Both the position numbers and the translations under genes were made by a program. A DNA stretch of 64,000 bases from a virus (Duplodnaviria; Caudoviricetes), in IMG/VR virus record IMGVR_UViG_3300042881_004206. The stretch is one strand, 5' to 3'. Positions 1-64,000 of the stretch are shown here, in pieces; positions within the stretch are counted from its first letter, which is position 1; each line of letters starts with the position of its first letter. The notes beneath the pieces are model-generated. The model searched no databases and was not told the origin of the DNA. It worked only from the letters and a program-made list of their open reading frames with translations.

Positions 1-180
1 AAACGTTCAGTAAAACAAAAAGGTGTACCTAAAGTTAAAACACACGGCGTAAATGTAGCAAATGCAGTAAAGGGCAATATATCCATAAACAAAGATGGGG
101 TTGAAAAAAAAGTAAAACGTGATATACTACAACAATACTTAGATCAAGGCTGGAGTCTAGGTGGAAGAAAGAGAAAATAA
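1..180 (+). CDS. C-terminal fragment of probable free-standing homing endonuclease (5' end outside window)
   Basis: Frame 1 is open from base 1 to TAA at 178-180 and reads ...KGNISINKDGVEKKVKRDILQQYLDQGWSLGGRKRK*. This resembles the basic 'I-N-x-G...YL..GW..GR' C-terminal DNA-binding tail of phage GIY-YIG/HNH endonucleases. The catalytic domain is not visible. Confidence 0.5.
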   Translation, partial: KRSVKQKGVPKVKTHGVNVANAVKGNISINKDGVEKKVKRDILQQYLDQGWSLGGRKRK

Positions 181-440
181 TGGCTGATAGAATAACCGAA
201 GTATTAGAAGATGGTACAATATATTGCTTTGATATGGACAAATGCATACAGGAAGCAAATGACGCATTAGAAAAACTATATGAAAAAGAGGGAGTAGAAC
301 TAGATTTTGATTTTACAGCAACGGTGTTTAGTTTGTTTGTGAATTGCATCCATATTTTAACTGAAAGTGGCTGGACAACAAATGATTTAATAAGTGAAGT
401 TATAGATCATTCAACCGAAGATATTGACGAAGAAGAATAA
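180..440 (+). CDS. Hypothetical acidic protein (86 aa)
   Basis: ORF track; the start overlaps the upstream stop (TAATG). Confidence 0.7.
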   Translation: MADRITEVLEDGTIYCFDMDKCIQEANDALEKLYEKEGVELDFDFTATVFSLFVNCIHILTESGWTTNDLISEVIDHSTEDIDEEE

Positions 441-477
441 ATAATACTATCTACTCAATCGGGATGGGAAGGCAATT

Positions 478-502
478 AAGCAGACTTTATGTCTGCTTTT
501 TT
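478..502 (+). terminator. Rho-independent terminator
   Basis: AAGCAGAC-TTTAT-GTCTGCTT followed by a T-run. Confidence 0.8.
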
Positions 503-506
503 GTGG

Positions 507-513
507 CTAAATA
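507..513 (+). promoter_or_regulatory. T4-type late promoter-like (CTAAATA) immediately upstream of desaturase
   Basis: Matches the TATAAATA core; ATG follows after 4 nt. Confidence 0.55.
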
Positions 514-517
514 ACTT

Positions 518-1240
518 ATGATTGCAATATTATACACCCTCATCATGACACATATTACTATAATCTGTGTCACATTATTCTTACATCGTGGGCAAGCACA
601 TAGGGGAATTACTTTTCATCCTATCGTAGGGCACTTTATGAGATTTTGGCTTTGGCTAACAACAGGTATGATCACAAAAGAATGGGTAGCTATACACCGT
701 AAGCATCATAGATTTTGTGAACAGAAAGATGATCCTCATAGTCCACATGTATATGGTATATGGACGGTCTTGTTTAAAGGTGCTTTCTTATACAATAATG
801 CAAGCAAAGATAAAACAATGATTGAACAATATGGAGTGGGTACTCCTAATGACTGGGTAGAACAAAAAATATACACTTCACATCCATGGTTAGGTATCGT
901 ATTAATGTTAATTATTGACTTGTTATTATTTGGTGTATGGGGACTATTAATATGGGGTATACAAATGATATGGATACCATTTTGGGCTGCGGGTGTGATT
1001 AATGGCATAGGACATTATTGGGGATATAGAAATGGCGAAACAAAAGACAGAAGCAGAAATATTAGTCCGTGGGGTATTATTGTTGGCGGTGAGTGCCTTC
1101 ATAATAACCATCATCTTGACCCTGCTAACCCCAGATTAAGTAGGCGTTGGTTTGAATTTGATATCGGTTGGATGTATTTTAAAATATTAGAAAAATTAAA
1201 ATTAGCTACACTTAGATACGAACATCAGCATCTACAGTAA
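518..1240 (+). CDS. Membrane fatty-acid (delta-9 acyl-lipid/acyl-CoA type) desaturase
   Basis: Three His boxes (HRGQAH, HRKHH, HNNHH), hydrophobic segments and a FEFDIGW tail typical of OLE1/DesC-like desaturases. Confidence 0.92.
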   Translation: MIAILYTLIMTHITIICVTLFLHRGQAHRGITFHPIVGHFMRFWLWLTTGMITKEWVAIHRKHHRFCEQKDDPHSPHVYGIWTVLFKGAFLYNNASKDKTMIEQYGVGTPNDWVEQKIYTSHPWLGIVLMLIIDLLLFGVWGLLIWGIQMIWIPFWAAGVINGIGHYWGYRNGETKDRSRNISPWGIIVGGECLHNNHHLDPANPRLSRRWFEFDIGWMYFKILEKLKLATLRYEHQHLQ

Positions 1241-1577
1241 TATCAAGTATTGATCTTTTTATTTCTCTTAATTTCTTTTGATAAAGTCGGTTGCAATTAG
1301 CACATAAAGTTTTCATATTTGATTTTTCTTTATTTTTCTTATTACCATCTTTATAAACAATGTCTAATTGACACCTATCTTCGGGTGCAAATCCACACTT
1401 TTCACACTTATTTTTTTTATTAAGTAAAAATCCAAACTTATTGTTGTATGCTGCTTTAGCACAGCTACCGCAATACTTGTGCCACTTTTGAAATCCATGT
1501 TTACTTGTGCCATTAGGCTTTGCTAATGATACTTTACAGTTCGTACATAATGGTCTTGGCACTTGTTGAGTTAACAT
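1212..1577 (-). CDS. Cys-rich Zn-binding HNH-like protein
   Basis: Multiple CxxC pairs and a KTLCANCN motif of HNH-like nucleases. The ATG at 1577 follows a perfect TATAAATA on the minus strand. Confidence 0.6.
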   Translation of the reverse strand: MLTQQVPRPLCTNCKVSLAKPNGTSKHGFQKWHKYCGSCAKAAYNNKFGFLLNKKNKCEKCGFAPEDRCQLDIVYKDGNKKNKEKSNMKTLCANCNRLYQKKLREIKRSILDITVDADVRI

Positions 1578-1581
1578 CAAC

Positions 1582-1589
1582 TATTTATA
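1582..1589 (-). promoter_or_regulatory. T4 late promoter TATAAATA (minus strand)
   Basis: Plus strand TATTTATA is the reverse complement of TATAAATA. Confidence 0.7.
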
Positions 1590-1636
1590 AAGATGCCAAT
1601 AGAACTTTTTTTGACGGATTTATTATGGGAAAAATG

Positions 1637-1643
1637 ATAAATA
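1637..1643 (+). promoter_or_regulatory. T4-type late promoter (ATAAATA) for fibre gene array
   Basis: Intergenic, upstream of an AGGA SD and the ATG at 1665. Similar elements occur at 3234-3241, 14491-14497, 24635-24641 and 26884-26890. Confidence 0.6.
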
Positions 1644-1664
1644 TATAATCTAACAGGATTCTTT

Positions 1665-3227
1665 ATGGCAGCAGATCCATTTAACAGTTTAACAGGCTAT
1701 ACCGTAGGTATCCCGCCAGTACCAGTTGTTAGTAATACCGGTGTTGTAGTTGGAAATGTTAATACCAATTATGTTATTTCTAATAGTGTTTTTACAGATA
1801 ACCTACGCTACAGTAATGGACAACGATATGTACCGGGATCCAATAGTCAAATAGTTTTTAATAATGCTAACACCTTTGGTGCTAGCCCCAACCTTTCTTT
1901 CAACAGCTATACTAATTTTTTAGAAGTTACTAATCTTGCAGTTCCTGGAACTACTAACTTAGGTGATGTTTCTCAAGTTTCTATTTTAGGTGGAGACAAC
2001 GGATATTTCTTGCAAACTGATGGACTAGGTACATTAAGTTGGGTCGCTGGTACAGGTGGTGGTAGCAATGGTACACCGGGCGGCGCAAACACTCAAGTTC
2101 AATATAATGACTCTGGTACTTTTGGTGGAAGTGCAGGATTTACCTTCAATGAACTAACAAATACTTTAACCGTTGGTAATACTGTATCTAATTTTATTGG
2201 TAATCTTAATGGAACTGCATCTTTTGCCAATACTGCAGGAACTGTAACTAATAGTAGTCAACCAAATATTACAAGTGTTGGTGTATTAACAGGATTGGGT
2301 GTAAGTGGACAAATAGAAGCATTGGTATTCCAAGGTAATGCTGCTAACTTATTCAACATTCCAGCAGCTAATGTTGTCGGAGTCATACCATTAGCAGGTC
2401 AAGTATCTGAGAATAATCAACCAAATATTACAAGTGTTGGTACATTAACATCATTGGATGTTTCAGGTAATATAAACGGTGCAAATATATTTGGTTCTAA
2501 TAGAATAACAGCAGGTAATTTATTTGTCACAGGCAATACAAGCTTAGGTGGTAATCTTTCTATGAACACCGGTAGATTTATTTCTAACGGCAATGTTAAT
2601 TTCAATGGTCCTGAAGTTGAAATCGGTGAAGTCAGTAATTTAAAGATATTTGGTGGATTTGCCGGACAAGTGTTAACTACTGATGGAACAGGTAATTTAA
2701 GTTTCGTTGATCCAGGTGGCAGTGGTGCAAATCCAGGAGGAGGAAATACTGCTGTTCAGTTTAATCAAAGTGGGGCATTTGGTGGCTCATCATTCTTTGT
2801 ATTCAACAACGTTACAAACACTGTAACTATAAGTGGCAATCTTGTAGCAAACACCATTCAAATGGGTTCTGGAGCCTACAAATGGTCTACTAGCCAAGTT
2901 TATTTTGCACAAACAGTTAGCATGTCACCTGGTCAAGTTTTATATTCTATTCCTGTTGCAGAAGTATCAGGTGTAGAATTTGAAATCATTGCAACCGATG
3001 CCGTAGATGGATCTAGACAGTTTTGTAAAATTAGTTCAATATACTACAACGGTATAGTTCAATTCAACGAATACGCCAGTTTGTTTGTTAACGGCGGAGT
3101 TGGTAATTTTGAGGTTGATTTCAATCCTGGTAACGTAGTTGTACCGCCGTCGTTACAACTATTAGTTACCCCTAGTACTGCATCATCAGTAATGTATAAA
3201 ATGCTTATCACAGCATATGCACCATAA
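1665..3227 (+). CDS. Virion structural/fibre protein (520 aa)
   Basis: G/N/T/S-rich. Contains repeated 'GG.NTQVQ(Y/F)N..G.FGGS..F.FN' and 'L.TDG.G.LSW' fibre motifs. The C-terminal beta domain is shared with the next gene. Confidence 0.75.
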   Translation: MAADPFNSLTGYTVGIPPVPVVSNTGVVVGNVNTNYVISNSVFTDNLRYSNGQRYVPGSNSQIVFNNANTFGASPNLSFNSYTNFLEVTNLAVPGTTNLGDVSQVSILGGDNGYFLQTDGLGTLSWVAGTGGGSNGTPGGANTQVQYNDSGTFGGSAGFTFNELTNTLTVGNTVSNFIGNLNGTASFANTAGTVTNSSQPNITSVGVLTGLGVSGQIEALVFQGNAANLFNIPAANVVGVIPLAGQVSENNQPNITSVGTLTSLDVSGNINGANIFGSNRITAGNLFVTGNTSLGGNLSMNTGRFISNGNVNFNGPEVEIGEVSNLKIFGGFAGQVLTTDGTGNLSFVDPGGSGANPGGGNTAVQFNQSGAFGGSSFFVFNNVTNTVTISGNLVANTIQMGSGAYKWSTSQVYFAQTVSMSPGQVLYSIPVAEVSGVEFEIIATDAVDGSRQFCKISSIYYNGIVQFNEYASLFVNGGVGNFEVDFNPGNVVVPPSLQLLVTPSTASSVMYKMLITAYAP

Positions 3228-3259
3228 TGAAGTCATAAATATAAGTATAGGATAATAAT

Positions 3260-6200
3260 ATGGCACTAAGAGCACTTAATTCGGTAGCAGGTTTCTCAGT
3301 AGGTGAAACACCCGCAAACGTTATTTTAGGTAACGCTGATATACTTGCTAACAATCTTTCCGTTAACGGTATCTCAAATCTTAACACGCTTTCTAATGTT
3401 AAGATTTCGGGAGGTACAGCAGGTCAATTTATTCAGACTGACGGTACAGGTAATCTTGTTTTCGCAGGTGCTCCTACACAAGCAGCATTAGCAAATGGTA
3501 ATAGTAGTGTAAACATACCGACAGCTAATGGCAATATTATATTCACTGTTGGCGGAGTCCCAAACGTTGGAGTTATAACAACTACTGGATTAGTAGTTAC
3601 AGGAAATATTACTCCAAGTGCCAACATAACATATAATTTAGGTAACAATACAAATAGATTTAAAGATTTATATTTGTCTGGTACAACTATTGTAGTTGGA
3701 AACTCTACAATTCAGTCTAGTGCTACAGAAATCGTATTAACTAACCCATTAGGTGGTCAGTTTATTGTTACTGGTACTGGTACCTCAACAAGTAATACTA
3801 TTTCAGACGGTACTAGTAATATTAAAATTGGTGCAAGTAGTAATGTTACAATCAGTGTTGCAGGTAATGCCAATGTATTAACCGTAACAAGCTCTGGAAT
3901 AAATGTAGCTGGATATATTAATGCTACAGGAAATATGAGTTTGGGTAATGCTAACTTAGGTAACTTAGCAACTGCTAACTTTGTAAATGCTTCAAGTAAC
4001 ATTAATGTTACAAATACATTGCAGGCTGGTAATGTACGCACAGATAACCTACTATATGCTAACGGTCAGCCTTGGGACTTGCAAGAAGCAGCAGGTTCCA
4101 ATTATGAAATTCAATATAACATTAATGATAACTTTGCTGCTAGTGCAAACTTTACATATAATGACTCAACACAACAATTTACCGTTCTAGGCAATGGTCA
4201 ATTTAATAATGCTAACTTAGGTAACTTAGCAACTGCTAATTTTATCAATGTATCTAGTAACATCACTACTGGTAATTTAACTGTTAACAATTCATTGACA
4301 ATTGGTTCTGCAAACTTTAGTGGTAACCTAGTTGTACCTAACATAACAATTAATTCAGAATTATCAGGTAACACAGCTAATTTTAGTGGCAATGTTGTTG
4401 TTCCTAATTTGACGGTAAACTTAGAATTACAAGCAAATACTGCTAATTTTGATGGCAATGTTATAATGGATAAATGGCTAACGGTTGCAAACACTGCAAA
4501 CGTTGGCAATTTAAGAACAAATAACTTGTTGTATGCAAACGGTCAGCCTTGGGACTTACAAGAGGCTGCAGGCGCAAACACACAAATTCAATATAACGAT
4601 AACAATAATTTTGGTGCTAGTGCAAACTTTACATTTAACAGTGCCACAAACAATCTCGCATTAAACGGAAACATCTTATTAGGACAGAGCGGTCAGAACC
4701 AATTAGTACCATTGAGTAATACCGCACTTGAAATTCGCGGTGGTTGGAATGATGCTTCAAGCTCATATGTTGCTTTGGCAGCCGGCGATTATGCTAATAG
4801 CACTGATTGGGGTAAAATTGCTGTTCTTGGTAATGTATCAGGTAATGCAGTTGCACAACTAGAAGCAAACATAATTAACTTCCAACCAGGTGGTGGTGGC
4901 ACTAATATCGTTAGAATTGCTACTCTTGCGCCCGATGCTACTAGCACAACTACTGGTGCAATAAGAGTTGCAGGTGGTATTGGCGTAACCGGTAATGGTT
5001 ATTTTGGTGGAAATGTTGTTGTTACTGGTGATATTGCCAACGCTAATAATATTTCTGTAACTAATAATCTAAATGCTGTTGTTGGTAACTTCAGTGGTAA
5101 TATTAATTCTTTAAATGCTAATTTAGGTAATTTAGCAGAGGCTAATTTTGTTAATGTTGCAAGTAATGCAGTAACAAATAACTTAACTGTAAATCTACAA
5201 TTATCAGGTAATACAGCTAACTTTACAGGTAATGTTGCTGCATTAAATGTTAATGCAGGTAATTTGTTAAGAGCAAACTTTGCTAATGTTGCAAGTAATA
5301 CAATAACAAATAACTTAACAGTTAACCTACAGTTATCGGGTAACACAGCTAACTTTAGTGGTAATGTTTCTGCCGGAAACGCTAGCATAGGTAATTTAAT
5401 AACTGCTAATTTTGCTAATATCGGAACAAATGCTTCTGTAATTGGCACAATGGAAGCAGGATTTGTCAGAACTGACAATCTATTGTATGCTAACGGTCTA
5501 CCTTGGGACTTGCAAGAAGCAGCAGGCTCCAACTATGAAATTCAATATAATATTGGTGATAACTTTGCAGCCAGCGCAAACTTTACATACAATGATACAA
5601 CACAAGTATTAACTGTAACCGGCAATGCAAACATCACAGGTAATTTAAATACACCTACAATTAATTCAGGTTCTGGTCAGTTAAACTTAACAAGTAACGG
5701 TTATAGCATACAATTATATGCTAATGGTCAAACTCAGTTCCCTGGCACAGTATCTGCGAATTCATTCCAAGGTAATATTTCTGGAAACATTACAATACCT
5801 GGAGTTGCAAATGGTGTTGTTATTAACGATGGTGGTTTAGCAAATTCATTTAGTGGATTTACATTTAATAGTACTTCAAACTTAGTTAGTATTTCAGGAA
5901 ATTTAACTGCTGCAAATGCTAACTTAGGTAATTTAGTAATTGCTAATTTTATAACAACCGGCGAAATATATAATGGCAATAGCAATATAATTATTGCCGC
6001 CAACAGCGCAGTAAGAATAAGCTCTAATGGTTTAGCAAATGTTGTAACCATCAATGAGCAGGGTGCTAATATTATTGGCAATATTTCAGCTAACGGCAAT
6101 GCAATATTTGGTGCAGTACAAAGTAATACAGTTACTGCTCAAGGTGGAAATCTAACATTATATGCTGCAGCCGGCAATAACTATGTTGAACTTAGACCAA

Positions 6201-7738
6201 CTGGTAACGGCCATGTAGATGTTGGTAACTTTAGAATTGAAAACTTGGGTCCACCAGTTGCATCTACTGATGCTGCAACAAAAGGATATGTAGATGCAGC
6301 CGTTGAAGGATTGCATATTCATGCACCTTCAAAAGCAGCAACGCCAGATACACTAGCTAATATCACAGGCGGTACAATTACATACAACAACGGTACTAGT
6401 GGTGTTGGTGCAAACCTTGTAACAACGGGTAGCTTCAATTTAATTGATGGTGTAAACGTTCAAACATCAGGTACACGAATTCTTGTTAAGAACGAAGCGA
6501 ATACCGCACATAACGGTATCTATACTTGGGCAAATAGCACAACAATTGTTCGTGCAACTGACTTTGATACCCCCACAGAAATGGGTGGAGGTGACTTTAC
6601 ATTCGTTCAACTAGGTACATTATACAATGATACTGGTTGGGTAATGACTGACCCGGTTACAACTGTTGGTACAAGTCCGATTGTTTGGGTTCAGTTCTCT
6701 GGTGCAGGTACATATACAGCAGGTCCAGGTTTAACATTAAACGGTACTCAATTTAGTGTTAATGTTGATAATATCACAACTGAAATTGCAGGTGGTAATG
6801 TTGTAGTTAAGTCGGGTATACCTCTAAGCAACCCAAATATTGGTACAGCAACAGGTACAAGTTTAGACCTGACAGGCAATTTAATAGCCGGCAATGTTAA
6901 CAGCAATGCTACAATTACGGCTCAAAATGTTGATGTAACTGGAAATGTATTAGCAAATAACATTTCAGCTAACAGTAACATTACATCAAACAATGCAACT
7001 GTTAACTTATCATTAAGTGGTAATACTGCAAACTTCACTGGTAACGTTGTAGTCAACGGTCTATCTGTCAACACAAATATCAGTGGCAACACCGCTAATT
7101 TCAGTGGTAATATTTCTGCTCTAAATGCCAATTTAGGTAACTTAGTAACAGCTAATTTCTTTACAGGTACCTTAGTAAATGGCACAAGCAATGTTGCAAT
7201 ACCAACTGCAAATGGTAATGTTAATATTACAGCAGGTGCAAATACAACAGTTGTAGTAAGTCCTACTAGTGCTAATATTACTGGTAATGCAAATATAAGT
7301 GGCTTTGTTGAAGCTAATGGTAACATTACTGGTGGAAACTTAATTACTAGTGGTAATTTAAATGTAACCGGTGTTGCTAATATTGGTACATATGCAATCT
7401 TAGGTAATAGTACAGTAACAACTGTTCTATCTTATGAAAGTGTTACAACAAGTTCTATCACAGCCAATCAAACAATTGCAAGTTTTAGTGTTACGGGCGT
7501 AACTGGAGTTGAGTTCTTAGTTAAGGGTATAGATTCAGCAGGTAGCAAATATAGCGTTGCAACAGTTCAGGCAGTTACTGACGGAACAAGTGTAGACTAT
7601 GCAACCTTTGGCACAGTTAACTTAGGAGGTTATACAGGAAGTTTAGCAGTCAACATTGTTTCGGGATATATAAGATTGCAGGTAACTCCTGCAAGCAGTA
7701 ATTCAACTGTTTGGACAACGCAATATAGGCTAATCTAA
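3260..7738 (+). CDS. Large virion fibre/structural protein (1492 aa)
   Basis: ANLGNL/GNTANF repeats, three 'LLYANG.PWDLQEAAG' modules, and an ATKGYVD...ILVKN...NGIY..RATDFD domain typical of phage fibre/decoration proteins. Confidence 0.8.
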   Translation: MALRALNSVAGFSVGETPANVILGNADILANNLSVNGISNLNTLSNVKISGGTAGQFIQTDGTGNLVFAGAPTQAALANGNSSVNIPTANGNIIFTVGGVPNVGVITTTGLVVTGNITPSANITYNLGNNTNRFKDLYLSGTTIVVGNSTIQSSATEIVLTNPLGGQFIVTGTGTSTSNTISDGTSNIKIGASSNVTISVAGNANVLTVTSSGINVAGYINATGNMSLGNANLGNLATANFVNASSNINVTNTLQAGNVRTDNLLYANGQPWDLQEAAGSNYEIQYNINDNFAASANFTYNDSTQQFTVLGNGQFNNANLGNLATANFINVSSNITTGNLTVNNSLTIGSANFSGNLVVPNITINSELSGNTANFSGNVVVPNLTVNLELQANTANFDGNVIMDKWLTVANTANVGNLRTNNLLYANGQPWDLQEAAGANTQIQYNDNNNFGASANFTFNSATNNLALNGNILLGQSGQNQLVPLSNTALEIRGGWNDASSSYVALAAGDYANSTDWGKIAVLGNVSGNAVAQLEANIINFQPGGGGTNIVRIATLAPDATSTTTGAIRVAGGIGVTGNGYFGGNVVVTGDIANANNISVTNNLNAVVGNFSGNINSLNANLGNLAEANFVNVASNAVTNNLTVNLQLSGNTANFTGNVAALNVNAGNLLRANFANVASNTITNNLTVNLQLSGNTANFSGNVSAGNASIGNLITANFANIGTNASVIGTMEAGFVRTDNLLYANGLPWDLQEAAGSNYEIQYNIGDNFAASANFTYNDTTQVLTVTGNANITGNLNTPTINSGSGQLNLTSNGYSIQLYANGQTQFPGTVSANSFQGNISGNITIPGVANGVVINDGGLANSFSGFTFNSTSNLVSISGNLTAANANLGNLVIANFITTGEIYNGNSNIIIAANSAVRISSNGLANVVTINEQGANIIGNISANGNAIFGAVQSNTVTAQGGNLTLYAAAGNNYVELRPTGNGHVDVGNFRIENLGPPVASTDAATKGYVDAAVEGLHIHAPSKAATPDTLANITGGTITYNNGTSGVGANLVTTGSFNLIDGVNVQTSGTRILVKNEANTAHNGIYTWANSTTIVRATDFDTPTEMGGGDFTFVQLGTLYNDTGWVMTDPVTTVGTSPIVWVQFSGAGTYTAGPGLTLNGTQFSVNVDNITTEIAGGNVVVKSGIPLSNPNIGTATGTSLDLTGNLIAGNVNSNATITAQNVDVTGNVLANNISANSNITSNNATVNLSLSGNTANFTGNVVVNGLSVNTNISGNTANFSGNISALNANLGNLVTANFFTGTLVNGTSNVAIPTANGNVNITAGANTTVVVSPTSANITGNANISGFVEANGNITGGNLITSGNLNVTGVANIGTYAILGNSTVTTVLSYESVTTSSITANQTIASFSVTGVTGVEFLVKGIDSAGSKYSVATVQAVTDGTSVDYATFGTVNLGGYTGSLAVNIVSGYIRLQVTPASSNSTVWTTQYRLI
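4030..5610 (+). repeat. Three intragenic copies of the 'RTDNLLYANG.PWDLQEAAG...QYN...F.ASANFT' module
   Basis: A 26-nt exact match CCTTGGGACTTGCAAGAAGCAGCAGG occurs at 4070-4095 and 5501-5526, with a third copy near 4547. Confidence 0.88.
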
Positions 7739-10700
7739 TGAGTTTAAAGTCGCTGAATTCCATTGGGGGATTTTCCGTCGGCAACAACCAAAGTGTGGTT
7801 CTTGCTAATGGCGATATTGACACTGGTAATATTGTATTATCGGGCAATTTAGCTGCGGGAAATGCTAATCTTGGAAATGCAGCCGTCGCTAACTATTTTT
7901 TGGGTGATGGTGGACTATTAAGCAATCTTCCTAGTGGAAATAGTCTCTCAAACGGTAATAGTAGCGTTGGTGTAATTGCTAACGGAAACATAACAATGAC
8001 CGTTGCTGGTAACAGCAATGTAATGGTTATTAGTGGCACAGGTGTTAATGTTTCAGGTACTGGTAATTTTAGTGGTAATGTAAACGCTGGTAATTTTATA
8101 GGCATATTTGCTAATGGTAATAGCAATGTAAGAATTCCAAGCGCAAACGGAAACATTAATTTAAGTGCTGGTGGAAATGCTAATGTATTAATTATCAACA
8201 GTAATAATGTAGTTGCTAACAGACATTTCAAATCAGTAGACACAATTTTAGAAATTGGCGGATTTGCAAACAACGCTCCTTATACTTCAGACGACGGCAA
8301 AGATCGCGGTATAACACTTAATTACTATGATACCTTTAGTGCGCAAGCGTTCATGGGTTGGAAAAACTCAAATAGTGAATTTGTCTTTGCAAGTGAAGTT
8401 ACTACAGCTAACGAACAGGTCAGTATATTTCAATTAGGAAATATTCGTGCTAGTTACTTTTTAGGAAATGTATTAGGTAATATTGAAGGCAATATTATTG
8501 CTCCTGGTTCAAATACTGAAGTTTTGTTCAATGACAACGACCAAGTAGCAGCGTCTAATGGATTTACATTTAATAAAACTACTAATGCACTTACAGTAAC
8601 CGGAGCTTTTGAGTCTGCTAGTGTAAACACCTTAGGTAACATTGGTGGTGGTAATTTTTACACACCCGGCAATATTGTAGTTTTAGGATTAGCGAATGTC
8701 GGTGAGCTTTTTACTTCTGGTAATGTTAATGCTGTAGGAAATGTCTCTGGTGTAAATTTCCAAGCAGGTGGAAACATTAGTGCTACAGGTAACATCTCAG
8801 GTGGCAATTTAAGCACATCTGGACGAGCAAACGTTACAGGCACAGTAAGCGCGGGTAATGTTAGCACAGCAGGGAATCTAAGTGTAGTAGGAAATGTTAC
8901 TATTACAGGTAATAGTAGTTTTCAAAACGCAGCAATTTTCAGTCAAAGAATTACTGTAGGAGATCCAAACGGTCAACCCAAAATTGAACTGTTCAGTAAC
9001 GGATATGGTCTTTTTGGAAATGTAGCCTTAAGCACATTCGGTGACCCCAATGGCGCAACTATCAGTGGTCGTTTAGCAACATTTACAACTGCAAATATTA
9101 CTAATATTAATGTTACTGGCACTGCTAACATTACAGGTAATATTAGTGCAAATAGCATTTTTGCTAATGGCGTTCTTGAAGCCAATGGAAATTTAAGAGC
9201 AGCAAATGCTAACTTAGGTAATTTAGTAACAGCTAATTTCTTCCAGGGTGACGGTTATTTATTAACAAACTTAACTATCCCCGCCGGCAGTGCAATTGAA
9301 AATGGTAATAGTAATGTAAGAGTAGAACCAAATTCAAACGTTGTCTTTAACATCACAAGTGTTAACAATGTGATGGTGCTCTCATCTACTAAGTTAACAG
9401 TCAACGCTAATGTAGAGGTATCAAATACAGTAATCGCTAACTATGTAACTGCAAACATTGCTGTTAATACGCCTATAGTTCAAAATGGTAATAGCATTAT
9501 TAATATAAATGATTCTACTGGATTTATTAACTTTGGTGTTAATAATTCATCTAATATTGTTTACATTAGTAATGTTGGTGCATCTGTTAATGGTAACCTA
9601 TCAGTAAGTAGTAGAGCAAATATCACTGGAAATTTAAATGTTTCGGGAAATAGTAACATCGCTGGTAATGTAAATGTTTCAGGTACAACAAATGTTCAGG
9701 CACTAAATTCAACAACAATTAATGCGTCAGGTAATCTTACATCATTAAATGCAAATTTAGGTAATCTAGCAAAGGCTAATTTTTTCCAAGGTGACGGTTA
9801 TTTATTAACAAACCTTACAATTGCTGCAGGTAGTGCGATTGTAAATGGTAATAGTAATGTTAGCGTAGCACCTAATGCTAATGTAACTGTCGGCGTTGCC
9901 GGAATAGACAATGTAACTGTATTTACAAATAATAGCGTTATTGTTAATCAGTTTCTTAATGTTAATGCAAACGCTAATATTGCAAACTGGGTAAACGCTA
10001 ATGCATTATATGTAACTGGCACTGCTAATTTTGCAAGTGGATTAACTGCAACAAGTAACAGCACAATTACATCAAGATATGTGAGCATTGGAACTGGTGC
10101 ATTGCCTGGTTATTTGGATGTTACTGGTAATGTCAATATTGACAATAGACTTACGGTTAGCGGAACAGCTAATTTCTTTGGTGCTTTCCAAGTTAATGGT
10201 ACGATCAATTCTAACGCAAATGTTCAAGCCGATGATTATTTGTTAGCCAACTATTTTTCCATTGACAAGGGCGGTTCAGTACCCAATCTTACTGTAAGTA
10301 ATGTTGCTAATATTGAAACATTAAATGTAAATGGCGCAATAAATGGTAATAGTACTGCAACATTTGATGGAAATCTTATAGCTGCAAATGCTAATTTAGG
10401 AAACTTAGTAACAGCCAATTTCTTCCAAGGTGATGGCTATCTATTGACTAATTTGACTATTACTGCTGGTAGTAGCATCGTTAACGGTAACAGTAATGTT
10501 GTTGTCATAGCTAATGGAAATGTAACTACTAGTGTTGGAGGCACAGCTAATGTATTGGTTGTCACCACTACTGGCGCAAATATAGCCGGAACTTTAAATG
10601 CAACTGGCAACGCAACAATAGGTGGTAATCTTTCAGCAGTTCGTGCCAACTTTACAGGTAATGTAAACACAACTGGTAATCTATCCGCTAATGGATCAGC

Positions 10701-13563
10701 TAATATAGGTGGCGCAGCGAATATTGGTGGAAACTTAAATGTCAGCAATGGTAGTGCATCAATTAGTGGAAATCTATCAGCGGGAAATGCTAATTTAGGC
10801 AATTATGTTTATGCGAATTTCTTTGAGGGTGACGGTAGTTTACTTACAAATCTAACTATCTCGGCAGGAAATGCGTTATTAAATGGTGACAGTAATGTTT
10901 ATGTAGAATACAGCGGTAACATTAATTTCCGCAGTAATGGTGTTGCAAATATATTTGTTGTAAGTAATACTGGTGCACACAGTAATGGTAATTTAACTGT
11001 AGCAAACATTGTTAATGCTCAAAGCTATGCTAATGGTACAAGCAATTTAATTATACGCAATAATAGTGATGTAACTATTAGCGCCGGCGGCACTGCAAAC
11101 GTATTAAAAGTTACAAATTTAGCAGTTAATGTTAGTAGCAACTTAAATGCTTTAGCCAATCTAAGTGTAACAGGTAATGCAAACGTTGGCAACTTGGGTG
11201 TTGGCGGATTAATACAAGCTGGTGGTAATATCAGTGGTGGAAATCTTAGTACTGGTGGAAATTTGAGTGTTGCTGGTACTGCAAACATTCAAACAATAAG
11301 CAGTCCCGGTGAAATAAGTGCAACGGGAAATATTACATCTAGTGCTAGATTATCTGGTCTTACATTAAGTGTTACTGGAAATTCTAATTTAGCAAATGTT
11401 AACATTTCAGGTATTAGTAATCTAGGACCCAATGGCAATGTTATTATTACCGGCGGCTCTGCTGGTCAATCGCTTGTTACTGATGGCGCTGGTAATTTAA
11501 GTTGGGGTAATGCAGCCGCCGCCGGTGCATTAGCTAATGGTAATAGTAATGTAAATATACCAGTTGCTAATGGAAATGTTACTGTATCGGTATCTGGCAA
11601 TAGCAATGTATTGATAGTATCTGGTACAGGAATCACAACGGGCAATTTAAATGTTAATAACGATGCAGTATTTGGTGGGAACTTAACAGTAGATGGCAAT
11701 TTAATTTATGTAAACGTTACAGACTTAAGTGTTGAAGATCCCATAATACAATTACAAACTGGACCAAATGGTGCTCCCCCAACAAGTAATAGTGGTAAGG
11801 ATGTAGGAACTGCATTAAATTACTACGACACCTCAGCTAAAATTGCTTGGATGGGCTGGGATACAAGTAATGCAGAAATCGCATTCGGAGCCAATGTTGG
11901 TATCAGCAGCGAAGTCGTTACATTTACTCAACTAGCAAATATTCGTTCAGGTAATGCACAGCTTGGTAATCTAGCAACAGCGAACTTTATAACCGGTACA
12001 TTAACAACCGCAAGTCAACCTAACATTACCTCAGTGGGAACTTTAAGTAGTTTAGCAACTACTGGAAACGTTAGTATTGGTGGTAACTTAAGTGTTACTG
12101 CTAAGAGCAACTTGGGATCAGTAAGTAATGTTATTATTACTGGTGGTGTTGCTAATTATGTGTTAAGCACCGACGGAGCTGGAAATTTAAGTTGGGTAGA
12201 ACAAACCGGCGGCAACAACAGTTTACAGGCATATAGTGATAATTTTACTGGAAACGGTGTTCAAAATACTTTCACTTTAAGTACAACACCGGCTAATATT
12301 AATTTAGTAACTGTTAACTATAACGGTGAGATACTAATAAGAGATAGTTATTCGTTAAGTGGCGCAAACATTATTTTTACTGAGCCACCTGCAAATGCTG
12401 CCCAAATTGAAATTACCACACTAACCGGTAGTGGCGGAGGTGGTGGAGGCAGTAGCACAAGTATTAGTAATGGCAATAGTAATGTAAACATTGCCACAGC
12501 TAACGGCAATATTACGATGAGTGCTGCAGGTAATGCTAATATCTTAGTCGTTACTGGCACAGGTGTTAATGTTGCAGGAACAGGAAACTTCACTGGTAGT
12601 TTAACAGCCGCAAATGCTACTTTAGGTAATTTAGTAACTGCTAATTTTGTTTCTGGTACGTTAACAACAGCCGCACAACCTAACATTACAAGTTTGGGGA
12701 CCTTAAGCGCACTCACAGCAACGGGTAATATCAGCGCAGGCAATTTTATAGGCAACTTAGCCAATGGCAATTCAGACATAGCTATTCCGGCAGCAAACGG
12801 AAACATCAATTTTGATGTTGCAGGAAATAGTAATGTAGTAGTAGTTACAGGTAATGGTTTGGTTGTTAATAGAATTAGTAATTTAGGACCTGTTGGTAAT
12901 GTTATTATCACCGGAGGCACTAACGGACAAGTATTAACAACAAATGGCAGTGGAGGTTTAAGCTGGACTACCGTCAGCGGTGGAGGCGGAGGATCTAGTA
13001 TTAGTAATGGCAATAGTAATGTAAATATTCCAGCAGCTAATGGTAATGTTAATATTAGTAGTGCCGGAAATGCTAATATACTTGTAATAACGGGCACCGG
13101 TGCAAATATTGCAGGTACATTAGGTATTTCAGGAAATGCCAACGTTGGTAATTTAGGTGCCACTGAAGGTGTATTTACTGGAAATCTATCTGTTACCGGT
13201 GGAATTAACGATACTGGTGCTAATTTTTATACGATTGGCTATCGTGAAGTACCGCAAGTTGCTAAATCATCAAATTACACATTAGAAAATTACGACAACG
13301 GTAAACATGTTTATTATACTGGGTCTGGTAGCACGTTGACCATACCTGCAGATGGTTCAACCACTGGAGGAAACTTCCCCATTGGTACTATACTAACTGT
13401 GGTTAATAATAGTTCAGGCAATATCAATATAAACACCAGCGTAACACTAAATCAGGCAGGTACTGCAAATACAGGAAACAGAATTCTCGCAACTAAAGGC
13501 TTAGCCTCAATTATGAAAGTTGATAGTAATACCTGGTTCATCAGCGGTGTAGGGATATCATAA
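7738..13563 (+). CDS. Very large virion fibre/structural protein (1941 aa)
   Basis: Repeated 'NGNSNV.I..ANGN' and 'ANLGNLVTANFFQGDG.LLTNL' modules. The C-terminal 'GYREVPQ...YTL..D.GK' domain is common in phage fibres. Confidence 0.8.
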   Translation: MSLKSLNSIGGFSVGNNQSVVLANGDIDTGNIVLSGNLAAGNANLGNAAVANYFLGDGGLLSNLPSGNSLSNGNSSVGVIANGNITMTVAGNSNVMVISGTGVNVSGTGNFSGNVNAGNFIGIFANGNSNVRIPSANGNINLSAGGNANVLIINSNNVVANRHFKSVDTILEIGGFANNAPYTSDDGKDRGITLNYYDTFSAQAFMGWKNSNSEFVFASEVTTANEQVSIFQLGNIRASYFLGNVLGNIEGNIIAPGSNTEVLFNDNDQVAASNGFTFNKTTNALTVTGAFESASVNTLGNIGGGNFYTPGNIVVLGLANVGELFTSGNVNAVGNVSGVNFQAGGNISATGNISGGNLSTSGRANVTGTVSAGNVSTAGNLSVVGNVTITGNSSFQNAAIFSQRITVGDPNGQPKIELFSNGYGLFGNVALSTFGDPNGATISGRLATFTTANITNINVTGTANITGNISANSIFANGVLEANGNLRAANANLGNLVTANFFQGDGYLLTNLTIPAGSAIENGNSNVRVEPNSNVVFNITSVNNVMVLSSTKLTVNANVEVSNTVIANYVTANIAVNTPIVQNGNSIININDSTGFINFGVNNSSNIVYISNVGASVNGNLSVSSRANITGNLNVSGNSNIAGNVNVSGTTNVQALNSTTINASGNLTSLNANLGNLAKANFFQGDGYLLTNLTIAAGSAIVNGNSNVSVAPNANVTVGVAGIDNVTVFTNNSVIVNQFLNVNANANIANWVNANALYVTGTANFASGLTATSNSTITSRYVSIGTGALPGYLDVTGNVNIDNRLTVSGTANFFGAFQVNGTINSNANVQADDYLLANYFSIDKGGSVPNLTVSNVANIETLNVNGAINGNSTATFDGNLIAANANLGNLVTANFFQGDGYLLTNLTITAGSSIVNGNSNVVVIANGNVTTSVGGTANVLVVTTTGANIAGTLNATGNATIGGNLSAVRANFTGNVNTTGNLSANGSANIGGAANIGGNLNVSNGSASISGNLSAGNANLGNYVYANFFEGDGSLLTNLTISAGNALLNGDSNVYVEYSGNINFRSNGVANIFVVSNTGAHSNGNLTVANIVNAQSYANGTSNLIIRNNSDVTISAGGTANVLKVTNLAVNVSSNLNALANLSVTGNANVGNLGVGGLIQAGGNISGGNLSTGGNLSVAGTANIQTISSPGEISATGNITSSARLSGLTLSVTGNSNLANVNISGISNLGPNGNVIITGGSAGQSLVTDGAGNLSWGNAAAAGALANGNSNVNIPVANGNVTVSVSGNSNVLIVSGTGITTGNLNVNNDAVFGGNLTVDGNLIYVNVTDLSVEDPIIQLQTGPNGAPPTSNSGKDVGTALNYYDTSAKIAWMGWDTSNAEIAFGANVGISSEVVTFTQLANIRSGNAQLGNLATANFITGTLTTASQPNITSVGTLSSLATTGNVSIGGNLSVTAKSNLGSVSNVIITGGVANYVLSTDGAGNLSWVEQTGGNNSLQAYSDNFTGNGVQNTFTLSTTPANINLVTVNYNGEILIRDSYSLSGANIIFTEPPANAAQIEITTLTGSGGGGGGSSTSISNGNSNVNIATANGNITMSAAGNANILVVTGTGVNVAGTGNFTGSLTAANATLGNLVTANFVSGTLTTAAQPNITSLGTLSALTATGNISAGNFIGNLANGNSDIAIPAANGNINFDVAGNSNVVVVTGNGLVVNRISNLGPVGNVIITGGTNGQVLTTNGSGGLSWTTVSGGGGGSSISNGNSNVNIPAANGNVNISSAGNANILVITGTGANIAGTLGISGNANVGNLGATEGVFTGNLSVTGGINDTGANFYTIGYREVPQVAKSSNYTLENYDNGKHVYYTGSGSTLTIPADGSTTGGNFPIGTILTVVNNSSGNININTSVTLNQAGTANTGNRILATKGLASIMKVDSNTWFISGVGIS

Positions 13564-13565
13564 CA

Positions 13566-14483
13566 ATGGCTGGAGCATTGGCTTTGTTACAGGGCATTCT
13601 TGCAGGCTCCGCATCAACTCCCGGTCCCACGCCCACACCCACTCCCAGTTCAGTAGATTATTTGATTGTTGCAGGTGGTGGAGGCGGCGGTCGCCCTGGT
13701 TCAGGCGCCCGTGCTGGAGGCGGGGGAGCCGGTGGAACAATATACGGATCAGCTGGTGTTACTGCTGGAATATCATATTCTGTCGTAGTAGGTGGTGGCG
13801 GGGCAGGTTCAAATTCTACCTCGGTCCGAGGAGATCAAGGTTCGTCAAGTCAAATTGATTTTGCTACATCTACTACAGGCGGTGGCGGCGGTGGCAGCGG
13901 AACTGCTGGATCAATTAGAGTCGGCGCACCAGGTGGTTCAGGCGGCGGCGGTCGTGGGGGCAATACAGCTATTAATCCGGGTGGTGCTGGAGTAGCTGGT
14001 CAGGGTAACAATGGTGGAACAGGCAATGGCTCAAACACAAGTTCTGCTTTCGGTGGTGGCGGTGGCGGAGGAGCTGGCGCTCCCGGTCAGAATTCTCCGG
14101 GCCCGTCATCATCAACTCTTAATACTGTGGGCGGCAATGGCGGCGCCGGCATTGAATGGCCAGCATCATCAGGGCAATATTACGGTGGAGGTGGTGGCGG
14201 CGCCGGCGGCGCCGGCTTAGCCGGTGGTGGCGGCATAGGTGGAGGTGGTGCCGGCGGCGCCGGCAACGCTTCGGGTGTTTCTGGAAGTATCAACACCGGC
14301 GGCGGTGGTGGCGGTGCCGGAGGTACTGGTACTCCAGGAGGATCAGGCGGATCAGGTATTGTAATTGTAAGATATCCAGATACTTTTGCAGATGCGGTTT
14401 CAACTACAGGTTCACCTGAGTATACAGTATCAGGTGGTTTTAAACAATATAAATTCACGGGATCAGGTAGTATCACTTGGTAA
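13566..14483 (+). CDS. Glycine-rich domain virion protein (305 aa)
   Basis: 'DYLIVAGGGGGG ... GSGIVIVRY...[11 protein letters not shown]' architecture, paralogous to the C-terminus of 24683-26458. Confidence 0.75.
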   Translation: MAGALALLQGILAGSASTPGPTPTPTPSSVDYLIVAGGGGGGRPGSGARAGGGGAGGTIYGSAGVTAGISYSVVVGGGGAGSNSTSVRGDQGSSSQIDFATSTTGGGGGGSGTAGSIRVGAPGGSGGGGRGGNTAINPGGAGVAGQGNNGGTGNGSNTSSAFGGGGGGGAGAPGQNSPGPSSSTLNTVGGNGGAGIEWPASSGQYYGGGGGGAGGAGLAGGGGIGGGGAGGAGNASGVSGSINTGGGGGGAGGTGTPGGSGGSGIVIVRYPDTFADAVSTTGSPEYTVSGGFKQYKFTGSGSITW

Positions 14484-14514
14484 CGACTGAATAAATACTG
14501 AATATGGAATAAAA

Positions 14515-16995
14515 ATGGCACTAACCAGACTTCAACCATTCAACCTGAGTAATACAGCCAGCTACGAGTTCGGAAATTTGAACTTGTCTGGCAATATTGT
14601 GTCGTTGAATGCCAATTTAGGTAATAGTGCCACGGCTAATTTCTTTATAGGATCTGGTAATAATCTTTCAAACATACAAGGTGCCAATGTTAGTGGTGCA
14701 GTAGCTACAGCCAACGTTGCTAGTACAGTATCAGGTAATACTCAAAGTAACATAACCAGCTTAGGTACACTTACTGGCCTCACAGTTTCGGGAATCACAA
14801 ATTTAGGAACAGTAGCCAATGTTATTATTACCGGTGGTAGTAATGGGCAGATATTAACTACAAATGGTTCAGGCAATTTAAGTTGGATCACTATACCCGC
14901 CGGCTCTAATATTAGTAATGGTAATAGTAATGTTAGTATTCCAGTCGCCAATGGAAATATTATTTTAAGTGCTGAAGGCAATGCCAACATTGTTGTAGTC
15001 ACTGGTACCGGCGCAGTGCTTAATGGAAATCTAACGACCGGCAACGGAACTGGTGGTAATATTAGTGGCGCCAACGTTATTACTGCAAATACCGCAAATA
15101 TAAGTGCAGCTTTAAATGTAACAGGTACAAGTAATTTAGGTCCAGTGGGTAATGTTACAATCACCGGCGGTAGTTCAGGTCAATACTTACAAACAAATGG
15201 TAGTGGCGTATTAAGTTGGTCTACAATTAGCACTGGCTCTATTAGCAATGGAAACAGTAATGTTAATATTCCTGCTGCGAATGGAAACATCAACTTAAGC
15301 GCAGCAGGAAATAGCAATGTATTAGTTGTAACTGGCACTGGTATAAATGTTGCAGGGACATTAAATGCAACAGGTAACGCTAACGTTGGTAACTTAGGTG
15401 CTACTGGAGTTGTCGCCACCACACTCGGTGGTTCATTAACTACTGCAAGTCAGCCAAATATTACTAGTGTTGGTACGTTAAGTAGTTTAACTGTAACAGG
15501 TAATATATCAGCGGGTAATGCTAACTTAGGTAATGCTGTTACAGCTAATTTCTTTATTGGTAACGGTAGTTTACTAACAGGCATGCCGTCAGGCAATAGC
15601 ATAGCGAACGGCAATAGTAATGTTAACATTCCTGCAGCAAATGGCAATGTTAACATTAGTGTTGCTGGAAATAGCAATGTATTAATCGTAACAGGTACTG
15701 GCGTTAATGTAACTGGTACATTAAACTCTACAGGAAACATAACAGGTGCTAATGCTAGTTTAGGCAATATAGTAACTGCCAATTTTGTTCAAGGTACATT
15801 AACCACTGCTGCACAACCCAATATAACAAGCTTGGGTACATTAGGTAGCTTAACAACAACTGGTAATGTAAGTGTTGGTGGTAACTTAAGTGTTACTGCT
15901 AAGAGTAATTTAGGCCCTGCAGGTAATGTTATTATTACTGGTGGTATTGCTAATTATGTTCTTAGTACAGATGGAGCTGGAAACTTAAGTTGGGTAGCAC
16001 AAACCGGCGGCGGAGGTAATGGCACACCAGGTGGCAGCAATACTCAAGTTCAGTTTAACGATGCTGGTGCTTTCGCCGGTAATGCAGGATTAACATTTGA
16101 TAAAACAACGACAACATTTACTGCCAATAATTTTGTAGCCACTAGTACCGCTAATCTTGGTGCTGTTGGTAATGTAATCATTACCGGTGGAACAAACGGG
16201 CAAGTATTATCTACAAACGGTAGCGGTAGCTTAAGTTGGAATAATGTTGGCACAACTATTACGGTTGATGACTTTACAGGTAATGGTAGCCAAACTGCGT
16301 ACACATTAACTACAATACCGGCAAGTGTTGATTATACTTTAGTAAGTATTGCTGGTACATTTCAGCCAAGAAATGCATATAGTCTAGTAGGAAATGTGCT
16401 TACATTTACCAGTGCGCCACCAAATACTGCATTAATTGAAGTTACAACATTTACAGCCGCAGTAACAGCTGGTGCCAATACTGGTAATTTCTTAAACCGT
16501 AGTTACACCGCAAACGGTGTACAAGATACATTTACTGTAACAAATGGGGTAACTGCTAATAGTGTAATCGTAACTGAAAACGGTATTGTGCAAGAGCCCG
16601 GCACAGATTATACAGTTAGTGGATCTAATCTAACGTTTACAACAGCCCCTGCAAACACAACAGCAATATCAATAAGAGAAATACCAGCTCCCGGTGGCGG
16701 TGGCTCTGTTTATGCAAGTGCAAGTGCAAACTTAAATGCCAGTGCCAATACTAAGTATGTATTGAATACTAATTCTGCAAATATTGTTGTAACATTGCCC
16801 GGCGGCCCAAGTTTTGGCATGGAAGTTGGTGTCATAGATGGAACTGGAAATGCAAACACAAATGCAATTACCGTTTATGGAAACGGTGCAAATATTCAAG
16901 GAAGCAATAGTAACATGACAGTAAATACTAGCCGGGCAGCATTTACATTAGTTTATTATGATGCAACTAATGGTTGGTTGCTAACAAATGTATAA
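14515..16995 (+). CDS. Virion fibre protein with gp9/gp10-like C-terminal domain (826 aa)
   Basis: Same repeat modules as 7738-13563. The C-terminal 'NT...I.VTLP..P..G.EV..ID..G.A.TN.ITV..NG..IQG...AAFTLVY' resembles T4 baseplate gp9/gp10-like domains. Confidence 0.7.
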   Translation: MALTRLQPFNLSNTASYEFGNLNLSGNIVSLNANLGNSATANFFIGSGNNLSNIQGANVSGAVATANVASTVSGNTQSNITSLGTLTGLTVSGITNLGTVANVIITGGSNGQILTTNGSGNLSWITIPAGSNISNGNSNVSIPVANGNIILSAEGNANIVVVTGTGAVLNGNLTTGNGTGGNISGANVITANTANISAALNVTGTSNLGPVGNVTITGGSSGQYLQTNGSGVLSWSTISTGSISNGNSNVNIPAANGNINLSAAGNSNVLVVTGTGINVAGTLNATGNANVGNLGATGVVATTLGGSLTTASQPNITSVGTLSSLTVTGNISAGNANLGNAVTANFFIGNGSLLTGMPSGNSIANGNSNVNIPAANGNVNISVAGNSNVLIVTGTGVNVTGTLNSTGNITGANASLGNIVTANFVQGTLTTAAQPNITSLGTLGSLTTTGNVSVGGNLSVTAKSNLGPAGNVIITGGIANYVLSTDGAGNLSWVAQTGGGGNGTPGGSNTQVQFNDAGAFAGNAGLTFDKTTTTFTANNFVATSTANLGAVGNVIITGGTNGQVLSTNGSGSLSWNNVGTTITVDDFTGNGSQTAYTLTTIPASVDYTLVSIAGTFQPRNAYSLVGNVLTFTSAPPNTALIEVTTFTAAVTAGANTGNFLNRSYTANGVQDTFTVTNGVTANSVIVTENGIVQEPGTDYTVSGSNLTFTTAPANTTAISIREIPAPGGGGSVYASASANLNASANTKYVLNTNSANIVVTLPGGPSFGMEVGVIDGTGNANTNAITVYGNGANIQGSNSNMTVNTSRAAFTLVYYDATNGWLLTNV

Positions 16996-17003
16996 GGGTA
17001 AAA

Positions 17004-20000
17004 ATGAGTAATTATTTTGAACTACAAAACGCACCTGTTCTGACAACTCCCAGTGCCTTGACTGCCCCCAAGATAACCAGTATAGGTTATCCTGGCGATG
17101 ATACCGCCGCAGATCCTGCTGGTGGTCAGACTATCACATTGACTGGAGAGGGATTTGAAGCTGGGGCCAGTGTTATCATTAATACCGCTGCAGTGGGTGT
17201 TGTAAGCGTAGTAAGTAATACCACAATAACTTTCACAAGTCCAGCGTTGAGTACTGGTAGCTATCCTGTTTATGTTGTAAACACAGATGGAGGCACTGCT
17301 ATTGCTGTTCCGGGTATTCAGTACAGCGGCACGCCCACTTGGACTACGGCTGCAGGAAGCTTAGGTAGCTATACTGAAACACAATCTATTAGCAACACCG
17401 TTACTGCCACTGGTGATGCCCCTATAAGCTATAGCTTGTTTAGTGGAACTTTACCAACTGGTGCTACATTGAATAGTGCCAATGGTTTAATCAGCGGTAC
17501 CAGCCCACTGAGTGCTAGCCCGACAACATATACATTTACTATTCGTGCTACAGACGCACAACAACAAGATACCAACCGTCAGTTTAGTTTGACAATAAAC
17601 CCTGATGTAGTAACCTGGAGCAGTCCTGCTAATGGTACAACATATACTAGCACAGCAAATAGTGCTATTAGCAATGTTGCGTTGAGTGCCACAGCAGCCA
17701 GCGGGCAGTCTGTGAGTTATACTGCCAATGCATTACCAACTGGATTGAGCCTTAGTGGCAGCAATATTACGGGAACTCCCACAGTGGTAGCTAACAGTAG
17801 TACATTGTTAACTGCAACTGCTGCCACAACAAATGCCACCGCAACTAGAACTATTAACTGGGTGATTAGTGTAGCTAGTGATCCTGACTTTGAGTATGTG
17901 ACAACATTATTGAGTGCAAGTAATCCAACCAGTACATTTGTCACAGATGCTAGTACCAACAATTTTGCGGTGACTGTGTTTGGTGATACTAGACCCAATA
18001 ACTTCGGACCATACACTCCCGGTTACTATTCAAACTTTTTTGATGGTACTGGGGATTATCTGTTATTACCCACAACCTCAGCACTAGCGTTTCCGGGAGA
18101 TTTTACTGTAGAGGCCTGGGTTTATTTAAATTCGGTCACAGGGCCACAGGGTGTTTACACCAGTATCGATAATGCTAGTGATAATTGGGAAGGAATTTCC
18201 TTGACATTTAATGGTACATCATTTTTAGCAACATCATATATTCCTACGGTCGATACTATAACTCATCAAAACACAGTAACCATTGGGCAGTGGTATCATA
18301 TAGCAATAGTTAGAAACGGAAGTAGTACTAAAAGCTACTTAAATGGTGTACAGTCAAATACTACAACACTGGGTACATACAGTCTAACTCAATCGGGCGG
18401 CACTATAGGAGCACAGTATCCGGGCAGCGGCCCGTTGAATGGCTATATTAGCAATTTGCGAGTCCTTAAAGGTACGGCCTTATATACCTCAACCTTCACT
18501 CCTCCTACTACTCCGCTTACGGCAATTGCTAACACGCAGTTACTAACCTGCCAAAGTAATCGTTTTATAGATAACTCAACTAACAACTTCACCATTACAC
18601 GCTTTGGTGACACCTCAATATCAGGCTTTGATCCATTCGCACCACTCAGTGCATACAGTGGTTACGGTTCGGGGTATTTTGATGGTAGTGGGGATTATTT
18701 AACCGGGAGTGCGGATATTTCTCCGAGAGGCACTGAAGATTTTACAATAGAGTTTTGGTACTATCCTACATCTTTGGGTTCAGCAGAACGTTATTTTCTG
18801 GTAGGCAGCGGAAACAATGGCTTTATATTTGGTATAACAAATTTTGGTAATGATATTGCTATTATACGGGATCTTACGGGTGCAATAGTGGCTAATTTTG
18901 GTTCTCGTACTCAATTGACATTGAACGCCTGGAACTATGTTGTTGTGACTCGCAGTAGTAATGTTTTTAGATGTTACATAAATGGTAGTCCTACAACAAC
19001 CCCTTCAGTTACAGATTCATACTCTTTTGCAACCCCTTCAACTACAACCCTTTTAGCCGGTTCTTTTATGGGCTATTGTACAGACATGCGAGTTACAAGA
19101 GGACTTGCAAGATATACTGGGGCATCAATGAGTGTACCTACTGTACCTTTATCCTCAGACGTATCTACAACTTTATTAACACTACAAAACAATCAACCCA
19201 ACAACAATAACATGTTCTTGGATAGTAGTGCCAGTAACTTTTTAATCACTAGAAATGGCAACACCACACAGGGATCATTTAGTCCCTATGGTGGTGGCTG
19301 GAGTAACTATTTTGATGGTAGCGGTGATTACTTGACTGTAGCTGACACTGCAAATATTCAACCAGGTTCAGGTAATTGTACCTGGGAAGCATGGATTTAT
19401 CCATTGAGTTTGCCTAGTGCGGGCAACTTTAAAACTTTATGGGCACAAAGAGCGACTGATGCTGGCATTGGTGGTGCTGCTATAGTTTTTAATAGCTCAG
19501 GGAACTATGTATATTTTATCGCCAATTCAGCAGCCAATGCTTGGCAAGTAAGTGGCGTCAGCACAGGATTCAATGTACTCTTAAATCAATGGCAACATGT
19601 AGCATTAGTAAGATCAGGAAATACCATGACAATGTATCTTAATGGTGTCGCAGGAACCACAGCTAGTGTGGCAACCGGTGCTATTGGAACAAGTGGAAAT
19701 CTTTCATTAATGGCTGGTGCGGCCAATGGTATCCAGACTGTTGATGGTTACATGAGCAACTTTAGGTTTGTTAAGGGTACAGCAGTTTATACTGCTAATT
19801 TTACACCCCCTACTGCACCACTGACTCCTATTGCCAACACCAATTTGTTAACATGCGCGGACAACAGATTCATAGATGACAGTTCCAATAACTTTACCAT
19901 CACTAGAAATGGTGATGTTAGCGTTCAACGCTTCAACCCATTCAACCCAGTGTTGACCACTCCCACAAGTTACAGTGGTTACTTTGATGGCACTGGGGAT

Positions 20001-21836
20001 TACTTGACAATAGCATCAGCAACTGGCCTCGGAGTTCAATCTGCTGATTTTACATTAGAGGTGTGGGCATATTTTAATGCCGCTACAGCTACAAACGATC
20101 AGCCATTTTATAACAATTTGACTGCTTCAGGGTATGTAGCTAACACATTTTGGTTTGGAAAACACAGTGCAACTTCTGGTAAAGTTACAGTGTATATCTA
20201 CAATTACTCGTCCTCAACATATTTAATGACTGAGCCTAGTTTACCTCCTGCTAATCAATGGGTGCATTATGCTTTGGTTAGAAACGGTAATACTTTTACC
20301 ATTTACAGAAATGGTGTTGCAACAGTGAGTAGTACTTTTAGTGGTGCAGTAACCGGAAGTACTTCCCCTGCTTGGATAGGAAGAAGCGGAGACGGCGCAG
20401 ACATAAACTCATTTAATGGATATATGAGTAATTTGCGTTTAGTAAACGGAACAGCGGTTTATACTTCTGCTTTCACTCCACCTACAAGTCCATTAACTGC
20501 CATTGCTAACACTAGTTTATTAACATTACAAAACGCCACATTCGTAGATAATAGCACTAACAACTTTACTATTACAGCCAACGGTAACAGCGTACCAAGA
20601 CAATTCAACCCATTCGGCTGGACAAATACAACTGGCAGTAATGCAGCATATAGTGTAGCCAATTACGGCGGCAGCATGTATTTTGATGGTAGTGGGGATT
20701 ATTTGAGTTTAGCTGGAAACATCGCATTTACAATGCCGGGCGATTTTACTGCTGAGGCTTGGGTTTATTGTAACGGATATACAAATGATTATGCCGCAAT
20801 TTTTGGATTTTCAAACGATTCAGAAAATACAGGTTGGAATATTCTTGTAAGAACAAATGGTAGGTTACATTTTAATGTTGCCATGACGTATATAGATGCC
20901 ACTGGCACATTACCATTGAATCAATGGACCCACATTGCTTTAGTTAGATCCGGCAGTGGATCAGGGAATGTTAAATTATATGTAAATGGAGTTGCTGATG
21001 CAACGACCCTCACTGTTACCGCAACAGCCACGTCACCGTCTACTGTGATGCTCGGTAGTTACCCGGGAATAACATCAAGGGCTTTTAATGGATACATATC
21101 AAATGCTCGTATTGTAAAAGGCACTGCCGTTTATACCAGCAACTTTGCTCCACCAGTTGCACCACTATCATTCAACGCAAATGCTGTCCTGCAACTCAAC
21201 GGCACCAGTGCAGCCATCTACGACAGTGCCATGATTGCCACCTACGAAACAGTGGCTGACGCTAAAAGCACCGGAGTGTTAAAGAAATACGGTAACAGCA
21301 GTATCGCGTTTGACGGTACTGGTGACGCATTATATGCTCCATGGGTACCCAGTTTAGAGTTGGGAGCCGGCAGTTTTACTATTGAGTTTTGGGCTTACAT
21401 TGTGGGGGGAAATGCCTTGTATTGCTGGTCCACAGACTATCATTACGCCATGACCTTCAACTACGGGGGAGCCAATGCTAACCGAGTGGGAATTTGGGCA
21501 TCTAGCAATGGATCTAGTTGGAACATATTCAACGCTGATGGTGGTGGCAATGGCATCTCTACTGGTACTATAACAACAAACACCTGGACTCATGTAGCAC
21601 TAGTTCGTAACGGTAGCACCTGGACATTATACTTGAATGGAACTAGTGCCTGGACTGGAACTAGTTCAGCAACCATCGTAACACGAAATACTGATATATT
21701 CAGAATAGGCGGCCCATGGCCAGTAGCAGGTCCCACAATCTTTAACGGATATATGGACGACTTCCGTATTACAAACGGTGTAGCCCGTTATACCAGCAAC
21801 TTCACACCACCCACAACACCATTCATGCAAAATTAA
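17004..21836 (+). CDS. Adhesin-like virion protein: IPT/TIG + Ig-like stalk followed by six LamG/concanavalin-A-like domains
   Basis: Six 'FDG(T/S)GD.L' / 'W.H(I/V)A(L/I)VR.G' / 'GY.S..R...G.A.YT..FTPP' units. The ATG at 17004 is preferred over the in-frame start at 16974 inside the upstream gene. Confidence 0.82.
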   Translation: MSNYFELQNAPVLTTPSALTAPKITSIGYPGDDTAADPAGGQTITLTGEGFEAGASVIINTAAVGVVSVVSNTTITFTSPALSTGSYPVYVVNTDGGTAIAVPGIQYSGTPTWTTAAGSLGSYTETQSISNTVTATGDAPISYSLFSGTLPTGATLNSANGLISGTSPLSASPTTYTFTIRATDAQQQDTNRQFSLTINPDVVTWSSPANGTTYTSTANSAISNVALSATAASGQSVSYTANALPTGLSLSGSNITGTPTVVANSSTLLTATAATTNATATRTINWVISVASDPDFEYVTTLLSASNPTSTFVTDASTNNFAVTVFGDTRPNNFGPYTPGYYSNFFDGTGDYLLLPTTSALAFPGDFTVEAWVYLNSVTGPQGVYTSIDNASDNWEGISLTFNGTSFLATSYIPTVDTITHQNTVTIGQWYHIAIVRNGSSTKSYLNGVQSNTTTLGTYSLTQSGGTIGAQYPGSGPLNGYISNLRVLKGTALYTSTFTPPTTPLTAIANTQLLTCQSNRFIDNSTNNFTITRFGDTSISGFDPFAPLSAYSGYGSGYFDGSGDYLTGSADISPRGTEDFTIEFWYYPTSLGSAERYFLVGSGNNGFIFGITNFGNDIAIIRDLTGAIVANFGSRTQLTLNAWNYVVVTRSSNVFRCYINGSPTTTPSVTDSYSFATPSTTTLLAGSFMGYCTDMRVTRGLARYTGASMSVPTVPLSSDVSTTLLTLQNNQPNNNNMFLDSSASNFLITRNGNTTQGSFSPYGGGWSNYFDGSGDYLTVADTANIQPGSGNCTWEAWIYPLSLPSAGNFKTLWAQRATDAGIGGAAIVFNSSGNYVYFIANSAANAWQVSGVSTGFNVLLNQWQHVALVRSGNTMTMYLNGVAGTTASVATGAIGTSGNLSLMAGAANGIQTVDGYMSNFRFVKGTAVYTANFTPPTAPLTPIANTNLLTCADNRFIDDSSNNFTITRNGDVSVQRFNPFNPVLTTPTSYSGYFDGTGDYLTIASATGLGVQSADFTLEVWAYFNAATATNDQPFYNNLTASGYVANTFWFGKHSATSGKVTVYIYNYSSSTYLMTEPSLPPANQWVHYALVRNGNTFTIYRNGVATVSSTFSGAVTGSTSPAWIGRSGDGADINSFNGYMSNLRLVNGTAVYTSAFTPPTSPLTAIANTSLLTLQNATFVDNSTNNFTITANGNSVPRQFNPFGWTNTTGSNAAYSVANYGGSMYFDGSGDYLSLAGNIAFTMPGDFTAEAWVYCNGYTNDYAAIFGFSNDSENTGWNILVRTNGRLHFNVAMTYIDATGTLPLNQWTHIALVRSGSGSGNVKLYVNGVADATTLTVTATATSPSTVMLGSYPGITSRAFNGYISNARIVKGTAVYTSNFAPPVAPLSFNANAVLQLNGTSAAIYDSAMIATYETVADAKSTGVLKKYGNSSIAFDGTGDALYAPWVPSLELGAGSFTIEFWAYIVGGNALYCWSTDYHYAMTFNYGGANANRVGIWASSNGSSWNIFNADGGGNGISTGTITTNTWTHVALVRNGSTWTLYLNGTSAWTGTSSATIVTRNTDIFRIGGPWPVAGPTIFNGYMDDFRITNGVARYTSNFTPPTTPFMQN

Positions 21837-21893
21837 TTGTTATCAAGAACAAAAAATTATAATATAAGTAGATAGAATACTAAAAGGATCCAA

Positions 21894-24269
21894 ATGTTCA
21901 CAAAATTATCCACGGTAATTACCAACACAGTTTCTGGTGCTACAGGACCAATTGGTTCTACTGGTGCAACAGGTTCAACAGGATCCACTGGTGCCACAGG
22001 ACCCACAGGCGCAACAGGAACCATAGGCCCGGCACCTGTTATACCAAAAATAACAACCATATCTTATTCGGGTGATAACACCGCAGCGAACACGGGTGGT
22101 GGTGATGTTATTACACTAACAGGATCTGGTTTCAGTAATGGCGCTTCTGTGATCATTAATGGCCAAGCTGTAGGTACAGTCACAGTTGTCAGCAATACAA
22201 CTGTTACATTTGTGAGTCCGGCTCAAAATACTGGAAGTTATATTGTTTATGTTATCAATCCAAATGGTGCAACTGCTATTGCTGTTCCAGGTATTCAATA
22301 CAGCGGCACACCAGATTGGTCAACTGCAGCTGGAACTTTAGGTTCTGTTTACGAAACAACTGCAATCAGCAATACCGTTATTGCAACTGGTGATGCACCT
22401 ATTAGTTATAGCCTGCAAAGTGGAACTCTGCCAACTGGATCTTCTTTGAGTGCAAATGGATTAATTAGCGGTACAAGCTCAGCTACTGCTAGCACCACAA
22501 CATTTACCTTTACGGTCCGTGCCACCGATGGACAAAACCAAGACACCGATAGGCAATTTAGTATTACGGTAAATCCAGATGTGGTCACTTGGAATTCACC
22601 ACCAAGCGGAAACACTTATACTGTTGCACCAGGCACCGCAATATCCAATGTGGCTTTGGATGCTACCAGTGCTGCTGGTTACGGTGTTCAGTATACAGCT
22701 AATAATTTACCAACAGGTCTGACATTATCCGGCAATACAATTTCAGGTACACCAACAACAGCTGGAAACACCAATACACTTCTAACAGCCACAGCGAATA
22801 CAAGTGGAAGAAGTGCCACTAGAGTTATAAATTGGGTGGTAAGTGTCACTAATAGTTATTGGCTCAGTGCATTTTATTTCCCTAACATGGGTTTACTTTT
22901 TTCAAGCCCAAGTGGGGCTTATTCCGACAGTGACGAAAACATTTATTTAAATGGTCAATCATATACGACTAGTTCATCAACTGATGGATCATTTACAACA
23001 AAATTGAATAAATCAGGAATAATACAATGGGCAAAATTTACACCAGGAGGTGGGGTGGTGCCAGGTGCAATTATCGAAGATAGTTCTGGAAACATCATAA
23101 GTTCGACAAGAGATGGTAACGGTGTATATTTGAACAGATATGATAAAAACGGCAATCCCGTAAGCAATAATGCTGTGCCATTTATACAGACAACTTATAG
23201 TGGTTATGATGTGACAGCGATAGGTGGAGGATCATCACTTAAAAAAGATGCATCGAATAATATTTTTGCTTGTGTTGGAGTTGGAATTGCTCCTATAAGT
23301 TACTACCAAACAACTACGAAACACAAATATCGTATTATTAAGTACAATAGTTCATACACACCACAATGGGAAAAAGAAATTATTTCTCCAACATCAATCG
23401 GGCAAAATTTTGATACTCGGCACGGCGAAGTTAAATTTCGTCCATACGGAGTTCAAACATTTGATATATCAACAAATAATCAAATTTATTTTGTGGGTTC
23501 AACAAATTATAATAATCCAAGTTCCAATTTCGGTGGTCAGTACCGAGGATTTATAATGAAATTAGATAGTTCCGGGAATTACGTGTGGCAAAGATATTTC
23601 GACACCGCCCAAAATTTTGTGGTAAATGAATTTAACGCAGTAAAAGTTGATTCATCTGAAAATATCTATGCTTGCGCATACAGCAACGGAAACGCTCAAG
23701 CGAGAGCAGCCGGATTGTATGAGTATTGTCTATTGACTAAGTGGGATAGTTCCGGTAATTTATTATGGCAAAAAGGAGTCAATGAGAGCCAGTATCCACA
23801 TAGTTTAACATTAGATAATGATGGTAATATCTATATGGCCGTTCAAAACCCTGGATCCATATATGGAATAACGATTTTAAAATTTAATCCTTCAGGCACG
23901 CTTTTATGGCAAAGACACATTCGTGGTAACTACAGTGGAAACGGATTTCAAGGCTTTTCACCGGTTCAAATATTATTACTCAATCCTACAAGTATAGGTT
24001 TTAGTTTTTATATAAGACACACATCTACTCCACATAGTAATTATGACACTGCATTCATAAAATATCCAACGGATGGCTCATTTACAGGAACTTATGCCCT
24101 TGGATCCAATACATTTACAATTTCTGCGGGCACGCGAACAATAGCCACACCAACAATGAGTGCTTTTTCAACCACTGATATGACGGTTACATCTTCATCA
24201 ACTGCGACTACAACATCAGTAGAAGTTAAATCGAATAACATATCACAATTGTTAACAACGATATCATGA
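21894..24269 (+). CDS. Virion protein: collagen-like G-X-T N-terminus, IPT/Ig stalk, beta-propeller-like C-terminus (791 aa)
   Basis: GATGPTG triplets and a stalk homologous to 17067-17873. Repeated 'K.DSSGN..WQ(R/K)' and 'VDSSENIY' blades. Confidence 0.78.
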   Translation: MFTKLSTVITNTVSGATGPIGSTGATGSTGSTGATGPTGATGTIGPAPVIPKITTISYSGDNTAANTGGGDVITLTGSGFSNGASVIINGQAVGTVTVVSNTTVTFVSPAQNTGSYIVYVINPNGATAIAVPGIQYSGTPDWSTAAGTLGSVYETTAISNTVIATGDAPISYSLQSGTLPTGSSLSANGLISGTSSATASTTTFTFTVRATDGQNQDTDRQFSITVNPDVVTWNSPPSGNTYTVAPGTAISNVALDATSAAGYGVQYTANNLPTGLTLSGNTISGTPTTAGNTNTLLTATANTSGRSATRVINWVVSVTNSYWLSAFYFPNMGLLFSSPSGAYSDSDENIYLNGQSYTTSSSTDGSFTTKLNKSGIIQWAKFTPGGGVVPGAIIEDSSGNIISSTRDGNGVYLNRYDKNGNPVSNNAVPFIQTTYSGYDVTAIGGGSSLKKDASNNIFACVGVGIAPISYYQTTTKHKYRIIKYNSSYTPQWEKEIISPTSIGQNFDTRHGEVKFRPYGVQTFDISTNNQIYFVGSTNYNNPSSNFGGQYRGFIMKLDSSGNYVWQRYFDTAQNFVVNEFNAVKVDSSENIYACAYSNGNAQARAAGLYEYCLLTKWDSSGNLLWQKGVNESQYPHSLTLDNDGNIYMAVQNPGSIYGITILKFNPSGTLLWQRHIRGNYSGNGFQGFSPVQILLLNPTSIGFSFYIRHTSTPHSNYDTAFIKYPTDGSFTGTYALGSNTFTISAGTRTIATPTMSAFSTTDMTVTSSSTATTTSVEVKSNNISQLLTTIS

Positions 24270-24320
24270 TACTTCACCAACAATTGTCACAATTTAAAAC
24301 ATTTTATTAAGGAAATAAAA

Positions 24321-24635
24321 ATGAGTGCATATATTAAATTATCAACAAACGAATATCCTCGTCATATAGGTGACATAGCTATTGATCCCGCAGGTGAAGC
24401 TGACTATGCACCAGTTGAATGGGTTAATCCTCCACAAATTGCAGAGAATCAAATCTTTTACGAAGGTCCTCCAGAAAATGTAAATGGAGTTTGGAAAATG
24501 ACCTGGGTAGTCAAAACATTGACCGAAGAAGAACTAGCTGAAATGGCCGAAAGACAGAAAAAAATGGAAGAAATGAGAAAAGAGATGCAAGAGGGCCGTT
24601 TTTCACCAAGCATAGTGCCTCCATCCGAAACATGA
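24321..24635 (+). CDS. Small fibre-associated protein, possible fibre assembly chaperone (104 aa)
   Basis: Has an SD (AAGGA) and follows a fibre gene. The 'EG.P...NG.W...W.V' pattern is like that of fibre assembly proteins. Confidence 0.55.
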   Translation: MSAYIKLSTNEYPRHIGDIAIDPAGEADYAPVEWVNPPQIAENQIFYEGPPENVNGVWKMTWVVKTLTEEELAEMAERQKKMEEMRKEMQEGRFSPSIVPPSET

Positions 24636-24682
24636 TAAATAGTTAATCAGTGTATCAATCTTTCAACAGGAAAGAAATTTAA

Positions 24683-26458
24683 ATGTCATTAAGAATATCT
24701 ACACTATCTACGAGCTCAGTTGTTGGTTCAACAGGACCAACAGGACTTACCGGAACTACAGGACCAACTGGTCCAACAGGACCGATTGGTCTCACAGGAT
24801 CAACAGGTGCAACCGGCGCGACTGGTGTTGCTGGTCCAATCATAAGCTCAATAACATATCCGGGTGATAATACGGCAGCCAATACTGGTGGTGGTGATGT
24901 TATCACACTAACTGGTGCAAATTTCGCAAGTGGTGCAAGTGTTGTTATTAATGGTCAAGCTGTGGGTACAGTTACAGTTGTGAGTAATACAACTGTTACA
25001 TTTGTGAGTCCGGCTTTATCGACCGGAAGTTACATCATTTATCTGATCAATACTGATGGTGGTACGGCTGTTGCTGTTCCAGGTATTCAATATAGTGGCA
25101 CACCAGTTTGGACTACAGCAGCTGGAACTTTAGGTTCAGTTTATGAAACCACGGTTTTAAGTAATACTGTTATAGCAACTGGTGATGCACCGATTTCTTA
25201 TAGTTTGCATAGTGGAACATTACCCACTGGATCCACACTAAATGCAAATGGAGCAATAACTGGTACAAGCCCATCTGCTGCCAGTTCTACTACATACACA
25301 TTTACAATTCGTGCCACCGATGGACAAAATCAGGATACAGATAGACAGTTTAGTCTCACAGTTAATCCAGATGTGGTCACTTGGAACACACCAGCTGATG
25401 GAAACACCTACACCGTTGCATCAGGCACAGCAATTTCCAATGTTTCTTTAAGTGCTACCAGTGTTATTGGATATGGTGTTCAATATACAGCCAATACCTT
25501 ACCAACAGGAATAACATTATCAGGTAACACCATATCTGGTACACCAACAACAGTTGGAAATACCAATACACTATTAACAGCTACGGCTAATACCAGTGGA
25601 AGAAGTTCAACCAGAGTAGTTAACTTTGTAATTACAGAACCTCCTGCCATACCTAGCACAGTTGAATATCTAGTTGTTGCTGGTGGCGGCGGTAGTGGTA
25701 CTTATAACACATACGGATTCAGTGGTGGAGCAGGCGGTGGTGGTGGTTTATTAACCGGTACAACCAGTATAAGTCAAGGCACAACTTACACAATTACCGT
25801 AGGTGGTGGTGGAGCCTCCGCAGCACAAGGCGGAAACACTGTTTTTGCAGGTCTAACTGCCATTGGGGGTGGAACTGGCGGTTACGGCGGCAGTTCCGGA
25901 GGTAATGGTGGTTCAGGTGGTAGCGCCGGCCAAAATTGGTCCGTTGTCAATGGTGGTAAAGGTGTCTATCCCGGAAGTACCTACATAGACGCTCCCAGAC
26001 AGGGTTATGACGGCGGACCCGCTGGTACAGCTTGTAATTACTTGGGTGAATGTTATGCTTATGCTAGTGGAGGTGGCGGCGGTGCTGCTGGATCGGGCGG
26101 AAATCCTTCTAGTTATACGTTACCTACTAGTGCTCCGGGCGGAGCCGCTTATCAATCAAATATTTCGGGTGCTAATATTTTCTATAGCGGTGGCGGCGGC
26201 GGTCAGTCATACAATGGTAATCCAGGAATAGGTGGTGGCAACGGAACTTCTGGAGGAAATGCTGGTCAAAATGGTGTCACAAACACTGGCGGTGGTGCTG
26301 GAGCCAGTAATGACAAAGCTGGTGGGTCTGGAGTAGTTATAATTAGATATTCTGATACATTCGGAGCAGCTGCATCAACAACAGGAAGTCCTACAGTAAC
26401 AGTCGCCGGTGGTTATAGAATTTATAAATTCACCGGATCAGGAAGTATAACTTTCTAA
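24683..26458 (+). CDS. Virion protein: collagen-like N-terminus, IPT/Ig stalk, glycine-rich C-terminus (591 aa)
   Basis: The stalk is highly similar to 22044-22847 and the C-terminus is paralogous to 13566-14483. Confidence 0.78.
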
Positions 26459-26486
26459 GAACAAGATTTTAGGGGGAACATAGAAG

Positions 26487-26855
26487 ATGGCACATTTTGC
26501 ACAAATTGATACAGATTCGACAGTAACTCAAGTAATTGTTGTTAACAATGCAGAACTATTAGATGAATTTGGTGTTGAGCAAGAAATGCGAGGGCGCCAA
26601 TTTTGTACAGACTTATTCGGTGGAAACTGGATTCAAACTAGTTACAATGGTAATATTCGTAAGAATTTTGCTGGTATTGGATTTAGTTATGATTCAATTC
26701 GTGATGCATTCATACCACCTAAACCCTATAATAGTTGGGTTTTGAATGAAGATATATGCCGATGGGAACCTCCTGTTCCAACACCAAATGATGGTAAAAT
26801 TTATATGTGGGATGAAAATTCACTTTCTTGGACAGTTGTTCAACAAATTACTTAG
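26487..26855 (+). CDS. Conserved small phage protein (MAHFAQ type), probable partner of glycine-rich fibre
   Basis: 'MAHFAQID...W.QTSYN..RKNFAGIG..YD..RDAFI.PKP..SW.L.E..C.WE.PVP.P' pattern. Confidence 0.65.
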   Translation: MAHFAQIDTDSTVTQVIVVNNAELLDEFGVEQEMRGRQFCTDLFGGNWIQTSYNGNIRKNFAGIGFSYDSIRDAFIPPKPYNSWVLNEDICRWEPPVPTPNDGKIYMWDENSLSWTVVQQIT

Positions 26856-26904
26856 ACAGAAATTAATTCATAATCGGAATATATTAAATACCAAAGGATT
26901 TTAA

Positions 26905-27681
26905 ATGTCGATCACCACAAGAGATCAGTTCAAAGATTACTGTCTACGAAGACTTGGTTTTCCAGTTATTGACATTAATGTTGATGATGATCAGGTAGAA
27001 GATCGTGTGGATGATGCTTTGCAATATTTTATTGATCGACATACTGATGGTACACAAAAAATATATTTTATTAAATCTGTAACACAAACAGATATCGATA
27101 ACAAATATATCAATTTAGATCCTTCGGTTGTTCTCGATGATGCAAACAATTCCCTAGAGATTGTAGGTGTAACGCGCATATTTCCAATTCAAGATTCTAG
27201 TGCAACAATCAATATGTTTGATTTAAGATATCAGTTGCGACTAAATGAATTGTATGATTTTACCGCAGCATCTTATATCAATTATACAATGACCCAACAA
27301 CATCTTCGTATGTTGGAACAATTGTTTACTGGAGAAATTCCAATTCGATACAATCGTCATATGAGAAGACTCAATATCGATTGGGCTTGGGGATCATCAC
27401 AAGCACCTGTTGGTACAGTAGTTGTTGCAGAATGTTACGCAACTTTAAATCCAAATGTATACCAAGACATGTGGAATGATCGTTGGTTAAAAGAATATGC
27501 AACAGCTCTAATCAAGAGAAATTGGGGTTCCAATCTGAAAAAATTTAGTGGTATTCAATTGCCGGGCGGTGTCATGTTAAATGGTGACAAAATATTCCAA
27601 GAAGCCGAAGAAGAAATAAAAGAATTAGAAGATAAAATGGAAAGAGATTTTGGTCCTCCATTAGAATTCTATCTAAATTAA
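26905..27681 (+). CDS. gp13: Neck protein gp13
   Basis: 'DYCLRRLG.PVI.INVDDDQ.EDR.DDALQY' and 'W..NL.KF.G.QLPGGV.LNG' are T4-like gp13 motifs; synteny supports this. Confidence 0.93.
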   Translation: MSITTRDQFKDYCLRRLGFPVIDINVDDDQVEDRVDDALQYFIDRHTDGTQKIYFIKSVTQTDIDNKYINLDPSVVLDDANNSLEIVGVTRIFPIQDSSATINMFDLRYQLRLNELYDFTAASYINYTMTQQHLRMLEQLFTGEIPIRYNRHMRRLNIDWAWGSSQAPVGTVVVAECYATLNPNVYQDMWNDRWLKEYATALIKRNWGSNLKKFSGIQLPGGVMLNGDKIFQEAEEEIKELEDKMERDFGPPLEFYLN

Positions 27682-27684
27682 ACA

Positions 27685-28566
27685 ATGGCAACAAGTTCTT
27701 ATTTTAATAACTACAACTCAATCACCGAACAAAGAGTTGTAGAAGATTTAATTGTCGAGTCCATAAAAATTATGGGCTTCGATGCATACTATTTACCTAA
27801 TGACAATGATACGGCAAGAGATTTGTTATATGGTGAAGATCCCGTTAAGAAATTCAGATCAGCTTTTCCTGTAGAATTCTACCTTTCGAATTCACTTGAG
27901 TATATGGGCGAAAGAGAATTCTTTAGTAAATTTGGACTCGAAATTAAAAACAATGTTACTGTTATTATTTCGAAGCGTTCTTTCGCACAAAGAGTTCCAC
28001 AAAATACATTCACTAGACCTAGAGAAGGTGATTTGATTTATGTGCCCTTCTTAAATGGTACAGGTGAATTATACGAAATTAAATTCACAAATCATACAAA
28101 AGATTTCTTCACTCTAGGCAGAAAAATACCATATTTCTACGAATTAGAGTTAGAGAAGTTTAAGTATTCACATGAAATTATTGATACAGGTATTGAAGAA
28201 ATCGATGATGTTGCAACACAATCTTCTTATACAATTCAATATACCGTAACTACTGGTTCAGGTAACTACACACAAAAAGAAATAGCATTTCAATCTAATG
28301 ATGGTACACAAAATAATGCGTTTGCAACAGGTGTTGTACAAGAATGGAATGCAGTTGACAAGAAGATTAATTTGAGCAACATCTATGGTGAATTTTTACC
28401 AAATACAATCATCAAAGGTGCTTCAAGCAGTGCTGCATATTTCATGTCAACATATAATCCTTTAGATGATGTATCACCAAATGAAAATTTCGAAAACAAA
28501 TACATTGAAGATCAAGCAAATAATATACTTGACTTCAGTGAAACGAATCCGTTTGGAAATCTATGA
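27685..28566 (+). CDS. gp14: Neck/head-completion protein gp14
   Basis: 'EQ..VEDL..ESIK..G.D.YYLP', 'P.EGDLIY.P' and the C-terminal 'LDFSE.NPFG'; synteny. Confidence 0.92.
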   Translation: MATSSYFNNYNSITEQRVVEDLIVESIKIMGFDAYYLPNDNDTARDLLYGEDPVKKFRSAFPVEFYLSNSLEYMGEREFFSKFGLEIKNNVTVIISKRSFAQRVPQNTFTRPREGDLIYVPFLNGTGELYEIKFTNHTKDFFTLGRKIPYFYELELEKFKYSHEIIDTGIEEIDDVATQSSYTIQYTVTTGSGNYTQKEIAFQSNDGTQNNAFATGVVQEWNAVDKKINLSNIYGEFLPNTIIKGASSSAAYFMSTYNPLDDVSPNENFENKYIEDQANNILDFSETNPFGNL

Positions 28567-29525
28567 GTGCCATACAATACAATCGTTCAATTAGAAAACT
28601 GGTTATTGCTTTTGGTAATCTGTTTAATAATTTAACATTAGTTAGATACAATAAAAATTTAACAGAACAAGAAAGAATTCTTGTTCCTATTTCATATGCA
28701 CCAAAAGAATTGTATGTAAAAAGACTGGAAACAGATCCAAATTTAGATAAAAAAACTCAAATCACTTTACCAAGATTGTCATTTGAAATGACGGGTTTGG
28801 CATATGATACTGATAGAAAATTAAATACTAATGTCAGAAATTTTGCTGGTAACGCATCAACATTAATATCCCAATACAATCCTGTTCCATACGATTTCGA
28901 TTTCAATCTTTATCTGTATGTAAGAAACATAGAAGATGGCACACAACTAATAGAAAGAATACTTTCCAACTTTACACCAGACTATACAGTAAAAATTGAT
29001 ATGATACCAGAAATGAGTATAGTTAAAGAAGTTCCAATTATTTTAAATTCTGCTACACAAGAAATTGAATATGAAGGTAATCGCGATTCAGAGACCAGAA
29101 CAATCATTTGGACTTTAAGTTTCACAATCAAAGGATATATCTTTGGTGAAAGAACCACCTCAAATGTAATCACCAATTCAATTATAACAATAAATAATAA
29201 AATTACACAAGATGATGTTGTTAGATTTAATATGAGTGCCAATACAGGTTACGGTGATTATCAATTTAACGAAATGGTGTATCAAGGTTATAGTTTGGGT
29301 ACAGCTTCAGCAACAGCTTCTGTAACAGATTGGAATAATAATACACTTTACTTAAATAATATTAATGGAAATTTCATGTCAACACTTCCAATTATTGGTT
29401 CAAGATCATTGGCAAGTTATATGTTTTCGTCATATCAAACACCTGAAAATCAATTTGTTGAAATTGATCTGCAAGGAAATACAATTTCTAAATTAATAAC
29501 GACAACAATTACTGAAGGCGAATAA
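28563..29525 (+). CDS. gp15: Tail sheath stabiliser/terminator gp15
   Basis: 'IRKLV.AFG.LFNN', 'LPR.SFE' and 'QL.E.IL..F.P'; synteny. Confidence 0.92.
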   Translation: MSAIQYNRSIRKLVIAFGNLFNNLTLVRYNKNLTEQERILVPISYAPKELYVKRLETDPNLDKKTQITLPRLSFEMTGLAYDTDRKLNTNVRNFAGNASTLISQYNPVPYDFDFNLYLYVRNIEDGTQLIERILSNFTPDYTVKIDMIPEMSIVKEVPIILNSATQEIEYEGNRDSETRTIIWTLSFTIKGYIFGERTTSNVITNSIITINNKITQDDVVRFNMSANTGYGDYQFNEMVYQGYSLGTASATASVTDWNNNTLYLNNINGNFMSTLPIIGSRSLASYMFSSYQTPENQFVEIDLQGNTISKLITTTITEGE

Positions 29526-29537
29526 GTTAATTAAATT

Positions 29538-29960
29538 ATGAATACTTTTGATAAAAACATGGAAAAAATATTTGATGTGATGCCCACGGAACAAAAAACA
29601 GAAATACTTCCGGCTATCAAGGACAATCAATCAATTGCAAATTCGGATCTTAAAGAAGACCTAGAAGATGCATATCAGCAATCTAAAGATAATCTTCAGG
29701 ATATCATAGATCAAGGTAAAGAAGCTATGTCAGAAATACTGGAGATAGCTAAGGCAGGACAACATCCTAGAGCATTTGAAGTTTATGGCACTCTGTTGAA
29801 AAACATGGTTGATGCCAATAAAGAACTTTTGAATATACAAAAACAGATGCGTGATATGGATAAGTCCAATAAAAAAGAAGGTGATACAAAAATTGACAAA
29901 GCCATTTTTGTTGGAAGTTCGGCTGACTTGAATAAATTACTCAAGGGCAATAAAGAATGA
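29538..29960 (+). CDS. gp16: Terminase small subunit gp16
   Basis: 'A....HPRA.EV...L' and 'FVGS..DL.KLL'; lies directly before gp17. Confidence 0.88.
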   Translation: MNTFDKNMEKIFDVMPTEQKTEILPAIKDNQSIANSDLKEDLEDAYQQSKDNLQDIIDQGKEAMSEILEIAKAGQHPRAFEVYGTLLKNMVDANKELLNIQKQMRDMDKSNKKEGDTKIDKAIFVGSSADLNKLLKGNKE

Positions 29961-31666
29961 TCGTTGATGATGAAATTGAAGACTATGATTTAGGTTCAAA
30001 AGAAACTTATCGAGACAATCCACTGCTGAAAAAAGCAGGAGTGAAGGTTGAATATACTCAAGAACAAATCGATGAGTATATCAAGTGTTCAAAAGATCCC
30101 ATATATTTTGCTGAAAATTATGTGACCATCGTCAACGTTGATGTTGGTTTAATGAAATTCAAAATGTGGGATTTCCAGAAACAAATGATTAGTGTTTATC
30201 ACAATAATCGTTTCTCAATAACAAAATGTCCTCGTCAGGTTGGTAAAACAACCACATCAGTTGCATACTTACTTTGGGTATCAATTTTTAACGACACACA
30301 AAACATAGCGGTTCTTGCCAATAAAGGTTCTTTGGCTAGAGATATCTTGGCTAAATTTCAACTTGCATATGAAAATTTACCAGTCTGGTTGCAGCAAGGT
30401 GTTGTTGTTTGGAATAAAGGTAATGTTGAACTTGAAAACGGTTCGAAAATTATGGCTGCATCAACATCAAGTTCAGCCATCCGAGGCGGCGCATTCAATT
30501 TAGTATTCTTAGATGAATTTGCATTCGTACCTAATAATATTGCTGAAGAATTCTTTAATTCAGTTTATCCTGTAATATCTTCTGGTAAAACCACTAAAAT
30601 TATAATTGTTTCCACTCCTAATGGCATGAATCTGTTCTATAAATTATGGATGGATGCCATCAATAAAAGAAACAACTATAAAACATTTGAGATCCATTGG
30701 TCGATGGTGCCAGGTCGGGATGAGGCCTGGAAAGAAGAAACAATTCGAAATACATCTGAACGACAATTCAGACAAGAGTTCGAAACCGAGTTCTTAGGTT
30801 CGTCCAACACACTAATTTCTGGTTACAAACTACAGACTATCAGTTACCGAGATCCTATTGCTGTACATGATGCGTTAAAAATCTATGAGATGCCACAAAA
30901 AGAAAGTGAAGGATCTAAAACGGATCATCTATATTGTATCTGTGTCGATGTTTCCGAAGGTAAAAATCTAGATTGTTCCGCATTTCAGGTAATTGATATC
31001 TCATCTATACCATATAAACAAGTGGCTTCGTATGCAAGTTCGTCTGTAACCCCAATACTTTTTCCTACAATAATCTATAATGCAGCCAGAATGTATAATG
31101 ATGCATATATTTTGGTAGAAATTAATAATAATCCACAAGTTGCAGATTCATTACATGCAGATTTCGAATATGAAAATTTGTGGAAAATTTATACCGGCAA
31201 CAAACAACCGCAACAGTTGTCTGCCGGTTTTGCTCGTGGTATACAAATGGGACTGAAAATGTCACCTCAAGTCAAAGCCATTGGTTGTTCTAATCTAAAA
31301 ACTTTGATTGAAGGTGACAAATTGGTCATACATGATTTCGACACCTATTCAGAATTGACAACTTTTGAACAACAAAAGAATTCTTTCAAGGCTGCCGAAG
31401 GTGCAAACGATGATTTGGTTATGAGTCTAGTCATTTTTGCATGGGTGGCGACTCAAAAATATTTCAAAGAAATTGTCAATCACGACATAAGAAAACAAAT
31501 TCAGTTGGAAAAAATGAATCAAGTTGATGATTTGATGTTGCCGGCTCCATTAATTGAAGACGGACTGGAACACGATTTCGAAATAATGGATGGAGATGTT
31601 TGGGAAGTTGCAAATGGCGGCGAAGTTTATACAAGTTCCATCAAAAAACTAATGGAAAGATTGTAA
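29957..31666 (+). CDS. gp17: Terminase large subunit gp17
   Basis: Walker A RQVGKTT, Walker B LDEFAF, and an RNase H-like nuclease domain (DVSEG...DDLVMS). Confidence 0.97.
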   Translation: MIVDDEIEDYDLGSKETYRDNPLLKKAGVKVEYTQEQIDEYIKCSKDPIYFAENYVTIVNVDVGLMKFKMWDFQKQMISVYHNNRFSITKCPRQVGKTTTSVAYLLWVSIFNDTQNIAVLANKGSLARDILAKFQLAYENLPVWLQQGVVVWNKGNVELENGSKIMAASTSSSAIRGGAFNLVFLDEFAFVPNNIAEEFFNSVYPVISSGKTTKIIIVSTPNGMNLFYKLWMDAINKRNNYKTFEIHWSMVPGRDEAWKEETIRNTSERQFRQEFETEFLGSSNTLISGYKLQTISYRDPIAVHDALKIYEMPQKESEGSKTDHLYCICVDVSEGKNLDCSAFQVIDISSIPYKQVASYASSSVTPILFPTIIYNAARMYNDAYILVEINNNPQVADSLHADFEYENLWKIYTGNKQPQQLSAGFARGIQMGLKMSPQVKAIGCSNLKTLIEGDKLVIHDFDTYSELTTFEQQKNSFKAAEGANDDLVMSLVIFAWVATQKYFKEIVNHDIRKQIQLEKMNQVDDLMLPAPLIEDGLEHDFEIMDGDVWEVANGGEVYTSSIKKLMERL

Positions 31667-31677
31667 ATCCAGCCTTT

Positions 31678-31685
31678 CATAAATA
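31678..31685 (+). promoter_or_regulatory. Late promoter CATAAATA upstream of gp18
   Basis: T4 late consensus in the intergenic region. Further copies at 33442-33448 (gp19), 38488-38494 (gp23) and 39937-39943 (gp3). Confidence 0.75.
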
Positions 31686-31738
31686 TTCAGTATGGTATTC
31701 TAACTGCCAAAAGAACATAATATTTCAAGGAGAATAAA

Positions 31739-33442
31739 ATGGCATTTCAAATCTCTCCAGGCGTAAATGTAACAGAAGTTGATCTTACAACTGTCGTTCC
31801 TTCGTTACTGACAACCGCTGGTGCAACAGCAGGCACATTCAAATGGGGTCCTGCCGAAAAAGTAAAATTAATTGATAGTGAAATTACTTTAACCAAAACA
31901 TTTGGTACTCCAGATTCCAATTCAGCCGTGTCTTTTTTCACAGCTGCTAACTTTTTGGCATATGGAAACAATCTCAGTGTTGTTCGTGCTGTTGGTGCAA
32001 ACTCAAAGAATGCTGATGCAAATACTTCCGTAACTAATGTACAAGTAAAAAATGAAGATGTTTTTGAGGTCTCTTATTTAAATAACACAAATTCGAACAA
32101 CTATGGCGCATTCATGGCAAGATATCCAGGTGCGTTAGGAAATTCGTTAACAATTGAAGTATTTGACAGTTCAAATACCACTCTGTTCAATGCTTGGTCT
32201 TATAAAAACTATTTCACAGCAGCTCCAGGCACTTCAGATTATGCATCTTCAGTAAACGGAAGCAATGATGAAATGCATATTATTGTTGTTGACACAGGTG
32301 GTTTATTCACCGGTGCCGCCGGTACAGTGTTAGAAACATACCCATTTGTTTCAAAAGCTGTCGATGCAACAATCAACGGAACAACCAATTACTATAAACA
32401 GTTAATATTCAATAACTCAAATTATATTTTTGCAACCGATCCAGTTGACTATGCAAACACAAACGCAACTTGGGGTCTGTCGGCGGCAAACACAACTTTT
32501 GCTCGCACATCAACATCCACCGTTTCGGTAACATTATCAAACGGAACAGATGAGACACCAAGTTCATCAAACTTACATACAGCTTTTGATCTATTCAGTA
32601 ACAAAGAAACTATAGATATTTCTTTGGTATTGACTGGAGATGCTCCTTATGCAACACAACAACATGTGATTGATAACATTGTTTCTGTTCGCAAAGATTG
32701 TGTAGCGTTTGTTTCTCCTCCTTATTCTTCAGTTGTCAATCAAGCTGGAAACGAAACATCAAATATTCAAAGCTGGTTGAATAGTTTGAATAGATCTTCA
32801 TCTTATGTTGTTGCGGATTCTGGTTGGAAATATCAGTTTGACAAATACAACAATGTGTATCGTTGGATACCGATGAACGGTGATATTGCTGGACTCTGTG
32901 TGTATACCGACACAATCAAAGATCCTTGGTTCTCTCCAGCCGGTTTCAACCGTGGTGCAATCAAAAATTGCATCAAGTTGGCATGGAATCCAAACAAAAC
33001 GAGTCGGGATGTTCTATATTCAGCCGGCGTAAATCCAGTAGTTTCTTTCCCAGGCCAAGGAACAGTACTGTTTGGAGATAAGACACTGCAATCAAAACCT
33101 TCTGCTTTCGACAGAATTAATGTTCGTAGACTGTTCTTGGTATTAGAGAAGGCAATTTCAAATGCTGCTCAATACTCGTTGTTTGAATTAAACGATGAAT
33201 TCACAAGAGCTCAGTTTGTATCTTTGGTAACTCCATTCTTGCGAGATGTTCAAGGTCGCCGTGGTATTACTGATTTCAAGATTGTTTGTGACAGAACAAA
33301 TAATACCGCACAAGTTATCGACAGCAATCGTTTTGTTGGTGACATTTATATCAAGCCTGCTCGTTCAACCAACTACATTCAGCTGAACTTCGTTGCCGTT
33401 GGAACAGGTGTCGACTTCACAACAATCGTTGGTGCGGCCTAA
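31739..33442 (+). CDS. gp18: Tail sheath protein gp18
   Basis: 'SPGV.V.E.DLT', 'PWFSPAG..RG' and 'FDRINVRRLF'. Confidence 0.96.
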   Translation: MAFQISPGVNVTEVDLTTVVPSLLTTAGATAGTFKWGPAEKVKLIDSEITLTKTFGTPDSNSAVSFFTAANFLAYGNNLSVVRAVGANSKNADANTSVTNVQVKNEDVFEVSYLNNTNSNNYGAFMARYPGALGNSLTIEVFDSSNTTLFNAWSYKNYFTAAPGTSDYASSVNGSNDEMHIIVVDTGGLFTGAAGTVLETYPFVSKAVDATINGTTNYYKQLIFNNSNYIFATDPVDYANTNATWGLSAANTTFARTSTSTVSVTLSNGTDETPSSSNLHTAFDLFSNKETIDISLVLTGDAPYATQQHVIDNIVSVRKDCVAFVSPPYSSVVNQAGNETSNIQSWLNSLNRSSSYVVADSGWKYQFDKYNNVYRWIPMNGDIAGLCVYTDTIKDPWFSPAGFNRGAIKNCIKLAWNPNKTSRDVLYSAGVNPVVSFPGQGTVLFGDKTLQSKPSAFDRINVRRLFLVLEKAISNAAQYSLFELNDEFTRAQFVSLVTPFLRDVQGRRGITDFKIVCDRTNNTAQVIDSNRFVGDIYIKPARSTNYIQLNFVAVGTGVDFTTIVGAA

Positions 33443-33469
33443 TAAATAAAACGATAACAGGAGAAAATA

Positions 33470-34012
33470 ATGGCATTTAACGTAGCAGAATTTAGAGCAA
33501 ATATGATTGGTGACGGTGCTCGTCCCAATCTATTCTCTGTGTCTCTAGTTTTTCCAACAGTCGCAACGAACTCAACTGCAGCCGGTCAGAAAGTAACATT
33601 CATGGCCAAAGCGGCACAGTTACCAGGTTCAACAATTGGTACTGTACCAGTCTTTTACTTTGGTCGCGAAATGAAATTTCCTGGTAACAGAAGTTTTGCT
33701 GATTGGACATTGACAATCATCAACGATGAAGACTTTGTTGTTCGCAATTCATTAGAATCTTGGTTGAATGCAATCAATAGTCACTCAACTAATGTTCGCA
33801 ATAATGTTGCACAAAATTCAACAGGTTATTCGGTTGATGCTTTGGTTACACAATATGGCAAAACTGGCGAAACATTAAAGACTTACAAGTTTGTTGGCTT
33901 ATTCCCTGTCGATGTTGCTCCAATTGATTTAGATTGGGCTTCAAATGATACAATCGAAGAATATACGGCAACCTTTGCATATCAGTGGTGGGAAACAAAT
34001 ACTACTACTTAA
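33470..34012 (+). CDS. gp19: Tail tube protein gp19
   Basis: 'GARPNLF.V', 'LPGSTIG...V.YFGR..K.PG.R.F..W' and 'IEE...TF.Y.WW'. Confidence 0.95.
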   Translation: MAFNVAEFRANMIGDGARPNLFSVSLVFPTVATNSTAAGQKVTFMAKAAQLPGSTIGTVPVFYFGREMKFPGNRSFADWTLTIINDEDFVVRNSLESWLNAINSHSTNVRNNVAQNSTGYSVDALVTQYGKTGETLKTYKFVGLFPVDVAPIDLDWASNDTIEEYTATFAYQWWETNTTT

Positions 34013-34027
34013 TTGTTATATAATTCT

Positions 34028-34049
34028 GGAGGGCATTTTGCCCTCCTTT
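34028..34049 (+). terminator. Rho-independent terminator after gp19
   Basis: GGAGGGCA-TTT-TGCCCTCC followed by TTT. Confidence 0.7.
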
Positions 34050-34085
34050 ATGTTTTTGTGATTTTGTAATTGAAAAGAAAGAAAT

Positions 34086-35777
34086 ATGGCAACAAATAAT
34101 AAATTTTCTCTGTTCGGATTCACTATATCCCGTGACAAGGATAGTGAAGAAGTACAGGCTGTTCAACAATCTTTTGCACCACCGGCTGCGGACGATGGGG
34201 CATTAACAATACAATCTGCTGCCTATTATGGTACCTATGTTGATTTAGATGGTACCGCAAAAAATGAAGTCGAGTTAATATCTCGTTATCGTGAAATGGC
34301 AATGCAACCAGAAATTGAATCGGCAATCGATGATATTGTTAATGAAGCTATCTGTCAAGACGATGATGGTAAAATTATTGATATTGTTTTAGATAATTTG
34401 AAACAACCTGATCGTATTAAGAAAGCAATCAAAGAAGAATTTCAAACCGTTTTGCGTCTTTTAAATTATAATAATATGGCGCAAGATATGTTTAGAAGAT
34501 ACTATATTGACGGTCGTATGTTTTATCATATTATTATTGATAAGACAGCACCTGATCAAGGTATCAAAGAATTGCGTTATATTGATCCACGCAAACTCCG
34601 TAAAGTGCGAGAAATCAGAAAACAAAAAGATGAACGCACCGGTGTGGAAACAATGAAAACAATTAATGAGTATTACATTTATAATGATAAAGTAGTTTCA
34701 GGTAGTTCTTCAAATTATGGACCAGTTGGTGTACGCATAACAACAGATTCTATTATTTCTGTTGTTTCTGGATTAATGGATTCACGCCGTGCAGTTGTAC
34801 TTTCTTATCTGCACAAGGCAATTAAACCATTGAACCAATTGCGCATGATTGAAGATGCTACTGTTATTTACCGTATTTCACGCGCACCGGAAAGAAGAAT
34901 ATTCTATATTGATGTAGGTAATCTGCCCAAATTAAAGGCGGAACAATATCTTCGTGACATTATGATTAAGTATAAAAATAAACTTGTATATGATGCAAAC
35001 ACCGGTGAAGTACGAGATGACCGTAAATTCCTGTCAATGATGGAAGACTTCTGGTTACCGCGCAGAGAAGGTGGCAAAGGCACAGAAATCACAACATTAC
35101 CAGGCGGTCAAAACTTGGGTGAATTGGAAGATGTTAAATATTTCGAAAAGAAACTATATAAATCATTAAATGTACCTGTATCTAGACTGGAACCAAATCA
35201 AGGTTTTTCTATTGGTCGGGTTGCCGAAGTTACAAGAGATGAACTAAAGTTTTCAAAATTTGTCGATAGATTACGCAATAAGTTTTCGGATGTATTTGAC
35301 CAAGCACTTAGAGTGCAGTGTGTTTTAAAAGGAATATGTACAGCCGAAGAATGGGATATTTTTAAAGAATACATATACTATGATTTTATTAAAGACAATA
35401 ATTTTTCTGAATTAAAAGAAGCAGAATTAATGACAAACAGATTGCAACTTTTAAGTTCAATCGATGCATATACAGGTCGTTATTTCTCTCAAAAATGGAT
35501 TCAGAGAAATGTATTGCGTTTAACTGACGATCAAATTAAAGAAATGCAATCTGAAATAGATAAAGAAAAACAAGAAGGTTTAGGTTTACCGACTGAAGTT
35601 ACTAACCAAGTCGCTCAAGCACAAATGATGGGTCAAGTAGAATTGGAACAACAAGCTCAAACGGCAGAAATTCAATCTGATACACAAAATAGACAAACAC
35701 AGCAACAAGTTCAACAAAAACCTGAAGCTGATTTGAAGCTAGAGAATACCTTTAGTAAATTGAAACGTATATTATAA
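34086..35777 (+). CDS. gp20: Portal protein gp20
   Basis: 'YRI.RAPERRIFYIDVGNLPK.KAEQYL' and 'EDFWLPRREGGKGTEITTLPGGQNLG'. Confidence 0.98.
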   Translation: MATNNKFSLFGFTISRDKDSEEVQAVQQSFAPPAADDGALTIQSAAYYGTYVDLDGTAKNEVELISRYREMAMQPEIESAIDDIVNEAICQDDDGKIIDIVLDNLKQPDRIKKAIKEEFQTVLRLLNYNNMAQDMFRRYYIDGRMFYHIIIDKTAPDQGIKELRYIDPRKLRKVREIRKQKDERTGVETMKTINEYYIYNDKVVSGSSSNYGPVGVRITTDSIISVVSGLMDSRRAVVLSYLHKAIKPLNQLRMIEDATVIYRISRAPERRIFYIDVGNLPKLKAEQYLRDIMIKYKNKLVYDANTGEVRDDRKFLSMMEDFWLPRREGGKGTEITTLPGGQNLGELEDVKYFEKKLYKSLNVPVSRLEPNQGFSIGRVAEVTRDELKFSKFVDRLRNKFSDVFDQALRVQCVLKGICTAEEWDIFKEYIYYDFIKDNNFSELKEAELMTNRLQLLSSIDAYTGRYFSQKWIQRNVLRLTDDQIKEMQSEIDKEKQEGLGLPTEVTNQVAQAQMMGQVELEQQAQTAEIQSDTQNRQTQQQVQQKPEADLKLENTFSKLKRIL

Positions 35778-35787
35778 GGAGTTAAAA

Positions 35788-35985
35788 ATGCCAAATACAC
35801 GAGCTATTATAGATTATGCTTTCGAAGATGATGCAAAAAATATGAGAGATGCATTTTATGCGGCTCTACAAGATAAAGTTTTGAATCATATTGAAACACA
35901 CAAAATTGAAGTTGCCAAAAATTTTTTCTCCAAGCCAGAAGAAACAATAGAAGTCGATACTGATACCAGTGGCGAACAACAATAA
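35788..35985 (+). CDS. Small acidic prohead core protein, gp67-like
   Basis: Lies directly after the portal gene, is 65 aa with an acidic tail, and has a GGAG SD. Confidence 0.6.
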   Translation: MPNTRAIIDYAFEDDAKNMRDAFYAALQDKVLNHIETHKIEVAKNFFSKPEETIEVDTDTSGEQQ

Positions 35986-35997
35986 TAGGAAATAAAA

Positions 35998-36537
35998 ATG
36001 CCAAATAGATTTTCTTATCAAGTATTAAAAGATGATACGCAATTTGCTGTTATCAAATTGACCGGAGAATTTGATGGTTCCGGTCAAGAAGATAATGTTC
36101 GTAGAATTCAAGCAAACACACTTTCTGGTGCAATGGATACATCGAAAGCGAATTTATTGTCATCGGCAGCCAACACTGGTGCATTACCATACTATGGTTT
36201 GTCTATAACTCGTTGTTGGTTTGAAACTGATACCAGTGGCGGTGATGTACAATTATATTGGGCAAATAACATAAGCGCCACGGCTGCTGATGGTGTTCCA
36301 ATCTTTTTATTGCAAGGTGGTGGCGAGTATGACATAACCGGAAGTTGGTCTTCAATGCACAATCCTACAGTAACGGCAAACAACAATGGTGATATTGCTA
36401 TTCGCACAAGAGGTCAGGTTGCCAACTCTAGTTACACTATTGTTTTAGAATTGCGCAAAGACAATGCACACTATCAGCGCGGTCAGTTCAACGATCCTGC
36501 TGCCTTCAACTACGGATCTTACGGAGTAAGGCCATGA
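35998..36537 (+). CDS. Hypothetical head-module protein at the gp68 position (179 aa)
   Basis: Has an SD and lies between the gp67-like gene and gp21; no recognisable gp68 motif. Confidence 0.6.
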   Translation: MPNRFSYQVLKDDTQFAVIKLTGEFDGSGQEDNVRRIQANTLSGAMDTSKANLLSSAANTGALPYYGLSITRCWFETDTSGGDVQLYWANNISATAADGVPIFLLQGGGEYDITGSWSSMHNPTVTANNNGDIAIRTRGQVANSSYTIVLELRKDNAHYQRGQFNDPAAFNYGSYGVRP

Positions 36538-37178
36538 AATTAATTAAAGAAGTTACCGAATCGGTCAATTATTTGACCGAGGAAAAAGACGGAAAAAAGT
36601 TCCTTTACATTGAAGGTCCTTTTTTGGTCTCTGAAAAAGTTAATCGTAACGGTCGCATGTATAAAGAAGAAACCATGCATAAAGAAGTAGAACGTTACAC
36701 TGAAGAATACATTAATAAAAACCGTGCCTTTGGTGAACTGGGTCATCCAGACACCCCATCTATTAATCTCGACCGTGTATCACACTTAATTGTTGGATTA
36801 CGCAAAGAGGGATCAGAGTGGATAGGCAAAGCGAAAATTCTTGAAACACCCATGGGCAATATCGCTCGTCAAATTATCGAAGGTGGTGGCCAAGTCGGCG
36901 TATCATCTAGAGGTTTGGGTTCATTAAAAACCGTTAACGGTGTTAATATAGTTCAAGATGATTTTCATCTAGCCACAGCGGCAGATATCGTAGCAGATCC
37001 TTCTGCACCCGGAGCATTCGTTCAAGGTATTATGGAAGGCAAAGAGTGGATGATGGTGAATGATGTTTGGACTGAAGTTCAGTATGAAGAAGCAAGAAAA
37101 CAAATTCGTCAAGCTTCTCGTAAAGAGATTGAACAAGTAAGTTTAAAGATATTCGAAAACTTCATCAAAAAACTCTAA
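36534..37178 (+). CDS. gp21: Prohead protease gp21
   Basis: 'NRNGR.Y', 'GELGHP', 'GVSSRGLGS' and 'DIVADPSAP.AFV'. Confidence 0.97.
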   Translation: MKLIKEVTESVNYLTEEKDGKKFLYIEGPFLVSEKVNRNGRMYKEETMHKEVERYTEEYINKNRAFGELGHPDTPSINLDRVSHLIVGLRKEGSEWIGKAKILETPMGNIARQIIEGGGQVGVSSRGLGSLKTVNGVNIVQDDFHLATAADIVADPSAPGAFVQGIMEGKEWMMVNDVWTEVQYEEARKQIRQASRKEIEQVSLKIFENFIKKL

Positions 37179-37179
37179 T

Positions 37180-37187
37180 TATAAATA
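37180..37187 (+). promoter_or_regulatory. Late promoter TATAAATA upstream of gp22
   Basis: Perfect T4 late consensus. Confidence 0.85.
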
Positions 37188-37216
37188 TCCAATATAAAAT
37201 TAAGGAGATTCTCAAA

Positions 37217-38491
37217 ATGGGAAAATTTAATCTGACAGATGCCGCTAAAGCAGTTTTAATCGAAGATGCAAAGTCATCATTCGATTCTAATGTTGCTTCC
37301 AAAAAAGGTGGCCAAGACAAGCCAGCCAAATTAGCAGCCGCTGTTGCATATGGCACAAAGGATGCAGGTAAGGTTGGTGATTCACCTGAGAAAGAGGATG
37401 ATGCAAATCCTGATTTCACAAAGGGCACACCTTCTGCTACCCCACCTGGTGCAACACCACCAGTAGGTGCTCAACCTATGGCAAAATTAGGTGGTCAGCC
37501 TGGTGAATCTGCAGGCGCAGAACACAAAGCTGTTCAAGAGCCTGCCACAGACTATTCTGCCATTCGTGACAGAATCAAGGCTAAATTAGCAAAGCAAACC
37601 ATGCAAGCTAATCCTGGCGCCGTAGCTCCTTATGTTCCAGAAGAAACTGAACAAGAAGGTGAATTGGTTTCGGAAGCCGAAAAAGAAAAAGAACACGAAG
37701 ATGAAGCTCAAGACAAAGCTCTCATCAAGAAAATGATGAAAAAAGAAAAGATGAAAGAGAAGATGAAAGAAGATGTTGATGCCCTTCTTTCTGGTGAAAA
37801 TCTTTCTGAAGAATTCGTTTCTAAGGCCACTACAATTTTTGAAGCTGCCGTCATTGCACGGTCACAAGCTATCGTAGAAGAAATTGAGAATGCTTTGACA
37901 GAAGAATTCGAAGTCGCTGTTGAAGAAGTCAAGAATGAGTTGGCTTCCAAACTAGACGATTATATTGGTTATATGGCGGAAGAATGGTTCAAAGAGAATC
38001 AATTGGCTATCGAGTCTGGTCTGCGTTCTGAAATCGTAGAAGACTTTATGGAAGGCCTACACAACCTGTTCAACGAACACTACATTGACATTCCAGAGGA
38101 AAAAGTTAATGTTGTTGAAGAATTGACCGACCGTGTTGTTGAATTGGAAGAATCTCTCAATCAAGAAATTCTGGCCGCAGTAGAACTACGCAAGGAATTA
38201 AACGAACACAAAAAAATTGAGGCCGTACATGCAGTATGTGAAGGCCTAACGCAGACTCAGGTAGAAAAACTAAAAGCGCTCGCAGAGGGTGTAGAGTTCA
38301 CTACTGAGGAAGAATTCATTGGCAAACTGGAAACACTAGTTGAGTCTTATTTCCAGACCCCAGTTAAAGCCGCCGAATCTTCTGCACTCAACGAGGAAGT
38401 TGAAATCGAAGAAGACAAGAAAATAAATGTTTCTGTCGATCCATCGGTTCAACATTACGCACAAATCATTTCTAAAACATTGGTAAAATAA
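37217..38491 (+). CDS. gp22: Prohead scaffold protein gp22
   Basis: Acidic coiled coil with 'KA.TIFEAAV' and 'W..EN..AIE.GLR.E'; lies between gp21 and gp23. Confidence 0.93.
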   Translation: MGKFNLTDAAKAVLIEDAKSSFDSNVASKKGGQDKPAKLAAAVAYGTKDAGKVGDSPEKEDDANPDFTKGTPSATPPGATPPVGAQPMAKLGGQPGESAGAEHKAVQEPATDYSAIRDRIKAKLAKQTMQANPGAVAPYVPEETEQEGELVSEAEKEKEHEDEAQDKALIKKMMKKEKMKEKMKEDVDALLSGENLSEEFVSKATTIFEAAVIARSQAIVEEIENALTEEFEVAVEEVKNELASKLDDYIGYMAEEWFKENQLAIESGLRSEIVEDFMEGLHNLFNEHYIDIPEEKVNVVEELTDRVVELEESLNQEILAAVELRKELNEHKKIEAVHAVCEGLTQTQVEKLKALAEGVEFTTEEEFIGKLETLVESYFQTPVKAAESSALNEEVEIEEDKKINVSVDPSVQHYAQIISKTLVK

Positions 38492-38532
38492 ATAAAATTT
38501 ACCATAATAGATACCTATAAGGAGATAACTAA

Positions 38533-39873
38533 ATGTATCTAACTGAAGAACTGCAAAAGAAATGGCAACCTGTTCTGGATCATCCAGAACTGGATGCTAT
38601 CAAGGATCCATACAAGAAAGCAGTTACTGCTCTTGTTCTGGAGAACCAACAGCGTGAAATGTCTGCAGCTGCACAGCAACTGAACGAAGCTACTGCTGCA
38701 GCACCAACAAACGTTGCAGGTGGTGTTTCTAACTACGATCCAATCTTAATCAGCCTGGTTCGTCGTGCTCTGCCTAACCTGATTGCTTATGACGTTGCTG
38801 GCGTTCAGCCAATGACAGGTCCTACAGGCCTGATCTTCGCAATGCGCGCTCGTTACAATGCTCAGTCCGGTGCTCCTTCGAACACCAACGAAGCTTTCTT
38901 CAACGAAGCTAATACCATTTTCTCTGGTACTGGTTCTTCTGCTAACCCATACGGCTTCCGTGGTAATAACGCTACTGACGTTGTTACTAACGCTGGTGCT
39001 GATCTGACTGCTAACAGTTATACAACTGGTATTGGTCTGCCAACATCAACTGCTGAAGGTCTGGGTGCAGATGGCAATCCTGCTTTCCAACAAATGGCAT
39101 TCAGCATTGAGAAGGTTACCGTTACCGCTCAATCACGCGCACTGAAGGCTGAGTATTCGTTAGAACTGGCACAAGACCTGAAGGCAATTCACGGTCTGGA
39201 TGCCGAGACAGAACTGTCTAACATTCTGTCTACAGAAATTCTGGCTGAAATCAACCGCGAAGTTATCCGTACAATCTATGCAACTGCTGTTGCTGGTGCT
39301 CAGTACGGTACAACAACTGCTGGTGCTTTCGACCTGGATACCGATTCTAACGGCCGTTGGTCTGTTGAGCGCTTCAAGGGTCTGATTTTCCAAATCGAGC
39401 GTGACGCTAACGTCATTGCCAAGCAGACTCGTAGAGGCAAGGGTAACGTTCTGATCGTTTCGTCAGACGTTGCTTCTGCTATGGCTATGGCTGGTGTTCT
39501 TTCTTATACACCTGCTCTGTCTGCTGACCTGCAAGTAGATGACACTGGCAATACATTTGCTGGTCTGCTGCATGGCCGCATCAAGGTTTACATCGATCCA
39601 TATTTCGGTGGTTATACATCTAATCAAGAACTGGTAACAGTTGGTTATAAGGGTACTTCTCCTTATGACGCTGGTCTGTTCTACTGCCCATACGTTCCTC
39701 TACAGATGGTTCGTGCAGTTGATCAGTTCACATTCCAGCCAAAGATTGGTTTCAAGACCCGTTATGGCATGGTTGCAAACCCATTTGCAACTGGTCTGAC
39801 AAGCGGCAACGGTGCTCTGAACGCTCGTTCGAACGTTTACTATCGCATCTTCGCTGTCAAGAACCTGATGTAA
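38533..39873 (+). CDS. gp23: Major capsid protein gp23
   Basis: 'GVQPMTGPTGLIFAMR', 'RALKAEYS.ELAQDLKA.HGLDAE.EL' and 'FQPKIGFKTRYG'. Confidence 0.99.
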   Translation: MYLTEELQKKWQPVLDHPELDAIKDPYKKAVTALVLENQQREMSAAAQQLNEATAAAPTNVAGGVSNYDPILISLVRRALPNLIAYDVAGVQPMTGPTGLIFAMRARYNAQSGAPSNTNEAFFNEANTIFSGTGSSANPYGFRGNNATDVVTNAGADLTANSYTTGIGLPTSTAEGLGADGNPAFQQMAFSIEKVTVTAQSRALKAEYSLELAQDLKAIHGLDAETELSNILSTEILAEINREVIRTIYATAVAGAQYGTTTAGAFDLDTDSNGRWSVERFKGLIFQIERDANVIAKQTRRGKGNVLIVSSDVASAMAMAGVLSYTPALSADLQVDDTGNTFAGLLHGRIKVYIDPYFGGYTSNQELVTVGYKGTSPYDAGLFYCPYVPLQMVRAVDQFTFQPKIGFKTRYGMVANPFATGLTSGNGALNARSNVYYRIFAVKNLM

Positions 39874-39901
39874 TTTTTGAGTCACCGCAGAGTGACACTT
39901 C

Positions 39902-39931
39902 AAAGGGGGCACTTCGGTGCCCTCTTTTTTT
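39902..39931 (+). terminator. Rho-independent terminator after gp23
   Basis: AAAGGGGGCAC-TTCG-GTGCCCTCTTTTTTT, a UUCG hairpin plus U-tract. A small GTCAC/GTGAC hairpin at 39880-39895 precedes it. Confidence 0.9.
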
Positions 39932-39961
39932 ATCTCCTAAATACCTACAAAGGAGATTCAT

Positions 39962-40471
39962 ATGACTGCTCTGAATAGAAATCCGCAGAACACCAATCCA
40001 TTACAACCAACAAAATTTCTTCTGACTTTCAGTAGAATATCCGATGTACAATATTTTTGTCAATCCGTAAACATACCAGGTGTTGGTCTAGGTGAAGTCG
40101 ATTATGTTACACCATTTTTGGATATATTTTTACCAGGCACCAAACTGAATTACGAACCATTGGAGATTGAATTTATAATAGATGAAGAACTGGCTTCATG
40201 GAAAAACCTATACAACTGGTTCACTTCCATTGCAGATCCAGATGGTTTCGAGAAGCGAGGTGTAAGTCAAGAGATTCAATATAGAAAACATTATTCTGAT
40301 GCAACCTTAACAGTATTGAGTGCATTAAATAATCCACTATTGCGTGTAGAATTCGCAAATATCTTTCCACTGACAATGAGTGATATCACTTTTGATACCA
40401 GATTATCTTCAGACACAATCATTACCGGAAGAGCAACATTTAGATACCAGTCATACAAATATTTGACATAA
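39962..40471 (+). CDS. gp3: Tail completion protein gp3
   Basis: 'N.LQPTKF.L', 'FCQSVNIPG', 'F.IDE.L..W' and 'FRY'; position after gp23. Confidence 0.9.
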   Translation: MTALNRNPQNTNPLQPTKFLLTFSRISDVQYFCQSVNIPGVGLGEVDYVTPFLDIFLPGTKLNYEPLEIEFIIDEELASWKNLYNWFTSIADPDGFEKRGVSQEIQYRKHYSDATLTVLSALNNPLLRVEFANIFPLTMSDITFDTRLSSDTIITGRATFRYQSYKYLT

Positions 40472-40491
40472 TTTATATTGTATGTTATAAT
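40463..40491 (+). promoter_or_regulatory. sigma70-type promoter upstream of uvsY
   Basis: TTGACA (40463-40468), 17 nt, TATAAT (40486-40491), with a TGn extended -10. Confidence 0.85.
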
Positions 40492-40515
40492 GGAATTTTA
40501 TAATTGTAATTTATT

Positions 40516-40947
40516 ATGGAACTTGAAAAAATTCTAGAAGAATGGGAAAAAGATGCTGTAATCGATCAGACTGAACCTAGCAAGGAACTGATTCGAATTC
40601 CAATCCTACACAGCAAGTATATCAATGTTTTAGTTAAACACAAGATGGCTTCTAAAAAAGCCAACTTTGATTACCTAAAAATGCGAAAAATAAAGTGGGA
40701 ATACTACACAGGAAAGCTTTCACAAGAAGAACTCGGTGAGTATGGGTGGGAACCTTTTCCTTTTACTCTCAAATCCGACATTAATACATACTTAGAGAGT
40801 GATAAAGATTTAATTCGATTGCTCGAAAAGAAAGTTTATCATGATGAATCTGTCTCAGTAATTGAAGCAATTCTAAACGAATTGAAACAAAGAACATGGC
40901 AATTACGAGACTTTATAAGTTGGGAAAAGTTTATTAATGGCCAATGA
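40516..40947 (+). CDS. uvsY: Recombination mediator UvsY
   Basis: 'W.KD..ID', 'IP.LHSKY', 'KWEYYTGK' and 'I.WEKF..G'. Confidence 0.92.
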   Translation: MELEKILEEWEKDAVIDQTEPSKELIRIPILHSKYINVLVKHKMASKKANFDYLKMRKIKWEYYTGKLSQEELGEYGWEPFPFTLKSDINTYLESDKDLIRLLEKKVYHDESVSVIEAILNELKQRTWQLRDFISWEKFINGQ

Positions 40948-42439
40948 TATTGTTATAACTAAAAAAGATGAGGTATATGCAAAGATAACCTGTGAGAAAC
41001 ATCTCGCAAAAGAGTTGTCGGAATACTTTACTTTTTTTGTACCGGGTTATCAATTTGTTCCTGCATATAAAAATAAGATTTGGGACGGAAAAATAAGATT
41101 ATTTAACTTACAATCTTATACATTGTACTTAGGATTATTACCGTATCTCAAAGAATTTTGCGAAGAAAGAGAATACACATTTGAATTTGATGAAACGAGA
41201 GCCGATTTAGAAGACGAATTCAGTTTATATCAAGCAAAAAAATTCATAGATTCTCTACAGTTACATTCAAATAATTCACCTATTGAGGTGAGAGAACACC
41301 AACTAAATGCATTCATACATGCAATGCAAAGTCGCCGAGCACTTTTGGTGTCACCCACAGCATCAGGTAAATCACTAATCATTTATCTTTTGTTCAGACA
41401 ATTTTTAGATTATCAGAACCTTAAAGGATTAATCATAGTTCCCACAACATCTTTGGTTGAACAATTATACTCCGATTTTAAAGATTATTCAAGCCACAAT
41501 GGTTTCAATGTTTCAGAAAATGTACACAGGATTTATCAGGGTAAAGAAAAAAATTCTGAAACATCGAAACTATACATATCAACTTGGCAATCACTATATA
41601 ATTTACCTAAAGAATATTTTCAACAATTCGATTACATCATTGGTGATGAAGCACATTTGTTCAAGGCACAGTCACTGACAAACATAATGACCTCTGCAAC
41701 AAAAACAAAATATCGCATAGGTTTAACTGGTACATTAGACGGAACAAAAACACACAAGTTAGTATTAGAAGGACTTTTTGGTTCAGCAGAAAAAGTTATA
41801 TCAACAAAAGAACTTATTGACAAAAAACAACTTGCAGATTTTACAATCAAGTGTCTGATATTAAAACATCCTGACGATGTATGTGAGAAATCAAGAGACT
41901 GGTCTTATCAAGAAGAAATTGAATATCTTATCACATCTGAAAACAGAAATCGTTTTATCAGAAATCTTTCGGTAAGCTTGAATAAAAACACTCTTGTTTT
42001 GTATCAAATGGTTGAAAAACATGGAAAGATATTGTATAATCTAATCAAAGAGAAAGCAACTGATAGAAAGGTATTTTTTGTACACGGTGGTGTTGAAGCT
42101 GAAGATAGAGAAATGATCCGTTCAATTATGGAGAAAGAAAATGATGCTATCATTGTCGCATCTTTTGGTACTTTCAGCACTGGCATTAATATTCGAAATC
42201 TTCATAATATTATATTTGCTAGTCCTTCCAAGTCTAGAGTAAGAAACTTACAATCAATCGGAAGAGGCCTACGACAAAATACAGGAAAAGAAGTTGCAAC
42301 TCTATATGACATTGCTGACGATTTAAGATTTAAAAAACATATGAACTTTACACTCAGACATTTTGTTGAAAGAGTCAAAATATATACAGAGGAAAAGTTT
42401 CCCTTTAAAATTTACAACATAGGGATTAAAAATGGATAA
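40937..42439 (+). CDS. uvsW: SF2 DNA helicase UvsW
   Basis: PTASGKS, DEAH, GLTGT and QSIGRGLR motifs. Confidence 0.96.
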   Translation: MANDIVITKKDEVYAKITCEKHLAKELSEYFTFFVPGYQFVPAYKNKIWDGKIRLFNLQSYTLYLGLLPYLKEFCEEREYTFEFDETRADLEDEFSLYQAKKFIDSLQLHSNNSPIEVREHQLNAFIHAMQSRRALLVSPTASGKSLIIYLLFRQFLDYQNLKGLIIVPTTSLVEQLYSDFKDYSSHNGFNVSENVHRIYQGKEKNSETSKLYISTWQSLYNLPKEYFQQFDYIIGDEAHLFKAQSLTNIMTSATKTKYRIGLTGTLDGTKTHKLVLEGLFGSAEKVISTKELIDKKQLADFTIKCLILKHPDDVCEKSRDWSYQEEIEYLITSENRNRFIRNLSVSLNKNTLVLYQMVEKHGKILYNLIKEKATDRKVFFVHGGVEAEDREMIRSIMEKENDAIIVASFGTFSTGINIRNLHNIIFASPSKSRVRNLQSIGRGLRQNTGKEVATLYDIADDLRFKKHMNFTLRHFVERVKIYTEEKFPFKIYNIGIKNG

Positions 42440-42800
42440 CAATATTAAAATTTTAAGATTTAAAGATGGACTTGATGTAATCTGTAAAGTAACAGAAGAA
42501 TCTATAATTTCACTTGATATCGAAGATCCAATGATGTTCGAAGTTAGAAATTCGAATCTATTGATTCAACAATGGCTTCCTATTGCAACCACAAAAACTA
42601 ACAAGGTAAGTATTAGACAATCCGATATACTGTTCAAGATTGAACCTAATGAAAACTTCAAAGAATATTATGAAGGATTGGTTTCTAAGATAAACGATGT
42701 GGTTGAAAGTAATGATATCAGAAATGCTTCTATGGATAAAATCAAAGCTTTAATGGAAGAAATAGAATCATCCGCTAACGGTAACCAGGTGGTCCATTAA
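42432..42800 (+). CDS. Hypothetical protein, possibly Sm-like fold
   Basis: N-terminal 'IKILRF.DG.DVI' beta pattern; occupies the slot after uvsW. Confidence 0.55.
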   Translation: MDNNIKILRFKDGLDVICKVTEESIISLDIEDPMMFEVRNSNLLIQQWLPIATTKTNKVSIRQSDILFKIEPNENFKEYYEGLVSKINDVVESNDIRNASMDKIKALMEEIESSANGNQVVH

Positions 42801-42878
42801 ATTAATTATCTCTGGGCTACACCGAGAATTTAACATTCTGTCAAGCCTTTTGTCAACAACTTTTTATGGTATATTTGA

Positions 42879-43418
42879 ATGAGTAAACAAGGTCACTACA
42901 TCAACAACGAAGACTTCTTGAGGGCATTGGTTGCCTATAAAGAGGCATGTGCAACTGCCAAAGAACAAGGGTTACCTAAACCTAAGATACCAAATTATAT
43001 TGGTGAATGTTTCATGAAGATTGCCGAAGGTCTATCACATAAGCCAAACTTCATTAATTACCCACACCGAGAAGATATGATTGGTGATGGTATTGAAAAC
43101 TGTTTGATGTATTTCGAGAACTTTGATCCAGAAAAATCAAAGAATCCATTTGCATATTTTACTCAGATCATTTACTTTGCTTTTCTTAGAAGAATCCAAA
43201 AAGAAAAGAAACAGTTGTATGTGAAGTACAAATCAACCGAAATGTTTGGTATTCTAGATGAGTTCGATACTTCAGACTCCGATGAATCAGGCGGTAAACA
43301 ATTTGAATTATACGACAACATTGCCGAGTTTATAGAAAATTATGAGATATCTAGAAAAAATAAAAAAACAGAAAAGATAGTTGTAAAAAAAGGTATAGAA
43401 AAATTTATGGAAGAATAA
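42879..43418 (+). CDS. gp55: Late-transcription sigma factor gp55
   Basis: 'HY.NN..F', 'YIG.CF.KIA..L' and 'NP.AYFTQI.Y.AF.RRI.KEKKQ'. Confidence 0.96.
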   Translation: MSKQGHYINNEDFLRALVAYKEACATAKEQGLPKPKIPNYIGECFMKIAEGLSHKPNFINYPHREDMIGDGIENCLMYFENFDPEKSKNPFAYFTQIIYFAFLRRIQKEKKQLYVKYKSTEMFGILDEFDTSDSDESGGKQFELYDNIAEFIENYEISRKNKKTEKIVVKKGIEKFMEE

Positions 43419-43422
43419 TATC

Positions 43423-43863
43423 ATGAAGATTGGTTTTAATTGCAGTACTTTTGATTTATTTCATGCAGGACATGTTGCGATGTTGAAGATAGAAAAACAA
43501 CATTGTGACCATCTAATTGTTGCACTACAATCAGATCCAACAATCGACAGGCCCGATACCAAAAATAAACCAGTGCAGTCATTGTATGAACGATTTGTTC
43601 AGGTTTCATCGTGTAAGTATGTCGATGAAGTCTTGGTGTATGAAACGGAAGAAGATTTGGAAAACATTTTCAAAACTCAAACCATACATGTTCGTTTTTT
43701 GGGAGAAGAATACCGAAACAAACCTTTTACCGGAAAACAATATTGCCTTGACAGGGGTATTGAAATCTTTTATCATAATCGGGATCACACTTATTCAAGT
43801 TCAAATCTTAGAAAAAGAGCTTATGAAGCCGAAAAACGGCGTTTGGAAAAAGATAACCAATGA
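43423..43863 (+). CDS. Cytidylyltransferase, TagD/glycerol-3-phosphate type
   Basis: 'FDLFHAGH' (HxGH) and 'R.H.YSSS' nucleotidyltransferase motifs. Confidence 0.88.
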   Translation: MKIGFNCSTFDLFHAGHVAMLKIEKQHCDHLIVALQSDPTIDRPDTKNKPVQSLYERFVQVSSCKYVDEVLVYETEEDLENIFKTQTIHVRFLGEEYRNKPFTGKQYCLDRGIEIFYHNRDHTYSSSNLRKRAYEAEKRRLEKDNQ

Positions 43864-44939
43864 AAGTAGCAATAATAACAGACCAACATTTTGGTGCAAG
43901 AAACGATTCGATACACTTTTTGGACTTTTATGAAAAGTTTTACCGAGATGTTTTCTTTCCGGCCTTAAAAAAGAACGACATTAAAACTCTTTTAATATTG
44001 GGTGATACATTCGATAGACGAAAATATGTAAACTTCTATTCTCTGAAAAGAACAAAAGAAATGTTTTTTGATGTTCTACACGAAATGAAAATCGAAGTTC
44101 ATATGTTGGCCGGTAATCATGATACTTATTTCAAAAACACGAACGATGTGAACTCAGTTGATCTTTTGTTAAGAGAATACGATAACATCAATGTAATTGA
44201 TTCTCCGCAAACTATACATCTGGAATATGGTAATACATCATCCGATGTGTGTATGATTCCCTGGATTTGTCCAGAAAATTATAATAATTGTATGTCTGAG
44301 ATCAATAATACATCAGCAACATTGTGCATGGGACATTTTGAAATTGCTGGTTTTGCAATGTATCGTGGTATGCCATCTGAAGAAGGATTGGAAAAAGGTT
44401 TGTTCCGAAAGTTTGATTGTACATTCAGTGGTCATTATCATCACAAGTCCAGTAGTGATGACATTTATTACTTAGGTAATCCCTATGAATTAACCTGGCA
44501 AGATTATAATGATCAACGAGGTTTTCATATTTTTGATCTCAACAATAGAGAATTAACCTTCATACCGAATCCATATAAAATGTTTCATAGAATCGTTTAT
44601 GATGACAAACAAGAAACAATCACCGAGATTACCAATAAAGATTTAACCGAATATGCAAACACTTATGTTAAGGTGGTAGTAATTAATAAAACCAATCCTT
44701 ATTTGTTTGACAAATTTATGAATAACTTGTATAATGTTAATCCTGTCGACATTACAGTTGCGGAAGACTTTACTGATTTGAATGAAGGTATCGATGACAA
44801 TATGGTTGATCAAGCCGAAGATACATTGACCATATTGAACAAGTACATTGATAATATCAAAGAAGATAGCATACAAAACGACAAACTAAAAACTTTGATG
44901 AAAGAACTCTACATAGAGGCATTGAATACTGAATCATGA
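43860..44939 (+). CDS. gp47: Recombination nuclease gp47 (Mre11/SbcD-like)
   Basis: DQHFG, GD.FD.RK, GNHD and GHYH phosphoesterase motifs. Confidence 0.96.
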   Translation: MKVAIITDQHFGARNDSIHFLDFYEKFYRDVFFPALKKNDIKTLLILGDTFDRRKYVNFYSLKRTKEMFFDVLHEMKIEVHMLAGNHDTYFKNTNDVNSVDLLLREYDNINVIDSPQTIHLEYGNTSSDVCMIPWICPENYNNCMSEINNTSATLCMGHFEIAGFAMYRGMPSEEGLEKGLFRKFDCTFSGHYHHKSSSDDIYYLGNPYELTWQDYNDQRGFHIFDLNNRELTFIPNPYKMFHRIVYDDKQETITEITNKDLTEYANTYVKVVVINKTNPYLFDKFMNNLYNVNPVDITVAEDFTDLNEGIDDNMVDQAEDTLTILNKYIDNIKEDSIQNDKLKTLMKELYIEALNTES

Positions 44940-46651
44940 TTTTATTTCAGAAAGTACGTTGGAGAAATTTTCTATCGACTGGTGCAAACTTCACCGAAGT
45001 TGTCTTAACAAAATCAACTAACACATTGATCATTGGTCAAAATGGTGCGGGAAAATCCACCATTCTGGATGCTCTGTGTTTTGGTTTATTTGGAAAACCT
45101 TTTCGTAAGATAAATAAGCCACAATTACTAAACTCAATCAACCAAAGAGAAGCTATTGTTGAAGTTGAGTTTACGATTGGTAAAAAGAATTACAAAGTTA
45201 TTCGTGGTATCAAACCAAATGTTTTTGAAATTTACTGTAATGATGTTTTGCTGAACCAGGATGCAGCTGCAAAAGATTACCAAGATGTACTAGAGAATTC
45301 AATTCTCAAACTAAACTTTAAATCTTTCACGCAAGTGGTCATCCTTGGTTCAGCATCCTTTACTCCTTTCATGCAACTATCTGCCTCCGACAGGCGTGCT
45401 CTGATAGAAGACCTTTTGGACATTCAAATATTTTCTTCGATGAACAACATCGTTAAAGAAAAAATGTCCGATATCAAAGACAAATCTTCAACCAACAACT
45501 ACAATATCAGCCTAACTGAAGAAAAAATTAATCTTCAGTTGCAAAATATTGAAGCAAACAAGAAGTTGAATGAAGAAGAAATCGAAAAGAAAAAGGTTGA
45601 AATCGAACAATCAAATCAGCAAATCAATAAGTTACAAGATGATATTGTATTGATACAAAAACATGTTGATGTTTTGATAAAGAAAATTTCCGATGAGAAT
45701 ACCATCTCATCTAAATTAAAAAAATTGTTCCAGTTGGAAGCAAAGATTGAAACTAATATTAAAAAGAATGAAAAAGATATTGAGTTTTATGAAAGTAATG
45801 ATAATTGTCCAACATGCAAACAACATATCAATGAACATCACAAGAATGAAGAAATAACCTCCAGAAAAAATAAAGTAGATGTGCAAAAAAATGGTCTAAA
45901 AGAAATAGAAGTTGAAGTGGAAAAATTAAATCTGAGAGTTTCGGAAATTGAAAAAATAAACAAACACATTGTCGCACACAACAATGAAATTGTTAGTCAC
46001 AATTCGACTCTATTATCTCTCAACAAATACATCACTAAATTGAATAAAGAAATTATAGAATTGTCAAACAAGAAAAATAATCTGGAAGAAGTCAATGAGA
46101 AATTGAAAGAACTGAAGATTGAAATGGACAATTATTTAAAAATTAAAGAAGAACTTATTGTTGAAAAACATTACTACGAATTTGCATCAACACTTTTAAA
46201 AGATACTGGAATCAAAACAAAAATTATTAAACAGTATTTACCTATTATGAATAAATTGATTAACAAATATTTGTCAGCAATGGACTTCTTTGTTAATTTT
46301 AATATCAATGAAAATTTTGAAGAAACGATTAAGAGTAGACACCGAGATGAATTTGGTTATGCAAATTTCTCAGAAGGAGAAAAAATGCGCATCGACCTTG
46401 CACTGTTGTTTACTTGGAGACAGGTAGCTAAGTTAAAGAATAGTACAAATACCAATTTGTTAATATTGGATGAAGTGTTTGATTCATCACTGGATACAGG
46501 CGGCACAGAAGAATTTTTAAAGTTGATTCAAGAAATGGGAACCGACACAAACATTTTTGTCATTTCACATAAGGGTGATCAATTATTTGATAAGTTCCGT
46601 AGTGTCATTCGTTTTGAGAAAAAAGGAAACTTTTCAAGGATTGCGAAATGA
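44936..46651 (+). CDS. gp46: Recombination ATPase gp46 (Rad50/SbcC-like)
   Basis: GQNGAGKST, a CPTC zinc hook, FSEGEK and LILDEVFD. Confidence 0.97.
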
Positions 46652-47667
46652 GAATTGAAGATGATGTTAAATTGGATTTTCAGGATGTATTAATTCGTCC
46701 CAAACGGTCAACTCTTAGTAGTCGTAAAGAAGTTAGTTTATATCGAAATTTTAAATTTAAACATAGTCAAGTGGAATGGGCCGGAATTCCTATTATGGCC
46801 TCCAATATGGACGGAGTAGGCACATTCAAAATGGCAGAGGCTTTATACAAACATGAAATGTTTACTTGTTTGGTGAAAAGTTATGATTTGGAATCATTCA
46901 TTGACAATCAAGATTCTATATTCGAAACATCTTTATCCATCAGCACAGGAACTAGTGATAGAGACTGGACTAAACTGCAACAGATTCTGAATGTTTTTCC
47001 CAATCTAAAGTTTATTTGTATTGATGTGGCGAATGGTTACAGCGAACATTTTGGTGACTTTGTTGCCAAAGTTCGCGAAAGATATCCTTCGCATACAATT
47101 ATTGCAGGTAATGTGGTTACAGCAGATATGACACAGGAGTTAATTTTACGTGGAGCAGATATTGTTAAAGTTGGTATTGGGCCCGGTTCAGTTTGTACTA
47201 CAAGGATTCAAACAGGTGTTGGATATCCTCAATTATCCGCCATTATTGAATGCGCTGATGCAGCTCACGGTCTTGGAGCGCATATTATTGCTGATGGTGG
47301 CTGTACTTGTCCTGGTGATGTTGCTAAGGCATTTGGTGCCGGTGCTGATTTTGTAATGTTGGGTGGAATGTTGGCAGGTCATGACGAAGGCGGAGGCCAA
47401 GTCGATGGAGGCAAAGTTACATTCTATGGCATGAGCAGTGATACTGCCATGAATAAACACCACGGAGGAGTTGCAGAATATCGCAGCAGCGAAGGCCGAA
47501 CAGTTGAAGTGCCATATCGTGGTGCAGTTAAAAATACTGTTCTCGATTTGTTGGGTGGTTTGCGCAGTTCTTGTACATATGTTGGTGCATCAAGTTTAAA
47601 ACAACTAAGTAAATGCACCACATTTATTCGTGTGAATAATCAATACAACAAAGTATTTTTGAAATAA
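46648..47667 (+). CDS. guaC: GMP reductase
   Basis: '[17 protein letters not shown]', '[22 protein letters not shown]' and '[14 protein letters not shown]'; no CBS domains. Confidence 0.92.
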
Positions 47668-47678
47668 GGATTTTAAAA

Positions 47679-48284
47679 ATGTCCACTGATAATGATTTAC
47701 TAATTTATAATACAGAAGAATCTGTTATTGCATCAAATCAGAAACCAAAAATTTTAAAATTGGTTAATGAATCAGATTCTATTTTAAAAGAAGTTATGCC
47801 TAATTTTGATTTTTCAGATAAATCATTAAATGCTGTTGAGCTGGCAAATTCTTTGGTCGAATCGTGTAAGTTATATAAAGGTTATGGATTATCAGCCAAC
47901 CAATGTGGTATTAGGGCAAGAGTTTTCGTTATGGGTGCCGAGAATGAATATGTAGCATTTTTTAATCCTAAATTACTCTCATCAAAAGGAGAAATACACC
48001 TAGAAGAAGGTTGTTTATCTTTTCCACTTCTAGGATTAAGAGTTACCAGACCTAAAGAAATTGAAGTGGAATACCAAGACTACACTGGAACGACCAAGTA
48101 TATGAGATTGGATGGCATAAGTGCTAGAGTTTTTCTGCATGAGCTTGACCACATGAACGGAATAGTGTATACTGATCGCGCTAAACCATTGGCACTTGCC
48201 TCTGGTCAGAAAAAACGTCAGAAACTATTCAAGAATATTTTAAATAATGGTAAAAAAGTTCAAGAAGCCTATACCTACAGTTGA
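47679..48284 (+). CDS. def: Peptide deformylase
   Basis: GYGLSANQ, EGCLS and HELDH motifs. Confidence 0.94.
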   Translation: MSTDNDLLIYNTEESVIASNQKPKILKLVNESDSILKEVMPNFDFSDKSLNAVELANSLVESCKLYKGYGLSANQCGIRARVFVMGAENEYVAFFNPKLLSSKGEIHLEEGCLSFPLLGLRVTRPKEIEVEYQDYTGTTKYMRLDGISARVFLHELDHMNGIVYTDRAKPLALASGQKKRQKLFKNILNNGKKVQEAYTYS

Positions 48285-49524
48285 AGAACAATGGGATCAA
48301 TGGAAAACAATAAATGATCCCGTTCGTTTTACACACATTGGAACAGATACACTAAAAGAAGTCTTGGTAAAAGACTTGACTTATGCCTCACAAATGGATG
48401 TGAGAGAATACACTTTGTATCAAAAGTGGTGTGAAGTACATGAAAAGTATCCTACTGAAGTAAGAAACACCTTTGAAGGTGAACAGCTTGTGTTGCTTGA
48501 CCATAAACAAATGCGCACAGTCAATGAAGTCAAAGGTAAATTTTGGATGCCCAAAGAACCTGATGATTATCAGAATCTAAAGCCTAAATTGGTTCTTTCC
48601 AACGAAAAAGAAACCGATACTTGGAATACTATACGTACATTTTCTTCAACAATGAAGAATAACTCCAATATCGGCCGTAACTTATACTATACAGTAGTTG
48701 ATGATGTTACTGGAAACTATCTTGGTGTTATTTGTATATCATCCGATTTCTTGGATTTGACTCCGAGAGATAATGCAATTGGTTGGTCTAGAGATGTTAA
48801 GACCAAACAAAACATGATTAACCACACAGCAATAGGTTCGACCATTGTTCCTTTACAACCACTAGGTTACAATTACATGGGTGGAAAATTACTCGCTTTG
48901 TTATGCCTGGCTGATACTGTACAGAGTGATTGGAAACAAAAATATGGTGATGTTCTGGTTGGTGTCACAACAACATCACTTTATGGAAATACTAAATCAA
49001 ATGGACTTTCACAGTATGACGGTTTAGAACATTGGAATAAGATGGGTTTCTCCAGTGGTTCAGTTGCATTCGAACCCACAAGAAAAACCATGAATATGGT
49101 CTTCGACTGGATTAAAGAGAACCATACACGTAAGTATTTCGAATGGTGGGAAGCAAAAAATCCTCAAGGATTACCACTGAAACGAGATCACAAAAACCGT
49201 TCTCTAAATTTTGCTTATTCAAAATTACAGATACCTAAGAACTTAATTCGTACCGAACATCAGAGAGGCATCTATTTTTCTCCTCTCTATGATAACACCA
49301 ATGAATTTTTGCGGAAAGAAATTGGTGAAGATAAACTGGTAAAATCATTTGATACCAGTGAAGAAACTTTGGCTAATATTTGGAAAACAAAATATGCCAA
49401 AGGTAGAATTTCAATGTTGAAAAAGAAGAACACGGTTTCCTATGAAAACCTATTCTATGATGACTTGATTTTCCTCTCTTGGGAAGAAACCAAAGAGAAA
49501 TATCTGCCACAAGTTGGCAGATAA
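48247..49524 (+). CDS. DUF4338/DruA-like protein (425 aa)
   Basis: 'LG.I...SD...L..RD..IGW', 'P.QP.G.N..GGKLLAL' and 'TTSLYG...SQY' resemble the DUF4338 family (from memory). Confidence 0.6.
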   Translation: MVKKFKKPIPTVEEQWDQWKTINDPVRFTHIGTDTLKEVLVKDLTYASQMDVREYTLYQKWCEVHEKYPTEVRNTFEGEQLVLLDHKQMRTVNEVKGKFWMPKEPDDYQNLKPKLVLSNEKETDTWNTIRTFSSTMKNNSNIGRNLYYTVVDDVTGNYLGVICISSDFLDLTPRDNAIGWSRDVKTKQNMINHTAIGSTIVPLQPLGYNYMGGKLLALLCLADTVQSDWKQKYGDVLVGVTTTSLYGNTKSNGLSQYDGLEHWNKMGFSSGSVAFEPTRKTMNMVFDWIKENHTRKYFEWWEAKNPQGLPLKRDHKNRSLNFAYSKLQIPKNLIRTEHQRGIYFSPLYDNTNEFLRKEIGEDKLVKSFDTSEETLANIWKTKYAKGRISMLKKKNTVSYENLFYDDLIFLSWEETKEKYLPQVGR

Positions 49525-49546
49525 AAAAAGTATACCGCAAAAAAGG

Positions 49547-49575
49547 TTGACAAGTTCACTATATAATAGTATGAT
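49547..49575 (+). promoter_or_regulatory. sigma70-type promoter for HTH gene
   Basis: TTGACA, 17 nt, TATGAT. Confidence 0.75.
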
Positions 49576-49630
49576 GTGAATTCTTGTTACAAACAAGGTT
49601 TTTTAATTTTATCATTTAGGAGTGATTATT

Positions 49631-49900
49631 ATGGCTAAACTTTCTGCTAAGCAAAAGATTCTGAACTTCCTCAGCAAGCGTGAGGGTTACAATACACTGA
49701 GCGTTGCACAAGCTCGTGCTCGTTTCGGCATTCAGAATGTTGCTGCTCGCATTGAAGAACTTCGTCAAGAAGGCAATGTTATCTACACCAACACACGCAC
49801 TCGCGGTGATGGTACTAAGGTTTCCGTTTATCGTATTGGCACACCAACCAAGTCTATGGTTCGTGCTGCTCTGCGTTCCGGTTATTCTTTTGCTGCCTAA
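49631..49900 (+). CDS. Small basic winged helix-turn-helix DNA-binding protein
   Basis: 'LS.AQA..RFGI.N..ARI.ELR..G..I' wHTH pattern. The ATG at 49631 follows an AGGAG SD. Confidence 0.75.
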   Translation: MAKLSAKQKILNFLSKREGYNTLSVAQARARFGIQNVAARIEELRQEGNVIYTNTRTRGDGTKVSVYRIGTPTKSMVRAALRSGYSFAA

Positions 49901-49914
49901 ACAGCATTAAGAAA

Positions 49915-49948
49915 GGGGAAAGCCATTCGTGGCTTTCCCCATTTTTTT
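49915..49948 (+). terminator. Rho-independent terminator
   Basis: GGGGAAAGCCA-TTCG-TGGCTTTCCCC followed by a T-run. Confidence 0.92.
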
Positions 49949-49963
49949 ATTTTTGGAGAACAC

Positions 49964-50761
49964 ATGGAAATTTCTATTAAAAAAGAAGACCTACAAAAGA
50001 AAAGCATCTTTGTTGCAACTCCGATGTATGGTGGTATGAATCATGGCCTTTATGCTAAAGCTTGTCTCGACTTACAAGCTATCTGTGTTCAGTATGGCGT
50101 TACTGTAAAGTTCTCTTTTCTTTTCAATGAATCATTGATTACAAGAGCACGAAATTATCTTGTAGATGAATTTCTAAATCGTTCGGAATGCACACATCTT
50201 TTGTTTCTTGATTCCGACATTCACTTTGATCCTAGAGATGTTATTGCGATGTTGGCTCTAGATAAAGAAGTTATTGGTGGACCTTATCCCAAGAAAGCTA
50301 TTAAGTGGCGTTCTGTAAAGAAAGCTATCGAAAAGAATCCTGATATCGATCCACAACTATTGGAAAAAGTTACTGGTGACTATGTTTTTAATCCTGTTCG
50401 TGGTACTGCACAATTTTCTGTAACTGAACCACTAGAAGTTCTGGAAATTGGAACAGGTTTTATGATGGTTCAACGAGAAGTATTTCCAAAGTTTGCAGAA
50501 GCTTATCCACAATTAAAGTATAAACCTGATCATGTTGGTCAAGCACACTTTGATGGAAGTCGGTATATTCATGCATATTTTGACACAGTAATTGATAAAG
50601 AATCTGAAAGATATTTGTCAGAAGATTATATGTTCTGTCAGTGGTGGAGAAACATTGGTGGAAAAATTTACCTCTGCCCTTGGATGAGAACTGACCACAT
50701 CGGCACATATCACTTCAAGGGAGACATGCCTGCTGTTGCTAACTATGTAGGAGAAATGTAA
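49964..50761 (+). CDS. Glycosyltransferase-like protein (GT-A fold)
   Basis: 'IFVATPMYGG', 'ESLITRARN', a DSD (DxD) motif and 'YLSEDY.FC'. Confidence 0.7.
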   Translation: MEISIKKEDLQKKSIFVATPMYGGMNHGLYAKACLDLQAICVQYGVTVKFSFLFNESLITRARNYLVDEFLNRSECTHLLFLDSDIHFDPRDVIAMLALDKEVIGGPYPKKAIKWRSVKKAIEKNPDIDPQLLEKVTGDYVFNPVRGTAQFSVTEPLEVLEIGTGFMMVQREVFPKFAEAYPQLKYKPDHVGQAHFDGSRYIHAYFDTVIDKESERYLSEDYMFCQWWRNIGGKIYLCPWMRTDHIGTYHFKGDMPAVANYVGEM

Positions 50762-51189
50762 TGAAATCTGAAGATTTTTCTCCGTCAGCACCAACGATTA
50801 CTATTGGTGGTGCCGCTGCTGAACCAATAATTGAAACAATTAATCTAGATGATATTTCAATTACTTTGAGTGATGATATCATCAAATTTCATGATATAGA
50901 TGGACGCAAGTTTGATGACGGTAAACTTGAATATGGTTTGTTGCCTCCTTTGGCACTTAAAGCTACAGTTGATGTTCTAACTTTTGGTGCACAAAAATAT
51001 GAACGAGACAACTGGAAGTTTGTGGATGATTCGAAAAGGCGTTATTTCGATGCATTACAAAGGCATTTGTGGGCTTGGAAAGAAGGAGAAGAAAATGATC
51101 CGGAATCCGGTAAACACCATTTAGCTCATGCAATGTGTTGCCTAATGTTTCTTTATGAACACGATGTGAAATATTCCACGACAGAATGA
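50761..51189 (+). CDS. dATP/dGTP diphosphohydrolase-like (DUF5664-type) protein
   Basis: 'G.K.D.GK....LLP', 'V..FGA.KY..DNW', 'RY..AL.RH..AW..GE..DPESG..HLAHA.C'. Confidence 0.8.
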   Translation: MKSEDFSPSAPTITIGGAAAEPIIETINLDDISITLSDDIIKFHDIDGRKFDDGKLEYGLLPPLALKATVDVLTFGAQKYERDNWKFVDDSKRRYFDALQRHLWAWKEGEENDPESGKHHLAHAMCCLMFLYEHDVKYSTTE

Positions 51190-51236
51190 AAATAATGTTG
51201 TATAATGATATGAATTTTTATTATGGAGATTGAAAA

Positions 51237-51908
51237 ATGAAATTGTCAGCCGACACACTAACTGTTCTCAAAAATTTTGCCAGTATCAATCCTGGTTTGG
51301 AATTTAAACAAGGTAATCAACTTTCTACAATGTCACCCACCAAGACTGTGCTCGCAAAAGCTACAGTTGGTGATAGCTTTCCAGAAGACTTCTGTATCTA
51401 TGACTTGAACCAATTCTTATCGGTTCATTCTTTGTTCAAAGATGCTGATGTGGATTTTGAAGATGCCAATGTTATTTTCAAGAGTGGCAGAAGCAAGACG
51501 AAGTATCGCAAGACTTCAAAAACAATGATTGTTACAGTACCCGAAAAAGAACTGAACTTGCCCAGCGTGGAAATTTCTTTCACATTTAATGATGAAGATT
51601 TTGCCTCTGTTATGAAGTCTGCAAGCGTACTACAATCACCTAATGTCTCCATCGAATCCGATGGTGAAAAGATTTATGTGACTTGTTTCAATGCAGCAGA
51701 TGATTCTTCGCACACAAATCTGATTGAAGTTGCTGATGGAAACGGAAGTAAGTTCAAATCCGTATTCAGTACTGATAATCTGAAGATGATTCCTGGCACA
51801 TATGATGTTCAGATTTCATCAAAAGGTATTTCTTTGTTTAAGAATACAAATGGTAATCTAAGTTATTGGATTGCAATTGAATCTAAGTACTCAAAGTTTG
51901 AGGCTTGA
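51237..51908 (+). CDS. gp45: Sliding clamp gp45
   Basis: 'MKLS..T..VLKNFA.IN', 'F.IYDL..FL' and the C-terminal 'YWIA.E'. Confidence 0.95.
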   Translation: MKLSADTLTVLKNFASINPGLEFKQGNQLSTMSPTKTVLAKATVGDSFPEDFCIYDLNQFLSVHSLFKDADVDFEDANVIFKSGRSKTKYRKTSKTMIVTVPEKELNLPSVEISFTFNDEDFASVMKSASVLQSPNVSIESDGEKIYVTCFNAADDSSHTNLIEVADGNGSKFKSVFSTDNLKMIPGTYDVQISSKGISLFKNTNGNLSYWIAIESKYSKFEA

Positions 51909-51910
51909 TT

Positions 51911-52183
51911 ATGAAAGTAAATACAATTTTTGGTTCGTTTGATGATGAACAGTTGTCCAAACTGAAAGGTTATATTGGAGAAGCAGTTCAAGTGATGGAC
52001 AAAATGGATGTAAAGAAGATTGAATTGCGTGATATCATTGATGCTGCTTATGATGATTTCAAAATTCCTAAAAAGATTTTGCGTAGAATGATCAAGGTAC
52101 AACGTAATCAGTCCTTTCAAAGTGAGGTTGCAGAGTATAAAGAATTTGAAGCCTTGTTTGAGGGCATGAACGAGGTCAAGTGA
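51911..52183 (+). CDS. DsbA-like double-stranded DNA-binding protein
   Basis: Size and the pattern 'L...I.EA....K.....E.RDI...A.D...IP.K..RR..K..NQSF..E..E..EFE.L(F/Y)' resemble T4 DsbA. Confidence 0.6.
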   Translation: MKVNTIFGSFDDEQLSKLKGYIGEAVQVMDKMDVKKIELRDIIDAAYDDFKIPKKILRRMIKVQRNQSFQSEVAEYKEFEALFEGMNEVK

Positions 52184-52512
52184 TGAATGGTCGCAGAAAC
52201 TTTGCAAAAGGCCTGGGTTTAGCAGGCCTTTTTTTGGCTGGTGTTGCAGGTTATAGAGAAGTTAAAGAAAGAATTGTTTATAAACAAGATGAACTTCCAA
52301 CATCAGAATTGGAAAAACAACTTGAAGGTAAACCAGTTCTTCAATTAAGTGCAACATACGGGGAATTAAAACCTCTGCCACCAAATTCATTTTATATTTC
52401 TGGTTATGAAAATTATGTTGAAGGTACAAAAAAAGAAGTTTCGGTAAATATTGTGCCTGGTCCTGATGGTAAACTGTACGTCAAAGAGAATGACACTTGG
52501 CGTAAAATTTGA
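52183..52512 (+). CDS. Hypothetical protein with twin-arginine-like N-terminal signal
   Basis: MNGRRNFAKG followed by a hydrophobic stretch (LGLAGLFLAGVAG). Confidence 0.6.
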   Translation: MNGRRNFAKGLGLAGLFLAGVAGYREVKERIVYKQDELPTSELEKQLEGKPVLQLSATYGELKPLPPNSFYISGYENYVEGTKKEVSVNIVPGPDGKLYVKENDTWRKI

Positions 52513-52518
52513 TATAAT
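52490..52518 (+). promoter_or_regulatory. sigma70-type promoter upstream of gp44
   Basis: ATGACA, 17 nt, TATAAT. Confidence 0.6.
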
Positions 52519-52544
52519 GTTTTTTTATACTATGGAGAATGTGA

Positions 52545-53483
52545 ATGAACGAACAACATGTGTTGTGGGTCGAGAAGTATCGCCCACAGAAAGTGGAAGA
52601 TTGTATTCTGCCTGATAATATCAAGGCAACTTTTCAAGAATATGTAAACAGAAAAGAAATTCCGAATCTTCTCCTTTCGGGAACAGCTGGTGTCGGCAAG
52701 ACAACCATTGCAAAAGCTCTGTGTAATGAGATTGGTTGTGATTATATTGTAATTAATGGTTCCGATGAGTCAGGAATCGATGTTCTTCGGAACAAGATTA
52801 AGAACTATGCATCTTCTGTTAGTTTATCTGGTGGTCGTAAGGTCATTATTATCGATGAGGCAGATTATCTAAATCCAAATTCAACTCAACCTGCACTTCG
52901 TGGTGCAATTGAGGAGTTCGCCTCCAACTGTTCGTTTATCTTCACCTGTAATTTTAAGAATAGAATTATTGATCCTATTCACTCTAGGTGTACAGTTATT
53001 GATTTTAAAGTAAACGGCAATAAAGCTAAACTAGCTACACAATTCTTTAAGCGTGTCGAATGGATTCTTGAAGAAGAAAATGTTCAGTATGAAAAAGAAG
53101 TTGTTGCTGCCGTCATCACGAAACATTTTCCCGACAATCGGCGAATTCTAAACGAACTGCAACGATACTCTGTTTCCGGTCGTATCGATAAAGGTATTCT
53201 AAGCTCAGTTAGTGATGTTCTAATTAATGAACTGATCAAATCACTAAAAGAAAAAGATTTTTCTTCTGCTCGTAAGTGGGCGACCAATAATCTAGATAAT
53301 GATCCTTCTCGGATTTTTCGCAAACTCTATGATAGCTTAAACGAATCTCTTAAACCCAATTCTATACCACAGTTGGTTTTGATTTTAGCTAAGTATCAAT
53401 ATCAAGCTGCGTTTGTCGCTGACCATGAAATTAATATGGTTGCTTGTCTCACAGAAATAATGGTAGATTGTGAGTTCAAATAA
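52545..53483 (+). CDS. gp44: Clamp loader large subunit gp44
   Basis: 'LWVEKYRP', GTAGVGKTT, IIDEAD and SRC motifs. Confidence 0.97.
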   Translation: MNEQHVLWVEKYRPQKVEDCILPDNIKATFQEYVNRKEIPNLLLSGTAGVGKTTIAKALCNEIGCDYIVINGSDESGIDVLRNKIKNYASSVSLSGGRKVIIIDEADYLNPNSTQPALRGAIEEFASNCSFIFTCNFKNRIIDPIHSRCTVIDFKVNGNKAKLATQFFKRVEWILEEENVQYEKEVVAAVITKHFPDNRRILNELQRYSVSGRIDKGILSSVSDVLINELIKSLKEKDFSSARKWATNNLDNDPSRIFRKLYDSLNESLKPNSIPQLVLILAKYQYQAAFVADHEINMVACLTEIMVDCEFK

Positions 53484-53869
53484 TGCCAGATATTTTTAAA
53501 GAAATAATCCCATCTATTCTGGAAACCAAAAAATCTGTTATAAATGACGATATTGATGCAAAGTCTTATGCGCCTTATATAGTCAACCGGGCCTTGTCCT
53601 ATCACTTGGATTGCGTTGCTTTCGTAAATGAAATGAACATGTATCCAGAAATCGATAAAGACATGCAATATCAGTATTATCTAAATAGTATTAGATCAAT
53701 GAAACGGAAATTTAAACCGTGGCAGAAATCTAATAAAGTTGAGAATATTGAGTGTGTGAAAGCCTTTTTTGGTTATTCGGACAACAGAGCCAAGGAAGCC
53801 CTCCTTATTCTCACCGAAGAACAAATCGCTGAGATAAAAATAATAACAGATAAGGGCGGAATGAAATGA
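53483..53869 (+). CDS. gp62: Clamp loader small subunit gp62
   Basis: 'Y.PYIVNR.LS', 'QY.Y.LNSIR..KR' and '..FGYS...A...L..L'. Confidence 0.92.
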   Translation: MPDIFKEIIPSILETKKSVINDDIDAKSYAPYIVNRALSYHLDCVAFVNEMNMYPEIDKDMQYQYYLNSIRSMKRKFKPWQKSNKVENIECVKAFFGYSDNRAKEALLILTEEQIAEIKIITDKGGMK

Positions 53870-54273
53870 TTAATGTAGAAGATTTAGTTGAAGTGACACT
53901 AAATGAACAGGATGATTTTCTAAAAGTACGAGAAACCTTAACACGGATTGGTGTTGCTTCCAAGAAAGAAAAAATTTTATACCAATCTTGCCACATCCTC
54001 CACAAAAGAGGGCAATATTACGTGGTGCATTTTAAGGAATTGTTTGCATTAGACGGAAAACCAACAGATATTACTGAAAGTGATCTTTCTCGCAGAAATG
54101 CAATTGTAAATTTATTGGAAGATTGGGGACTGGTAAAAATTGTCAAAAAAGAAAAGACACAAACACCAGAACCAATTTTTCTCTCACAGATTAAAATCAT
54201 TTCACATAAAGAGAAAAAAGATTGGCAATTAGTACCAAAATATAGTATTGGTAAAAAAGCACAAAAAGATTGA
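53866..54273 (+). CDS. regA: Translational repressor RegA
   Basis: 'DDFLK..ETLTRIG.AS.K...LYQSCHILHK.G.YY.VHFKELF.LDG'. Confidence 0.97.
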   Translation: MINVEDLVEVTLNEQDDFLKVRETLTRIGVASKKEKILYQSCHILHKRGQYYVVHFKELFALDGKPTDITESDLSRRNAIVNLLEDWGLVKIVKKEKTQTPEPIFLSQIKIISHKEKKDWQLVPKYSIGKKAQKD

Positions 54274-54299
54274 CAAATTAATATAAATACTTATATAAT
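54270..54299 (+). promoter_or_regulatory. Nested sigma70 promoter and T4 late promoter upstream of hsp20
   Basis: TTGACA (54270-54275), 18 nt, TATAAT (54294-54299), with a perfect TATAAATA (54282-54289) in the spacer. Confidence 0.8.
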
Positions 54300-54413
54300 C
54301 CTAGTCCCATCGGGATGGGAGCAGCAGTCCGAGGTCAGGCTGCATATAAATTCCTCGGGCCAACGCCTTTTGGGTTGGCATTATTAACTCGCTTATTTAA
54401 GGAGATTTAAATG
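54300..54413 (+). promoter_or_regulatory. Structured 5' UTR of hsp20: hairpin, H-type pseudoknot, hairpin and ROSE-like SD-sequestering hairpin
   Basis: Pairings are TCCCAT/ATGGGA; GCAGC/GCTGC with GTCCGAGG/CCTCGGGC; GCCAAC/GTTGGC; and CTCGCTTA/TAAGGAG with a bulged G. Confidence 0.7.
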
Positions 54414-54854
54414 ACCTCTATTCATAATCTTTTCGATTTTCACAAGTTTGATCCTTTTGCTGTCGGATTCAATGATGTTTTCAAGGACCTACAAGAAATG
54501 TCCAAGAATCTAAAGGCAGTTAGTTATCCTCCATACAATATCAAACAAGTCAAAGAAAACAAGTATGTTATCGAAATGGCTGTTGCTGGTTTTAGCAAGT
54601 CTGATATTGAAATTACTTTGGAAGGTAATAAACTTATCGTTAAGGGTAATACTCAAGAAAATGAAACCGACGACAATTTCATTTTCAAAGGTATTGCAAA
54701 TCGTAATTTTTCCCGTGAATTCAAAATCAATGACAAGATTGAAATTGAAAATGCAGAATTGGCTAACGGTATGTTGAAGATTTGGTTGCAGAATATGATT
54801 AAGGCACAAGACCTAGTGAAAAAGATTCCTTTGGTTTCCAAAGAAGAAAAATAA
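54411..54854 (+). CDS. hsp20: Small heat-shock protein (Hsp20/IbpA family)
   Basis: 'YPPYNI', 'IE.AVAGF.K.DI', 'KGIA.R.F.R.F' and 'A.L.NG.L.I'. Confidence 0.95.
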   Translation: MTSIHNLFDFHKFDPFAVGFNDVFKDLQEMSKNLKAVSYPPYNIKQVKENKYVIEMAVAGFSKSDIEITLEGNKLIVKGNTQENETDDNFIFKGIANRNFSREFKINDKIEIENAELANGMLKIWLQNMIKAQDLVKKIPLVSKEEK

Positions 54855-54884
54855 ATCGGTTATCTTTTAGGTAAATAACCGAAA

Positions 54885-54920
54885 GGGGCTCTTGACAGAG
54901 CCCTTTATTTTTTGTATAAT
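54885..54920 (+). terminator. Terminator hairpin overlapping a sigma70 promoter
   Basis: GGGGCTCT-TGAC-AGAGCCC plus T-rich tail. TTGACA (54892-54897), 17 nt, TATAAT (54915-54920). Confidence 0.75.
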
Positions 54921-54923
54921 ACT

Positions 54924-55112
54924 ATGATGAAAAAACAAAACATTACATTCCGTAAAGTTCGTCCTCGTAATGGTACAGACATTTACTACACCTCACCTTC
55001 TTGGGAAACCAAAGAGGTTGATGGTATAGTTTTTGTCTATGTGATTAAAAATCCTGCCGTGAGAGAAACACCTAAACTCATGCGCAAGGATTCTTTGGAG
55101 AATATTAAATGA
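54924..55112 (+). CDS. Hypothetical small basic protein
   Basis: The ATG at 54924 lies just downstream of the -10; the ORF-track start at 54912 lies within the promoter. Confidence 0.6.
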   Translation: MMKKQNITFRKVRPRNGTDIYYTSPSWETKEVDGIVFVYVIKNPAVRETPKLMRKDSLENIK

Positions 55113-55321
55113 TTTTGAATAAACTGAATGAACAGCTGGCCAATCGCAAAATTTTTGATCCATCAAATAGTGAACATTTAAAATTAGTTCGCATTTTTAT
55201 GCAAGAGAACGCATGGAAAAATACAAGTGCTATGGGCACATGTCCATTTCTACTGGAATGGCCATATTTGTCTGTTCCTGATATGATTAAAGATAAAATT
55301 GTTCGCAATCTTCTCGATTAA
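55109..55321 (+). CDS. Hypothetical protein (70 aa)
   Basis: Coupled ATGA overlap with the upstream gene. Confidence 0.65.
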   Translation: MILNKLNEQLANRKIFDPSNSEHLKLVRIFMQENAWKNTSAMGTCPFLLEWPYLSVPDMIKDKIVRNLLD

Positions 55322-55355
55322 TTTACAAACTATCGTTGTGATTAAAAAATACAAT

Positions 55356-55384
55356 TAGACTTTCTTCATTAATAGTGTTATACT
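55356..55384 (+). promoter_or_regulatory. sigma70-type promoter for rubrerythrin operon
   Basis: TAGACT, 17 nt, TATACT with TGn extension. Confidence 0.7.
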
Positions 55385-55429
55385 ATTATAAGTAATCATT
55401 GGAGTTACTTAACTTTTGAAAGGAAAATC

Positions 55430-55879
55430 ATGTCACTCACGATTAAAAACCTAGAAAGTGCATTGGCTGGAGAGTCAATGGCACATATCAAATATCGTTA
55501 TTTTGCAAAGATTGCTCGTGAAGAAGGATTCGAAGATGTTGCAAAACATTTTGAACATACAGCAGATCAAGAAATTAAACACGCTTGGGGTCATCTGGAG
55601 TTGTTGATTGGTAAACCTTCTACGAAAGAATGTCTTGAAAAAGCAATTGAAGGTGAAACATACGAATTTACGGAGATGTATCCTAAGTTTCATGCTGAAG
55701 CGGTTGCTGAGGGTGATCTAAAAAGTGCCGAAGAAGCAAAAGAACAATTATTCGAATCGCGCCGTCACGCCAAAGAATTCATTGAAATTTTAGAATTGGC
55801 GGAAAAGCGTTTTGCAGCACTCAAGAAAGTGGAAGAAAGACACGCCAATGCTTACAAAAATGTACTAGGAGGTCTATAA
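55430..55879 (+). CDS. Rubrerythrin (ferritin-like di-iron domain only)
   Basis: 'NLE.A.AGES.A...Y.YFA..A..EG', 'QE..HA' and 'EGE.YE...MYP.F'. Confidence 0.92.
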   Translation: MSLTIKNLESALAGESMAHIKYRYFAKIAREEGFEDVAKHFEHTADQEIKHAWGHLELLIGKPSTKECLEKAIEGETYEFTEMYPKFHAEAVAEGDLKSAEEAKEQLFESRRHAKEFIEILELAEKRFAALKKVEERHANAYKNVLGGL

Positions 55880-56019
55880 TGTCTGAACAAAAAGAAAGAA
55901 TCTATGTTTGTATTGTTTGTGGCCACACATTGTCTGAATCTGATTGGTTGAGTTTGCCTGACGAAGTTAATTGTCCAGAATGCGGCGTTTCAAAACAGGA
56001 TTATGTTTTGATGGAGTGA
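55879..56019 (+). CDS. Rubredoxin (46 aa; absent from the ORF track)
   Basis: Manual translation gives MSEQKERIYVCIVCGHTLSESDWLSLPDEVNCPECGVSKQDYVLME*, with two CxxCG motifs, a GGAGG SD and a TAATG overlap with rubrerythrin. Confidence 0.88.
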   Translation: MSEQKERIYVCIVCGHTLSESDWLSLPDEVNCPECGVSKQDYVLME

Positions 56020-56020
56020 T

Positions 56021-56449
56021 ATGAAACAAAAATTTCGTGATGCGTATATGAAAACGGCCGAGGTGTTTGCTGAACTATCCTCGGCTCGCAGACTTCATGT
56101 TGGTGCGATTATTGTTAAAGATGATCGCATCATTTCTATTGGTTATAACGGCATGCCATCTGGTTGGGATAATAATTGTGAAACAGAAGAATTTGGATTA
56201 CATGAAGGATATTATTTAAAAACAAAACCGGAGGTATTACATGCTGAAACTAATGCAATTGCTAAACTGGCAAAATCTAATGAATCTGGTAACCAGGCTA
56301 CTATGTTTATCACTCATTCCCCATGCTTGGAATGCGGTAAACTTATTTACCAAAGTGGTATTAACAGTGTTTATTATCGTAACTCTTATCGTAACGATGA
56401 TGGAATTAATTTCCTGGAGAAAGCAGGAGTGAAAGTAGAAAAACTGTAA
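56021..56449 (+). CDS. cd: dCMP deaminase
   Basis: HAE and PCxxC Zn motifs; 'VGA.IVKD..IIS.GYNG.P.G'. Confidence 0.92.
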   Translation: MKQKFRDAYMKTAEVFAELSSARRLHVGAIIVKDDRIISIGYNGMPSGWDNNCETEEFGLHEGYYLKTKPEVLHAETNAIAKLAKSNESGNQATMFITHSPCLECGKLIYQSGINSVYYRNSYRNDDGINFLEKAGVKVEKL

Positions 56450-56481
56450 GGCAATAAATATAATCTGGATGGGAGGATTTT

Positions 56482-56988
56482 ATGAGAATAAAGGTGTTCA
56501 ATTGTCCAGACAAAGAATTTAAACCTTATATTGAGGATGCAGCACTCTTTTATGCTCAGGAATTAATAACCAATACTAGAATTCGAAATAATTGTTACAC
56601 AACAATACGATTTGATGCTTCATTAAAAGAATATGGTTATGCTTCAATCGAAGAATATAATACTCAGAAGAATCCCAGACAATTTTTAATTGAAATACAT
56701 CCTGGTATAGGTGTAAAAAATATATTATCGACACTTGCTCATGAAATGGTTCATGTGAAACAATATATAAATGGTGAAACTGATGACAAACTATCTATTT
56801 GGAGAGGCAAAAAAATAAATTCCGATGAAGTTGATTATTGGGATCATCCATGGGAATTAGATGCACATGGTCGAGAAGTCGGTTTATTCTACAAATATAG
56901 TGTTAAAAATTGTTTGTGGGAAGTATTTGAAGAATTTAAAAATCCAAACTTACCTATAGTTTCTACACCTATTAAGTGGAAGAAATAA
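56482..56988 (+). CDS. Putative Zn metallopeptidase-like protein
   Basis: HEMVH (HExxH) plus a downstream 'PWE.DA' glutamate. A late promoter ATAAATA lies at 56454-56460. Confidence 0.65.
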   Translation: MRIKVFNCPDKEFKPYIEDAALFYAQELITNTRIRNNCYTTIRFDASLKEYGYASIEEYNTQKNPRQFLIEIHPGIGVKNILSTLAHEMVHVKQYINGETDDKLSIWRGKKINSDEVDYWDHPWELDAHGREVGLFYKYSVKNCLWEVFEEFKNPNLPIVSTPIKWKK

Positions 56989-57009
56989 AAAATACCTATA
57001 TAATATACT

Positions 57010-57044
57010 AAAACCCCTAGTACCGAAAGGTCTAGGGGTTTTTT
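57010..57044 (+). terminator. Rho-independent terminator (possibly bidirectional)
   Basis: AAAACCCCTAG...CTAGGGGTTTTTT. Confidence 0.88.
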
Positions 57045-57065
57045 GTTGTATTTTTACAACACCAG

Positions 57066-57094
57066 TTGACAACACACAAAACCCGTTGTATACT
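57066..57094 (+). promoter_or_regulatory. sigma70 promoter of tRNA operon
   Basis: TTGACA (57066-57071), 17 nt, TATACT (57089-57094). Confidence 0.88.
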
Positions 57095-57100
57095 GCGTTT

Positions 57101-57113
57101 TGTTCTTTAAAAA
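57101..57113 (+). promoter_or_regulatory. boxA-like antitermination element
   Basis: TGTTCTTTAAAAA versus rrn boxA TGCTCTTTAACA, at the 5' end of the tRNA operon transcript. Confidence 0.75.
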
Positions 57114-57128
57114 TTTGTAGAGTCTTTT

Positions 57129-57218
57129 GGAAACGTGTCCGAGCGGTTTATGGAACTGGTCTTGAAAACCAGCGTGTCAGAAATGGCACCGTGAGTTCGA
57201 ATCTCACCGTTTCCGCCA
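57129..57218 (+). tRNA. tRNA-Ser(TGA)
   Basis: Cloverleaf with long variable arm, loop CT-TGA-AA, G73 and encoded CCA. Confidence 0.95.
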
Positions 57219-57223
57219 TTAAA

Positions 57224-57315
57224 GGTGAGTTGGCTGAGTGGTCGAAAGCAGCAGTTTGCTAAACTGTCCTCCTCTTTAAACGGGAGCATAGGTTCGAATC
57301 CTATACTCACCGCCA
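57224..57315 (+). tRNA. tRNA-Ser(GCT)
   Basis: Cloverleaf, loop TT-GCT-AA, long variable region, CCA. Confidence 0.93.
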
Positions 57316-57322
57316 AATCATC

Positions 57323-57412
57323 CCCGCCATAGCTCATGGAGAGCAGGAGCGCTTATAACGCTTTCGTCCAGATAAGACCCAGGATGTGGTTCGATTCCAC
57401 ATGGCGGGACCA
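57323..57412 (+). tRNA. Atypical tRNA-Ile(TAT) with 21-nt extra arm
   Basis: Acceptor CCCGCCA/TGGCGGG, D-stem GCTC/GAGC with 5-nt loop, anticodon stem GAGCG/CGCTT with loop CT-TAT-AA, T-arm TGTGG-TTCGATT-CCACA, A73, CCA. Confidence 0.75.
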
Positions 57413-57418
57413 AACAAA

Positions 57419-57496
57419 GGGCCGGTAGCTCATGCTGGTTAGAGCAGTGGACTCATAATCCATTGGTGGTCAGTTCGACTCTGACCCGGCCTACCA
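57419..57496 (+). tRNA. tRNA(CAT), probably Ile2 (lysidine type), otherwise Met
   Basis: Loop CT-CAT-AA. The acceptor has C4-G69/C5-G68 as in TilS substrates. Confidence 0.85.
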
Positions 57497-57502
57497 AATT
57501 TT

Positions 57503-57578
57503 GTATGCGTGACCCGAACGGTTAGGGAGCGGATTGCAAATCCGTTTTATGCAGGTTCGATTCCTGTCGCATACTCCA
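57503..57578 (+). tRNA. tRNA-Cys(GCA)
   Basis: Loop TT-GCA-AA, U73, CCA. Confidence 0.93.
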
Positions 57579-57581
57579 ATT

Positions 57582-57657
57582 GCTCGGTTCGTCTATCGGT
57601 TTAGGACGCTAGCCTTTCACGCTGGAAAGACGGGTTCGATTCCCGTACCGAGTGCCA
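57582..57657 (+). tRNA. tRNA-Glu(TTC)
   Basis: Loop CT-TTC-AC, CCA. Confidence 0.93.
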
Positions 57658-57775
57658 TTTGTTTTGCTGATTGTAAGCCATGGGCTTGATCATGCCCGAG
57701 TAACTGTGTACATAATTGCGGTAATTCTAGACTATCCCGCATGAGCACAGCAAATAGTGCAGTCAGCAAAACAAA
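57658..57775 (+). ncRNA. Unassigned 118-nt structured RNA between tRNA-Glu and tRNA-Lys
   Basis: 18-bp terminal helix (TTTGTTTTGCTGATTGTA / TGCAGTCAGCAAAACAAA, with G-U pairs) plus internal stems GGGC/GCCC, CTGTG/CACAG and TGCGG/CCGCA. Confidence 0.7.
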
Positions 57776-57776
57776 T

Positions 57777-57852
57777 GGGACGTTAGCTCAGTTGGTAGAG
57801 CAGTAGACTTTTAATCTATTGGTCGTGGGTTCGAACCCCGCACGTCCTACCA
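57777..57852 (+). tRNA. tRNA-Lys(TTT)
   Basis: Loop CT-TTT-AA, CCA. Confidence 0.95.
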
Positions 57853-57857
57853 AATAA

Positions 57858-57942
57858 GGAGAACGAGAAGCATTGGTGACTTCAGCAGACTGTAAATCTG
57901 TCGCCTCAGGCATACGGGGTTCGAATCCCTGGTTCTCCACCA
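57858..57942 (+). tRNA. tRNA-Tyr(GTA)
   Basis: Loop CT-GTA-AA, long variable arm, CCA. Confidence 0.93.
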
Positions 57943-57978
57943 TGGCCTCATTGAGGCCGCCATATATAATGGTTCAAT

Positions 57979-58053
57979 TCCCTAGTAGCTCAGCGGTAGA
58001 GCAGCAGACTGTTAATCTGTTGGTCCGTGGTTCGATCCCACGCTGGGGAGCCA
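57979..58053 (+). tRNA. tRNA-Asn(GTT)
   Basis: Loop CT-GTT-AA, G73, CCA. Confidence 0.95.
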
Positions 58054-58060
58054 GTTTTTT

Positions 58061-58138
58061 CGGGGTGTAGCACAGCCTGGTTAGTGCGCCTGCTTTGGGA
58101 GCAGGAGGTCGTGAGTTCGAATCCCACCACCCCGACCA
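58061..58138 (+). tRNA. tRNA-Pro(TGG)
   Basis: Loop TT-TGG-GA, C1-G72, CCA. Confidence 0.95.
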
Positions 58139-58147
58139 TATTAAAAA

Positions 58148-58221
58148 GCCCCTGTAGCATGAAGGTCGTGCAGTTGCCTTGTAAGCATCAGGTCCGTGTT
58201 CGATTCACGGTGGGGGCACCA
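58148..58221 (+). tRNA. tRNA-Thr(TGT)
   Basis: Loop CT-TGT-AA, CCA; one mismatch in the anticodon stem. Confidence 0.88.
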
Positions 58222-58227
58222 GACTTT

Positions 58228-58302
58228 GGGCTGCTAGTGATAATGGGAGCACGCCGCCTTTGCACGGCGGAGGTTGGAGTTCGATCCTCCAGCGGTCCAC
58301 CA
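58228..58302 (+). tRNA. tRNA-Ala(TGC)
   Basis: Loop TT-TGC-AC, G3-U70 identity pair, CCA. Confidence 0.93.
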
Positions 58303-58497
58303 AGAACGTGCCGTTTCGTCAACGGCTAGTCTGACCCGGACGATGAGAAGGTAGATGACGTCTACAGGGTGGTTCTGGTCCTACCGAACCAGCGCTGGCA
58401 ATGCGAGAACGGGACCTGTTGGGAAGCGGGTGGAAGGTGCAAGTGATGGCCTGCAGGCTTGATGCACTATAATTACCGCCAGGGTCCGTCAGAGCAT
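58303..58497 (+). ncRNA. ~195-nt highly structured RNA, manA-motif-like
   Basis: GC-rich spacer with many helices (GCCGTT/AACGGC, TCTGAC/GTCAGA, GTAGA/TCTAC, GGTTC/GAACC, GTGCA/TGCAC) and a pseudoknot GGTCC/GGACC. The family name is from recollection only. Confidence 0.7.
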
Positions 58498-58499
58498 AT

Positions 58500-58575
58500 G
58501 GTGATATAGCTCAACTGGTAGAGCACCTCCTTCATACGGAGACGGTTGTAGGCTCGGATCCTACTATCACCACCA
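58500..58575 (+). tRNA. tRNA-Met(CAT), elongator type, divergent T-loop
   Basis: Acceptor GGTGATA/TATCACC, loop TT-CAT-AC, T-loop CTCGGAT. Confidence 0.8.
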
Positions 58576-58583
58576 AATTTCAC

Positions 58584-58658
58584 ACCGACATAGCTCAGCG
58601 GTAGAGCAGCGTCTTGATAAGGCGTTGGTCGGTGGTTCAATCCCACCTGTCGGTACCA
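58584..58658 (+). tRNA. tRNA-Ile(GAT)
   Basis: Loop TT-GAT-AA, CCA. Confidence 0.93.
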
Positions 58659-58682
58659 TCGATTAAATATAAGGAGAATAAT

Positions 58683-58859
58683 ATGTCGGATGGAGGTAAA
58701 GGTTCTTCACCGAGACCGTATAGTGTCTCACATGAAGAATTTTCAAAAAATTGGGACAATATCTTTAAGAAAGATAAAGAACCAAAAAACGAAGAAGTAG
58801 AAGATAAATTAACTAGAAACAATGAAGAAACTCAATATATAAAGAGTATATCTCGCTAG
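58683..58859 (+). CDS. Small conserved phage protein (MSDGGKGS type, 58 aa)
   Basis: AAGGAG SD, then ATG at 58683. 'GGKGS.PRP.SV....F..NWD.IF' pattern. The stop overlaps the 5' end of tRNA-Trp. Confidence 0.7.
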   Translation: MSDGGKGSSPRPYSVSHEEFSKNWDNIFKKDKEPKNEEVEDKLTRNNEETQYIKSISR

Positions 58860-58923
58860 TGTAACGGCAGCATACCGGTCTCCAAAACCGTTGGTCGGGG
58901 TTCGAATCCCTGGCGAGGTGCCA
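58850..58923 (+). tRNA. tRNA-Trp(CCA)
   Basis: Loop CT-CCA-AA, G73, CCA. Confidence 0.9.
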
Positions 58924-58938
58924 ATAGAAAGGTTTATT

Positions 58939-59421
58939 ATGTTAAAACTCAACATTCAAGAGGTTAAGGATTTTATTCAATCACAAAGTCCGGATACTAA
59001 AATTTACCTTGGTGCAGACTCGGAAAGATTTCATATGAATGGTAAATGGTATGCTGATTACACTCTTGCTGTTGTAGTTCATATTGATGGTCGACATGGA
59101 TGTAAGATATTTGGTGAAGTTCATCGTGAGTTGGATTATGATCACAAGAAAAGCAAACCTGCTATGCGATTGATGAATGAAGTTTATAAAGTAGCAGATT
59201 TGTTTCACCAATTAATTGATGTGTTGGAAGATAGACATGTAGAAGTTCACCTGGATATTAATCCAGATGAGCACTATGGTTCTTCTTGCGTGGTGCAACA
59301 AGCAATAGGTTATATCAAAGGTACATGTGATGTTGTACCAATGGTGAAACCAAAAGCATTTGCTGCTTCATATGCAGCAGATAGACTGAAACATGTGATG
59401 GCTATGGCAAAAGTTGTTTAA
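58939..59421 (+). CDS. RNase H-like protein, YkuK/DUF458 type
   Basis: 'IYLG.DS', 'RL..EV' and 'EVHLD.N.....S...A.GY' with 'KP.A.AAS..AD'. The ATG at 58939 follows a GAAAGG SD. Confidence 0.75.
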   Translation: MLKLNIQEVKDFIQSQSPDTKIYLGADSERFHMNGKWYADYTLAVVVHIDGRHGCKIFGEVHRELDYDHKKSKPAMRLMNEVYKVADLFHQLIDVLEDRHVEVHLDINPDEHYGSSCVVQQAIGYIKGTCDVVPMVKPKAFAASYAADRLKHVMAMAKVV

Positions 59422-59422
59422 T

Positions 59423-59497
59423 GGTGTCTATGGTGTAGTGGAAGCATTGCTCTCTGTGAAAGAGTAGGTACGAGGTCGGTACTCGTTAGACACCCCA
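59423..59497 (+). tRNA. tRNA-His(GTG)
   Basis: G-1:C73, loop CT-GTG-AA, divergent T-loop GTCGGTA. Confidence 0.85.
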
Positions 59498-59512
59498 AAA
59501 TAAGGATTAATT

Positions 59513-59752
59513 ATGAAACCACTAGGTAATAATGTTATTGTGAAACGTGCAGAAAAAAATCTGACAACAGGTTCAGGTATTATTTTGCAAAGAAGTGATG
59601 AAGCCGATTATGGTGTCGTAGTGAATATTGGACCTGATGTTGTTGATGTGTCGATTTCAGACAAGGTACTGTTGGATTGGAATAAAGCACTTCAAATCGA
59701 TAAAGAAAATTATAAAATTTCAATTGATAGTATTATTGCTATCATTGAGTAA
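59513..59752 (+). CDS. groES: Co-chaperonin GroES (gp31-like role)
   Basis: 'MKPLGN.VIV', 'T.SGIIL' and 'G.VV..GP.V..V..GD.V'. Confidence 0.88.
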   Translation: MKPLGNNVIVKRAEKNLTTGSGIILQRSDEADYGVVVNIGPDVVDVSISDKVLLDWNKALQIDKENYKISIDSIIAIIE

Positions 59753-59759
59753 ATTTTAA

Positions 59760-59833
59760 GCCTCTTTAGTTTAATGGTAAAACTCCGCCCTTACAAGACG
59801 GTTACGGCAGTTCGATTCTGTCAAGAGGCACCA
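59760..59833 (+). tRNA. tRNA-Val(TAC)
   Basis: Loop CT-TAC-AA, CCA. Confidence 0.9.
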
Positions 59834-59844
59834 GGAGAGATAAA

Positions 59845-60036
59845 ATGTACATAGAAAGCATCCAAAAACTTTTTACCATTTGGCCTGTTTATACTAAAGA
59901 AACGGTATACAAAACATTGGTGGATCCTGTGACGGATAAAAAAGTTGTTGACATTGTGACTTATTATGTGTATAATGACAAAGCAAAAATTGATACGAAT
60001 GAAAACAACAAAACAAACATTGATGTAAAAGTTTAG
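59845..60036 (+). CDS. Hypothetical protein (63 aa)
   Basis: AGGAG SD. The stop codon's last base is G1 of tRNA-Leu. Confidence 0.6.
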   Translation: MYIESIQKLFTIWPVYTKETVYKTLVDPVTDKKVVDIVTYYVYNDKAKIDTNENNKTNIDVKV

Positions 60037-60112
60037 CCCCGGTGACGGAATTGGTATACGTGTTGGTCTTAGAAGCCAAATTTTAGGAGTTCGACTCTCC
60101 TCTGGGGCACCA
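60036..60112 (+). tRNA. tRNA-Leu(TAG) lacking the long variable arm
   Basis: Leu-type D-arm (ACG/CGT, GG..TA), loop CT-TAG-AA, A73; the variable region is only ATTTT. Confidence 0.85.
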
Positions 60113-60118
60113 AATAAA

Positions 60119-60193
60119 CTGGCCGTAGTATAATGGAGAATACAGTTGCCTTCTAAGCAATCAATCCAGGTTCGATTCCTGGCGGCCGGACCA
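60119..60193 (+). tRNA. tRNA-Arg(TCT)
   Basis: Loop CT-TCT-AA, CCA. Confidence 0.9.
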
Positions 60194-60198
60194 GATAT

Positions 60199-60283
60199 GC
60201 GACTGTGGTGAAATAGGTAGACACAAGAGACTTAAAATCTCTCGACTTCGGTCGTGCCGGTTCGATTCCGGCCAGTCGCACCA
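60199..60283 (+). tRNA. tRNA-Leu(TAA)
   Basis: Loop CT-TAA-AA, long variable arm with a UUCG loop, CCA. Confidence 0.95.
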
Positions 60284-60296
60284 TATATAGTAGTAT

Positions 60297-60370
60297 GCGG
60301 GATTAGTTTATCGGTAAAACGAAACCTTGCCAAGGTTTAGTGACCAGTTCGACTCTGGTATCCCGCTCCA
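60297..60370 (+). tRNA. tRNA-Gly(GCC)
   Basis: Loop TT-GCC-AA, U73, CCA. Confidence 0.93.
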
Positions 60371-60388
60371 AATATACCATAATAATTC

Positions 60389-60416
60389 TTGACTCTACAA
60401 ATTTTTCTGTTATAAT
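60389..60416 (+). promoter_or_regulatory. Internal sigma70 promoter for last two tRNA-like genes
   Basis: TTGACT, 16 nt, TATAAT with TGn extension. Confidence 0.7.
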
Positions 60417-60428
60417 TAATTCATAAAT

Positions 60429-60496
60429 GCGGTGTGTTGTAGAACAGAGTGGATGTCCAATTCACTTGCTTGGTGCAAACCCAAGACGCCGCTCCA
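60429..60496 (+). tRNA. Degenerate 68-nt tRNA-Gly(TCC)-like RNA (vestigial D-arm)
   Basis: Acceptor GCGGTGT/ACGCCGC with U73 and CCA. Stem GTGGA/TTCAC with loop TG-TCC-AA; T-like arm CTTGG-TGCAAAC-CCAAG. Confidence 0.6.
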
Positions 60497-60500
60497 AATG

Positions 60501-60575
60501 CGCGGGATGGAGAAGTGGCAACTCGCCAGCCTCATAAGCTGGAGATCGCAGGTTCAAATCCTGCTCCCGCAACCA
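60501..60575 (+). tRNA. tRNA-fMet(CAT)-like
   Basis: C1:A72 mismatch, loop CT-CAT-AA, ACCA end. Confidence 0.85.
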
Positions 60576-61304
60576 CTAAGAATGCAATTTAAATAAACTG
60601 AGTGCTTCCGGTATTCTTGTTTTTGTGTTCTGGCTTCCCAACAATATAACAATTCGTTGACTGATTCCATTTGTCAACATCATAGCAATACATCCACCAG
60701 ATGCTGTTATGAATCCAGTTTTACTTACAATAAATTCATATTGTTGAACCAACGGATTTGTATTGTTGTAGGTTAAAAATTTATTTTTTGTTGTTTGTAT
60801 TTTTATTGATGGCATTTTACTACTTTCAACAATTTCAGGATAATCTTTTGCCATCATTACAATTTTAATCAGTTCTTCAGCTGTACTGATATTCATTATA
60901 CTTAAACCTGTTGGTTCCACGAATCTGGTCTGTTCCAGGCCATGCATACGCATTTTTAGATTCATACTATAGATACACGCAGAAGTTCCACCAGGATAGT
61001 TCTCACATAATGTTACGGCCGCGGAATTACTTGAATTCACCATTGCCAATTGTATCAATTCTTTCCTTGTCAACTTACCTATTTTTTCATTTAGGTCTTG
61101 TTGTGCATCTAAAACAACCATCGATGTGACCAATTTTGTAATACTGGCAATCGACCTCACATCAGTTGTATTTTTACCTTCAATTATTTTGCCATTTTCG
61201 TCTGACACAATCCAGGCTTTTGCGGTAATAGGCTGTGTTGCGTTAACTGGTTCAGTATAAAATGCGGCGAAAACCAACAATAAAGAAATAATTTTGTATA
61301 GCAA
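60576..61304 (-). CDS. D-alanyl-D-alanine carboxypeptidase/endopeptidase (peptidase S11, PBP5/PBP7-like)
   Basis: Signal peptide plus SxxK (SITK), SxN (SSN) and KTG catalytic motifs; TTG start with a GGAG SD. Confidence 0.9.
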   Translation of the reverse strand: MLYKIISLLLVFAAFYTEPVNATQPITAKAWIVSDENGKIIEGKNTTDVRSIASITKLVTSMVVLDAQQDLNEKIGKLTRKELIQLAMVNSSNSAAVTLCENYPGGTSACIYSMNLKMRMHGLEQTRFVEPTGLSIMNISTAEELIKIVMMAKDYPEIVESSKMPSIKIQTTKNKFLTYNNTNPLVQQYEFIVSKTGFITASGGCIAMMLTNGISQRIVILLGSQNTKTRIPEALSLFKLHS

Positions 61305-61336
61305 TTTAAAATCTCCATAGTGTATACTCTACTTAG

Positions 61337-61519
61337 TCACTGTTTTTTTGTGCCCACCAAACATTCATTCCTAAACTTTTCATTAGCTGAAGCGGCTTTT
61401 CCATAATCAGCCTTTGGATTATTTTCTCTCCAATTCTTTTGTTTTTTTTCGACGCATTTTTCTACCGGATCCGTGCAAGCAACAAGTGTAAATGAAAGTA
61501 ATAAGATTAAATATTTCAT
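61337..61519 (-). CDS. Small predicted lipoprotein
   Basis: From the ATG at 61519: MKYLILLLSFTLVAC, a signal peptide II with lipobox LVAC. Confidence 0.7.
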   Translation of the reverse strand: MKYLILLLSFTLVACTDPVEKCVEKKQKNWRENNPKADYGKAASANEKFRNECLVGTKKQ

Positions 61520-61523
61520 AGAT

Positions 61524-62021
61524 TTATCTCCCGCAACTTCCTGTATTATTACAATATTGGATGAGTTCGTAACCACCCCAAAAAAGTCCAACAAGAAATA
61601 AAAGAATTATAGTTATAGAAATAGACATTTCTATTGCTTCTAAAATTTGTCTTTTTCTTTTGGCTGCAAATTCTTTTGCCCTTCTAGCTTCATGTGCAGC
61701 TTCTATGTCCATTGCTGCAGCTCTTGCTTTTATTTTATTCCAAACATCAATTTTTCCAGCTTGCATAAAAAGAAGTTGCAATTCATTTTCAAATTGTTTA
61801 GCTTGATCTAAGGCCATTTCAATTTGAATGGCTGCACCCATACTGGAACTAGTCCCACTTCTCTTAGCTTCTACTGCGGCTTTTGTTGCGGTGCTTTTGG
61901 CATCAAAATATTTACCCAAAACTGGCCCTAACGATGAAACATCGTCTACCGTTTTTGATATTTTTTTGACCAGCGCTACTGCCGACTGAATGCCGGCTAA
62001 TGCTGTAATTGGATCAATCAT
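61524..62021 (-). CDS. Hypothetical membrane protein (MIDPIT type)
   Basis: N-terminal amphipathic helix, coiled coil and a C-terminal TM helix. The 3' end overlaps 61337-61519 region starts. Confidence 0.65.
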   Translation of the reverse strand: MIDPITALAGIQSAVALVKKISKTVDDVSSLGPVLGKYFDAKSTATKAAVEAKRSGTSSSMGAAIQIEMALDQAKQFENELQLLFMQAGKIDVWNKIKARAAAMDIEAAHEARRAKEFAAKRKRQILEAIEMSISITIILLFLVGLFWGGYELIQYCNNTGSCGR

Positions 62022-62638
62022 TTGTTTGCCAATGGATTATCCATCGCCTTTTGAATCTTACTGTCAACATCTTTCTTCAATGTTTCAACTTCTCTGTTGA
62101 TTTCACGACGAGCTGCGGTAAATTCACTATTGATTTCTTTGCGTGTTTGTTCCATATCCCTACGGATATTGTTTGCTTCTGTTCTAGCCTTCTCCAAATC
62201 CTCACGAACAGCCTTACGCATTTCACGCATTTCAGATTCGGTTTCTCTTTGAGCTTGTTTAACTGAGCGCTCAACTTGTTCAGTAACAGATTCATTTCTA
62301 CGAATATCACTCTTTAAATCATTTTTAATATCTCTAGTGTAATCACTGGTCTTTTGACTGTTTTCTTCAATAACAGCAAGTCGTTTGTCGAAATCCGACA
62401 AATCTGGTGAAACATATTCGGCAATTTTCTTTTTCATTCCCATATAATCTTTGTAGGCTTCAAAAACACCATAAAGACCACCCAATAAAGATGAGACAAG
62501 AGTAAATGCAATCATAAGTTTTGCCGGTGTAAATTCGTAACCACCAACACTGATGACAGTATCTTTGCTGGCATATTTTTTGACAGCAGCTTCCGCTTCA
62601 TCAATTTTTTTGTTTACGTCTTTAATTTCTTCTCCCAT
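62018..62638 (-). CDS. Membrane-anchored coiled-coil protein
   Basis: One TM segment followed by a long R/K/E heptad-rich region. Confidence 0.7.
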   Translation of the reverse strand: MGEEIKDVNKKIDEAEAAVKKYASKDTVISVGGYEFTPAKLMIAFTLVSSLLGGLYGVFEAYKDYMGMKKKIAEYVSPDLSDFDKRLAVIEENSQKTSDYTRDIKNDLKSDIRRNESVTEQVERSVKQAQRETESEMREMRKAVREDLEKARTEANNIRRDMEQTRKEINSEFTAARREINREVETLKKDVDSKIQKAMDNPLANK

Positions 62639-62639
62639 T

Positions 62640-63998
62640 TTAATTCCTTTTATATTGTTGGTTGACCATTTCTTGATGTAATCTATCCGAACTCATTTGT
62701 CTTAATGCTCGAACATTGTCAACATTTTTCTGTCCTTTATAAATTTCTTTCGGTGCATAAAAAGCCGCATCTGCAATGACAAGATTCAAATACTGATTAT
62801 AACCAACAGGTGTTGTTGCCATTCTAGAAATGTTGACACCACCAGCAATTTCATTATCAGACACATTTGTGTTTACGCTTGTTTTTGGTTGTACAGATGT
62901 TGTTGTTTGTAAGTCAACACCGCGACCTTCTATTATTTGATTAATCGGATTTGTTCTATCGGTCAAAAATCTTTGAGATTCAGACATAGACATTTCGAAA
63001 GATGAAGTAGTTGATTGTTGATTTGTTGAAAACGAAGTTTGAGAAACTTGTGTTGTTTCGGTTGATATTGGAACAAAATTTTGTGTAGTTGCATTTTGTA
63101 ACTGTTGTTGTGGTGGCAATAACGAATATATTATTTGTGTTTGTGCATTTTGAGTTTGTTCTTGGAACAAATTTGTTGTAACCGTGGATTGTACAATCGA
63201 ATTATCTGGAGAAACACTATTTGTTGAACCAAAACGATTTGTATCATTTGCTCTTGTGGTAGAAGTTTGTATGTTAGGCTGAGTAAATGTTGAAACAGAA
63301 GAAGATTGTGTAGTTTGTATTTGATTACTTGACTGATCACTTCTTTGTGCAACTGGACTAATTCTTAAAGAAGAACCAATAAGACTTTGACTACTTGCTA
63401 AACTTGAAGATTGAGCAATATTTACCGCTTCTTGCTGCGCTTGCTGTGCAGTTTGTTCGGCAGCAGCAACAGCATTCTGTGCAGCCTGCATTGCAATAGA
63501 TTGTTCTCTTTGTTGATTTCTAGCAACAACACTCAAACCAATTGAAACGCCATTAGAATTAACAGTTGTTTCTTTATTATTTACAGTTGATGTTAATGTT
63601 ACAGATGGTGTAGCGACTGTAGTTAAGCTCGATTCGGTTACCGGAGATTGTGTTACTGTGGTCGTTGGAGCCTGAGGCATTGTACTTGTGGTGTTTGTGT
63701 TTGTTACAATCTCTGTCGTACTTGTTGGCAAAGGCGGCGTCAGCTTTGCTAGAGCATCAGCAAAACCAGGACAAGTTGGACTATACAATGGATTGTTGAA
63801 ACACGGATCAACCGAATACTTTAAACTGAAACTCACATTGTAAACCTCAGGTCCATAAGGCCCTGCCCAAAAATTATTGTCTCGGCCAACAAAACCATAT
63901 TGCACACTTCCTAAATCTTTTGTAGCAAATGGTGTTGTGAAGTTTTCCGAAAAATTAAAATTGGTCCAATCAAACTTATATGTTAAATCATAGTTTCG
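62640..63998 (-). CDS. Large Q/T/S-rich secreted-type protein, 5' end beyond window
   Basis: The frame stays open from the ORF-track start (63905) to the window end (...RNYDLTYKFDWTNFNFSENF...). Contains a 'YSVDPC..NPLYSPTCPG' motif. Confidence 0.7.
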   Translation of the reverse strand, partial: RNYDLTYKFDWTNFNFSENFTTPFATKDLGSVQYGFVGRDNNFWAGPYGPEVYNVSFSLKYSVDPCFNNPLYSPTCPGFADALAKLTPPLPTSTTEIVTNTNTTSTMPQAPTTTVTQSPVTESSLTTVATPSVTLTSTVNNKETTVNSNGVSIGLSVVARNQQREQSIAMQAAQNAVAAAEQTAQQAQQEAVNIAQSSSLASSQSLIGSSLRISPVAQRSDQSSNQIQTTQSSSVSTFTQPNIQTSTTRANDTNRFGSTNSVSPDNSIVQSTVTTNLFQEQTQNAQTQIIYSLLPPQQQLQNATTQNFVPISTETTQVSQTSFSTNQQSTTSSFEMSMSESQRFLTDRTNPINQIIEGRGVDLQTTTSVQPKTSVNTNVSDNEIAGGVNISRMATTPVGYNQYLNLVIADAAFYAPKEIYKGQKNVDNVRALRQMSSDRLHQEMVNQQYKRN

Positions 63999-64000
63999 AT

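Follow-up and report, generated by a model that had tools for sequence, protein, structure and literature searches.

Among the closest described systems to the leader reported here are the ROSE-type RNA thermometers. A short ROSE-like element is defined by two hairpins, the 3' one of which pairs a U(U/C)GCU motif imperfectly with the SD (PMC3669281), and in Pseudomonas hairpin II by itself is enough to confer thermoregulation (PMC3669281). Leader RNAs of T4 offer a second point of reference. An H-type pseudoknot located 67 nt upstream of the gene 32 AUG, followed by A+U-rich sequence, nucleates gp32 binding, and the operators of RegA lack structure, are A+U-rich and lie at the AUG or just 5' of it (PMC3014915). 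Few host-like genes are as widely shared among T4-like phages of marine and fresh waters as hsp20. In our literature search, we found no description of how phage hsp20 is controlled and no paper describing a ROSE-like core in phages.

We analyzed a 64,000-nt stretch of DNA (the window) from a T4-like phage of lake water. The leader of its hsp20 gene appears to be a new form of a known thermometer type, namely a short ROSE-type element carried by a phage and extended by a modular 5' domain of hairpin and pseudoknot. A preliminary description had read four elements in this leader: a 5' hairpin, a pseudoknot with stems S1 and S2, a second hairpin (P3) and a pairing that sequesters the SD (P4). 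All four were confirmed in the sequence (Table 1) and exceed chance in shuffles and in the covariation of relatives. The assignment of the leader to a phage hsp20 gene likewise held, based upon a Pfam HSP20 match and a perfect promoter upstream.

Table 1. Features of the hsp20 locus, in window coordinates.
Feature	Position	Strand	Sequence or pairing	Evidence or remark
Clamp-loader genes	52545-53483 and 53483-53869			
regA	53866-54273			Pfam Translat_reg, E 5e-48
Sigma-70-type promoter	54270-54299	+	TTGACA-18-TATAAT	Consensus matches 12/12
Candidate late-promoter element	54282-54289	+	TATAAATA	In promoter spacer
5' hairpin	54305-54320	+	TCCCAT (54305-10), loop CGGG, ATGGGA (54315-20)	Sequence read
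Stem S1	54321-25 with 54339-43	+	GCAGC with GCTGC	3/6 pairs compensatory (15-row alignment)
Loop L1	54326(-28)	+		
Stem S2, as first read	54327-34 with 54353-60	+	GTCCGAGG with CCTCGGGC	8 bp
S2 5' arm	54329-34, possibly 54327-34	+		In S1 loop
Loop L2	54335-38	+		
Loop L3, A-rich	54344-54352	+	ATATAAATT (AUAUAAAUU)	Crosses S1
S2 3' arm	54353-54358	+	CCUCGG	Adjoins P3 without spacer; 5/8 pairs compensatory; 100% of cells paired
Hairpin P3	54359-54379	+	GCCAAC 54359-64 with GTTGGC 54374-79; bulged G54365, CC/GG, UUUU loop	
Single-stranded linker, A/U-rich	54380-54387	+	AUUAUUAA	
P4, ROSE-type SD hairpin	54388-54404	+	CUCGCUU 54388-94 with AAGGAG 54399-404; G54391 bulged, loop AUUU	Predicted fold
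hsp20 CDS (147 aa), regulated gene	54411-54854	+		Pfam HSP20, E 3e-17; PHROG 432 'Hsp20 heat shock protein', E 2e-39
Intrinsic-terminator-like hairpin and U-tract, end of hsp20 unit	54883-54906	+		

The gap between regA and hsp20 is 137 nt, and the sigma-70-type promoter overlaps the regA stop codon. An early transcript is predicted to start at ~54304-54307, at the foot of the 5' hairpin. Together, the gap and this predicted start give a leader of ~105 nt, with the 5' hairpin at its very 5' terminus. The same arrangement of promoter and hairpin is present in relatives. Most commonly the -10 box ends 4 nt 5' of the hairpin, and in most contexts the distance is 1-7 nt; in seven contexts it is just 1 nt, where an early start would truncate the hairpin. 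The promoter spacer contains TATAAATA, which we take to be the T4-type late-promoter consensus, and a second, late start near 54295 is possible from this element. It occurs three times in the window (7.3 copies expected), and in 45 of 65 distinct related contexts it precedes the 5' hairpin at a distance of 4-19 nt. At the other end of the unit, the terminator-like hairpin overlaps the next perfect promoter (54892-54920). Contigs from lake metatranscriptomes span 54265-54818 in one study and 54312-54580 in a second, with the leader contiguous with hsp20; these RNA-library contigs carry no information on starts, strand or level and could reflect carried-over DNA, and are therefore not counted as evidence of a start site. 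A rubrerythrin gene is also found in the hsp20 neighborhood, and a family search with gene 1 gave no match in Pfam or PHROGs. A 31-codon ORF (54315-54410) that ends just 5' of the hsp20 ATG was considered as a leader peptide and rejected, as an in-frame TAG interrupts it at codon 8 in the nearest relative (L001) and the length differences among pseudoknot types are not multiples of three.

Relatives were collected from IMG/VR in two ways. A protein-guided scan yielded 80 loci with Hsp20 identities of 58-83%, and exact matches to the 17-mer of the 5' hairpin, GTCCCATCGGGATGGGA, were found in 112 further contigs, each with a single copy. In nearly all leaders, a variable GC-rich hairpin and an A/U linker precede (A)ACUCGCUU, which is followed by a loop of 3-8 nt, (A)AGGAG and the ATG. 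Most relatives have the promoter followed by the P3-P4 core only. In a subgroup of lake phages the leader also carries the invariant 5' hairpin, after which come a pseudoknot and/or other large inserts, and in some of these phages (such as L088 and L120) inserts of 100 nt lie between the pseudoknot and P3. Kissing loops in the relatives' inserts (ACCUUA/UAAGGU) were also considered and are unsupported, since many relatives have UAAAGU with ACCUU unchanged.

The P3-P4 core was compared in a MAFFT alignment of 95 distinct modules (A1). P3 shows compensatory changes in six of its eight pairs, with 93.8% of cells paired, and in P4 93.7% of cells are pairable, the sole changes being C to U (U.G). 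Slid controls of the same alignment reach 46-52%, and its covariation score was reached by 0 of 500 shuffles. RNAalifold recovered P3 independently and did not recover the weak P4, whose pairs are almost invariant; covariation therefore cannot prove this pairing, and the SD is conserved for translation anyway. In the predicted fold, UCGCU (54389-93) pairs with AGGA(G) and leaves G54391 unpaired. UCGCU is nearly invariant among the relatives, with UUGCU in four of them (L002, L009, L146 and L187), and the arrangement CTYGCT...AGGAG...ATG occurs only once in the 64-kb window. The linker is A/U-rich and of variable length in all relatives, and one might infer a ribosome standby or S1 site there.

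P4 with its bulged G is the MFE fold in 72 of the 95 leaders at 25 C. Its computed median dG is -5.5, -4.2 and -2.6 kcal/mol at 15, 25 and 37 C, respectively, a marginal stability of the kind that would be expected of a thermosensor. When coding bases are included, the window's own fold favors an AU hairpin (54393-54401 with 54406-54414) and the ROSE pairs have a probability of 0.2-0.3, values computed with nearest-neighbor rules that omit the non-canonical ROSE pairs. This competing hairpin hides the AUG and half of the SD; it and P4 alike would block initiation and melt on warming.

The preliminary description had called the 3' part of the leader ROSE-like, and this reading stood, based on the U(U/C)GCU anti-SD, the bulged G, the preceding hairpin and matches to ROSE_3 and ROSE_2 that lie below threshold. 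In the window, ROSE_3 (RF02523) scored 24.6 bits (E 0.024) against a gathering threshold of 43, and ROSE_2 (RF01832) scored 22.7 bits (E 0.074) against one of 65; these were the sole thermoregulator matches in Rfam. ROSE_3 scores are also sub-threshold in the phage relatives (27.6-31.3 bits, from L012 to L043) and upstream of hsp20 in a Bordetella MAG (36.8 bits). The ROSE_3 consensus shares with the phage leaders both the ACUCGCU...AGGAG hairpin and the apex of P3, AUGCC-loop-GGGU (also given as YGCC-loop-GGGU), and P3 is the apparent equivalent of hairpin I of the short ROSE-like element. The leader thus combines location in the 5' UTR of an sHsp gene, pairing of U(U/C)GCU to the SD with a bulged G, and at least one hairpin 5' of the SD hairpin, members of the class having between two and four hairpins. 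As far as its predicted structure goes, it conforms to the published definition of a short ROSE-like element, and the resemblance suggests control by temperature.

A covariance model built from the core alignment (R1) found the module directly upstream of hsp20 in all seven cultured phages examined. These comprise the Prochlorococcus phages P-SSM2 (45.2 bits) and P-SSM4 (39.4 bits), Cyanophage Syn2 (45.4 bits), Synechococcus phage S-CREM1 (39.2 bits), and the Pelagibacter phages Mosig (42.4 bits), HTVC103P (41.6 bits) and HTVC008M (24.6 bits). When 185,579 prokaryotic genomes were scanned with a sequence pattern, 72 matches resulted, mostly chance occurrences in GC-rich DNA. Eight of the 72 lie directly upstream of hsp20, and R1 matches all eight, which include Elioraea tepidiphila (an isolate), an Elioraea MAG, a Bordetella MAG and a gammaproteobacterial MAG. 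Because R1 and pattern matches precede hsp20 in both, the P3-P4 core appears to be an old hsp20-linked element common to bacteria and phages. Elsewhere in the window, an R1 match at 39889-39967 was considered as a second ROSE-like site and is a false positive, consisting of a capsid-gene terminator followed by an SD, without UYGCU.

Upstream of the core, the 5' hairpin is either exact or missing among the relatives selected by hsp20, with a single loop variant. Its sequence is invariant, and its pairing has no covariation to support it; this letter-for-letter conservation hints at sequence-specific recognition. The element that follows is a pseudoknot of the H type, in that a strand farther downstream pairs with bases of a hairpin loop and each of the two helices has support. 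Its score in the window was reached by 0 of 1000 dinucleotide-preserving shuffles. With a simple pseudoknot finder, 37 of the 63 distinct sequences that lie 3' of this hairpin were found to form strong H-type pseudoknots, each with a score reached by at most 1 of 40 shuffles. These pseudoknots use 22 stem combinations, belonging to ~9 unrelated sequence types, and topology and position are constant among them. The window's type pairs GCAGC/GCUGC in S1 and CCGAGG/CCUCGG in S2. Other types found in relatives have ACUACC/GGUAGU in S1 with CCUGUG/CACAGG or GCCGCUG/CAGCGGU in S2, CAAGGU/ACCUUG with GGUGGU/ACCAUC, ACCGU/ACGGU with GGCUGU/ACAGCC, and AGUAGUU/AACUACU with AGUCGG/CCGACU. L3 is 5-9 nt long in the 37 distinct pseudoknots and is 65% A and 4% G; at 54348, G replaces A in lake RNA-library contigs and also in L088/L109. 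L1 (0-3 nt) and L2 (0-5 nt) vary in length, and no loop base is conserved across the ~9 stem types, where only the topology and the A-rich L3 are kept. An Rfam search with the upstream modules of the window and ten relatives gave no match.

Covariation in the pseudoknot was counted on a sequence-only MAFFT alignment of the 15 rows that have the window's geometry (A4); MAFFT alignments of all pseudoknot types (A2 and A3) misregistered the differing geometries, so only the 15 same-geometry rows were counted. The rows were preselected by the pseudoknot finder, a selection that the shuffle tests address. In A4, 98.1% of cells are paired, compared with 29-43% in slid controls, eight pairs in total are compensatory (for example, G-C to C-G at 54321/54343), and the covariation score was reached by 0 of 500 shuffles. 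Covariation of stem 2, whose lack would have counted against the preliminary description, was found in five of the eight pairs. On this comparative evidence the pseudoknot is taken to be real and covarying.

The same description had P3 competing with S2 for 54359-60. The outer S2 pairs (54327-28 with 54359-60) do overlap the outer two pairs of P3, so this part of the claim is possible, but on the covariation at least 54360 belongs to P3. Most of the S2 positions in competition are wobble pairs, and the P3 pair C54360-G54378 covaries strongly across 95 sequences (GC 57, UA 14, CG 11, AU 6). Because this covariation places 54360 in P3, S2 is more likely a helix of 6 bp (54329-34 with 54353-58) that adjoins P3. 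The nested fold of the whole leader is not unusually stable (z -1.0) in a program that does not model pseudoknots. A long-range pair in the MFE fold, AGCAGU (54323-28) with ACUCGCU (54387-93), was considered as a possible anti-anti-SD switch and rejected as chance, as the complement is found only in the window's own stem type.

We consider it probable that the leader is a short ROSE-type translational thermometer with an optional 5' domain, the latter likely an mRNA stabilizer and/or an insulator of the thermometer fold. At low temperature, the UCGCU anti-SD would pair imperfectly with AAGGAG, leaving G54391 bulged and limiting 30S binding, and warming would melt the marginal P4 so that phage Hsp20 is translated. 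The P3-linker-P4 module (54359-54404) would have been inherited across phage and bacterial hsp20 genes. Stem-loops at the 5' terminus are known mRNA stabilizers, as in the E. coli ompA leader. The 5' domain (54305-54358), with its invariant hairpin and with pseudoknot stems free in sequence, would place a stable fold at the extreme 5' end, which may shield the mRNA from 5'-end-dependent decay and/or keep upstream sequence off the thermometer. This role is favored with moderate confidence because the domain is 5'-terminal, stable, free in sequence and dispensable in most relatives. A stabilizing function would leave the choice of a pseudoknot unexplained, as a plain hairpin would be enough for 5' protection, and would also leave unexplained the letter-for-letter conservation of the 17-nt hairpin. 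The comparisons show the structures with their covariation, the link of the core to hsp20 and the modular occurrence of the 5' domain; the temperature response, the start of transcription and the stabilizer or insulator role we infer.

The exact 17-nt hairpin in 112 contigs resembles a sequence-specific binding site, and it is conceivable, though unlikely, that the hairpin and pseudoknot together form a protein operator, with the bound protein spreading over or blocking the RBS in autogenous or phage-timed repression. Hsp20 itself could be the binder, as could a gp32 homologue or some other RNA-binding protein of the phage. A precedent is the gene 32 leader of T4, and the window's pseudoknot similarly ends ~50 nt upstream of the AUG with A/U-rich stretches after it. 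Yet the pseudoknot stems vary freely in sequence and leave only their shape to be read, the stable P3 stands between pseudoknot and initiation region, and the domain is missing from most relatives that keep hsp20 and the thermometer core. The suggestion that RegA acts on the pseudoknot found no support: because RegA operators are unstructured and lie at the AUG, a structured element ~50 nt upstream of the AUG does not look like a RegA site. The hsp20 initiation region GAUUUAAAUGA (54405-54414) is A/U-rich like RegA sites, and could be one; RegA could then act at the AUG independently of the pseudoknot.

An unlikely combination of the operator with the thermometer is a two-input switch, in which the hairpin and the pseudoknot, conserved in shape, serve as a recognition platform for a protein of phage or host. 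Infection stage or proteotoxic load, for instance, would thereby feed into the temperature-sensing ROSE core as a second input. If this were true, translation of a phage chaperone gene would be switched by both inputs, and gene 32 would no longer be the only gene with a pseudoknot operator of its kind.

The 3' arm of S2 adjoins P3 without a spacer in the window and in several other types, so coaxial stacking is possible, and in classical ROSE elements, which have three to four hairpins altogether, additional ones occur upstream (PMC3669281). The pseudoknot might on these grounds be part of the sensor itself, stacked on P3 and tuning the melting or folding pathway of the thermometer to give a sharper or shifted temperature response, instead of serving mRNA stability. 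We regard this as quite unlikely, since the 100-nt inserts that split the pseudoknot from P3 in some relatives indicate that direct stacking is not required, a GC-rich S2 should melt far above the range of P4, and hairpin II is sufficient by itself in Pseudomonas.

The thermosensor assignment itself can be questioned, as the P4 pairs lack covariation, the Rfam scores are sub-threshold and the predicted occupancy of P4 in the window is low. To our knowledge, ROSE elements have not been described in cyanobacteria or SAR11, which are among the hosts. ACUCGCUU would then attenuate translation constitutively or act as a motif for recognition of DNA or by protein, with a likeness to ROSE that is convergent. 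This is very unlikely given that the motif, the bulged G, the pairing partner, the ROSE_3-like apex of the hairpin and the hsp20 context all coincide, that the same signature lies upstream of bacterial hsp20 genes, and that the sole changes, C to U, preserve pairing.

Finally, pseudoknot riboswitches likewise combine a stem, a helix between loop and 3' tail, and an A-rich strand in the groove, but a small-molecule aptamer of the preQ1-I or SAM-II kind, or the ligand response proposed earlier, is highly improbable here, as no pocket-like loop or junction base is conserved, loop lengths vary, the 6-8 GC-rich pairs of S2 should form without a ligand, the pseudoknot lies at least 28 nt from the SD hairpin and overlaps neither SD nor terminator, leaving no expression platform, and neither the window nor ten relatives gave an Rfam riboswitch match.

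The probable thermometer with its 5' domain has implications beyond this window. A conserved cis-regulatory RNA precedes hsp20 in cultured cyanophages, in pelagiphages and in uncultured lake phages. A phage chaperone gated by temperature is suggested, which would bear on how the outcome of infection depends on water temperature. The range of ROSE-type elements would be widened to viruses and to further host groups, and current Rfam models miss such elements. In addition, the pseudoknot, the invariant hairpin and the other inserts of the relatives represent new structured-RNA modules.

Compared with known systems, the likeness of the upstream domain to the T4/T2 gene 32 leader is positional: in both, a T4-like phage mRNA has an H-type pseudoknot close to its 5' end, with the AUG tens of nucleotides downstream and A/U-rich sequence after the pseudoknot (PMC3014915). 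The gene here is hsp20 and not that of an ssDNA-binding protein, there is no sequence similarity, and the start is separated from the pseudoknot by a hairpin and a ROSE-type SD hairpin. As in stabilizers of the ompA type, a stable structure begins only a few nucleotides from where the transcript is predicted to start, but it consists here of a hairpin of invariant sequence and a pseudoknot, and its stabilizing role is putative. Classical ROSE elements (ROSE1 of Bradyrhizobium hspA and E. coli ibpA; RF00435/RF01832) share the anti-SD motif, the bulged G opposite the SD, the class of gene and the presence of extra upstream helices; theirs, however, are three to four simple hairpins with no pseudoknot (PMC3669281), and ROSE_2 reaches only 22.7 of 65 bits. 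The short ROSE-like element of Pseudomonas ibpA (ROSE_3, RF02523; Krajewski et al. 2013, PMC3669281) shares the 5' UTR of an sHsp gene, the two hairpins, the imperfect pairing of U(U/C)GCU with the SD in the 3' hairpin, the free start codon and the AUGCC-loop-GGGU apex of hairpin I. Relative to that element, the phage P4 is shorter and more A/U-rich, the ROSE_3 score in the window is below the gathering threshold (24.6 versus 43 bits), and the carriers are phages of cyanobacteria, of SAR11 and of unknown lake hosts rather than gamma- or alphaproteobacterial chromosomes. The leader in the window further differs from it in having an extra 5' hairpin and a pseudoknot.

At the 5' hairpin of the hsp20 leader lies a 17-mer, GTCCCATCGGGATGGGA, that is identical in every letter across 112 IMG/VR contigs and occurs once per contig. 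The phages sharing this exact sequence encode Hsp20 proteins that differ by up to 40%. Such conservation may stem from recognition of the specific sequence or from the module having been exchanged recently. Located close to the hairpin is a late-promoter-like motif, TATAAATA, which matches the consensus of T4-type late promoters. With 3 copies in the window vs 7.3 expected, this motif is depleted. In 45 of 65 related contexts it recurs 4-19 nt before the 5' hairpin, and in cultured phages it lies just 5' of P3. Both early and late starts may be used for hsp20.

Features of the hsp20 leader and its surroundings in the window and in related IMG/VR or MAG loci (L handles)
Feature	Position	Details
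Late-promoter-like motif	window 54282-54289	TATAAATA; within spacer of sigma-70-type promoter
Invariant 5' hairpin	window 54305-54320	GTCCCATCGGGATGGGA
Competing 9-bp A/U hairpin	window 54393-54414	UUAUUUAAG pairs with UUUAAAUGA
Terminator hairpin 3' of hsp20 and next promoter	window 54883-54920	
Next perfect promoter	window 54892-54920	TTGACA-17-TATAAT
74-aa gene between leader and hsp20	L121:7630-7854	also L003-L008, L135, L138, L158, L165
Large insert	L012:1325-1445	same position in L029, L065, L157, L101
Large insert		upstream of P3 in L010, L026-L028, L002, L009
Glutamine riboswitch match, near threshold	L259:3036-3092	34.2 bits vs 35

Within the leader, G replaces A at position 54348 of pseudoknot loop L3 in lake RNA-library contigs from two studies, as well as in two related loci (L088 and L109); this variant falls in a loop and is consistent with the predicted fold. 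The competing A/U hairpin, as modeled, would hide half of the SD together with the AUG, and it is peculiar to the loop and spacer sequence of this phage. Downstream of hsp20, the terminator hairpin shares bases with the -35 box of the next promoter, which is predicted to drive an ORF of 62-66 aa for which a Pfam family was not found.

Some relatives have a 74-aa gene, without a known family in Pfam or PHROGs, lying between this leader and hsp20. Because UU(U/C)GCUA recurs at the end of this gene, 7-8 nt 5' of the hsp20 AAGGAG, its coding sequence may carry an embedded second ROSE-like pairing. One MAG contig (L259), carrying the hsp20 leader besides a glutamine riboswitch match, is probably of phage origin.

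Other large inserts (~60-130 nt) separate the 5' hairpin or pseudoknot from P3 in many relatives, and loop motifs are conserved within them. One type contains GCCC-ACCUUA-GGGC, ACGGUAAAAGGCGUCCG and CCAG-UAUAAGGUAAG-CUGG, and another contains GCUCC-ACCUACCUUAG-GAGC, UAUUAAAACGG and CUGG-AnAACGUAA-CCAG. No Rfam family matched the inserts in a search of the window and ten relatives, and they have the look of structured RNA modules that have not been described. The insert motif ACCUUA is similar to the 3' tail of 16S rRNA, and UAAGGU is similar to an SD.

Follow-up and report, generated by a model that had tools for sequence, protein, structure and literature searches.

Among the sense codons, AUA alone requires a special trick in bacteria, which is either the lysidine introduced by TilS or an adapted IleRS. 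In ordinary T4-like phages, the decoding of AUA relies on a tRNA-Ile2(CAU) of the lysidine type (Nolan et al., 2006, PMC1524935). A TilS-independent tRNA-Ile(UAU), named 'tRNA-Ile3', was found in Mycoplasma mobile, Bifidobacterium and Neorickettsia (Taniguchi et al., 2013, PMC3575796; tRNAscan-SE 2.0, PMC8450103). It was reported that the E. coli-type IleRS (Trp905) charges the UAU anticodon poorly, that the W905R substitution cures this defect, and that AUG is misread on E. coli ribosomes when the UAU anticodon carries no modification (PMC3575796). UAU anticodons also occur on tRNAs with long extra arms. In the allo-tRNAs (Mukai et al., 2017, PMC5389517), the acceptor and T stems are 8/4 or 9/3, and the discriminator is that of Ser identity, either G73 or U73. 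According to that study, UAU is the commonest allo-tRNA anticodon, the UAU group has 'five-stem-junction structures', and a non-translational role was proposed for the acidobacterial allo-tRNA(UAU) (PMC5389517). In nematodes, nev-tRNA-Ile(UAU) has a Leu-type arm and is leucylated in vitro (Hamashima et al., 2012, PMC3333845; 2015, PMC4300185).

Here, we describe a UAU tRNA gene in a phage DNA of 64,000 nucleotides (the whole stretch analyzed, called the window in this paper), together with the apparently undescribed two-arm tRNA-Ile(UAU) family to which it belongs. Members of this family consist of a UAU decoding arm, 1-4 nt, a 3-5 bp hairpin with the loop Y-N-G-A-U-N-R, a 5-6 nt tail and the T stem, with a 7/5 acceptor/T-stem arrangement and A73. 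All of these features are present in the window tRNA, based on its parse and on the family statistics, and it is a new subtype of the family, with C1-G72 and a 5-nt D loop. The explanation that we favor, with a probability of roughly 0.4 for the whole of it, is that of a working AUA-reading tRNA in which the GAU hairpin would act as a surrogate identity element for IleRS.

The window belongs to a T4-like myovirus, with gp20 portal, gp23 capsid, gp18, gp17 and UvsW. Its capsid protein is closest (62-65%) to those of Methylophilales phage Melnitz and of the Pelagibacter phages Mosig and HTVC008M, and its DNA was found in lake and freshwater metagenomes of 15 studies. ARAGORN detected 22 tRNA genes in the window, between positions 57129 and 60575. 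The UAU gene stands among 21 ordinary tRNAs and is the third gene of the tRNA operon in this freshwater T4-like myovirus. The parts of the gene, its neighbors and its relatives in cultured phages are located in Table 1.

The gene was called by ARAGORN as a tRNA-Ile(tat) of 90 nt with the anticodon at position 32. In a narrow Rfam scan it matched RF00005 over the full model (positions 1-71) with 45.1 bits and an E value of 3.7e-09. It was absent from the output of a wider 4-kb Rfam scan, though 21 other tRNAs were listed there, 20 of which scored above the gathering score, while tRNA-Tyr was slightly under it with 28.5 bits. The Rfam alignment of the UAU tRNA contains two deletions in the D loop (AU-GG-A, 5 nt left), one G inserted before the anticodon stem, and an insertion of 18 nt in the variable region. 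Direct reading places U8 and A9 after the 5' strand of the acceptor stem, and gives a variable region of 21 nt, TCGTCCAGATAAGACCCAGGA, at 57364-57384. A preliminary description, made from the letters of the window, had claimed a UAU tRNA here with a 5-nt D loop and an extra base before the anticodon stem, which was borne out by ARAGORN, Rfam and direct reading. Its 21-nt variable region with a GTC/GAC stem closing CAGATAA was likewise read exactly as claimed. The features of a canonical bacterial-type tRNA are all found in the window tRNA, including the 7-bp acceptor stem, the 5-bp T stem, the GTTCRAnTC T loop, the 7-nt anticodon loop, U33 and a purine at 37. It shares A73 and G27.U43 with E. 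coli tRNA-Ile2. The window gene is very probably a real and functional tRNA. A different fold was proposed by RNAfold for the window tRNA, in which GUCC/GGAU closes a 12-nt loop next to an 8/4-like acceptor; it suits the window subtype, but it is an alternative conformer at most, because the wider family gives no support for it.

Table 1. Positions of the two-arm UAU tRNA gene, its parts, and related features (positions in the window unless a locus is named).
Feature	Position	Strand	Basis
Promoter-like site TTGACA-17-TATACT upstream of the tRNA cluster	57066..57094	+	sigma-70-like consensus scan, 11/12 matches; hint only
Complete tRNA gene with UAU anticodon, two arms of anticodon type and an encoded CCA	57323..57412	+	ARAGORN; Rfam 45.1 bits; subtype cloverleaf covariation
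Acceptor stem, 5' strand CCCGCCA, first pair C1-G72, partner 57402-57408	57323..57329	+	direct reading; Rfam; covariation
D arm: stem GCTC/GAGC, 5-nt loop ATGGA	57332..57344	+	direct reading; Rfam
A26 and one extra G; sixth G.U pair with T57364 possible	57345..57346	+	Rfam inserted g
Decoding arm: stem GAGCG/CGCTT (G27.U43), loop CTTATAA, anticodon TAT 57354-57356	57347..57363	+	direct reading; ARAGORN; Rfam; stem covaries
2-nt linker TC between both hairpins	57364..57365	+	direct reading
Second hairpin: stem GTC/GAC (3 bp), 7-nt loop CAGATAA 57369-57375, GAT 57371-57373	57366..57378	+	direct reading; family conservation and covariation
6-nt tail CCAGGA from second hairpin to T stem, about ordinary variable-loop length	57379..57384	+	direct reading
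T arm: stem TGTGG/CCACA, loop TTCGATT	57385..57401	+	direct reading; Rfam
Acceptor stem, 3' strand TGGCGGG, discriminator A73, encoded CCA	57402..57412	+	direct reading
Adjacent tRNA(CAT), G1.U72, C4-G69, C5-G68, G27.U43	57419..57496	+	ARAGORN
Ordinary tRNA-Ile(GAT), anticodon loop TTGATAA	58584..58658	+	ARAGORN; Rfam
Two-arm relative in S-SRM01	L295:1501-1590		
Two-arm relative in S-CRM01	L296:1404-1493		
Two-arm relative in S-SKS1	L297:1496-1586		

A pattern of the D arm and the anticodon loop retrieved 22 viral contigs, each with a tRNA(tat) of 90 or 94 nt and with different tRNA neighborhoods. The cloverleaf of this window subtype (23 loci, 11 distinct rows) was 98.9% paired, with 13 pairs changed on both sides, and was matched by none of 500 shuffles. 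Another pattern, constrained solely at the UAU and T loops with a long gap between them, yielded more than 118 further viral contigs. In 154 distinct members of the family, the acceptor, anticodon and T stems were 97-100% paired, using all Watson-Crick types, with the exception of pair 31-39 (84%). The pair 49-65 was formed in 99% of the members, as CG, GC, UA or AU, and covaries family-wide, whereas position 8 was able to pair with 65 in only 54% of the family. The fold is therefore 7/5, and an 8/4 acceptor/T-stem fold was rejected. A73 was present in 147 of the 154 members; pair 1-72 was unusual, as G.U was found in 61 members, C-G in 56, and only 21 had the standard G-C. Pair 27-43 was G.U in 94. 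A sixth pair of the anticodon stem is possible in 46% of the family, and the linker between the hairpins has 2 or 4 nt in most members.

The tail between the second hairpin and the T stem has 5-6 nt in 143 of the 154 members; the commonest tail in the same loci is 1 nt for Ser (96/117) and Leu (60/91) and 3 nt for Tyr (26/39). In subtypes with a normal D arm, the tail resembles an ordinary variable loop, e.g., AAGGTT and ACGGT. Normal and shrunken D arms alike are accompanied by the second hairpin, which is therefore no mere patch for the 5-nt D loop of the window tRNA. The UAU loop, CUUAUAA, has U33, A37 and a stem of 5-6 bp, whereas the corresponding bases of the GAU loop are A33 and, in most cases, U37; decoding must therefore fall to the UAU arm. 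Since the UAU arm has the normal junction with the D stem, and the GAU arm the normal junction with the variable loop and T arm, the layout is that of two tandem anticodon-type hairpins.

The second hairpin was compared in an unbiased set of 90 distinct long-armed viral UAU tRNAs, chosen from among the matches listed and blind to the content of the arm. A hairpin with the 7-nt loop Y-A-G-A-U-N-R was present in 86 of these 90 (among the matches listed). Throughout the 86, loop position 1 was Y and positions 3-5 were G, A and U; position 2 was A in 80, position 6 was free, and position 7 was A, G or U in 61, 16 and 9, respectively. The stem exists in 36 distinct complementary versions across the family. 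Its three inner pairs were 99-100% paired in 150 members, and its covariation in these members was 0.707, as compared with 0.165 after shuffling (0/500) and 0.08-0.16 for slid partners. The preliminary description had named an arm that is unconserved or random in homologues as the outcome that would speak against it; the GAU loop proved invariant, and the stem covaries across very divergent members. The second hairpin exceeds chance and is under selection.

These results bear on the idea that a tandem duplication of the anticodon arm left the second hairpin behind as a neutral remnant, or that it is a structural filler, which we regard as hardly credible. The look of tandem arms agrees with such an origin: the junction at 26, on the 5' side, is normal, and the tail on the 3' side is as long as an ordinary variable loop. 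In the window, moreover, the second hairpin and the anticodon stem of the resident tRNA-Ile(GAU) have the same 5' strand, CGTC. Yet a neutral remnant would decay, and GAU is invariant despite the 36 stem versions and near-complete divergence elsewhere; the conservation of the GAU hairpin thus makes this origin an unlikely explanation of its present state.

The converse pattern, CAGATTA-N10-15-T-arm, in which only the loop and the T arm were fixed, gave 120 viral matches. As many as 109 of them were called tRNA(tat) by ARAGORN and 6 more were clear members that ARAGORN left uncalled, which brings the total to 115/120. The control consisted of 276 distinct long-armed tRNAs from the same loci, among them those for Ser, Leu and Tyr, whose loops mostly have 3-4 nt; GAT was found in the arm of only 2 of them. 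The GAU loop is tied to the UAU anticodon in phages. This tie weighs on a further possibility, that the GAU hairpin is a decoy or sponge for a factor targeting the anticodon loop of tRNA-Ile(GAU), such as a nuclease, a toxin or an ileS T-box leader. Phage tRNAs can counter tRNA-targeting defenses, and the loop copies Y32, G34, A35 and U36 of tRNA-Ile. A decoy, however, would have no reason to ride almost only on UAU tRNAs, and A33 differs from the real target. Moreover, we are not aware of a nuclease that singles out the anticodon loop of tRNA-Ile(GAU), and T-boxes are seldom found in the relevant hosts, which are cyanobacterial, proteobacterial and acidobacterial. A decoy is thus considered very improbable.

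In bacteria, the association between the long arm, UAU and the GAU loop is looser than in phages. In an even draw of 401 Acidobacteriota genomes, 3 had a GAU-type UAU tRNA, and 1 had three copies of another UAU tRNA, whose long arm has 7-8 bp and lacks GAU. The three copies (genome G020; L320, L322 and L323) are identical, with the arm loop CCACAA; they probably represent allo-tRNA(UAU), and a repeat element may carry them.

Pattern searches with the exact anticodon arm and T loop of the window tRNA, or with its T arm and acceptor, gave no matches in viral contigs. BLAST of the window tRNA against cultured phages gave no match either, and to date the window subtype is known from metagenomes only. 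Other two-arm subtypes occur in the cultured cyanophages S-SRM01, S-CRM01 and S-SKS1, whose GenBank records have no tRNA annotation at these places. Two-arm subtypes were also found in bacterial assemblies, mainly of Pyrinomonadaceae and Blastocatellia, often in arrays of up to 34 tRNA genes per 8 kb. Standard annotation overlooks the two-arm tRNA genes, and estimates of phage tRNA repertoires and of AUA-decoding capacity are therefore incomplete.

Some other unusual tRNAs were observed in these loci. In S-CRM01, the intact two-arm tRNA is closely followed on its 3' side by a 25-nt fragment (...CCGCCAGATTAGCGG..., L296:1505-1528), which corresponds to the second hairpin of a different subtype and resembles what is left of an additional two-arm copy. 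Contigs with the window subtype also encode a 74-nt tRNA with the amber-reading CTA anticodon, called tRNA-Pyl by ARAGORN (L001:5547-5620 and L011:7195-7268). An 87-nt tRNA(CAT) with a long variable region, an oversized D region and an arm without GAU was detected at L003:426-512, L019:5236-5322 and L052:7079-7165, and in L003 and L019 it is located about 135 nt from the two-arm UAU tRNA. In acidobacterial arrays (L211, L220, L221, L241, L246, L260, L267 and others), tRNA-Ile(GAT) often has C33 in place of the near-universal U, with the loops TCGATAA, CCGATAA and ACGATAA.

Transcripts were looked for in RNA libraries. Contigs identical to the window begin at 57126-57127, and one of 296 nt, from a single library, is 100% identical to 57127-57422 and covers two Ser tRNAs and the UAU gene. 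The segment 56900-57052 was uncovered in all four RNA runs, but absent cover proves nothing, and RNA libraries can contain DNA. These contigs are a weak hint that the UAU tRNA is expressed from the cluster. No spliced form without the second hairpin was present among the RNA-library contigs listed.

The tRNA cluster contains other genes of interest for the decoding of Ile codons. A tRNA-Ile(GAT) had been listed in the cluster by the preliminary description and is indeed present. Copying of its anticodon stem into the second hairpin was considered across 66 loci, but the similarity was marginal (3.24 vs. 3.02 identities of 6 in shuffled pairings, with 17/1000 shuffles as high), and no weight is placed on it; so slight a likeness also counts against the hairpin as a neutral remnant. 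The tRNA(CAT) directly following the UAU gene has homologues in Acinetobacter T4-like phages that are labeled tRNA-Ile in some records and tRNA-Met in others; judging from its sequence, it could plausibly be a lysidine-type tRNA-Ile2. It is plausible as well that AUA decoding is deliberately redundant in the cluster. A CAT tRNA lies directly 3' of the UAU tRNA in S-SKS1 and in locus L022 too, and about 450 nt downstream of it in S-SRM01. A relative in an RNA library is devoid of the tRNA(CAT), with 57412 joined to 57502. Two more tRNA(CAT) genes have peculiar features: in the one at 58500-58575 the anticodon loop, TTCATAC, is unusual and the T loop, CTCGGAT, lacks TTC, while the one at 60501-60575 has the C1xA72 mismatch, a hallmark of bacterial initiators, without the three G-C pairs usual in initiator anticodon stems.

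The AUA codon is widely used by the phage. In the 44 ORFs of the window, ATA accounts for 306 of 1208 Ile codons (25%), or 17.3 per 1000. At the nine ATA sites of the portal gene, Ile is the aligned residue in 97% of 120 homologues, a figure that is partly circular, since the standard code was used to translate these homologues; the non-Ile remainder is nearly all Met and Val, with no Leu or Ser signal. The gp23 major capsid gene (38533-39873) contains zero ATA codons, vs. 25% of Ile codons in the window ORFs, and this most highly expressed gene seems to avoid AUA. It is probable that the window tRNA reads AUA as Ile.

Among bacterial carriers, tilS was found in 5/5 Pyrinomonadaceae genomes with a two-arm tRNA, and Trp occupies the Trp905 position in 4/4 of their aligned IleRSs. 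The two-arm tRNA was also considered as the sole AUA decoder of these bacterial carriers, which was rejected, as tilS is present in 5/5.

Charging by another synthetase, e.g., by LeuRS via A73 and the long arm, or the lack of any translational use, is improbable. A73 is common to Leu, Tyr and Ile tRNAs, which would be in favor of another synthetase. So would the leucylation in vitro of the nematode class II UAU tRNAs (PMC3333845, PMC4300185). For a non-translational role, Mukai et al. (2017, PMC5389517) report six variants of allo-tRNA(UAU) that failed as Ser suppressors in E. coli, but that Ser-insertion assay is blind to Ile insertion. In addition, the CUUAUAA loop and all stems are kept as in working tRNAs, the gene sits in an operon of 21 ordinary tRNAs, and AUA is heavily used where homologues keep Ile, with no signal of Leu or Ser. 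A GAU loop would be meaningless to LeuRS or SerRS, and the hairpin position and the 7-nt loop are unlike the arms of Leu, Ser and Tyr tRNAs.

In the proposed mechanism, the phage tRNA would read AUA with a UAU anticodon that TilS cannot modify. The two tandem hairpins that replace the single anticodon arm in the family would divide the work: the first (5-6 bp, CUUAUAA), joined to the D stem via position 26, would decode, and the second (3-5 bp stem, Y-A-G-A-U-N-R) would show G-A-U, the main identity nucleotides for IleRS. A Trp-type host IleRS, poor with U34, would charge the tRNA with Ile through the GAU hairpin, and the resulting tRNA would be a portable AUA decoder, independent of host TilS and of an adapted IleRS. 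The GAU hairpin is the obvious candidate because a UAU tRNA in cells with a Trp-type IleRS needs another route to Ile recognition. The preliminary description had suggested that the arm might aid charging by IleRS; the conservation of the hairpin and its tie to UAU fit an Ile-identity role, and from these we infer the charging with Ile and the reading of the second hairpin by IleRS. Tentatively, the GAU hairpin is regarded as a handle for IleRS, and, with slightly more reserve, the molecule as a two-headed tRNA, in which the ribosome may read the UAU arm and IleRS the GAU hairpin as a surrogate anticodon.

A comparable case exists in a related enzyme: the C-terminal domain of archaeal LeuRS reportedly reads the tip of the long variable arm of tRNA-Leu, and LeuRS is a close class Ia relative of IleRS. 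There are also points against the reading of the hairpin by IleRS. Class I synthetases usually approach the tRNA with the variable region toward solvent. A hairpin of 3-5 bp ends well above the normal position of the anticodon, and IleRS would therefore need an unusual docking or an alternative conformer of the junction. The GAU loop has A instead of U at 33 and mostly U at 37, and therefore no t6A, which is a determinant for E. coli IleRS; the length of the second-hairpin stem, moreover, is not constant but ranges from 3 to 5 bp.

It was also considered that the tRNA is a genuine Ile AUA decoder whose GAU hairpin serves another partner or step of AUA decoding, such as a U34-modifying enzyme, the limitation of AUG misreading on the ribosome, EF-Tu, or processing enzymes. 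IleRS would then use A35, U36, A37, A38 and A73. The fidelity problem is real, as AUG is misread by unmodified UAU (PMC3575796). The hairpin is conserved and tied to UAU, evidence that does not identify its reader, and the loop, with A33 and no constant base at 37, is an imperfect mimic for IleRS. On the other hand, it would have to be a coincidence that the invariant triplet is none other than GAU, the anticodon of Ile. To our knowledge, no U34-modifying enzyme or ribosomal site reads the loop of a variable arm. The family spans cyanophages, pelagiphage-like phages and Acidobacteriota, so the other partner would have to be universal. Such a partner is considered unlikely, and recognition of the GAU hairpin by IleRS is the reading retained here.

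If true, this reading would add a third, portable solution to the AUA charging problem in hosts with a Trp-type IleRS, in which one gene gives any host an AUA decoding that is independent of both TilS and IleRS adaptation. It would also represent a natural identity element moved off the anticodon, so that identity is uncoupled from decoding, which is a goal of synthetic biology. The question is open to direct testing in cultured phage-host pairs, for instance S-SRM01, S-CRM01 and S-SKS1 on Synechococcus.

In comparison with the known systems, the two-arm tRNA shares with the M. mobile type a gene-encoded UAU that reads AUA without lysidine, and the same problems of U34 acceptance and AUG misreading. 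The M. mobile type, however, is a class I tRNA with a short variable loop, while the window tRNA has 21 nt with a GAU hairpin; the former is paired with Arg or Lys at the Trp905 position of IleRS and with the absence of tilS, whereas the tested bacterial carriers of two-arm tRNAs are of Trp type and have tilS. Like the tRNA-Ile2(CAU) of T4-like phages, the window tRNA is a phage-borne AUA decoder in a T4-like genome; unlike it, it has an extra arm, and its anticodon is not a CAU that needs host TilS.

No GAU-loop arm on a UAU tRNA was found described in the literature, in which Mukai et al. (2017) was compared by its main text. The allo-tRNA(UAU) resembles the two-arm family in the long extra arm, the UAU anticodon, the 6-bp-like anticodon stem and the occurrence in Acidobacteria and metagenomes, but the two-arm family is 7/5 with A73, and the window tRNA is no allo-tRNA. 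The long D stem and tetraloop of the allo-tRNAs given there stand against a 4-bp D stem and a 5-nt loop in the window tRNA, though some subtypes of the family have a UGGU tetraloop. A GAU loop is not mentioned in the main text (PMC5389517), and part of the allo-tRNA(UAU) set reported in it may overlap with the two-arm family.

The window tRNA is not a normal class II tRNA because its hairpin sits 5-6 nt before the T stem. In class II tRNAs (Leu, Ser and Tyr), the arm ends 1-3 nt before the T stem and has a loop of 3-4 nt, whereas the window tRNA has a tail of 6 nt and a loop of 7 nt; class II tRNAs also have Leu, Ser or Tyr anticodons, and G73 in the case of Ser, as opposed to UAU and A73 here. 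The nev-tRNA-Ile(UAU) is similar in its class II-sized variable arm and UAU anticodon, but it is eukaryotic and nematode-specific, and no GAU loop was reported for it. The archaeal LeuRS/tRNA-Leu system differs in the enzyme, the tRNA and the domain of life, and its arm is not a copy of an anticodon; its likeness to the mechanism proposed here is that of a class Ia synthetase reading loop bases of a variable arm as identity elements.

Follow-up and report, generated by a model that had tools for sequence, protein, structure and literature searches.

A predicted self-pairing RNA family in the tRNA arrays of uncultured freshwater T4-like phages

What occupies the spacer between two tRNA genes in the array of a T4-like phage from lake water? 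The window that we analyzed is a 64,000-nt stretch of the IMG/VR virus record IMGVR_UViG_3300042881_004206, and a preliminary description of it had proposed that the spacer between tRNA-Glu and tRNA-Lys encodes an unassigned structured RNA whose pairing operates at the RNA level, which would be released by processing of the flanking tRNAs and which resembles the stable non-tRNA RNAs of phage T4. To test this we located the flanking tRNAs, folded the spacer, searched for homologues and asked whether the predicted helices covary.

A folded RNA that is conserved in related phages

ARAGORN predicts a tRNA-Glu(UUC) and a tRNA-Lys(UUU) that leave a spacer of 119 nt (Table 1), which shows that the preliminary coordinates of 57658-57775 omitted only U57776. 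RNAfold gives this spacer a minimum free energy of -44 kcal/mol compared with -26.1 +/- 3.35 kcal/mol for 200 dinucleotide shuffles (z -5.34), none of which folded as well. The fold contains the 18-bp terminal helix with U-G pairs and the GGGC/GCCC, CTGTG/CACAG and TGCGG/CCGCA stems exactly as had been described. However, the inverted repeat is longer than was first recognized, comprising 23 pairs with one mismatch that reach into the CCA end of tRNA-Glu and the first bases of tRNA-Lys.

Table 1. Positions of the array promoter, the flanking tRNAs and the elements of the RNA in the window
Position	Strand	Feature	Basis
57066-57094	+	sigma-70-like promoter (TTGACA-17-TATACT) in front of the tRNA array; no other + strand promoter-like site lies between it and the element	11 of 12 consensus matches; function as the promoter is inferred
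57582-57657	+	tRNA-Glu(UUC) with encoded CCA; its last bases (57652-57657) can pair into the extended closing helix	ARAGORN
57658-57776	+	whole RNA as it would be left by 3' processing of tRNA-Glu and RNase P cleavage at tRNA-Lys (119 nt)	RNAfold; covariance model hit 57649-57784, 106.4 bits
57652-57675 / 57758-57781		inverted repeat, full extent
57658-57675	+	P1 5' strand (18 nt inside the spacer; the helix continues to 57652 in the precursor)	fold, covariation
57676-57678	+	J1/2, AGC; with the preceding GUA this is the invariant GUAAGC	conservation
57679-57700	+	P2 hairpin: stem 57679-57685 / 57694-57700, loop L2 UUGAUCAU at 57686-57693 (contains the palindrome UGAUCA)	fold, covariation
57701-57703	+	J2/3, UAA (start of the invariant UAACU)	conservation
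57704-57708	+	P3 5' strand CUGUG, pairs with 57746-57750	fold, covariation
57709-57716	+	5' side of the asymmetric internal loop between P3 and P4 (UACAUAAU)
57717-57741	+	P4 hairpin: stem UGCGG 57717-57721 / CCGCA 57737-57741, 15-nt apical loop L4 at 57722-57736	fold, covariation
57726-57731	+	self-complementary core UCUAGA of L4, proposed kissing-loop dimerisation site	palindrome and covariation analysis
57742-57745	+	3' side of the internal loop, UGAG (UGA is invariant in the family)	conservation
57746-57750	+	P3 3' strand CACAG	fold, covariation
57751-57757	+	J3/1, CAAAUAG (inside the invariant AGCAAAUAGUGC)	conservation
57758-57781	+	P1 3' strand; 57758-57775 pairs inside the spacer, 57776-57781 can pair with the 3' end of tRNA-Glu in the precursor	fold
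57777-57852	+	tRNA-Lys(UUU); RNase P cleavage at its 5' end would create the 3' end of the RNA	ARAGORN; the cleavage is inferred

In order to find homologues we performed two scans of IMG/VR, which together identified more than 160 viral contigs carrying the element. The pattern GTTTTGCTGA-N75-105-TCAGCAAAAC hits 98 loci, of which 95 are true homologues. In 95 of 95 and 66 of 66 copies the element lies within a tRNA array and on the same strand as the neighboring tRNAs, with 45 + 25 copies located directly 3' of tRNA-Glu(UUC) and 22 directly 5' of it. Five IMG/VR genomes that are 95-100% complete hold one copy each. A blastn search of the element against 50,697 GenBank phage records gave only chance matches of 19-24 nt, a 601-nt stretch matched tRNAs only, and the family covariance model found nothing in the five cultured Kyanoviridae that were searched (Melnitz, P-HM2, S-CRM01, HTVC008M and Bellamy). 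Of 20 pattern hits in prokaryote genomes 19 are chance, with the one true hit being a 538-bp contig binned into a Gemmobacter MAG that is probably phage DNA. The 205-nt neighbor RNA of related loci has no similarity to this window.

We next examined covariation on 83 distinct sequences. In this alignment 94.7% of cells are paired, compared with 77.0% in shuffles, and 31 of 38 pairs have changes on both sides. The covariation score is 0.485 as contrasted with 0.159 for shuffles (0 of 500 reach it) and 0.05-0.08 for slid partners. Because the aligned sequences are related the shuffle controls overstate significance, and the slid-partner control and the number of distinct pair types are the sounder measures. 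All four helices covary, and an inserted U in the 5' strand of P1 always comes with an inserted A in the 3' strand. The strand of the RNA is fixed by U-G pairs, which would be C-A on the opposite strand and which occur in 81 of 83 sequences at one P1 pair and frequently in P2, as well as by the covariance model, which scores 46-153 bits forward but at most 42 bits reverse. Conservation is concentrated at the three-way junction, where the strands GUAAGC, UAACU and AGCAAAUAGUGC are invariant and where the 27 of 135 consensus positions that are at least 97% identical cluster.

Two details of the preliminary description are not confirmed. An alternative AAGCC/GGCTT stem had been suggested, but GGCUU is absent from most homologues while AAGCC is the invariant junction strand. 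A loop-loop pairing of ACTAT with ATAGT is likewise not supported, as ACUAU in the apical loop is not conserved (the nearest relative has ACAAU and the main family has CAAUU) while AUAGU never varies. An all-against-all column scan for additional tertiary contacts gave only the model pairs and a palindrome in the apical loop, which had not been noticed earlier. In the internal loop the 3' strand always has GA (in UUGAG), whereas the 5' strand has GA at the corresponding place only in about 10% of members (UAUAGAAA), with most having UA (UAYAUAAA).

To determine whether the element belongs to a known family we performed four scans with Rfam 15, whose families include hammerhead, twister, pistol, hatchet, HDV-like, YrlA, pRNA, GOLLD, ROOL, manA and EGFOA. 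There was no match over the element at gathering thresholds, nor at E<=10 with permissive filters in the window or in 12 further members, the only overlaps being mir-19-like hairpin noise at 25 bits (E about 0.5). There was no YrlA hit (RF02553 or RF00019) on the element; weak YrlA hits of 18-20 bits lie on tRNA pairs elsewhere, and no T-loop motif occurs in the consensus. A Ro60/TROVE gene (PF05731) is absent from the five 95-100% complete genomes of the clade while control genomes responded, although a host Rsr cannot be excluded.

A long closing helix and an apical loop that is always self-complementary

P1 is held at a median of 22 continuous bp, mostly 20-26, despite unrelated sequences. 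When one mismatch is allowed the median is 23 and 103 of 120 members have at least 20 pairs. The outermost pairs covary even where the 5' partner is the CCA of the tRNA. A divergent subfamily has a P1 of only 12-13 bp, indicating that a helix of two turns is not universally required.

The apical loop L4 shows a different kind of constraint. All 49 distinct loops contain a perfect palindrome of at least 6 nt (up to 10 nt) and 36 contain one of at least 8 nt, whereas shuffles give 24% and 6.5%, respectively. There are 23 different palindromes at a fixed place in the loop, and the palindrome pairs covary (UA 24, GC 23, AU 16 and CG 3 at one pair). Furthermore, all 7 kinds of central tetranucleotide are self-complementary, which an intramolecular hairpin would not require. 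This suggests that two copies of the RNA pair with each other through L4. We note that the palindrome in the window is only 6 nt, with a nearest-neighbor self-duplex energy of -5.2 kcal/mol that is the second-weakest in the family (range -4.3 to -21.1 kcal/mol), such that dimerisation of this particular copy is less certain than for the 8-10-nt GC-rich versions (-14 to -21 kcal/mol). We also asked whether a second RNA with the same palindrome lies nearby, as a heterodimer would predict, but 15 of 74 loci have another copy of the 8-mer compared with 10.5 expected, so there is no enrichment.

The element is present in RNA libraries, although DNA carry-over is not excluded and assembled contigs cannot show ends, strand or level. 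An 88-nt contig of RNA run X18 covers 57684-57771, and contigs of runs X16, X17 and X18, which derive from three studies, cover 57748 and read T there, the majority base of the family at that position. In four RNA runs the coding flanks (54000-56900 and 60675-62000) had almost no cover, which we do not count as evidence of anything. The depth over tRNA genes probably includes tRNAs of other organisms, and joints and loose ends that look like chimeric tRNA contigs from other organisms were ignored.

How the RNA may be made and what it may do

Taken together, we believe that the element is a gene for a small structured non-coding RNA of about 112-135 nt, belonging to a previously undescribed family carried once per genome in the tRNA arrays of an uncultured clade of freshwater T4-like (Kyanoviridae-related) phages. 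We propose that it is transcribed with the tRNAs from the array promoter, folds at once into the three-way junction and is cut out by the enzymes that mature the neighboring tRNAs, with RNase P acting at the downstream tRNA and 3' processing at the upstream one. This agrees with the earlier inference of release by tRNA processing, as the helix ends abut the tRNA ends. RNase III may also cut inside the two-turn closing helix. The product has paired ends and should therefore be stable, and two molecules would join head to head through L4 in a kissing-loop homodimer. The invariant junction nucleotides would form the functional site, most likely a binding surface for a host or phage protein or for a small ligand that is presented twice in the dimer. 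We give this reading as a whole a probability of roughly 0.55. That the element is a real structured RNA gene is close to certain. Its release as a discrete RNA is likely and self-association through L4 is more probable than not, but both are inferred from sequence in the absence of experiments or read-level data. Involvement of RNase III is only a possibility; no RNase III gene occurs in the five complete genomes of the clade and a host enzyme would be needed. Action in trans on a protein or ligand is equally tentative, and no partner protein was identified.

The alternative that survives best, though we regard it as unlikely, is that the element acts purely in cis as an RNase III site or folding insulator separating the upstream from the downstream tRNAs, with the excised piece being a by-product without a function of its own. 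P1 is indeed held at about 22-24 bp, the minimal two-turn RNase III substrate, whatever its sequence. In addition, covariation of outer pairs that use the CCA of tRNA-Glu points to a role at the precursor stage, the element always lies between tRNAs in the copies examined, and T4 species 1 RNA appears to be cut by RNase III. Long helices formed by sequences on either side of a functional RNA in a polycistronic stable-RNA transcript, such as the leader-trailer helices of rRNA operons, are classic RNase III substrates (PMC11404451), but here the enclosed RNA is only about 75-90 nt and the helix ends coincide with tRNA ends, so RNase P and tRNA 3' processing alone could release it. However, a processing stalk needs no conserved interior, yet the junction is nearly invariant, P2, P3 and P4 covary, and L4 is kept self-complementary through all of its variants. 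Only one spacer out of about 20 in each array carries the element, and one subfamily keeps the core with a short P1.

Also unlikely, but not excluded, is that the RNA forms rings, chains or cages rather than simple dimers, using L4 together with a second and weaker self-complementary sequence of 4-6 nt in L2. Such a building block of roughly 115 nt would be the smallest natural relative-in-kind of the GOLLD, ROOL and manA assemblies, with its junction serving as a repeated binding or catalytic site during infection. L2 loops are enriched for palindromes, with at least 4 nt in 44 of 50 distinct hairpins compared with 37% in shuffles and at least 6 nt in 17 of 50 compared with 7%, and the types change (ACGU, UGAUCA, UGUACA, AACGUU, UUGCAA). 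In contrast, several L2 variants have no palindrome (AAUCGUAAC, AUUGCUAA and the CGCAA type), most L2 palindromes are only 4 nt, and the types are few and related so the statistics are weak. L2 could instead dock on the invariant UGA of the internal loop, an idea that shows no covariation either way because UCA and UGA hardly vary.

A new self-cleaving ribozyme or ligand-binding aptamer acting in cis on the tRNA precursor is doubtful. Conservation is concentrated in the junction strands as in hammerhead, purine or TPP junctions, a J3/1 (7 nt) longer than J2/3 (3 nt) would probably make this a family C junction in the Lescoute-Westhof scheme like those RNAs, and cleavage would make sense in a polycistronic tRNA transcript. 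Nevertheless, no ribozyme or riboswitch family of Rfam 15 matched in 13 members at E<=10, and there is no expression platform, as the next tRNA starts within 0-3 nt of the end of the closing helix in the copies examined (1 nt after the in-spacer helix in the window) with no terminator-like site there. The flanking tRNA enzymes already suffice for release, and neither activity explains the palindromic loop. Finally, although long terminal inverted repeats and a central palindrome are also what a MITE or a dimeric DNA-binding site looks like, a DNA-level feature (a MITE, a recombination or protein-binding palindrome, or a decayed or intron-bearing tRNA gene) is contradicted by the single copy in each complete genome and in the window, the covarying internal helices with U-G pairs, a palindrome that changes sequence freely as a protein-recognised site would not, and the lack of a tRNA signal from ARAGORN or RF00005 over the element.

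Comparison with other phage RNAs and self-associating RNAs

The T4 stable RNAs species 1 and 2 (rnaC, 139 nt; rnaD, 119 nt) are also small non-tRNA RNAs encoded inside a tRNA cluster, on the tRNA strand and directly abutting tRNAs, and their function is still unknown (PMC9697503). The analogy drawn in the preliminary description holds only for position. With filters off, the family model scores at most 9.2 bits over T4 68000-75000 and nothing on rnaC or rnaD. rnaC folds with a tRNA-like T arm while rnaD has no significant fold (z -0.8), and neither shows a 22-bp closing helix, this junction or a palindromic apical loop.

GOLLD (RF02032), ROOL (RF03087) and the manA motif are RNAs of phages or phage-related loci with unknown function that self-associate through evolutionarily conserved kissing loops, with GOLLD and ROOL often encoded near tRNA islands (PMC12286853; bioRxiv 10.64898/2026.07.01.735769). 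GOLLD lies in the same tRNA array as this RNA in one related contig (L023, positions 311-775). GOLLD and ROOL are 400-800+ nt with many pseudoknots and form 8- to 14-mer cages, whereas this RNA is about 115 nt with four helices and one clear self-complementary loop, which predicts a dimer.

The phi29-family packaging RNA (pRNA, RF00044) has a functional core of about 120 nt, a long helix formed by its paired ends, a three-way junction and hairpin loops that make intermolecular Watson-Crick contacts between identical molecules (PMC4201828). pRNA loops are complementary to each other (right loop to left loop) and close a ring, while here L4 is complementary to itself and no L2-L4 complementarity or covariation was seen. 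In addition, pRNA is confined to phi29-like podophages, where it docks on the portal, and T4-type packaging motors need no RNA. The L4 pattern is also reminiscent of the HIV-1 dimerisation initiation site and other palindromic kissing loops, where a stretch of 6 nt or more flanked by unpaired purines generally drifts in sequence but stays palindromic. The palindrome here is usually 8-10 nt in a 15-18-nt loop, is part of a small, presumably stable RNA rather than of a genome and has no link to packaging.

The family is abundant in lake metagenomes from many studies and absent from the cultured phages searched, and it therefore also marks a gap in current RNA family databases that would be useful to fill for annotating viral contigs. 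Phage tRNA arrays are turning out to be nurseries of enigmatic structured RNAs, as T4 RNA C and D have been unexplained for 50 years and GOLLD and ROOL were shown only in 2025 to be self-assembling cages. To these the family adds a small and very well-defined member with a loop whose only conserved property is that it is self-complementary. At about 115 nt it is easy to synthesize, mutate and image, and so could be a tractable model for why phages make self-associating RNAs beside their tRNAs and what such RNAs bind.

The tRNA array spacer and its homologues

The window carries an array of 22 tRNA genes, all on the + strand, and belongs to a T4-like phage, as a clamp loader and a dCMP deaminase lie just upstream and the clamp loader is 61-63% identical to those of Kyanoviridae such as P-HM2, Bellamy and Melnitz. 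The 119-nt spacer between tRNA-Glu(UUC) and tRNA-Lys(UUU) folds to -44 kcal/mol, with a z of -5.3 against dinucleotide shuffles, whereas the opposite strand folds less well (-38.5 kcal/mol). This fold contains the 18-bp closing helix and the three inner stems of the preliminary description, although the inverted repeat extends beyond the limits proposed there and takes in the CCA end of tRNA-Glu and the first bases of tRNA-Lys. No Rfam 15 family matches the spacer, even at E<=10. The array also holds a G+C-rich 197-nt spacer without an Rfam match at E<=10, and three small ORFs that sit between tRNA genes (see table).

In order to find homologues, we performed an exact-match scan of IMG/VR with the two halves of the closing helix. 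This returned 98 loci, of which 95 are clearly homologous and vary in their interior. A second scan used only the conserved junction strings (GTAAGC...TAACT...AGCAWAYAGTRC). A covariance model built from 66 sequences (R1) finds one hit per locus at 46-153 bits, while the reverse strand of the same sites scores at most 42 bits. In five IMG/VR genomes of 157-180 kb that CheckV rates 95-100% complete there is exactly one copy each. In contrast, the family was not found in 50,697 GenBank phage records searched by BLAST, nor in five cultured Kyanoviridae searched with the model. It was also not found in the species-representative prokaryote genomes, apart from one 538-bp contig (JAUREX010000311.1) binned into a Gemmobacter MAG. 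This contig consists of tRNA genes plus this RNA (100 bits) and is most likely mis-binned phage DNA rather than a bacterial copy. The DNA runs in which the stretch occurs are lake-water and freshwater metagenomes, with fourteen runs from ten studies containing at least half of its words.

Coordinates of features in the window and in related contigs (L numbers; X numbers are RNA-library runs)
Feature	Location	Coordinates	Strand	Remarks
Promoter-like site	window	57066-57094		in front of the first tRNA
tRNA array	window	57129-60575	+	22 tRNA genes
tRNA-Glu(UUC)	window	ends at 57657	+
tRNA-Lys(UUU)	window	starts at 57777	+
Inverted repeat	window	57652-57675 / 57758-57781
Loop L2 of P2	window	57686-57693
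Internal loop between P3 and P4	window	57709-57716 / 57742-57745
Contig of run X18	window	57684-57771		88 nt
Position covered by contigs of X16, X17 and X18	window	57748		contigs read T
Spacer between tRNA-Ala and tRNA-Met	window	58303-58499		197 nt, G+C-rich
Contigs of X15 and X16 over that spacer	window	58279-58380, 58382-58488, 58326-58430
ORF of 176 aa	window	58891-59421		matches PHROG 11311 (unknown function, E 5e-55)
ORF of 79 aa	window	59513-59752		GroES-like co-chaperonin (PHROG 3188)
ORF of 63 aa	window	59845-60036		unmatched
GOLLD RNA (RF02032)	L023	311-775	-	189 bits, E 7e-52
Second conserved element	L023	5539-5752	-	also in L002, L008, L016, L022, L025, L026, L047, L055, L066, L069, L073, L075, L095
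Divergent subfamily, example	L111	2382-2495		other members in L105, L140, L142, L147
Long-arm tRNAs just under the tRNA-Sec threshold	L061; L182 (the 538-bp contig); L075	917-1001; 384-463; 1480-1569		and others

Predicted structure and the palindromic loop

On the model-based alignment of 83 distinct sequences, 94.7% of pair cells are standard pairs, compared with 77% after shuffling partners and 29-44% after sliding them, and 31 of 38 pairs show changes on both sides. The covariation score is 0.485, against 0.159 for shuffles (0 of 500 reach it) and 0.05-0.08 for slid partners. A MAFFT alignment that was not fitted to a structure gives the same picture, with 95.7% paired and 19 pairs with double changes, and RNAalifold recovers the helices on its own. 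U-G pairs, which would be C-A on the other strand, are fixed or frequent in P1 and P2 (81 of 83 sequences at one P1 pair). Together with the asymmetry of the model scores, this puts the RNA on the tRNA strand.

In the closing helix P1, 19 of 22 pairs covary. Its length is a median of 22 uninterrupted pairs, or 23 with one mismatch, and is mostly 20-26, and an extra U in its 5' strand is always matched by an extra A in the 3' strand. P2 is a hairpin of 6-8 bp with an 8-10-nt loop. P3 is 5 bp (CUAUG/CAUAG, changing to CUGCG/CGUAG and others) and P4 is 4-6 bp with a 15-18-nt apical loop, L4, the two helices being separated by an asymmetric internal loop (5' UAYAUAAA, 3' UUGAG). This internal loop has an invariant UGA on its 3' strand and matches the kink-turn consensus exactly (3-nt bulge, tandem G-A/A-G) only in the roughly 10% of members with GA on the 5' strand (UAUAGAAA), while most members have U where the critical G should be. 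The junction strands are essentially invariant: J1/2 is AGC (within GUAAGC), J2/3 is UAA (within UAACU) and J3/1 is CAAAUAG (within AGCAAAUAGUGC). Overall, 27 of 135 consensus positions are at least 97% identical.

Loop L4 has no conserved sequence except its flanks (UA... and ...AAYU). Nevertheless, every one of 49 distinct loops contains, at the same place, a perfect palindrome of 6 nt (13 loops), 8 nt (32) or 10 nt (4), whereas shuffled loops reach at least 6 nt in 24% and at least 8 nt in 6.5% of trials. There are 23 different palindromes, among them GUGGCCAC, GCUGCAGC, CCAGCUGG, CUAGCUAG, CCGGCCGG, GCGGCCGC, ACUCGAGU, CUUGCAAG and AUCCGGAU, with UCUAGA in the window, and the seven kinds of central tetranucleotide are all self-complementary. 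A local hairpin could use at most the outer two or three pairs and would put no constraint on the central four bases, while a protein-recognised DNA site would keep its sequence. What is selected is therefore self-complementarity itself, which is the signature of pairing between two identical molecules. Calculated self-duplex energies run from -4.3 to -21.1 kcal/mol, and the window's copy, at -5.2, is at the weak end. The same 8-mer is not enriched elsewhere in the loci (15 of 74 against 10.5 expected), which speaks for a homodimer rather than a second partner RNA.

Genomic context, inferred biogenesis and RNA libraries

All 161 homologues examined lie in tRNA arrays on the tRNA strand. In the first set, 45 of 95 follow tRNA-Glu(UUC) directly, 22 of 95 precede it directly, and most others follow it at about 215-260 nt. 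In the second set, 45 of 66 have tRNA-Glu upstream, 25 directly adjacent and 20 within 400 nt. In at least 14 related contigs, the 214-362 nt (mostly 214-272) between tRNA-Glu and this RNA are filled by a second conserved, ORF-free element of about 205 nt with the shared motifs CAUUGGGUUACCAAC, GUAAUGUGGA, AUCGGCAGACG..CCGUGAGAAG and CACCCCAAUG. It too is closed by a long terminal helix (MFE -65 kcal/mol, z -3.2), and it has no Rfam match at gathering thresholds and no similarity to anything in this window. Several long-arm tRNAs of related arrays score just under the gathering threshold of tRNA-Sec (for example 46.1 against 47 bits).

Where tRNA-Glu is adjacent, its CCA forms the outermost pairs of P1 with a downstream UGG. 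Where it is not adjacent, other bases keep those pairs, with columns 7/168 and 8/167 showing CG, UA, GC, AU and GU. The full helix length therefore seems to matter in the precursor. The 3' end of P1 abuts the next tRNA, so RNase P would create the 3' end of the RNA, and the only strong promoter-like site upstream lies in front of the first tRNA. From this we infer co-transcription and release by the tRNA-processing enzymes. A helix of two turns is also the textbook minimal RNase III substrate, but as no RNase III gene was found in the five near-complete genomes of the clade, a host enzyme would have to act, and we regard this step as a hypothesis. A divergent subfamily lies directly after tRNA-Ala instead of tRNA-Glu and has a closing helix of only 12-13 bp and a longer P4 (CUUCAG/CUGAAG), while keeping the junction strings and a UCUAGA, UUCUAGAA or UCGCGA palindrome. 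Its short P1 is compatible with a mature form that keeps only the inner half of P1.

To look for traces of the RNA, we compared the window with assembled contigs of RNA libraries. Such contigs do not prove transcription and say nothing about ends or strand. The X18 contig over the element shows five differences from the window, and the T that contigs from three runs of three studies (X16, X17 and X18) read at 57748 is the family's majority base. Thus relatives of this RNA are present in freshwater RNA libraries. The spacer between tRNA-Ala and tRNA-Met is likewise covered by contigs of X15 and X16.

Relation to known RNAs and possible function

The RNA is not T4 rnaC/rnaD. It is not a Y RNA, as there is no RF02553 match, no tRNA-like module and no Ro60 gene in five genomes, and it is not a pRNA, as its loop is complementary to itself and not to the other loop. 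It is single-copy and so not a MITE, it is not a tRNA, and it is not a terminator, since no U-tract follows the helix.

Among alternative readings, a pure processing element is unlikely but survives best. It is slightly less likely that the RNA is a building block of larger RNA-only assemblies. The hint for this is that L2 is also enriched for palindromes whose type changes between members (ACGU, UGAUCA, UGUACA, AACGUU, UUGCAA, UGCA), with at least 4 nt in 44 of 50 distinct hairpins against 37% in shuffles and at least 6 nt in 17 of 50 against 7%. However, several variants lack one, and the enrichment could reflect either a second self-pairing site or chance plus relatedness. The wider setting nevertheless makes self-assembly a timely idea. 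GOLLD and ROOL are phage RNAs often encoded near tRNA islands that form cages through kissing loops (PMC12286853), and manA and EGFOA, both under 200 nt, form 60-mers, trimers and dimers (bioRxiv 10.64898/2026.07.01.735769). Additionally, in contig L023 a GOLLD RNA lies in the same tRNA array and on the same strand as the new RNA, about 4.7 kb away. A new ribozyme or aptamer is the least likely of the three, no ribozyme or riboswitch being recognisable in the Rfam 15 searches.

Taken together, these data confirm the preliminary description of an unassigned structured RNA in this spacer and support its interpretation. Structured RNAs are already known from phage tRNA arrays, and the one described here is a new family among them. 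Its existence and structure are very well supported, and self-association has a strong sequence-level case. The evidence supports a small RNA with a highly constrained three-way junction, which we infer to be stable and self-pairing. By analogy with other RNAs that show junction-centred conservation, the junction is the likely working site. It could be a protein-binding surface, a ligand pocket or a catalytic centre, which the dimer would present twice, and we favour, though only at modest odds, a trans-acting, protein-binding or scaffolding role.

What the first reader, a model, noticed from the sequence alone, without database searches (positions are those of the whole stretch)
60389..60496. 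Separately promoted 68-nt tRNA-Gly(UCC)-like RNA with vestigial D-arm: possible non-ribosomal glycine donor or decoy
The Gly identity elements are intact (G1-C72, C2-G71, G3-C70, U73, CCA, central TCC). The D-arm is reduced to TGT-AGA-ACA, position 33 is G and the T-loop is TGCAAAC, all of which should impair ribosomal use. It has its own sigma70 promoter (60389-60416), which argues against a decayed pseudogene. Established: staphylococci use non-proteinogenic tRNA-Gly for cell-wall synthesis. Inference: this RNA could feed a tRNA-dependent transferase, or act as a decoy for tRNA-targeting defence. A peptidoglycan D,D-peptidase gene lies 80 nt away on the opposite strand.
Basis: partly seen in the sequence, partly recalled or inferred. 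Interest (0 to 1): 0.65.

Follow-up and report, generated by a model that had tools for sequence, protein, structure and literature searches.

The report
Miniature phage glycine tRNA-like RNA
A lake-water T4-like phage encodes a conserved 68-base, shrunken glycine tRNA that keeps everything needed to be loaded with glycine but little of what the ribosome needs, so it most likely supplies glycine to some reaction other than protein synthesis.

Summary
Window 60429-60496 is a real RNA gene. ARAGORN and Rfam's tRNA model both miss it. I found 26 distinct relatives in uncultured freshwater T4-like phages and none in 185,579 prokaryote genomes.

All four helices are supported by covariation: 538 of 538 cells pair and 16 of 20 pairs show compensatory changes.

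Only the GlyRS identity set is held throughout: G1-C72, C2-G71, G3-C70, U73, CCA, C35 and C36. Anticodons are UCC, CCC or ACC. The features needed for decoding are lost or vary: position 33 is G, C or U, the T-loop is UGC, and the T stems are predicted to bind EF-Tu weakly.

The gene usually lies beside an ordinary tRNA-Gly, or alone just after a DUF4338/DruA-like GNAT gene. That protein's best structural match is phage Mu Mom, which uses Gly-tRNA to modify DNA.

Best reading (0.42): a glycine carrier that works outside translation. The partner enzyme is inferred, not shown. The link to the neighbouring peptidase is not supported.

The scan had noted this same stretch once before (e1-5377346), not on other DNA.

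The parts
60389..60416 (+). sigma70-type promoter (TTGACT, 16 nt, TG-TATAAT) driving the mini RNA and the tRNA-fMet-like gene behind it
   Evidence: 11 of 12 consensus positions, TG present. The promoter is conserved in L001/L002, L008-L011 and L077, which have diverged elsewhere. Other lineages have TTGACA-17-TATAGT 9 nt before G1.
60429..60496 (+). 68-nt miniature tRNA-Gly(UCC)-like RNA. Acceptor 60429-35 with 60486-92. D stem 60436-38 with 60443-45, loop 60439-42. Anticodon stem 60447-53 with 60461-67, loop 60454-60, anticodon TCC 60456-58. T stem 60469-73 with 60481-85, T-loop TGCAAAC 60474-80. U73 at 60493 and CCA at 60494-96.
   Evidence: Sequence. Covariation. Covariance model R1 scores it 83 bits, the only such hit in the window.
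60501..60575 (+). tRNA-Met(CAT) with a C1/A72 mismatch (initiator-like), 4 nt after the mini RNA's CCA and probably in the same transcript
   Evidence: ARAGORN and Rfam. The mismatch is read directly.
60297..60370 (+). ordinary tRNA-Gly(GCC) upstream of the promoter. Ordinary tRNA-Gly genes are the mini RNA's nearest relatives among tRNAs.
   Evidence: R1 gives about 30 bits to tRNA-Gly genes and less to all other tRNAs.
48247..49524 (+). 425-aa DUF4338/DruA-like GNAT-fold protein, the candidate (inferred) user of the glycyl-RNA. In other phage lineages the mini RNA lies 25-135 nt after this gene.
   Evidence: Pfam PF14236, E 7e-21. Domain model with pLDDT 92.8. Best solved match is Mu Mom 8bv8, Z 11.1 with 168 residues aligned. 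Adjacency.
47679..48284 (+). peptide deformylase, conserved upstream neighbour of the GNAT gene (context only)
   Evidence: Pfam PF01327. The same gene order occurs in Pelagibacter phages Mosig and HTVC008M.
60576..61304 (-). S11 D-Ala-D-Ala carboxypeptidase-like gene, convergent neighbour. I judge it unrelated to the RNA.
   Evidence: Pfam PF00768. The adjacency is not conserved outside the closest lineage.

Best explanation
The element is a functional, phage-encoded paralogue of tRNA-Gly that has been miniaturised to 65-70 nt. It is transcribed either from its own promoter or together with a neighbouring tRNA, and trimmed like a tRNA to a 5' G1 and an encoded 3' CCA. It folds into a compact cloverleaf that probably keeps the L shape: 7+5 (or 6+5) bp in the acceptor/T stack, 3+7 bp in the D/anticodon stack, and a D-loop G paired with T-loop C56. 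The host GlyRS charges it with glycine, because every known bacterial Gly identity element is kept. It has G, C or U at position 33, sometimes a pyrimidine at 37, an A34 or C34 anticodon in some members, no T-Psi-C, no G18G19 and a weak EF-Tu T stem. For these reasons it is largely kept out of ribosomal decoding, and it serves instead as a private pool of activated glycine for a tRNA-dependent transferase. The most likely user is the phage's DUF4338/DruA-like GNAT enzyme, working like Mu Mom, which moves glycine from Gly-tRNA onto DNA adenine. Shown: the gene family, its secondary structure, the pattern of what is and is not conserved, and its genomic contexts. Inferred: expression and processing, glycylation, exclusion from translation, and the identity of the partner enzyme.
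For: (1) Real and selected. There are 26 distinct family members, 21 close and 5 divergent; the 27-row alignment adds one ordinary tRNA-Gly. All 538 pair cells are standard pairs, 16 of 20 pairs have compensatory changes, and 0 of 500 shuffles reach this. The D stem changes GTT/AAC to GGT/ACC, GTG/CAC and GTA/TAC.
(2) What is invariant is the GlyRS identity set: G1-C72, C2-G71, G3-C70, U73, CCA, C35 and C36 (the set is listed in PMC7826273). Anticodons are UCC, CCC and ACC, all glycine, and one phage carries UCC and CCC minis in tandem.
(3) Decoding features are lost or free to vary. Position 33 is G in 23 members, C in 2 and U in 1. Position 37 is C in four members. T-loops are UGCRAAY, UGAGAAU or AGCAAAG, never UUC.
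(4) All 21 close members have A-U or U-A at pair 51-63. Their predicted EF-Tu ddG is +0.6 to +1.1 kcal/mol, against -0.6 to +0.5 for ordinary tRNA-Gly genes in the same loci (using the table in PMC3239215).
(5) The same UGC-for-UUC change and weak EF-Tu binding mark the staphylococcal non-proteogenic tRNA-Gly (PMC7826273).
(6) It co-exists with ordinary tRNA-Gly(UCC), often 5-6 nt away, so it is not needed as a decoder.
(7) Partner. In at least 13 loci from several lineages the RNA stands alone 25-135 nt after the DUF4338 GNAT gene, with no other tRNA in the locus. Eight of 10 large IMG/VR records that carry this gene also carry a mini. The GNAT domain's top match among 48,161 chains is Mu Mom: Z 11.1, 168 of 202 residues aligned, and the highest Foldseek TMq at 0.43. 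Mom is a Gly-tRNA-dependent DNA modifier (PMC13219725).
Against: There are no expression, charging or EF-Tu data. G33 does not by itself prevent decoding (Candida tRNA-Ser(CAG); PMC5041475, PMC11415595). The predicted EF-Tu weakening is only about 1 kcal/mol. The model behind it was built on full-size tRNAs.
The partner link is weak. Mom stands within 1 Z unit of ordinary acetyltransferases. Profile comparisons with Mu Mom and the Melnitz Mom homologue find nothing. Pfam's Mom family PF25680 is not matched. In 80 loci of the window's own clade the mini is not within 3 kb of the GNAT gene; in the window it lies 11 kb away. Pelagibacter phages Mosig and HTVC008M have the GNAT gene but no mini, so the enzyme does not need it. 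The site after the GNAT gene is an intergenic spot in a conserved syntenic block, so the adjacency could be incidental.
Confidence: 0.42

Rival explanations
1. It is an unusual but working translational tRNA-Gly. It is charged, delivered by EF-Tu and reads GGN codons, perhaps inefficiently or in a special context, much as D-arm-reduced mitochondrial tRNAs and the G33-bearing Candida tRNA-Ser(CAG) still decode.
For: It has a full Gly identity set, CCA and a 7-nt loop with an NCC anticodon. The stack lengths are close to a normal tRNA, and a G19-C56-like contact seems to be kept. It sits in tRNA arrays in tRNA-like spacing. There is precedent for G33 decoders (PMC5041475, PMC11415595).
Against: An ordinary tRNA-Gly(UCC) lies next to it in many phages, so the decoder role is already filled. 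Some members have A34 with C33 and C37, or a 6-bp acceptor with a bulged purine. Every close member has a weak 51-63 pair, and Psi55 is impossible because position 55 is G. Bacterial ribosomes and EF-Tu are not known to accept D-arm-reduced tRNAs.
Confidence: 0.2
2. It is a decoy or sponge for a host defence that acts on tRNA-Gly or on tRNA ends in general. Candidates are GNAT toxins that acetylate Gly-tRNA-Gly, anticodon or acceptor nucleases, and CCA-modifying toxins. It would protect the working tRNA pool, or itself be resistant.
For: Phage tRNAs with altered anticodon loops are proposed to evade tRNA-targeting defences (PMC10264068, PMC11555353). The acceptor end and the C35/C36 part of the loop are conserved while position 33 is altered. 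A strong promoter precedes it in several lineages.
Against: No defence that targets tRNA-Gly anticodon loops is known to me. A stoichiometric decoy for an enzyme is inefficient. Conservation of the whole GlyRS identity set, including C35 and C36 across three different anticodons, fits charging better than mimicry of one target. No anti-defence partner gene is linked to it.
Confidence: 0.17
3. It acts through its tRNA shape and carries no amino acid. It could be a processing or stability handle for the neighbouring tRNA transcript, a regulator that binds a tRNA-sensing protein or RNA, or a partner of another phage protein, like the unexplained stable RNAs of the T4 tRNA cluster.
For: It is often the first gene of a unit and is followed within 3-6 nt by a tRNA. 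The same arrays hold other unclassified structured RNAs at 57658-57776 and 58303-58499.
Against: It also occurs alone, with no tRNA behind it, and after rather than before tRNA-Gly. A processing handle would not need U73, G1-C72, C2-G71, G3-C70 and C35/C36 to stay fixed while the rest co-varies.
Confidence: 0.12
4. It is a decaying tRNA-Gly pseudogene with no function.
For: Standard tRNA finders reject it.
Against: There are 26 distinct variants with perfect pairing and many compensatory changes, conserved loops and conserved promoters.
Confidence: 0.01

Closest known systems
Non-proteogenic tRNA-Gly(UCC) NP1-NP3 of Staphylococcus aureus / tRNA-Gly Ia, Ib of S. epidermidis (glycine donors for FmhB/FemA/FemB; PMC7826273)
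   Same: Extra tRNA-Gly paralogues sit beside normal ones. The Gly identity set and a UCC anticodon are kept. TGC or TGT replaces TTC in the T-loop, so there is no Psi55. There is no G18G19. T stems bind EF-Tu weakly. The proposed role is a glycine donor outside translation.
   Different: The staphylococcal tRNAs are full-size cloverleaves with a normal D arm and U33, are chromosomal, and have a proven Fem partner. This RNA is 65-70 nt with a 3-bp D stem and 4-nt loop, a 7-bp anticodon stem and G33. It is phage-encoded, and no Fem gene was seen. The likeness is convergent, not descent.
D-arm-lacking or reduced mitochondrial tRNAs (mammalian mt-tRNA-Ser(AGY), nematode and mite minimal tRNAs; PMC7609411, PMC6158502)
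   Same: A shrunken D region is compensated by a longer anticodon stem, and overall length is below 70 nt.
   Different: Those RNAs decode on specialised mitoribosomes with adapted EF-Tu. This one lives in a bacterial cell beside a complete set of normal tRNAs. In the papers I searched I found no description of such a tRNA in a phage or bacterium.
Phage Mu Mom with host Gly-tRNA-Gly (PMC13219725)
   Same: A phage GNAT-fold enzyme paired with glycyl-tRNA is a proven way to hypermodify DNA. The phage GNAT studied here has Mom as its best solved structural match.
   Different: Mu uses host tRNA and encodes none. The protein here belongs to Pfam DruA/DUF4338, not to Pfam Mom, and shows no detectable sequence similarity to Mom. 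Its substrate and donor are unknown.
Phage T4 species 1 and 2 RNAs (rnaC, rnaD) and B. cereus tRNA-Other
   Same: These are small stable tRNA-like RNAs. The T4 ones are encoded within a tRNA cluster. None has a decoding role (my own knowledge; tRNA-Other is mentioned in PMC5389517).
   Different: They have different sizes and folds and no glycine identity. I made no sequence or structure comparison with them here.
Candida tRNA-Ser(CAG) and other natural G33/A33 tRNAs (PMC5041475, PMC11415595)
   Same: G replaces the near-universal U33.
   Different: They are full-size decoders. There G33 tunes decoding or charging and does not remove the tRNA from translation.

Membership tests
Canonical elongator tRNA (Rfam RF00005) | Scores at or above the family threshold of 29 bits, or is called by a tRNA finder | tested here: not met
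   No RF00005 match even at E<=10. Not called by ARAGORN.
Canonical elongator tRNA (Rfam RF00005) | 4-bp D stem with a 7-11-nt loop carrying G18G19 | tested here: not met
   The D stem has 3 bp and a 4-nt NUAG loop, with no U8/N9 connector.
Canonical elongator tRNA (Rfam RF00005) | U33 and a purine at 37 in a 7-nt anticodon loop on a 5-bp stem | tested here: not met
   The window copy has G33. Across the family position 33 is G, C or U and position 37 is A or C. The stem has 7 bp.
Canonical elongator tRNA (Rfam RF00005) | T-loop T54-Psi55-C56 (TTC in DNA) | tested here: not met
   T-loops are TGCAAAC, TGCGAAT, TGAGAAT or AGCAAAG.
Canonical elongator tRNA (Rfam RF00005) | 7-bp acceptor plus 5-bp T stem, a discriminator base and a 3' CCA | tested here: met
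   The window copy has 7+5 bp, U73 and an encoded CCA. One subgroup has 6+5 bp with a bulged purine.
Substrates of bacterial GlyRS (tRNA-Gly identity) | G1-C72, C2-G71, G3-C70, U73, C35 and C36 | tested here: met
   These are invariant in the 26 family members and the one ordinary tRNA-Gly aligned with them. The set is as listed in PMC7826273.
Substrates of bacterial GlyRS (tRNA-Gly identity) | Is actually glycylated | not testable with these tools
   Needs an in vitro charging assay or an acid-gel northern.
Staphylococcal-type non-proteogenic tRNA-Gly | TGC or TGT instead of TTC in the T-loop, and weak EF-Tu binding | tested here: met
   TGC T-loop. Predicted ddG of +0.6 to +1.1 kcal/mol. Actual binding was not measured.
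Staphylococcal-type non-proteogenic tRNA-Gly | Full-size cloverleaf of the staphylococcal lineage, used by Fem transferases | tested here: not met
   The architecture is miniature, and the RNA occurs in phages of uncultured freshwater hosts. Of the window ORFs I scanned, none matched Pfam FemAB, but only part of the genome was visible.
Mom-type tRNA-dependent DNA-modifying GNAT (for the proposed partner, 48247-49524) | GNAT fold with a helical insertion before the last strand | tested here: met
   Domain model at pLDDT 92.8. Helices at model residues 180-227 lie between strands 165-171 and 240-247. Mu Mom 8bv8 is the top match at Z 11.1, with chain residues 20-230 aligned.
Mom-type tRNA-dependent DNA-modifying GNAT (for the proposed partner, 48247-49524) | Sequence membership (Pfam PF25680, or profile similarity to Mom) | tested here: not met
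   Only PF14236 DruA matches. hhalign probability is 1% or less.
Mom-type tRNA-dependent DNA-modifying GNAT (for the proposed partner, 48247-49524) | Equivalents of the catalytic residues R111, S124, D149, R151; use of Gly-tRNA; a DNA product | not tested
   No residue-level superposition was available. This needs biochemistry.

The most novel reading that the evidence does not exclude
Freshwater T4-like phages carry a two-part DNA (or other macromolecule) glycylation system. One part is a DUF4338/DruA-family GNAT that works like Mu Mom. The other is a dedicated, translation-insulated mini tRNA-Gly that feeds it, so the phage can modify its target without draining or depending on the host's decoding tRNA-Gly pool. 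If true, this would also point to an aminoacyl-tRNA-dependent activity for DruA of the Druantia type I defence system, whose biochemistry is unknown.
Probability: 0.2. Interest if true: 0.92.

Novelty: new variant of a known kind. Interest (0 to 1): 0.78.

Why it matters
In the papers I searched, tRNAs shrunk below the standard cloverleaf are described only in animal mitochondria. Dedicated non-translational tRNAs are known from very few bacteria; the one examined here is the staphylococcal tRNA-Gly. This finding is a widespread phage family that combines both traits and is invisible to standard tRNA finders.

It offers a natural minimal substrate for GlyRS. It also gives a concrete, testable link to the newly discovered use of Gly-tRNA for DNA hypermodification, and possibly a first biochemical handle on the DUF4338/DruA family.

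Practically, phage tRNA censuses undercount such genes.

Tried and rejected
1. Exact 30-mer and 19-mer scans of IMG/VR found nothing. So did a search for relatives of the neighbouring peptidase. Relatives were reached through the RNaseH-like ORF inside the tRNA array and then through a loop-anchored degenerate pattern.
2. Of the 96 metagenome pattern matches, most were chance: 80 pattern matches across the loci then held lacked the acceptor and CCA features.
3. The first genome-contig scan used the wrong spacing. The corrected scan also found nothing. That pattern is strict, so divergent members would be missed.
4. Its central G is the variable loop base, and C17 pairs with G8.
5. TGT/queuosine idea (UGU in the loop): dropped, because the tandem copy has UGC and divergent members lack it.
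6. Reading the loop as a shifted GUC (Asp) anticodon: dropped, because the closing pair co-varies.
7. Link to the S11 peptidase or the envelope cassette: not conserved.
8. No TROVE gene was seen among the ORFs scanned, and the RNA is a complete cloverleaf rather than a Y-RNA module.
9. Sequence kinship of the GNAT with Mom was sought by phmmer and hmmsearch against PDB, by hhalign with 10- and 38-sequence profiles, and by a Pfam Mom search of five phage records. All were negative.
10. The cultured relatives Mosig, HTVC008M and Melnitz have no mini, so I found no cultured phage that carries it.

Full report
**What the window is.** The large ORFs match T4-type core genes: terminase, tail sheath, portal, scaffold, major head protein, gp41-type helicase and gp46-type nuclease. 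The major capsid protein is at most 65% identical to any phage in the collection; the nearest are Methylophilales phage Melnitz and Pelagibacter phage Mosig. No whole genome is held for the window. Positions 57129-60575 hold 22 tRNA genes with encoded CCA ends, interspersed with small ORFs and unclassified structured RNAs.

**The observation.** It is preceded by TTGACT-16-TG-TATAAT at 60389-60416, one of three near-consensus promoters in the array. It is followed after 4 nt by a tRNA-Met with a C1/A72 mismatch. ARAGORN does not call it, and the Rfam tRNA model gives no match even at E<=10. On its own the RNA folds only modestly better than shuffles (z = -2.35), so the case rests on comparison with relatives.

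**Relatives.** Direct DNA searches failed at first. Relatives of the RNaseH-like ORF inside the array led to contigs with homologous arrays. Copies of the element at 87-88% identity already showed compensatory changes in the anticodon stem. A pattern anchored on the invariant D region and anticodon loop then found more:
- 9 loci in IMG/VR;
- about 20 true loci among 96 matches in metagenomes;
- none in one genome for each of 185,579 prokaryote species (with a strict pattern).

A covariance model (R1) then found divergent members in further IMG/VR records. In the window R1 hits only 60429-60496 (83 bits). The next best hits everywhere are ordinary tRNA-Gly genes at about 30 bits. The element is therefore a derivative of tRNA-Gly.

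**Structure.** On the MAFFT alignment of 21 distinct sequences, every one of 420 pair cells is a standard pair. Twelve of 20 pairs show changes on both sides, 0 of 500 shuffles reach any measure, and slid controls pair in 30-52% of cells. On a model-fitted alignment of the 26 members plus one ordinary tRNA-Gly (which leans towards the model), 538 of 538 cells pair and 16 of 20 pairs are compensatory. These include all three D-stem pairs: GTT/AAC changes to GGT/ACC, GTG/CAC and GTA/TAC. The architecture is:
- acceptor stem of 7 bp, or 6 bp plus a bulged purine in one large subgroup;
- no 8/9 connector;
- D stem of 3 bp with loop NUAG, followed by one purine;
- anticodon stem of 7 bp with a 7-nt loop;
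- 1-3 variable nucleotides;
- T stem of 5 bp with a 7-nt loop;
- U73 and CCA.

The D/anticodon stack (3+7 bp) is about as long as in a normal tRNA (4+1+5); this is my inference. The last D-loop base is G wherever T-loop position 56 is C, and both members with A56 lack that G. This suggests the G19-C56 elbow contact is kept.

**What selection keeps and what it lets go.** Invariant across all members are G1-C72, C2-G71, G3-C70, U73, CCA, C35 and C36. That is exactly the identity set quoted for glycylation (PMC7826273). The wobble base varies (U, C, A), always giving a glycine anticodon, and one phage carries UCC and CCC minis in tandem. By contrast:
- position 33 is G in most members, C in two and U in one;
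- position 37 is C in four members;
- the T-loop never has the TTC that becomes T-Psi-C;
- there is no G18G19.

All 21 close members have A-U or U-A at pair 51-63. Using the table of Schrader and Uhlenbeck (PMC3239215), their T stems score +0.6 to +1.1 kcal/mol. Ordinary tRNA-Gly genes in the same loci score -0.6 to +0.5. That paper singles out weak-binding tRNAs as candidate amino-acid donors outside translation. The staphylococcal non-proteogenic tRNA-Gly share the TGC/TGT T-loop and poor EF-Tu binding (PMC7826273). One caution applies: G33 alone does not exclude decoding, as Candida tRNA-Ser(CAG) shows (PMC5041475, PMC11415595).

**Contexts.** There are four contexts:
- (a) Directly before or after an ordinary tRNA-Gly(UCC), 5-6 nt apart. 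When it comes after, it has no promoter of its own.
- (b) Promoter, then mini, then tRNA-fMet. This is the arrangement in the window, L001/2, L008-11 and L077.
- (c) Before tRNA-Asn or tRNA-Gly(GCC).
- (d) Alone behind its own promoter, with no ARAGORN tRNA in the locus. Here it lies 25-135 nt after a gene of about 430 aa in Pfam DruA/DUF4338, which is itself preceded by peptide deformylase.

The peptidase neighbour exists only in the window's closest lineage. So this phage too appears to have an ordinary decoder.

**The candidate partner.** The window has the same GNAT gene at 48247-49524 (PF14236, E 7e-21), 11 kb upstream of the mini. The family is very common in these phages, with 3,676 relatives at E<=1e-5. 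A first full-length model (pLDDT 75) matched only GNAT-fold proteins: AAC(6') at Z 8.3, Mu Mom at 7.9, FemA at 7.3 and FemX at 7.1. A domain model built on 38 diverse sequences reached pLDDT 92.8. Its best match among 48,161 chains is phage Mu Mom:
- 8bv8, Z 11.1, rmsd 3.7 A, 168 of 202 residues aligned;
- the aligned range runs across Mom's helical insertion;
- ordinary acetyltransferases follow at Z 10.7-9.1;
- Mom also has the highest Foldseek TM-score on the query, 0.43.

Mom was recently shown to transfer glycine from Gly-tRNA-Gly onto N6 of adenine in dsDNA, with all three E. coli isoacceptors accepted (PMC13219725). This makes a glycyl-RNA plus GNAT pairing in a phage mechanistically credible.

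The link remains an inference, for several reasons:
- There is no sequence-level similarity to Mom.
- No Pfam Mom gene was found in five related records.
- No mini lies within 3 kb of the GNAT gene in 80 loci of the window's own clade.
- Eight of 10 larger records with the gene do hold a mini somewhere.
- The cultured Pelagibacter phages Mosig and HTVC008M have the gene but no mini.

If the pairing is real, the mini is an optional booster or insulator, not a requirement.

**Verdict.** The element is certainly a functional RNA gene of a new, phage-restricted family derived from tRNA-Gly. Most likely (about 0.4) it is charged with glycine and serves outside normal decoding. The Mom-like GNAT as its user is the most interesting reading still open (about 0.2). 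Rival readings are an odd but translating tRNA (0.2), a decoy against tRNA-directed defence (0.17) and a shape-only role (0.12). A pseudogene is excluded. I found no description of such an RNA in the papers searched.

Noticed in passing
window 57323-57412: ARAGORN calls a 90-nt tRNA-Ile(TAT) with a long extra arm that Rfam's tRNA model does not match. The same gene is present in relatives (L001, L004, L007, L008, L103).
   Followed up: no
window 57658-57776: About 118 nt between tRNA-Glu and tRNA-Lys is closed by a long helix (TTTTGCTGA.../...TCAGCAAAA). No Rfam family matches it.
   Followed up: no
window 58303-58499; L004:6520-6722: A GC-rich RNA-like spacer of about 197 nt has no Rfam match. 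In relative L004 a homologous copy lies between tRNA-Gly(GCC) and tRNA-fMet, the slot that the mini RNA occupies in the window.
   Followed up: partly
window 49547-49600: Right after the DUF4338 GNAT gene there is a consensus promoter (TTGACA-17-TATAAT), followed within about 20 nt by a short hairpin and a T run. This is the site where other phage lineages carry the mini RNA. It could be a tiny transcript or a leftover of a relocation.
   Followed up: no
L025:6126-6263: Two mini RNAs sit in tandem, 4 nt apart, with loops TGTCCAA (UCC) and TGCCCAA (CCC).
   Followed up: partly
L209:1501-1567, L220:1501-1568, L221:1501-1567 (minus strand): A divergent subgroup of the family has an ACC anticodon, C or U at position 33, C at position 37 and T-loops AGCAAAG or TGAGAAT.
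   Followed up: partly
window 57943-57978 versus L001:3937-4011: The near-identical relative L001 has a tRNA-Asp(GTC) between tRNA-Tyr and tRNA-Asn. The window lacks it there, and ARAGORN finds no tRNA-Asp, Phe or Gln in the window.
   Followed up: no
G001:C1:48783-49154, G003:C1:59255-59662, G004:C1:102956-103351: Related phage records carry a second, shorter (about 370 aa) paralogue of the DruA/DUF4338 family about 20-25 kb from the first.
   Followed up: no
window 58939-59421 and 59513-59752: An RNaseH-like (PF04308, YkuK/DUF458) gene and a GroES-like (Cpn10) gene are embedded in the tRNA array. In several relatives the GroES-like gene starts about 15 nt after the mini RNA.
   Followed up: no
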